Part shown: one piece after another, positions 1 to 64,000 of the stretch
How positions within the stretch are numbered: position 1 is the stretch's first letter
Layout: every line of letters starts with the position of its first letter
From: an uncultured Gammaproteobacteria bacterium
GTDB lineage: Bacteria > Pseudomonadota > Gammaproteobacteria > SZUA-140
Length of the DNA: 64,000 nucleotides
Direction: 5' to 3'
Assembly: GCA_947258425.1 (NCBI GenBank)
Contig: CAMYIG010000049.1
Span: 640-64,639 of the forward strand
Position numbers and translations under genes: made by a program
Notes under the pieces: generated by a model
Told to the model about the DNA's origin: nothing
The model's database searches: none
The model's input: the letters and a program-made list of their open reading frames with translations, nothing else

Positions 1-8705: not shown

Positions 8706-10401
8706 TTACACCTCGGCGAGGTTGCCCTTACTCTCCAGCCAACCACGTCGATCAGCCGCGCGTTTCTTAGCCAGCAGCATGTCCATCATTTGATAGGTAT
8801 CGTCACCGCTATCGAGTACCAGCTGCACCAGGCGACGGGTGTCGGGGTCAATCGTGGTTTCGCGTAGTTGCAGCGGGTTCATCTCACCCAGCCCTTTAAA
8901 GCGCTGCACATTGATCTTACCTTTCAGTTTTTCAGCTTCAATGCGGCTCAACACACCGCGCTGTTCGTCATCATCGAGCGCATAAAAGACATGCTTGCCG
9001 ACATCAATACGATAGAGTGGTGGCATCGCGACATACACATGCCCCGCTTCGACCAATGGACGAAAGTGCCTTAAAAACAGGGCGCAAAGGAGTGTCGCAA
9101 TGTGAAGTCCATCGGAATCGGCATCGGCGAGGATACAGACTTTACCGTAACGCAGCCCTTTGAGGTCATCGGAGCCGGGCTCGACACCAATCGCGACCGA
9201 GACATCGTGCACTTCCTGTGAACCCAGTACTTCTTGCGAGTCGACCTCCCAGGTATTGAGGATCTTGCCGCGCAACGGCATGATCGCCTGAAAGCTACGA
9301 TCACGCGCCTGCTTGGCTGTGTTGGTTGAGCCACAGACTAAACGAATCTTTCACTACCCCGGAGACAAACGCGGCGCACTCACGCGACGACAGTCGCTCT
9401 TTGGTCTGACCACTAAACTGTGGGTCTTCAAGTTTCACCGACAGTACATAGGCGCAACGTTCCCACACATCGTCCGGTGCGATCTTCACCCCGCGTGGCA
9501 ACAGATTTCGATACTCGCAAAACTCACGGATCGCATCGGTCAAGCCAGTGCGCAGACCATTCACATGGGTACCGCCCTGCCCGGTGGGAATCAGGTTGAC
9601 GTAACTCTCTGTCACCAGCTCCCCCCCTTCTGGCAACCACACCACCGCCCAGTCGGCGGCTTCGCGTTCTGAGGCGATGCTGCCGATCAACAACTCATCC
9701 GGCAGTAATGTGTAGCCTTTTACTGCGTCATTCAGATAGTCACGCAGGCCATCTTCAAAATACCACTCTTCACGGGTATCGGACTTTTCATCATAAAAGG
9801 CCACATGCAGGCCGGGGCACAACACCGCCTTGGCGCGCAGTACATGACGCAAACGTGAGACCGACATCTTTGCTGAATCGAAATACTTGCCCTCAGGCCA
9901 GAAACGGATCGCGGTGCCGCTGTTCTTTTTACCCACCGTACCGATCGTCTTCAGGTTTTCGACCTTATCGCCATGCTCAAAGGCCATCGAATATTCGCTG
10001 CCATCCCGCTTGATCTTCACTTCCAGTCGTTTCGAAAGCGCATTCACCACCGAGACGCCGACGCCATGCAGACCGCCGGAAAACTGATAATTCTTATTAG
10101 AGAATTTGCCGCCCGCATGCAATTTGGTGAGGATCACTTCAACCCCGGGCACCTTCTCTACCGGGTGCTTATCAACCGGCATGCCGCGGCCGTCATCCTC
10201 GACCTCCAGTGAGCCGTCTTTATAGAGTGTCACCGAAATTGTTTTTGCATGCCCTGCGACCGCCTCATCGACACTGTTATCGATCACCTCCTGCGCCAGA
10301 TGGTTGGGGCGCGTGGTGTCGGTGTACATGCCAGGGCGTTTGCGTACCGGTTCCAGTCCGGTTAATACCTCAATCGATGAGGCATCGTAATCTCTACTCA
10401 T
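8706..10401 (-). pseudogene. parE: DNA topoisomerase IV subunit B, interrupted by an internal ~165-nt deletion plus frameshift near 9320
   Basis: The N-terminal ORF 9301..10401 matches ParE up to ...VVKDSFSLWLNQ. The C-terminal ORF 8706..9281, with its open frame extended upstream, reads ...AKQARDRSFQAIMPLRGKILNTWEV.... The ~55 residues that normally separate these segments, including the Toprim EGDSA motif, are absent, and the two halves lie in different frames. Confidence 0.85.
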
Positions 10402-10544
10402 GGATGTTCCTGTTCTCTTCTGTCGCTGCGGGTGACTGATGGTTGCTGGTAACGGACGATGGAGCGGCCAACGGGCATGGAGTCTAGCACCAAGGCGGCG
10501 TCGAATACAAAGCAGCGTGTCAGACGCTCATCTGCTCGCCCATT

Positions 10545-10895
10545 ATGTCGGCCGCTGCTTTTTATAGTAGAATCCTGCCCAATCTAAGAACCCTGAGCCA
10601 TGGAAGCAGTACGGAGCCCATTTTGGTCAAAAAAAAACGCAGTAAAAAAGATCTCCCAGCCGATTTTGAAGGCGCCCTTGAGGCACTCGAAACGCTGGTG
10701 GAGCAGATGGAAGCGGGCGAAATTACGCTGGAAGAATCGCTGGAGCACTTTGAGCGCGGTATTCTGCTCACCCGCACCTGTCAGGAGGCGCTGAAAGCCG
10801 CCGAACAGAAAGTTGAAATTCTGATGAAAAACAGTCCTGATGCGAGTACACAGCCCTTTGCCAGTACTCATCCCACAGATAACGACCGTGACTAA
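10545..10895 (+). CDS. xseB: Exodeoxyribonuclease VII small subunit
   Basis: ...FEGALEALETLVEQMEAGEITLEESLEHFERGILLTRTCQEALKAAEQKVEIL is an XseB signature. The true start is probably internal (TTG/GTG near 10620), giving a protein of ~85-90 aa. Confidence 0.8.
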   Translation: MSAAAFYSRILPNLRTLSHGSSTEPILVKKKRSKKDLPADFEGALEALETLVEQMEAGEITLEESLEHFERGILLTRTCQEALKAAEQKVEILMKNSPDASTQPFASTHPTDNDRD

Positions 10896-10920
10896 CAATA
10901 GCGCCGCATTCAAAGCACTG

Positions 10921-11799
10921 ATGTTGCAGTGCAAGGCACGCGTGCAGGCGGCACTCGACCAGTGGCTGCCCGCCGCCGAGCGTAAACCGGAGACACTGCA
11001 CGAAGCGATGCGCTACTCTGCACTCGCCGGTGGTAAGTATGTGCGCCCGCTACTGGTCTACTCGACGGGCCAGGCGCTTGGCGTCAGCCCAACGGCGCTT
11101 GACGGCCCCGCCTGTGCGATTGAACTGATCCATAGCTATTCACTGGTACACGACGACCTGCCCGCGATGGACGATGACGATCTGCGCCGCGGCAAACCGA
11201 CCTGTCACAAGGCCTTTGACGAGGCGACGGCAATCCTCACCGGCGATGCACTACAGACGCTGGCGTTTCACATCCTCACGACCGACCCGTCCATATCTGT
11301 ACCCGCCACACAGCGGCTGCGCATGATTGAAACCCTGTCGTCTGCAAGCGGCTCACTCGGCATGGCCGGTGGCCAGGCGATCGACCTTGAAGCGGATGGC
11401 AAGGGCAACAGTATGTCGCTCGCGGCGCTCGAATACATGCACGCACAGAAAACCGGTGCGCTCATCTGTGCCAGTGTGCGGCTCGGCGCCCTCAGCCACG
11501 CAGATGTCGATGAAGCGACGCTTGCACACCTCGCACAATATGCCGCCAATATCGGGCTCGCCTTCCAGATTCGTGACGACATCCTCGATATCGAGGCCTC
11601 TACCGACACACTGGGGAAAAGCCAGGGGGCGGATATCGCCAGAAACAAACCGACTTATCCTGCCCTGCTGGGCATGGACGGCGCAAAACAGAAGGCACAA
11701 CAGCTGCACGAAGCGGCGCTTGAAAACCTTGCAACACTGGGCAGTGAAGGTGATCCCCTGCGCTGGATCTCAGAATATATCGTGCAGCGGCCCAACTAA
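10921..11799 (+). CDS. ispA: (2E,6E)-farnesyl diphosphate synthase
   Basis: LIHSYSLVHDDLPAMDDDDLRRGKPTCHK is a FARM motif, and a second Asp-rich motif reads FQIRDDILD. The start is taken as the ATG at 10921 (MLQCKAR), after the xseB stop. Confidence 0.9.
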   Translation: MLQCKARVQAALDQWLPAAERKPETLHEAMRYSALAGGKYVRPLLVYSTGQALGVSPTALDGPACAIELIHSYSLVHDDLPAMDDDDLRRGKPTCHKAFDEATAILTGDALQTLAFHILTTDPSISVPATQRLRMIETLSSASGSLGMAGGQAIDLEADGKGNSMSLAALEYMHAQKTGALICASVRLGALSHADVDEATLAHLAQYAANIGLAFQIRDDILDIEASTDTLGKSQGADIARNKPTYPALLGMDGAKQKAQQLHEAALENLATLGSEGDPLRWISEYIVQRPN

Positions 11800-11907
11800 T
11801 CTCCTTTAACTAACACTCGTTGCAAAAGGTATCGCGCGGCCACCAGAAGCAGCAAAATCTATGATATATTGGGCGATTGCGTATAAAAACCAGCCGATTA
11901 GAGCTCA

Positions 11908-13818
11908 ATGACTACCACTGAAAACCGCTACCCGCTGCTGCATAAGATTGACTCACCCGCCGATCTGCGCCAGCTATCCGCTGGCGAACTGGAACCGCTG
12001 GCACGCGAGCTGCGCAATTTTCTGATTCAGTCGGTCTCGCAGACCGGTGGGCATCTCTCATCCAGCCTCGGCACCATTGAGCTGACCATCGCGCTGCACT
12101 ACATCTACAACACCCCGGATGATCGTCTAGTGTGGGATGTGGGCCATCAGGCCTATCCCCACAAGATCCTCACCGGACGCCGCGAACGCATGAGCACACT
12201 GCGTAAAAAAGATGGCCTGAGCGGGTTTATCAAACGCAAAGAGAGTGACTATGACACCTTCGGTGTCGGCCACTCCAGCACCTCCATCAGTGCCGCACTC
12301 GGCATGGCGATCGCCGCCGAAAAAACCGGCAGTTCACGCAAGGCGGTGGCGATTATTGGCGATGGAGCGATGACCGCCGGCATGGCCTTTGAGGCGCTAA
12401 ACCACGCCGGCCATCTCAATAATGATCTGCTGGTGATTCTCAACGATAACGAGATGTCGATCTCGCCCAACGTCGGCGGCATGTCGAACTACCTCGCCAA
12501 ACTGCTCTCCGGCAAGCTCTACACTTCGGTGCGCGAAAGTGGCAAAAAGGTGCTGAGTGCCGTCCCACCGATGCGTGAACTGGCACGCCGCGCCGAAGAG
12601 CATATGAAAGGGATGGTCATCCCCGGCACGCTGTTCGAGGAACTCGGTTTTAACTACTACGGCCCAGTGGATGGTCATGACATTCCCACGCTCATCACCA
12701 CGCTGCGCAATCTACGCAGTCACAAAGGGCCGCAGTTTCTGCATGTTGTGACAAAAAAGGGGCGCGGTTACCAACCTGCGGAAGAGAACCCCTGCACCTA
12801 TCACGGCGTGACCCCCTTTGATCCCGACAACGGCAAGATGCATGCAGCCAACACCGCCAGTAGCACGCCAACTTATACGCAGGTGTTTGGCGACTGGTTG
12901 TGCGACATGGCCAAACAGGAGCCAACGCTGGTCGCCATTACCCCCGCGATGTGTGAAGGCTCTGGCATGGTGAAGTTTTCGCGCCAGTTCGCCAATCGTT
13001 TTTATGATGTCGGGATTGCGGAACAGCACGCCGTCACCCTCGCCGCCGGACTTGCCTGTGATGGCATCAAACCGGTGGTGGCAATCTACTCTACCTTCCT
13101 GCAACGCGCCTATGACCAGTTGATTCACGATGTTGCGATTCAGAATTTGCCGGTCGTTTTTGCGATCGACCGCGCCGGACTGGTCGGTGCGGACGGCCCG
13201 ACCCACGCGGGCAGCTTCGACCTCAGTTACCTGCGTTGCATCCCCAACATGGTGGTCATGGCGCCCAGCAACGAAAATGAGTGCCGCCAGATGCTCTACA
13301 CCGCCACGCACCTGAATGGCCCAAGCGCCGTGCGTTATCCGCGTGGGCGCGGCCCCGGCGTAGCAGTTGAACAGACCATGCAAGCGATTGAGCTCGGCAA
13401 GGGCGTGGTACTCAAACAAGGTCAATCTGTCGCGATCCTCGCCTTTGGCAGCCGTGTTCAGGTAGCTGTGGCGGCCGCAAACGAACTCAATGCGACGGTG
13501 GTCGACATGCGCTTTGTTAAACCCATCGATGAGGCGCTCATCCTCGAATTGTCGAATAACCATGATTTACTCGTGACTATTGAAGAAAATGTCATCATGG
13601 GGGGCGCCGGGAGTGCCGTGAATGAAGTGCTTGCTGCGCAAAACGTGGTGCTCCCCGTGATCAATATGGGCCTGCCAGACGAATATTGCGAACAGGGTGA
13701 CCACGAGTCACTGCTTGAAGGTTACGGCCTCAGCAAAGCAGGCATCATAAAACAGGTAAATGACTTTCATCAACAGACCGCATGCCATACAATAGGCGCT
13801 CGCACTAATTCCCACTAA
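11908..13818 (+). CDS. dxs: 1-deoxy-D-xylulose-5-phosphate synthase
   Basis: 636 aa. Contains the TPP-binding motif [18 protein letters not shown] and sits in the classic xseB-ispA-dxs operon. Confidence 0.95.
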
Positions 13819-13837
13819 TCCAGTCAAGATCATTGCT

Positions 13838-14218
13838 ATGCCCCCTCGTTACACACTCAAGATCGTCACCGACTTTGCAGCCGCACACTCACTGCGCGAC
13901 TACCCCGGCGACTGCTCGCGCCTACACGGCCATAACTGGAAGGTGGAAGCCGAAGTCGTCGCCACTGAACTGAATAAAGTCGGCATGGGGATTGACTTTA
14001 AGGCGATCAAAATAGAAACGAAACTACTGATAGATCAACTCGATCATCGCTATCTCAACGAGATCCCACCGTTCGATGAGATCAACCCGACCGCCGAAAA
14101 CATTGCGGCGTACCTCTATCAGGGCCTGTCAAAAAAACTTAATGGCAACACGCTACGGGTAAATGCCATCACACTGTGGGAAACCGAGCGCGCCTGTGTG
14201 CGCTACTCAGAGGAATAA
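13838..14218 (+). CDS. queD: 6-carboxy-5,6,7,8-tetrahydropterin synthase
   Basis: 126 aa with a CxxxHGH motif (...[12 protein letters not shown]). Confidence 0.8.
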
Positions 14219-14223
14219 GCGTT

Positions 14224-15015
14224 ATGAACGAAACAAATACACAGATCGCAGACGTACAGAATGATCCGGACAATCGCCAGATACCGATCAACAAAGTCGG
14301 TATCAAAGATATCCGCCATCCAGTGCGCGTCAAAGACCGTAGCGAAGGCGAGCAGCACACCATCGCCAACTTTAATATGTATGTCGACCTGCCTCATAAT
14401 TTTAAGGGAACACACATGTCGCGTTTTGTGAAGCTGTTGAATTCTCATGAACGCGAGATCAGTGTCGAATCATTTGAAGAGATTCTGGCTGATATGGCCA
14501 AGTTACTGGATGCTGAATCTGGCCATATTGAAATGAGCTTCCCCTATTTCATCAACAAAGCAGCCCCTGTTAGCAAAGTCGAGAGCCTGCTTGATTATGA
14601 TGTGACACTGATTGGCGAAATCACCGGCGGGAAAAGCAATATCACCATCAAAGTGGTAGTGCCTGTCACCAGCCTTTGCCCCTGCTCTAAACAGATCTCC
14701 GACTACGGCGCACACAACCAGCGCTCTCATGTCACGGTGACGGCACGCACCGAAGGCTTTGTCTGGATTGAAGACCTGATCGATATCATCGAACAAGAGG
14801 CATCATGCGAAATCTTTGGCCTGCTGAAACGACCTGATGAGAAGTATGTGACCGAACGTGCCTACGATAATCCCAAGTTCGTTGAAGATATGGTGCGCGA
14901 TGTTGCAGCACGCCTCAATGCCGATGATCGGATCACCGCCTATACGCTGGAATCAGAAAACTTTGAATCGATTCACAATCACTCGGCCTACGCGTTAATT
15001 GAAAAAATAAAATAG
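14224..15015 (+). CDS. folE2: GTP cyclohydrolase FolE2 (GTP cyclohydrolase I type 2)
   Basis: DUF198/FolE2 signature (...[18 protein letters not shown]...). The start is taken as the ATG at 14224 (MNETNTQ), after the queD stop. Confidence 0.85.
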
Positions 15016-15093
15016 CGTAACCATATATATTATTTAAATTACATAGTAACCTCACGGAAGAGACTAAATAATTTTAGTAATGATAGTGCATTA

Positions 15094-17565
15094 ATGATGA
15101 GCTGGTTCAATCGAATAAACAGTTTTATTCGCACCCTCACTGGACGCATGGTGATGGGTGAACTACTTATTCACTCTATATTAGTACCCTTTCTCTTTTT
15201 TGGTATTAATTTCATCGTCAAAGATGGCTACCATTCAAGATTTATCGAACAAGCCCACTCAAAATCAAACCTGCTAGTGACCATCATTACCCATGAGGTG
15301 AGCAATCCACACATACTCGAACTGCTCAACAATGTGGTCAATAGTCATCAGATTATCTCAGCCAAACTCATTTACACCTCCGGCGAAGTAATTCAAAGTC
15401 AAACTAAAGTAGATGACCTAAACCAGCCTTTCATAGAAGATCAGTTCTTCGCTCAGCATAACGATAGTAAATTTCATATCGAGACGCCACTCATCAGCAG
15501 CGGTGGTGAACTCATCGCCACGCTACAAACCAGTTTTGATGAACGCCCCGTCGCCAATCAGATTGAAAAGACATACCAGGTCAGTTTATTACTTGCCTGC
15601 GCCTACATTCTGATTACGCTGGTGCTATCCGGTCTGCTCGGGCAGCAGCTCACACGCCCAATACGAAAATTACGTGACGATGCACGTATTATCGCCTCCG
15701 GCAACACAGATAAACAACTCAATGTCATCTCTTCGATCTCGGAGGTTGCTAGTCTCACTGACAATCTGGAAACGATGAAAAAGGCGCTCATCAAGCATAG
15801 TCAGGCGTCACTCTCTCGCGAGGCACATCTACGCGCAGTGATGGAAAATGTCGTGGATGGCATCATCATTACAAATACGACTGGCATCATTGAGTCACTC
15901 AACCCGGCTGCCATCAACCTCTTTGACTATACAAAAGGTGAGTTGATTGGAGAACATATCAATGTCCTGCTAGATGCCAACGCCCTGCTGAAAATAGCGA
16001 TGATTTCTAATCGATCACAAAATGCCGAAGTAGATCAACATAAACACAAACTTCAGGAGACGCAGGGCTACCGTAAAAGCGGGGCTATTTTTCCTTTAGA
16101 AGTGGCAATTAGTAAGATGATTGTCAACTATCAAACTCACTATATTTATGTCACACATGACATTACAGAAAGAAAGTATGCTAAAAATGAACTAGAACGT
16201 CGCGTCATCATTCGCACCAGCGAACTGGCCGCCGCCAATGAAGAATTAGAATACCAGGCGCTGCATGATTCACTGACCGACCTACCCAATCGCGTCTTAT
16301 TACTAGACCGGATTAATCAGGCCATTCAGACAAACGAACGCAATAATCATAAGCTGGCCCTTTTTATGATTGACCTTGATCGCTTCAAAGAGATCAATGA
16401 CACGCTGGGTCACCACTATGGTGACATCATTCTACAGCAGGTCGCCCAGCGCATGCGGGAAGTGCTGCATAAATCAAACACGGTTGCGCGCCTTGGCGGT
16501 GATGAGTTCGCGGTATTACTGCCCTTAATTGAAGATACTGAAATGCCGGCGGCAATCGCGATGGAGGTCATCAACGCTATAGACCAGCCCTACTTGCTGG
16601 AAGAACAGGCCTTTCATGTCGGCGCCAGTATCGGCATCGCCATCTCGCCTGAACACGGCGCCGATGCATCGACACTTATGCGTCATGCCGATATTGCGAT
16701 GTACGCCACTAAAAACAACAACAGTGACTATACGTTTTATCATGCGTCACTGGATCAACACAGCCGTGATCGTCTTGCGCTTACCACGGAACTACGCCAT
16801 GCGATCGATCATGATGAACTGCTGCTGCACTATCAACCAAAGGTCGACTTTAAAACGGGCAACGTTGCAGAAGTTGAGGCGCTTGTGCGCTGGAACCACC
16901 CCCGCTTCGGCACGATGAGCCCCGATCATTTTATTCCACTGTCCGAACATACAGGGCTCATCAGACCCCTCACCTTATGGGTCATCACTGAAGCGTTAAA
17001 GACCTGTCGAGAATGGCACGATAGCGGGCATAAACTCAAAATCGCCATCAATCTATCCACTCACAACCTGCATGATCCACACTTGCGCAGCCATATAGAG
17101 GAGAGTTGTAAAACGTATCAACTTGACCCGGCATACCTGGTACTTGAAATCACCGAAAGCGCCGTGATGTCTGACCCGATTAGTGCAATGAAAATTTTAA
17201 ATGAGTTATCAACAATGGGGATCAATCTGTCAATCGATGACTTTGGTACTGGCTATTCTTCACTCGCCTATCTAAAACAGCTTCCGATGGATGAGATCAA
17301 GATCGATAAATCCTTCGTCATTGATATGATTACGGATAACGATGATCTCACCATCGTACGTGCCACGATCGACCTTGCCCATAACATGGGCAGAAAAGTG
17401 ATCGCAGAAGGGGTTGAGTCGCTTCAAATATGGGAGATGCTCAACAAGATGGGCTGCGATATGGCGCAGGGCAACTATATTTGTGAACCACTCTCAGCGG
17501 ATGAATTCTATCAATGGCTACAGGATTCACCATTAAACCTGCCACTATTAAGCTCCCAGAATTAA
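15094..17565 (+). CDS. Membrane sensor with HAMP-PAS-GGDEF-EAL domains (c-di-GMP cyclase/phosphodiesterase)
   Basis: 823 aa with two TM helices flanking a periplasmic domain. Contains the GGDEF motif RLGGDEFAV and the EAL motif EALVRW. Confidence 0.85.
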   Translation: MMSWFNRINSFIRTLTGRMVMGELLIHSILVPFLFFGINFIVKDGYHSRFIEQAHSKSNLLVTIITHEVSNPHILELLNNVVNSHQIISAKLIYTSGEVIQSQTKVDDLNQPFIEDQFFAQHNDSKFHIETPLISSGGELIATLQTSFDERPVANQIEKTYQVSLLLACAYILITLVLSGLLGQQLTRPIRKLRDDARIIASGNTDKQLNVISSISEVASLTDNLETMKKALIKHSQASLSREAHLRAVMENVVDGIIITNTTGIIESLNPAAINLFDYTKGELIGEHINVLLDANALLKIAMISNRSQNAEVDQHKHKLQETQGYRKSGAIFPLEVAISKMIVNYQTHYIYVTHDITERKYAKNELERRVIIRTSELAAANEELEYQALHDSLTDLPNRVLLLDRINQAIQTNERNNHKLALFMIDLDRFKEINDTLGHHYGDIILQQVAQRMREVLHKSNTVARLGGDEFAVLLPLIEDTEMPAAIAMEVINAIDQPYLLEEQAFHVGASIGIAISPEHGADASTLMRHADIAMYATKNNNSDYTFYHASLDQHSRDRLALTTELRHAIDHDELLLHYQPKVDFKTGNVAEVEALVRWNHPRFGTMSPDHFIPLSEHTGLIRPLTLWVITEALKTCREWHDSGHKLKIAINLSTHNLHDPHLRSHIEESCKTYQLDPAYLVLEITESAVMSDPISAMKILNELSTMGINLSIDDFGTGYSSLAYLKQLPMDEIKIDKSFVIDMITDNDDLTIVRATIDLAHNMGRKVIAEGVESLQIWEMLNKMGCDMAQGNYICEPLSADEFYQWLQDSPLNLPLLSSQN

Positions 17566-18056
17566 GCTGACAGAATTAATATTGCCACCAGCTGCAATAT
17601 CCCCCATGCAAACAGCGCGGCCACAATATCATCCAGCATAATACCGAAGCCACCACCCACCTTGTGGTCAATCCACTTAATCGGCCACGGCTTCCAGATG
17701 TCGAACAGGCGAAACAGACAAAACCCGAGCACAATCCACTGCCACCCAGCGGGGGCCGCCACCATCGTCAACAAATAACCGGCAATTTCATCCCACACAA
17801 TACCGGGATGATCATGAATCCCCAACGTTTTAGCCGTATAGTCACATAGCCAGATACCTGCCAGCGATACCCCCACTGCAATCGCAATGTAATAGAGCAG
17901 CGGCAGCGGCTGTAATAGTAGATAGATTGGTACGGCGACCAATGTGCCCATCGTACCGGGGGCGTATTTAGACAGCCCCGAACCAAAACCGAGTGTCATA
18001 AAATTGACCGGATTTTTCAGGTCTGCAAGTGTTAATCGTCTATTTTTAGTATTCAC
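17562..18056 (-). CDS. pgpA: Phosphatidylglycerophosphatase A
   Basis: 164 aa, PgpA family. Overlaps thiL by 4 nt. Confidence 0.85.
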   Translation of the reverse strand: MNTKNRRLTLADLKNPVNFMTLGFGSGLSKYAPGTMGTLVAVPIYLLLQPLPLLYYIAIAVGVSLAGIWLCDYTAKTLGIHDHPGIVWDEIAGYLLTMVAAPAGWQWIVLGFCLFRLFDIWKPWPIKWIDHKVGGGFGIMLDDIVAALFAWGILQLVAILILSA

Positions 18057-19045
18057 TGAAAATGCTCATAGCCTGATTGTTCACTCTGATATAACTCACC
18101 GTTTTTCTGTACACAGCGCAGGCCGGGGCCACCATCAATCACGCCAATACAGTGTGCCACCAAACCCTGTTGTGATAACCGTTCCTCTACACTGCCCTTT
18201 TGCTCTGGGGCAATGGTAAAACAGAGTTCATAATCATCGCCCGCCGATAGCGGTAACGCTTGCCAGAAAGTATCTGGTTGTTGCGGGACAGTGTCATCAC
18301 TCTGGCATGCACGAAAAGCCGCTGATAATGGCAAAGCTTCCAGTTCAATCAAAGCGCCCACACCACTCGCCGTCAGGATGTGACCGAGATCACTCAACAA
18401 ACCGTCTGAGAGATCAATCGCGGCATTAACCAAACCATTCAGAGCCAGCGCCTCTGTAATTCTTGGCGTCGGCTGTTCAAGGCGCGACAGAAGTTCAGCA
18501 AAGTGAGGTTGAGTAAATGATAATGTCTGCTGCTTTGCCTGCAGCGCAAGACCGGCATCACCCAAGGTGCCTGTCACATAGATCAGATCACCGATCTTAG
18601 CGGTATCGCGCCGCCAGGCCTGCCCCTGTGTGACAAATCCCATCGCCTGCACCGTGATCGAAAGTGGACCGCAGGTCGTATCTCCCCCCACCAGTTGCAC
18701 ACCATATTGTTGCGCTAACCTAGAGAAGCCGCGGCTGAAGCCATCAAGCCACTGCTCATCCACCTGCGGTATTGTTAGCGCAAGGGTGACCCAGGCGGGC
18801 CTGGCGCCCATCGCGGCCATGTCACTGAGATTGACCGCCAGCGTTTTATGGCCCAAAGAAAAAGGATCGACATCAGCAAAGAAATGAATGCCCGCTACCA
18901 ACGTATCAGTGGAAACAACGAGTTCACAATCGTAAGGAGGTGCAAGGATTGCGGCGTCATCGCCCACACCTAATAACACATCAGCACGTTCACTACCGGC
19001 GTTGGTAAAGTAGCGCTCAATCAGTTCGAATTCCATTACGGCCAT
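18053..19045 (-). CDS. thiL: Thiamine-monophosphate kinase
   Basis: AIR-synthase-like fold with a ThiL N-terminus (MEFELIERYF). Confidence 0.9.
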   Translation of the reverse strand: MAVMEFELIERYFTNAGSERADVLLGVGDDAAILAPPYDCELVVSTDTLVAGIHFFADVDPFSLGHKTLAVNLSDMAAMGARPAWVTLALTIPQVDEQWLDGFSRGFSRLAQQYGVQLVGGDTTCGPLSITVQAMGFVTQGQAWRRDTAKIGDLIYVTGTLGDAGLALQAKQQTLSFTQPHFAELLSRLEQPTPRITEALALNGLVNAAIDLSDGLLSDLGHILTASGVGALIELEALPLSAAFRACQSDDTVPQQPDTFWQALPLSAGDDYELCFTIAPEQKGSVEERLSQQGLVAHCIGVIDGGPGLRCVQKNGELYQSEQSGYEHFQ

Positions 19046-19105
19046 GAGAGCAATTCTAGCGTCATTTACGGGTGAGATGAACGTCGTTTTACAACAACGC
19101 GTCCA

Positions 19106-19543
19106 TTACTTTGCAGGTCTTTTCTGTTTACACTCGGCGCTACGCAATGTGGCGGCCAGTTTATCGAGTACACCATTGACATACTTGTGGCCCTGGTCCG
19201 CACCAAAAACCTTGGCTAACTCAACGGCCTCGTTAATCACCACCCGATAAGGCACTTCGAGATTATACTGAAGCTCGTAGACGCCCATACGCATGATCGC
19301 AAGTTCCACGGGATCGAGACTTTCAACAGAACGATCTAGCACCGGCGCTAGCAACGCATCCAACTTATCCACCTGCTTAACGACGCCACTCAACAGGCCG
19401 CGAAAATAACTCGCATCGACCTTTTTGACATCCTTCTCTTCAAGGATCTGCGATGCAACTTCGGCGACATCTGCACCGGTTAATTGCCACTGATACAATG
19501 CCTGCACTGCACAACGGCGCGCCTGACTTCTGGTTCGACTCAT
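19106..19543 (-). CDS. nusB: Transcription antitermination factor NusB
   Basis: 145 aa, beginning ...ARRCAVQALYQW.... Confidence 0.9.
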   Translation of the reverse strand: MSRTRSQARRCAVQALYQWQLTGADVAEVASQILEEKDVKKVDASYFRGLLSGVVKQVDKLDALLAPVLDRSVESLDPVELAIMRMGVYELQYNLEVPYRVVINEAVELAKVFGADQGHKYVNGVLDKLAATLRSAECKQKRPAK

Positions 19544-19574
19544 AATACCTTTTACTAAATAAGCTCTGAAAAAA

Positions 19575-20054
19575 TTACGCGTCTAAAGCGCGCATCAAAG
19601 AGGCCATTTCGATCGCCGTTACGGCTGCCTCGGCACCTTTATTACCCGCCTTGGTGCCAGCACGTTCAATCGCCTGTTCGATAGTATCCACCGTGAGTAC
19701 ACCAAAGGTCACGGGAATATCATATTCCATCGCCACCGCTGAAATACCTTTGGCGCATTCACCTGCGACATATTCAAAATGCGGGGTGCCACCGCGAATC
19801 ACCGCGCCCAGCGTAATCACCGCATCGTAACGTTTACTTGCGGCCATTTTTTTTACCACCGGTGGCAGCTCAAAAGCGCCCGGCACATGCACCACATGGA
19901 TATTATCTTCTGCAACTCCATGTTGTTTAAGCGCGCCAATCGCCCCTTTCAACAGGTGATCAACAATGAAGCTATTAAACTTGGCGGATACGATAACAAA
20001 ACGTGTGTTTGTTACGTTGAAATCACCTTCAAAGGTTTTAATCGTCATATTCAT
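19575..20054 (-). CDS. ribH: 6,7-dimethyl-8-ribityllumazine synthase
   Basis: 159 aa, collinear with E. coli lumazine synthase. Confidence 0.9.
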
Positions 20055-20100
20055 TACTCACAACAAAAAATTATTAATTCGTGAAATTATTCTTTCACCG

Positions 20101-52768: not shown

Positions 52769-55504
52769 TTGACCATAAAAAAATTAACTGCTAGCAGCAC
52801 ACACGCCTCAGCATCAGTCATTAAGCTACCTGGGGTATTCACCCTAATCCTATCTCTTTTAGTAGCGGGCTGTGGTAGTGCTGGTAATGACACGTCCGCT
52901 ACGGATAGTGATGCAGCAGCAAACACTTCGAGCAGCACTCAATCTACCGTTAACAACGTATCAGCAATCATCACGCCGATTGTTGGCTCTGCCAATGATG
53001 CTGAGGAAGAGGCCGCTACAGGTTCAATCGATGCCGCTAGTAGTGACCTCGAACTCATCTACGAACCCGGTGGCTCAGGAGAACAGCGCGTTGGTTTGCG
53101 CTTCAGTCTGGATATCCCTAAAAATAGCATTGTCACGCGGGCTTACATTCAATTCACCAGCGATGAAGTGTCAACTGGTGAAAGCAGTCTGACTATCCGT
53201 GCCGAATACAGTGCGAATGCGGCATCTTTTTCTACAAATAATTTCGATATTTCATCTCGCCCTGTCACCACTGCATCAGTCGACTGGACACCACCCGAGT
53301 GGAATACCACAGGGGAAAGTGGAATTGACCAGCGCACCCCTGATATCAGCACCCTCGCCCAGAAAGTAGTAGATCTCTCTGACTGGCAAGCCAATAATTA
53401 CATCGCATTTATCATTACTGGTACGGGTACTCGCACGTCGGTATCCCATGACGGTTCACCTGTGTTTGCACCAAAACTGTACATTGAATACGCAGTCAAT
53501 GAACCCGAACCTGAGCCTATTCCGCCATCACCAGAGCCTGTGACTCCACCGCCTGCACCCGTCGATCATTTCCCCATAGCAGAGAATGACACCCTGAGCA
53601 CTTCAGAAAACACGGCTGTCTCTTTCAACCTGCTCAGCAATGATCATGGTCTTGAAGATGGTGGCATTGTGATCACTCTAAGCAGTGCACCGGCCAATGG
53701 CAGCACATCCCTTGCTCAAAATGGCACGGTGACATACAGCCCCAATGGTGGCTATGCAGGCAGTGATCAGTTCACCTATCGCGTCACAGATGCCGATGGC
53801 GATTCAAGCAGTGCCATTGTTAATGTAACCATTGACGCGATTAATTATTTGCCCATCGCTCACGACGATAGTATCGAAATTAACGCGGGGTCATCAGTCA
53901 CGGTGAATGTCCTCACCAATGACACAGGACTCGAAGACGGCGGTATCACTGTCACACTCGACAACACACCAACTAACGGTAGCGTTCAGATTGACCAGAA
54001 CGGCACAATTACCTACACCCCCAACAGTGGCTATGTCGGCAGTGACTCCCTTACATACCGCATCACAGACAGTGATGGGGATAGCAGTAGCGCTAACTTC
54101 AATCTCATTATTCATCCACTTATCAGCCAACAACCCGCCAGTGATGATGCCGAAGAGACAATGTCAACCGGCAGAATGGATCTTGCAAGCAGCAATCTCG
54201 AACTTACACTACACACCAATGGCACGGGTGGCCAGCGTGTGGGGCTGCGTTTTAAACTAGACGTCCCCAGTAATAGCATTATTACCAATGCCTATATCCA
54301 GTTTACAACCAGCCAGACCTCGTCTGGAGTAAGCAACCTGTTTATCTTCGCTGAGAAAAGCACCAATGCAGCAGCTTTTGCAAGTAATGACCTGAATCTT
54401 TTTCGCCGTCCCGCCTCAGATATAACGATTAACTGGATGCCGCCTGACTGGAATACGATCGGTCAGAAGGAGATTAGCCAACGTACGCCAGATTTAAGTG
54501 CGCTCATTCAGGAAATCATTACATTAGACAACTGGCAGGCCAGCAACCATATCGCTTTTACCATATACGGCAGTGGCACTCGAATAGCGTACTCACTTGA
54601 CAGCTCACTATTAAATCTAGGCACCACTGAACTAGCGCCACAGCTTTATGTTGAATATGCCCCAGCTGATGCAACGTCACCGCTGCCAGCCCCCACTAAC
54701 ACGTTTCCAATCGCGCATCTGGATAGTCTCACGACGATAAAAAATACGCCGGTAAGCATCAACGTACTAAGTAATGATGAAGGACTCTCAGATGCACCCA
54801 TTAACGTCACCATCAGCACCCCCGCCCCAAATGGGCGTGTTGTTATTGGCCAAAATGGCAACCTCACCTACACACCAGATAGTGATTATTTAGGGACAGA
54901 TACCTTCACTTACACCATCACAGACGCCAATAGCGACGCCGATTCTGCAAGTGTCAACGTCTCAATTAATGACTCCAATCATTTACCCGTTGCCAATGCT
55001 GATAACGTCACAACGCAAACCAGCACACCGGTGACGATTGCTGTACTTGATAATGACACGGGTATAGAAGACAGCCCAATCACTATGGCCATTTCAACGC
55101 ACCCCATCAATGGAAGCGTGACCATTGAACCAGACAATACGATCACCTACACCTCGAATGCAGATTACTTCGGGCCTGATAGTTTCGGTTACACCATTAC
55201 AGACATAGACAACGACAGCGCCGCTGCCAACGTACAGATTACCGTCACATGCACCTCTGGGATTTGCTCAAAGACCATTAGAGCCACATGGGATGCGAAT
55301 GCAGAACCGAACATCAGTGGATACTACCTCCATCATGGTACACAATCAGGTACATACACAGATAAAATCTGGGTGGGTGATATGACATCATATGATTTTA
55401 TTACCTCCGAATTGACAGACCACTTCTTCGCAGTTTCAGCGGTGAATACGTCAAGCGATGAGTCCGATCTATCCGCCGAAGCATCGATATCACTAGCGCC
55501 ATGA
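52769..55504 (+). CDS. Lipoprotein paralog A2: two copies of the ~180-aa module, four cadherin/VCBS-like repeats, C-terminal FN3-like domain
   Basis: TTG start with the lipobox LLVAGCGS. Modules lie at about 52994-53525 and 54140-54680. The C-terminus reads CTSGICSKTIRATWDANAEP..., paralogous to A1. Confidence 0.75.
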   Translation: MTIKKLTASSTHASASVIKLPGVFTLILSLLVAGCGSAGNDTSATDSDAAANTSSSTQSTVNNVSAIITPIVGSANDAEEEAATGSIDAASSDLELIYEPGGSGEQRVGLRFSLDIPKNSIVTRAYIQFTSDEVSTGESSLTIRAEYSANAASFSTNNFDISSRPVTTASVDWTPPEWNTTGESGIDQRTPDISTLAQKVVDLSDWQANNYIAFIITGTGTRTSVSHDGSPVFAPKLYIEYAVNEPEPEPIPPSPEPVTPPPAPVDHFPIAENDTLSTSENTAVSFNLLSNDHGLEDGGIVITLSSAPANGSTSLAQNGTVTYSPNGGYAGSDQFTYRVTDADGDSSSAIVNVTIDAINYLPIAHDDSIEINAGSSVTVNVLTNDTGLEDGGITVTLDNTPTNGSVQIDQNGTITYTPNSGYVGSDSLTYRITDSDGDSSSANFNLIIHPLISQQPASDDAEETMSTGRMDLASSNLELTLHTNGTGGQRVGLRFKLDVPSNSIITNAYIQFTTSQTSSGVSNLFIFAEKSTNAAAFASNDLNLFRRPASDITINWMPPDWNTIGQKEISQRTPDLSALIQEIITLDNWQASNHIAFTIYGSGTRIAYSLDSSLLNLGTTELAPQLYVEYAPADATSPLPAPTNTFPIAHLDSLTTIKNTPVSINVLSNDEGLSDAPINVTISTPAPNGRVVIGQNGNLTYTPDSDYLGTDTFTYTITDANSDADSASVNVSINDSNHLPVANADNVTTQTSTPVTIAVLDNDTGIEDSPITMAISTHPINGSVTIEPDNTITYTSNADYFGPDSFGYTITDIDNDSAAANVQITVTCTSGICSKTIRATWDANAEPNISGYYLHHGTQSGTYTDKIWVGDMTSYDFITSELTDHFFAVSAVNTSSDESDLSAEASISLAP

Positions 55505-55545
55505 TCGGCCCATTTCATCAGAACAAAGGCTAAAGGATAGTTACC

Positions 55546-57138
55546 ATGAACGCTTCAGTAAAATTCAGACTACTATTGCCAGCCCTGTTAATTTTCTTAT
55601 TCTGGAATAACAGTGCCATCGCGGCTATTTACTATGTTGCAACAACAGGGAGCAATCTGTTTGGCGATGGCACGTCTAATGACCCGTGGAAAACGATTGG
55701 TTATGGCATCGATAAAATGAAGTCGGGGGATACATTAATAGTAAAAGCCGGCATCTATCGGGGAAAAGAGAACTTCATCAACTCTCGCCTTTCTACACTT
55801 CCCAGCGGTGGCCCGGGAAACTACACTACCATCAAAGCAGAATCGCCATTCACTGCCATTATTAGCAACAGTGCGCCGTTAAACTACTATGATAATCTAT
55901 TACTCATCGAAGTAGATTATATCCACATCGATGGCTTTGTATTTAACATGATCAATCAGAAAGAACCGGAATACAATGCTGAAGTATTGGGTAATTATAA
56001 TAAAATCACCCAAAGTCTTTTCCGTAGAGAAGGCGATGTCAATGAATTTGGTGGCTGGGTATCGATACTGGGGGATTATAATCTCGTCGAAGATAGCGCA
56101 GGCGTAGGCGCTGCCCGCTATGGTTTCTATACAGGCGGCCCTGGCTCATCCGCCAGCCAGAATATTTTTCGTCGCATCGTTGCACGCGTTGACTATTCAA
56201 ATTCACTACAACCAAAATCTGCCTTTGCTGTTTACGGCAACAATGATGGCACCAATGTACGGGATGTCTTATGCCAGAACTGTATCGCGATCGATGGAAA
56301 CCGCGGCCCTAGCGGCTCCGAAGAAACCTATGGCGGTTTTTATTTCCCTAAAAATGCCGCCAATGTAACGGTACAAGGTAGCATCGTACTCAACAATGAA
56401 GCCGCACATGCCGGCTATTTTGCCAAAGAATTACACGGCGAAAATATCCGCTTAGAACATTCCATTGCATGGGGCGTTTATGGCACCTCATATATCGCAG
56501 GTGTCCGTGCCAATGGTGCGGGCGGCCCCTATTTTGGCATCGATCACATGACCATCGGTGCCAACCCCGTCGCCTATTACAACAAGGACAGTTCAACGCA
56601 ACGCGTGATGACCAATACCCTTTTTTATAACAATGCCACCACCAGTACTTCAGATTACGGCTGGACACGCAATTCACATAACGCCTTTTTTCCTGCAACA
56701 CAGGCCACAGGAAGTAATGCTGTGACGACCAATATTAATCTGAAATATATCCTTCGCGCGGAGAGTAACAGCGCACTGGTGGGCGCTGCCAGCGATGGCG
56801 GCAACATCGGTGCCGACGTCACAAAGCAATATGGGGTATCAGGCACGTTATGGGGAGAAGCGGGCTACAATCAACGCACCAGCGCTAATCTATGGCCATG
56901 GAAACACGAAGATAAGATCAAGGAATGGTTTGCTCTTCCTAATGTGCCGCCAACGGGTAACATCCCCGCGATTAATAATACAGTCCGAGGCTTTACTGTC
57001 GCCAATGATCAATTTGGCAAACAGATGACATTAACCCGTTACATCTGGCAGTACCTGGGTAACGAAATCCCCGCCGGCATCTATAGCTCCACATCAGTGG
57101 CAGCCCCTACAGGGCACGCTGTTGCACTGGTGCCATAG
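55546..57138 (+). CDS. Secreted right-handed parallel beta-helix protein B2 (paralog of B1)
   Basis: Signal peptide, then AIYYVATTGSNLFGDGTSNDPWKTIGYGIDKMKSGDTLIVKAGIY. 530 aa, about 75% identical to B1. Confidence 0.75.
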   Translation: MNASVKFRLLLPALLIFLFWNNSAIAAIYYVATTGSNLFGDGTSNDPWKTIGYGIDKMKSGDTLIVKAGIYRGKENFINSRLSTLPSGGPGNYTTIKAESPFTAIISNSAPLNYYDNLLLIEVDYIHIDGFVFNMINQKEPEYNAEVLGNYNKITQSLFRREGDVNEFGGWVSILGDYNLVEDSAGVGAARYGFYTGGPGSSASQNIFRRIVARVDYSNSLQPKSAFAVYGNNDGTNVRDVLCQNCIAIDGNRGPSGSEETYGGFYFPKNAANVTVQGSIVLNNEAAHAGYFAKELHGENIRLEHSIAWGVYGTSYIAGVRANGAGGPYFGIDHMTIGANPVAYYNKDSSTQRVMTNTLFYNNATTSTSDYGWTRNSHNAFFPATQATGSNAVTTNINLKYILRAESNSALVGAASDGGNIGADVTKQYGVSGTLWGEAGYNQRTSANLWPWKHEDKIKEWFALPNVPPTGNIPAINNTVRGFTVANDQFGKQMTLTRYIWQYLGNEIPAGIYSSTSVAAPTGHAVALVP

Positions 57139-57466
57139 TGTTGACGACCCACTCCTGCTCACATCATTGATGCGATAATTAGCCGCTCTAACCTACCCGC
57201 ATAAGGGGTAAATGGCCCACGCCACGCTTATCTATCTTCTTAACCCTTCCGTGGTCGAATGCGGACACCTGCGTACCTCAGCCAGAGAAACCAATCGATG
57301 ACATTCCTGGCTGATAGTGGCATCGCGCTTGCATACTAAGAACAAGATGCGCTATTTTTCAGACACAATGTCGACTATCATTAAAGCACCGGACAGAAAA
57401 CTTAACCTGTTGATTTCATATAATGAAATTGACCCCAAGGTCAGTTTTGTTTAAAGGAGATGCGCT

Positions 57467-58651
57467 ATGTCGCAACACGAGATCGTGATAGTCGCCGCCC
57501 AGCGAACCCCCATCGGGGCGTTTCTTGGTCAATTTTCAGACACCACCACTCCTGAACTGGGGGCAACAGCCATCGCAGCAGTGCTGTCTGCCTGTGGGCT
57601 AAGTGCAGATGCCGTCGATGAAGTGCTCATGGGTTGCGTGTTGCCTGCGGGTTTGGGACAGGCCCCCGCACGCCAGGCAGCACTGTTGGCCGGTCTATCA
57701 ATCGACACCCCCTGCACTACCATCAACAAGGTATGTGGTTCTGGCATGAAAACTGTGATGCTTGCTGCCGATGCCATTACAGCTGGAAGTGCCAATATTG
57801 TGGTGGCCGGCGGCATGGAATCGATGAGCCGTGCGCCCTATCTATCACCCCAGACACGTCAGGGCGCGCGTTTTGGCCACGTCGAATTACTCGACCACAT
57901 GCTCTTCGATGGCTTGCAAAACGCCGCAGATGGCGTCGCGATGGGCATGTTTGCTGAAGCGTGTGCAGCACACTTTAATTTTAGTCGTGAGCAGCTGGAT
58001 GCCTTTGCCACTGAATCAGTCCGTCGTGCGGTCGCCGCCTGCGATAGTGGCGCATTCAATGATGAAATCGCCCCCGTTACCATCAAAACCCGTCAAGGTG
58101 AACAACAGATCGATCACGACGAAACCCCTGCACGCTGCAAACCCGACAAAATCCCGGCACTAAAACCGGCGTTCAAAAAAGATGGCGTCATTACGGCGGC
58201 AAATTCATCGTCACTGTCTGACGGTGCCGCCGCTCTCTTATTGATGTCTGCGGCTGAGGCACAACAGCGTAACATACAACCCCTCGCGCGCATCGTCGCC
58301 CACTGTAGCCATGCAATGCTACCGGAAGCGTTTACTCTGGCACCCATTGATGCGATTAAAAAACTCTACCTGAAAAGTGGTTGGTGTGATGATGATGTCG
58401 ATCTCTACGAAATCAATGAAGCCTTCGCGGCGGTGACAATGGGCGCGATGCATGAACTAAAAATCGATCATAAAAAGGTCAACGTCAACGGCGGTGCCTG
58501 CGCACTCGGACACCCCATCGGGGCTTCGGGTGCGCGTATTATTGTCACGCTGCTGCACGCATTGCGCGCACGCGGTGGCAAGCGTGGCGTCGCCTCACTC
58601 TGTATCGGCGGCGGTGAAGCGACCGCAATCGCGATTGAAACAATCGACTAA
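57467..58651 (+). CDS. Acetyl-CoA C-acetyltransferase (thiolase II family)
   Basis: 394 aa with the active-site Cys region (NKVCGSGMK) and a C-terminal GGGEATA motif. Confidence 0.9.
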   Translation: MSQHEIVIVAAQRTPIGAFLGQFSDTTTPELGATAIAAVLSACGLSADAVDEVLMGCVLPAGLGQAPARQAALLAGLSIDTPCTTINKVCGSGMKTVMLAADAITAGSANIVVAGGMESMSRAPYLSPQTRQGARFGHVELLDHMLFDGLQNAADGVAMGMFAEACAAHFNFSREQLDAFATESVRRAVAACDSGAFNDEIAPVTIKTRQGEQQIDHDETPARCKPDKIPALKPAFKKDGVITAANSSSLSDGAAALLLMSAAEAQQRNIQPLARIVAHCSHAMLPEAFTLAPIDAIKKLYLKSGWCDDDVDLYEINEAFAAVTMGAMHELKIDHKKVNVNGGACALGHPIGASGARIIVTLLHALRARGGKRGVASLCIGGGEATAIAIETID

Positions 58652-58733
58652 TACCGCTGATCGGCAAAGCACATATTAGAAACCGAGACGATAGCGCAAC
58701 TAATAGTACAACAGAGATCACGGAACTGAAATT

Positions 58734-60341
58734 ATGACGATTATTGAAAGCAAAATCGACACACGCAGCGAAGCGTTCATCGACAACAGTGGGCATATGC
58801 AACTACAGGTCAATGACCTCAATGAACGGTTACGCGATGTCAAAATTGGCGGCTCTAACAAGGCACGCGATAAACACCTGCAGCGCGGCAAACTACTGGT
58901 CAGGGATCGCATCAATATGCTGATTGATGAAGGCTTCCCTTTCATGGAGTTTTCAGCGCTTGCCGCTAACCATATGTATGGCGACAATGTGCCGAGCGCC
59001 GGCATCATCACCGGCATCGGGATTGTGCATGGACAGGAGGTCATCATCATTGCCAACGATGCCACCGTCAAAGGCGGTACCTACTACCCCATCACCGCGA
59101 AAAAACATCTACGTGCACAGGAGATAGCCGAGCAAAATCGACTTCCCTGTATCTACCTTGTCGATTCAGGCGGCGCCTTTCTGCCCTTGCAGGATGAGGT
59201 CTTTCCCGACCGTGACAACTTTGGCCGTGTCTTTTATAACCAGGCAAGGCTCTCTGCACAGGGCATTCCGCAGATTGCCATCGTGATGGGTTCATGCACT
59301 GCCGGTGGTGCCTATGTACCGGCGATGGCGGATGAATGTGTCATCGTAAAATCACAGGGCACCATCTTTCTCGGTGGGCCACCGCTGGTCAAGGCGGCAA
59401 CGGGTGAAGTGGTCGATATCGAAGCGCTCGGCGGTGCTGAAGTGCATAGTCGTATTTCAGGGGTCGCCGATCACATGGCCGAAGACGATGCTGATGCACT
59501 GCGTATCGCACGTGATATCGTGGCCAATCTCAACTTTCAAAAACAGGGAAACATTGAACGCAAGGCTGTGAGTGAACCACGTTATGCAGCCGAAGAGTTA
59601 TACGGCATCGTGCCTTTTGATACACGCAAACAGTACGATGTGCGTGAAGTGATCGCACGTATCGTCGACGGCTCCGAGTTTCACGAATTCAAAAAACTCT
59701 TTGGCCAGACACTGGTGTGTGGCTTTTCTCATATACACGGCTACCCGGTGGGCATCGTCGCCAACAATGGCATCCTCTTTTCCGACTCGGCACTCAAAGG
59801 GACGCACTTTATTCAGCTCTGTAATCAACGTGGCATCCCGCTGCTATTTTTACAGAACATTGCAGGCTTTATGGTCGGTAAAAAATATGAGCATGAGGGC
59901 ATCGCTAAACACGGTGCCAAGATGGTCAATGCAGTGGCCTGTAGTCAGGTTCCAAAATTCACCGTGATTATCGGCGGCTCCTATGGCGCGGGTAACTACG
60001 CCATGTGTGGCCGCGCATACAGCCCGCGACAACTGTGGATGTGGCCCAATGCACGCATCGCGGTGATGGGCGGAGAAACCGCCGCTCACCTGTTAAGTAC
60101 GGTCAAAAAAGAGAGCCTTGCCAAAGCAGGTAAACAGCTGAGCAAAAAAGAAGAAGAGGCCTTTGAGAATGAAACGCGCGAACAGTTCGAGCGCCAGAGC
60201 CACCCCTATCACGCCACCGCACGACTGTGGGATGATGGCATCATCGACCCGTTACAGACACGCGACCTGATTGGCCAGGGGATTGCTGCCGCGATGAATG
60301 CGCCGCTTAAAAAGAGCAAGTACGGCATCTTCCGGATGTAG
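58734..60341 (+). CDS. Acyl-CoA carboxylase carboxyltransferase beta subunit (methylcrotonoyl-CoA carboxylase beta, LiuB-like)
   Basis: 535 aa with tandem crotonase-fold CoA-carboxyltransferase N/C domains, similar to MCCase/PCCase beta. Confidence 0.85.
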
Positions 60342-60375
60342 CCGGCGCACGGTAATGTAAAGCGAAACACAGGAG

Positions 60376-61167
60376 ATGACGATGACCCAAACTGAACGAC
60401 TCACGGTAGCAACTGATGCGCGTGGTGTCTGTACGTTAGCACTCAATAATCCCACCACACACAACGCCTTTAATGATGAAGTGATCGCGGCGTTACGTCA
60501 GAAACTTAGTGAGATCGCACAGGATGAAAACGTACGCATTCTGGTGTTAACGGGCAATGGAGAGAGTTTTTCGAGTGGTGCAGACCTCGCATGGATGAAA
60601 GCGGCTGCACAACGTGATGAAGCCACTAATCAACAGGACTCTGAAGCACTGGCAAAATTAATGCGTACCCTCTACGAATACAACAAACCTACCGTGGCGC
60701 GCATCAATGGCAGTGCCTTTGGCGGCGCACTCGGATTGATTGCCTGTTGTGACACCGCCATTGCAATACGCTCTGCCGAGTTTTCGTTTAGCGAAGTGCG
60801 CTTTGGACTCGTCCCAGCAGTGATCGCTCCCTACATTATAAAGGCGATCGGTGAGCGCCAGACACGCCATCTTTTTCTCTCTGCCGAACGTTTTTCTAGC
60901 AAGCTGGCTAAAAAAATTGGACTCATACATCATATCGTTGATGATGAGTTTCTTGATGAGGCTGTCACCATCGCCACCGAAAAATTACTCAAGGCTGGCC
61001 CCCTTTCCATTCAGGCCTGTAAATGTCTCATCCGCTCATTAAGTCCCAATGTGGACGATGAATCTTCAGCACGGCTGATCGCACAGCTGCGTGCCTCCGA
61101 CGAAGGTCAGGAGGGCATGAATGCCTTTTTCGAAAAACGCCCCCCTGCGTGGGTCAACAGTGATTAA
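60376..61167 (+). CDS. Enoyl-CoA hydratase (methylglutaconyl-CoA hydratase-like, LiuC-like)
   Basis: 263 aa, crotonase-family protein. Confidence 0.85.
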   Translation: MTMTQTERLTVATDARGVCTLALNNPTTHNAFNDEVIAALRQKLSEIAQDENVRILVLTGNGESFSSGADLAWMKAAAQRDEATNQQDSEALAKLMRTLYEYNKPTVARINGSAFGGALGLIACCDTAIAIRSAEFSFSEVRFGLVPAVIAPYIIKAIGERQTRHLFLSAERFSSKLAKKIGLIHHIVDDEFLDEAVTIATEKLLKAGPLSIQACKCLIRSLSPNVDDESSARLIAQLRASDEGQEGMNAFFEKRPPAWVNSD

Positions 61168-61180
61168 CTGACCTGACACT

Positions 61181-62092
61181 ATGAAATCACTGCAAAGCAC
61201 CAACAGCCTGCCATCAAAGGTCACCATCGTGGAAGTGGGGCCACGTGATGGGCTTCAAAATGAGAAGCAACTTCTGGACACCGATCAAAAGATCAATTTT
61301 ATTGACCGCCTTTCTGTCTGCGGCCTGCCAATCATTGAATGCACGAGTATGGTCAACCCACAGTGGGTGCCACAACTGGCCGATGCGGAAGCTGTGATCA
61401 AAAAAATCAACCGCCACCCGGGTGTGCGCTATTCCGTACTGGTACCCAATGAACAGGGGATGCAACGTGCACTGGCAGCGGGCGCAAAAAGTGTCGCGAT
61501 ATTTATCGCCGCTAGCGAAGGCTTCAATCAGAAAAACGTCAACTGTTCGATCGAGGAATCGTTCGCTCGTTTTGAGCCTGTCATGGCGCTGGCAAAAGCG
61601 GCGGGGATCGAAGTACGTGGCTATCTCTCCTGTGTTATGGGCTGCCCTTACGAAGGGAAAATCAAACCGATGAAGGTCGCGACCCTCGCCCGTCATCTGA
61701 TCGAACTCGGCTGCTACGAGGTCTCACTGGGCGACACCATCGGCGTCGGCACTCCCCTTCAGGCTCAACGCCTCATTCAGACCATCAGTAAGCAGGTGCC
61801 CGTTGAACAGCTCGCGATCCATTTTCACGATACACGCGGACAGGCGCTGGCCAACATCTTCGCCTGCCTCGAACTCGGCATCACAACGATTGATGCTTCA
61901 GTCGCAGGCCTCGGCGGCTGCCCTTACGCTAAAGGGAGTAGCGGCAACGTCGCCACCGAAGATGTGGTCTATATGCTTGAAGGAATGGGCATCGAAACCG
62001 GTGTCGATCTACGCGCATTGAGTGAAACCGGCAATATGATTTGTCGGCAACTCAACCGTAGCAACAATAGCAAAGTAGGTAAACTCTATTAA
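61181..62092 (+). CDS. Hydroxymethylglutaryl-CoA lyase
   Basis: TIM-barrel HMGL-like protein (VTIVEVGPRDGLQNE..., HFHDTRGQALAN). Confidence 0.85.
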   Translation: MKSLQSTNSLPSKVTIVEVGPRDGLQNEKQLLDTDQKINFIDRLSVCGLPIIECTSMVNPQWVPQLADAEAVIKKINRHPGVRYSVLVPNEQGMQRALAAGAKSVAIFIAASEGFNQKNVNCSIEESFARFEPVMALAKAAGIEVRGYLSCVMGCPYEGKIKPMKVATLARHLIELGCYEVSLGDTIGVGTPLQAQRLIQTISKQVPVEQLAIHFHDTRGQALANIFACLELGITTIDASVAGLGGCPYAKGSSGNVATEDVVYMLEGMGIETGVDLRALSETGNMICRQLNRSNNSKVGKLY

Positions 62093-62145
62093 TCGCAGCG
62101 CAAAGCTGTTATCTATAAACCTGAGCGAACAGATGTGGGCGGGCG

Positions 62146-62916
62146 ATGGAATTTAAACGACTTAACGCAATCGTAACAGGTGCTGCCTCTGGACTAGGAC
62201 TGGCGGTGACGCAACACATCATTGCCGCAGGCGGCACCGTGGTGATGCTTGATCTTGACGCCGAGCACTGTGCCGATGAACTCACGCTGTTCGGCGAGCA
62301 TGCCCATTTTATCGCCACCGATGTCATCTCAGTACCTGCGGTTGATGCCGCATTGAAGCAAGCGCACGCACTGACGGGCGAGATCCAGCTAGTCGTCAAC
62401 TGCGCCGGTATCGCACCGAGCCAACGCGTACTGGCACGTGATGGTCTGATCAGCAACGCAGCGTTCCAGCGTGTCATCGACATCAATCTCAACGGTAGTT
62501 TTAACGTCTGTCGCGCCGCCGTCAATCTGATGCAGCACAACAACCCCGCAGGCAAGGATGAAGAACGCGGCGTGTTGATCAATACTGCCTCGATCGCGGC
62601 CTTTGAAGGACAGATTGGCCAGGCCGCCTATGCCGCGTCAAAGGGTGGCATTGCCAGCATGACACTGCCGCTGGCGCGTGAGTTTGCACGCCTCGGCATC
62701 CGCGTGATGTCGATTGCACCGGGCATTTTTGAAACACCGATGTTCGATCAACTGCCACAGGAAGCGCGCGATGCACTCGCCGCTAATACCCCCTACCCCA
62801 AACGCCTTGGCCACCCCGATGAGTTTGCCGCACTGGTGCAGCACATCGTCGAAAACCCTATGTTAAACGGCTCAACCATCCGGCTCGACGGTGCGCTGCG
62901 CATGGGGCAGAAGTAA
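62146..62916 (+). CDS. Short-chain dehydrogenase, 3-hydroxyacyl-CoA dehydrogenase type-2 (HSD10-like)
   Basis: TGAASGLG Rossmann motif and YAASK catalytic motif. 256 aa. Confidence 0.8.
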   Translation: MEFKRLNAIVTGAASGLGLAVTQHIIAAGGTVVMLDLDAEHCADELTLFGEHAHFIATDVISVPAVDAALKQAHALTGEIQLVVNCAGIAPSQRVLARDGLISNAAFQRVIDINLNGSFNVCRAAVNLMQHNNPAGKDEERGVLINTASIAAFEGQIGQAAYAASKGGIASMTLPLAREFARLGIRVMSIAPGIFETPMFDQLPQEARDALAANTPYPKRLGHPDEFAALVQHIVENPMLNGSTIRLDGALRMGQK

Positions 62917-62933
62917 CCCACACCCTGCCATTC

Positions 62934-64000: not shown

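What the first reader, a model, noticed from the sequence alone, without database searches (positions are those of the whole stretch)
8706..10401. parE (topoisomerase IV B) carries an internal deletion that removes the Toprim EGDSA region
The N-terminal ORF ends ...GVVKDSFSLWLNQHSQAGA*. In a different frame, the same nucleotides continue as ...LVCGSTNTAKQARDRSFQAIMPLRGKILNTWEV.

In E. coli ParE about 55 residues separate LWLNQ from AKQARDR (the linker plus the start of Toprim, with the catalytic Glu of EGDSA). About 165 nt are therefore missing near 9320, and the frame is shifted.

parC next door is intact at 751 aa. Topo IV B is normally essential in gammaproteobacteria. This is either a striking loss (gyrase compensating, or a second parE copy elsewhere) or an assembly or engineered lesion.

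Together with the DUF808 and A1 lesions it shows that the sequence contains several coding disruptions.
Basis: partly seen in the sequence, partly recalled or inferred. Interest (0 to 1): 0.75.

Follow-up and report, generated by a model that had tools for sequence, protein, structure and literature searches.

The report
Truncated topoisomerase IV B gene (parE)
The gene for the B subunit of topoisomerase IV has lost exactly 191 bases, including its catalytic glutamate, in one very recent event, so it is either a brand-new null mutation or a sequencing or assembly defect, not an evolved loss of the enzyme.

Summary
parE lies on the minus strand (10401 to 8706).

- **Size and position.** Four intact 1887-nt orthologues were aligned; the closest is 92.5% identical in DNA and 99.1% in protein. 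Against all four, the window lacks exactly 191 nt. The junction is between window bases 9318 and 9317, with 0-1 nt of microhomology.
- **What is lost.** Residues 362-425 are gone: the end of the transducer domain, the linker and the first Toprim strand, including E418 of EGDSA. The reading frame also shifts.
- **What is left.** The N-terminal ORF gives 361 native residues plus SQAGA and a stop. Residues 426-628 follow in another frame.
- **Relatives.** All full-length clade members read here (mostly 628 aa) keep the segment.
- **Age.** The remnants show no decay. The window's own branch has 29 synonymous and 2 conservative non-synonymous changes, and omega is about 0.036, as between intact relatives. 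The lesion therefore falls in roughly the last 3% of that branch, or it never existed in the cell.
- **Neighbour.** parC is intact.

Without reads I cannot separate an artefact or unrepresentative molecule (about 0.5) from a genuine, just-arisen null allele (about 0.3). A long-standing loss of topo IV and a naturally short ParE are both rejected. Interest is modest.

The parts
9319..10401 (-). parE codons 1-361 (GHKL ATPase domain plus most of the transducer domain, including the GQTKE loop), in the native frame
   Evidence: Pfam HATPase_c and DNA_gyraseB. TIGR01055 model positions 3-363. 99.4% aa identity to residues 1-361 of the intact P0134.
9317..9318 (-). Deletion junction: 191 nt present in all relatives are missing between these two bases
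   Evidence: DNA alignments with L081, L082, L083 and L084; coordinates. Relatives read ...CA(C/T)A|CCGATGC...GG(C/T)TCT|GCCAAACAGG, so the junction has 0-1 nt of microhomology.
9301..9318 (-). Out-of-frame tail of the N-terminal ORF (SQAGA) and its TGA stop. The same bases encode native A426-R431 in the other frame.
8706..9317 (-). parE codons 426-628 plus stop (rest of Toprim with DADSDG, and the GyrB_C tail), shifted by one base relative to the N-terminal part. The first ATG in this frame is at 9281 (M438).
   Evidence: Pfam Toprim positions 13-94 of 96 and DNA_gyraseB_C. TIGR01055 positions 425-623. 98.5% aa identity to P0134 residues 426-628.
4514..6769 (-). parC (topoisomerase IV subunit A), intact at 751 aa
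   Evidence: TIGR01062 parC_Gneg, 1119 bits against a cut-off of 629. Same length as the L084 orthologue, 96.8% aa and 90.1% nt identity.

Best explanation
The sequence as written carries a null allele of parE, made by a single 191-nt deletion.

Translation from the normal start gives the ATPase and transducer part (361 native residues), five wrong residues and a stop. The remainder (A426-V628) is in another frame with no start codon before M438. It lacks the first Toprim strand and the catalytic Glu of EGDSA, so no active topoisomerase IV B subunit can be made. That much is shown directly.

My preferred reading (inferred) is that this is not the working state of the organism's gene. In this reading parE is a fully constrained, functional gene in this lineage. 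The 191-nt gap then comes from how the sequence was obtained: a chimeric or defective template molecule, an amplification chimera, contigs abutted without a gap, or a minority allele taken as consensus. The living population would carry the full 1887-nt gene like all its relatives.
For: (1) All full-length members of the closest ParE clusters (15 read, mostly 628 aa) keep residues 362-425, which are almost invariant.

(2) The remnants show no sign of life as a pseudogene. Omega between the window and relatives is 0.035-0.037, the same as between two intact relatives at 0.037. Branch-specific changes are 100 synonymous to 10 non-synonymous against L082 and L081, and 29 to 2 (F203Y, I519V) against the closest relative. 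From this, at most about 3% of the window's own branch, dS up to about 0.002, can have been neutral. There is no second stop or frameshift in 1.7 kb.

(3) parC next door is intact and conserved.

(4) Topo IV is essential in E. coli and other studied gammaproteobacteria (established knowledge), so a null allele is not expected to be the majority state of a haploid population.

(5) The junction has 0-1 nt of microhomology. This fits blunt abutment of two sequence ends at least as well as replication slippage.

(6) The junction sequence, even with degenerate third positions, occurs in no JGI metagenome contig.
Against: The rest of the window looks accurately assembled. About 50 other genes are full length with complete Pfam coverage, and there are no Ns.

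The single-base frameshifts sit only in accessory genes (DUF808, twice), as expected of real, selection-filtered pseudogenes rather than random errors.

No repeat flanks the gap that would mislead an assembler.

The window's lineage has other deletions with equally little homology: 56 nt in an intergenic region and 70 nt in adhesin A1. So such deletions may arise naturally here.

No reads are available, so an artefact is not demonstrated.
Confidence: 0.5

Rival explanations
1. This is a genuine, just-arisen null mutation carried by the sequenced organism. A spontaneous homology-independent deletion removed 191 bp of parE. The cells persist for one of three reasons: intact copies complement it (several chromosome copies per cell, or a second parE elsewhere); gyrase or topo III takes over decatenation; or the clone is a short-lived dead end caught by sequencing.
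For: The assembly is otherwise clean. The window lineage shows a run of deletions with little or no microhomology (3, 5, 7, 56 and 191 nt) over 8.9 kb, where the sister lineage L084 shows none. Adhesin A1 also has a 70-nt out-of-frame deletion. Together these suggest a real deletion-prone background. Some bacteria live with gyrase as their only type II topoisomerase (PMC3510509).
Against: There is no relaxation of selection on parE or parC. Topo IV is retained and strongly constrained in every relative. Essentiality in model gammaproteobacteria is established knowledge. No compensating gene is visible in the window, and the missing segment is not elsewhere in it.
Confidence: 0.3
2. The lesion was introduced deliberately or in the laboratory, by mutagenesis, an engineered strain or an edited sequence.
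For: The break is clean, has no homology and is out of frame, in an otherwise perfectly conserved essential gene. A second clean out-of-frame deletion lies in the same 64 kb.
Against: Engineered deletions are usually in frame, larger, and leave scars or markers; none is present. The DUF808 lesions look like an ordinary natural pseudogene. The relatives are uncultured vent or marine metagenome bacteria, which are unlikely laboratory strains.
Confidence: 0.1
3. This is an established, lineage-level loss of topoisomerase IV, with parE as an old pseudogene and gyrase taking over, as in bacteria that lack topo IV.
For: Only the disrupted ORF itself supports this. Bacteria without topo IV do exist (PMC3510509).
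Against: The window branch has 29 synonymous and 2 non-synonymous changes, where about 94 non-synonymous changes would be expected under neutrality. There are no further lesions. parC is intact at 96.8% aa identity. The sister species at 92.5% nt identity has an intact gene.
Confidence: 0.05
4. This is a naturally shorter or two-piece ParE that is still functional, either as a family variant lacking the segment or through a programmed frameshift that joins the two parts.
For: Both parts are individually open and well conserved.
Against: The missing segment holds the catalytic Glu of EGDSA and the first Toprim strand. No relative lacks it. A +1 shift at the junction would still give a protein without E418. 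Neither fragment reaches the TIGR01055 cut-off.
Confidence: 0.03

Closest known systems
ParE (DNA topoisomerase IV subunit B) of Gram-negative bacteria, e.g. E. coli ParE (630 aa; structures 1S16 for residues 1-390, 5EIX/2XKK for the Toprim-ParC core)
   Same: About 70% aa identity to E. coli ParE with identical numbering of EGDSA (418) and DADSDG (490) in the intact sister orthologue. It is the best NCBIfam match, the parE_Gneg equivalog. It lies next to parC.
   Different: Residues 362-425 are absent and the two halves are in different frames. The deleted stretch bridges the end of the crystallised 43-kDa ATPase fragment (1-390) and the start of the cleavage-core constructs (from about 389).
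Recent bacterial pseudogenes: single-lesion inactivated genes, annotated as 'frameshifted/internal deletion' by genome pipelines
   Same: It is orthologous and syntenic to functional genes, and its ORF is broken by a single event.
   Different: It shows no measurable relaxation of selection and affects a gene that is normally essential. Typical pseudogenes are accessory genes, such as the DUF808 gene in this same window.
Bacteria that naturally lack topoisomerase IV (e.g. mycobacteria), where gyrase decatenates
   Same: As written, the sequence encodes no functional topo IV B subunit.
   Different: In those lineages parC and parE are absent altogether and gyrase is adapted as a strong decatenase (PMC3510509). 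Here parC is intact, the parE remnants are under full constraint, and every relative keeps both genes.

Membership tests
Functional ParE / type IIA topoisomerase B subunit (TIGR01055 parE_Gneg) | GHKL ATPase domain and transducer domain with the QTK loop | tested here: met
   Pfam HATPase_c and DNA_gyraseB in ORF 9304-10401. GQTKE is retained. TIGR01055 positions 3-363 are matched.
Functional ParE / type IIA topoisomerase B subunit (TIGR01055 parE_Gneg) | Complete Toprim domain with the catalytic Glu of the EGDSA motif | tested here: not met
   Residues 362-425, including E418-G-D-S-A, are missing. Pfam Toprim is matched only from profile position 13.
Functional ParE / type IIA topoisomerase B subunit (TIGR01055 parE_Gneg) | Toprim DxDxD metal-binding motif and the GyrB_C tail | tested here: met
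   DADSDG and PF00986 are present in the 8709-9317 frame, but they are not joined to the N-terminal part.
Functional ParE / type IIA topoisomerase B subunit (TIGR01055 parE_Gneg) | One continuous reading frame that scores above the equivalog cut-off (723 bits) | tested here: not met
   The N fragment scores 587.6 bits and the C fragment 319.4 bits, in different frames. The intact relative P0134 scores 1025.7 bits.
Pseudogene / inactivated orthologue | Orthologous, syntenic position and a disrupted ORF relative to intact relatives | tested here: met
   The gene order (GGDEF-EAL, folE2, queD, dxs, ispA, xseB, parE, DUF481, parC) is the same as in L082 and L084. There is a single 191-nt gap.
Pseudogene / inactivated orthologue | Relaxed selection or additional lesions, showing it has been non-functional for some time | tested here: not met
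   Omega is about 0.036, as in intact pairs. The window branch has 29 synonymous and 2 non-synonymous changes. At most about 3% of the branch can have been neutral.
Pseudogene / inactivated orthologue | No intact copy elsewhere in the genome | not testable with these tools
   Only this 64-kb window is available. There is no second parE- or gyrB-like sequence and no copy of the missing segment within it.
Assembly or sequencing artefact | Reads or independent assemblies of the same strain that contradict the junction | not testable with these tools
   The source genome is not in the collections: exact look-ups of four window proteins failed. The flank pattern finds only the sister-species contig.
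Assembly or sequencing artefact | Repeat, N-run or contig boundary at the junction | tested here: not met
   There are no Ns in the window. Relatives share no repeat between the two breakpoints.
Naturally short or split ParE variant | The same architecture in related genomes | tested here: not met
   All full-length members of the three closest clusters, and 16 more distant ParE sequences, keep the segment without gaps.

The most novel reading that the evidence does not exclude
A gammaproteobacterium from a vent-associated, uncultured clade has just lost topoisomerase IV B and nevertheless persists. It might do so because many chromosome copies per cell let a null allele ride along with intact ones, or because gyrase or topo III can cover decatenation. 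That would catch the very first step of topo IV loss in a lineage where the enzyme is otherwise tightly conserved.
Probability: 0.15. Interest if true: 0.6.

Novelty: new member of a known kind. Interest (0 to 1): 0.3.

Why it matters
If the lesion is real and representative, it would show that a gammaproteobacterium can survive, at least briefly, without topo IV B. It would also give a natural starting point for asking how decatenation is covered.

If it is an artefact or a minority allele, which I think somewhat more likely, it matters only as a quality flag. The record should then not be used to infer that this organism lacks topo IV.

Either way, the evolutionary analysis settles one point: this is not an established gene loss.

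Tried and rejected
- **Source genome.** Exact-protein look-ups of ParE-N, ParC, GlyA and RibH found nothing on record.
- **Deletion allele in metagenomes.** A degenerate junction pattern gave 0 hits. A 29-nt left-flank pattern found only the sister-species contig, which was already in hand.
- **Missing segment moved elsewhere in the window.** blastn and tblastn found only chance matches of 10-14 nt.
- **Hairpin or inverted repeat at the breakpoints.** Folding the intact L084 segment as DNA gave an unremarkable structure (z = -2.1) whose stems do not coincide with the breakpoints. I judged this inconclusive and dropped it.
- **Microhomology-mediated slippage.** Relatives show 0-1 nt of shared sequence at the two breakpoints. 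The apparent 'HSQAG' versus 'HTDAG' similarity is coincidental out-of-frame sequence.
- **Literature on the relatives.** Searches for their accession numbers (JAKISP..., Ga0316209...) returned nothing, so the taxon stays 'uncultured Gammaproteobacteria / Thiotrichaceae / Chromatiales, hydrothermal-vent metagenomes'.
- **Programmed frameshift or bypass.** Rejected, because the catalytic residues are absent from the DNA itself.

Full report
**Observation.** parE lies on the minus strand from 10401 to 8706. The ORF 9301..10401 encodes 366 aa and ends ...SFSLWLNQHSQAGA*. A second frame, open from 9350, continues ...AKQARDRSFQAIMPLRGKILNTWEV... to the normal C-terminus at 8706. Pfam finds HATPase_c and DNA_gyraseB in the first piece. 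In the second it finds a Toprim domain that starts only at profile position 13, plus DNA_gyraseB_C. NCBIfam's Gram-negative parE equivalog (TIGR01055) is matched at model positions 3-363 and 425-623 by the two pieces. Neither passes the cut-off alone.

**Sizing the lesion.**
- A genome scan gave ParE loci of up to 79% aa identity, and all of those I translated are full length.
- A protein search found three closer clusters at about 90% identity. Their contigs (L081, L082, L083) are syntenic with the window: GGDEF-EAL, folE2, queD, dxs, ispA, xseB | parE | DUF481 | parC.
- Listing the cluster members revealed P0134, which differs from the window at only 5 of 564 comparable residues. Its contig is L084, from JGI metagenome 3300032255, and is 92.5% identical in parE DNA.
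- Against all four orthologues (each 1887 nt) the window (1696 nt) has a single gap of exactly 191 nt. It covers gene positions 1085-1275, that is codon 362 position 2 to the end of codon 425.
- In window coordinates the junction lies between 9318 and 9317.
- The lost peptide is [64 protein letters not shown]. It includes E418 of EGDSA, numbered as in E. coli ParE. DADSDG (490) is retained.
- Solved structures place the deletion across the end of the 43-kDa ATPase fragment (1S16, residues 1-390) and the start of the cleavage-core constructs (from about 389; 5EIX, 2XKK).
- The breakpoints in relatives read ...CA(C/T)A|CCGATGC... and ...GG(C/T)TCT|GCCAAACAGG..., so they share 0-1 nt of microhomology.
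Otherwise the description is right.

**Consequence (shown from sequence plus established enzymology).** No polypeptide with both the ATPase gate and a complete Toprim can be made. The Toprim glutamate acts with the DxDxD acidic cluster in metal-dependent DNA cleavage in type IIA topoisomerases. The allele is therefore null for topo IV. A +1 shift at the junction would not rescue it.

**Age of the lesion.**
- Nei-Gojobori omega between the window and relatives is 0.035-0.037, identical to that between two intact relatives at 0.037.
- Changes assigned to the window's branch are 100 synonymous to 10 conservative non-synonymous with L082 and L081 as references. This is no different from the intact branches.
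- With L084 as sister and the others as outgroups, the window branch has 29 synonymous and 2 non-synonymous changes (F203Y, I519V).
- If the gene had drifted neutrally along that branch, about 94 non-synonymous changes would be expected. The data allow at most about 3% of the branch, dS up to about 0.002, to have been neutral.
- There is no second frameshift or stop in 1.7 kb.
- parC is intact at 751 aa, passes the parC_Gneg equivalog, and is 96.8% aa / 90.1% nt identical to L084.
- The lesion is therefore evolutionarily instantaneous. An established loss of topo IV is excluded, and so is a naturally short ParE, because all full-length clade members keep the segment.

**Real or artefact?**

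*Evidence pointing to an artefact or an unrepresentative molecule:*
- The gene is essential in studied gammaproteobacteria (established knowledge) and fully constrained here.
- The junction has no homology, as expected if two sequence ends were simply abutted.
- The junction is absent from JGI metagenome contigs.

*Evidence pointing to a real mutation:*
- The window is otherwise cleanly assembled. About 50 other genes are full length and there are no Ns.
- The single-base frameshifts are confined to an accessory gene (DUF808), as natural pseudogenes are.
- No repeat flanks the gap that could mislead an assembler.
- The window's lineage shows five deletions (3, 5, 7, 56 and 191 nt) in 8.9 kb where the sister lineage shows none.
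- Adhesin A1 has a 70-nt out-of-frame deletion with 1 nt of microhomology.

The source genome is not in any searchable collection, so reads or other assemblies of the strain could not be consulted. My weights are:

| Explanation | Weight |
|---|---|
| Artefact or unrepresentative allele | about 0.5 |
| Genuine, just-arisen null allele (tolerated through complementing copies or compensation, or a dead end) | about 0.3 |
| Laboratory or deliberate lesion | about 0.1 |
| Old loss, or functional short form | under 0.1 together |

**Comparison with what is known.** The gene is an orthologue of Gram-negative ParE that fails the defining tests for a functional member: no catalytic Glu and no continuous ORF. 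It resembles an ordinary single-lesion pseudogene, except that it hits a normally essential gene and shows no decay. Bacteria that truly lack topo IV, such as mycobacteria, have neither parC nor parE and rely on a decatenation-proficient gyrase (PMC3510509). That is not the picture here.

**Verdict.** Biological significance is uncertain and probably low. It is worth a read-level check, but as it stands it is not evidence that this organism lives without topo IV.

Noticed in passing
window 2207-3162 (minus strand): The DUF808 gene is broken into three ORFs covering Pfam model positions 1-115, 124-195 and 209-300. It appears to have two single-base frameshifts, one of them an extra C in GTAAAG-C-ATCGATGAT that is not in a homopolymer. 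It looks like an ordinary accessory-gene pseudogene.
   Followed up: partly
window 47514-50734, junction at 48330|48331: Cadherin/Big_9 adhesin 'A1' is split into 302-aa and 767-aa ORFs. Compared with its own paralogous repeat unit at 49049, 70 nt are missing (…GAAGACG|GACTTACACC…), out of frame, with about 1 nt of microhomology. This is a second clean out-of-frame deletion in the same window.
   Followed up: partly
window 47514-52370 and 52769-57138: There are two tandem paralogous modules, each a large cadherin-like adhesin followed by a gene of about 530-540 aa with no Pfam family or only a weak Chondroitinase_B hit. The downstream proteins are 71.5% identical and the adhesins about 50%.
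   Followed up: partly
window about 15076 (intergenic, upstream of the GGDEF-EAL gene 15094-17565): A window-specific 56-nt deletion relative to L084 and L082, with little microhomology. Over 8.9 kb the window lineage has five deletions (3, 5, 7, 56 and 191 nt) and L084 has none, which suggests a deletion bias or a shared artefact source.
   Followed up: partly
window 7657-8705: About 1 kb, including an OmpA-like beta-barrel gene (7940-8554), lies between parE and DUF481. It is absent in the sister contig L084. L082 has a second DUF481 gene at this position, so this spot between the two topo IV genes is variable.
   Followed up: no
window 2207-4406: The DUF808 pseudogene and an HHH/DUF3892 gene (3402-4406) sit between parC and the MORN-repeat/peptidase C13 gene (227-2059). 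Those two genes are adjacent in L082. In L084, parC is followed by yhbY-ftsJ-ftsH instead.
   Followed up: no
window 46556-47513: A 958-nt AT-rich stretch upstream of adhesin A1 has no ORF over 73 aa and no Rfam match.
   Followed up: no
window 10840-10880 (xseB 3' end / ispA start): An 18-nt tandem-repeat copy-number difference relative to L084 (TGAGTACTGGCAAGAGAC-like units). It is in frame and is an ordinary slippage polymorphism.
   Followed up: no
whole window: GC skew is negative in every 2-kb bin (C exceeds G on the + strand), so the window lies entirely within one replichore. The only RNA gene is tRNA-Leu(CAA) at 32205-32289.
   Followed up: no
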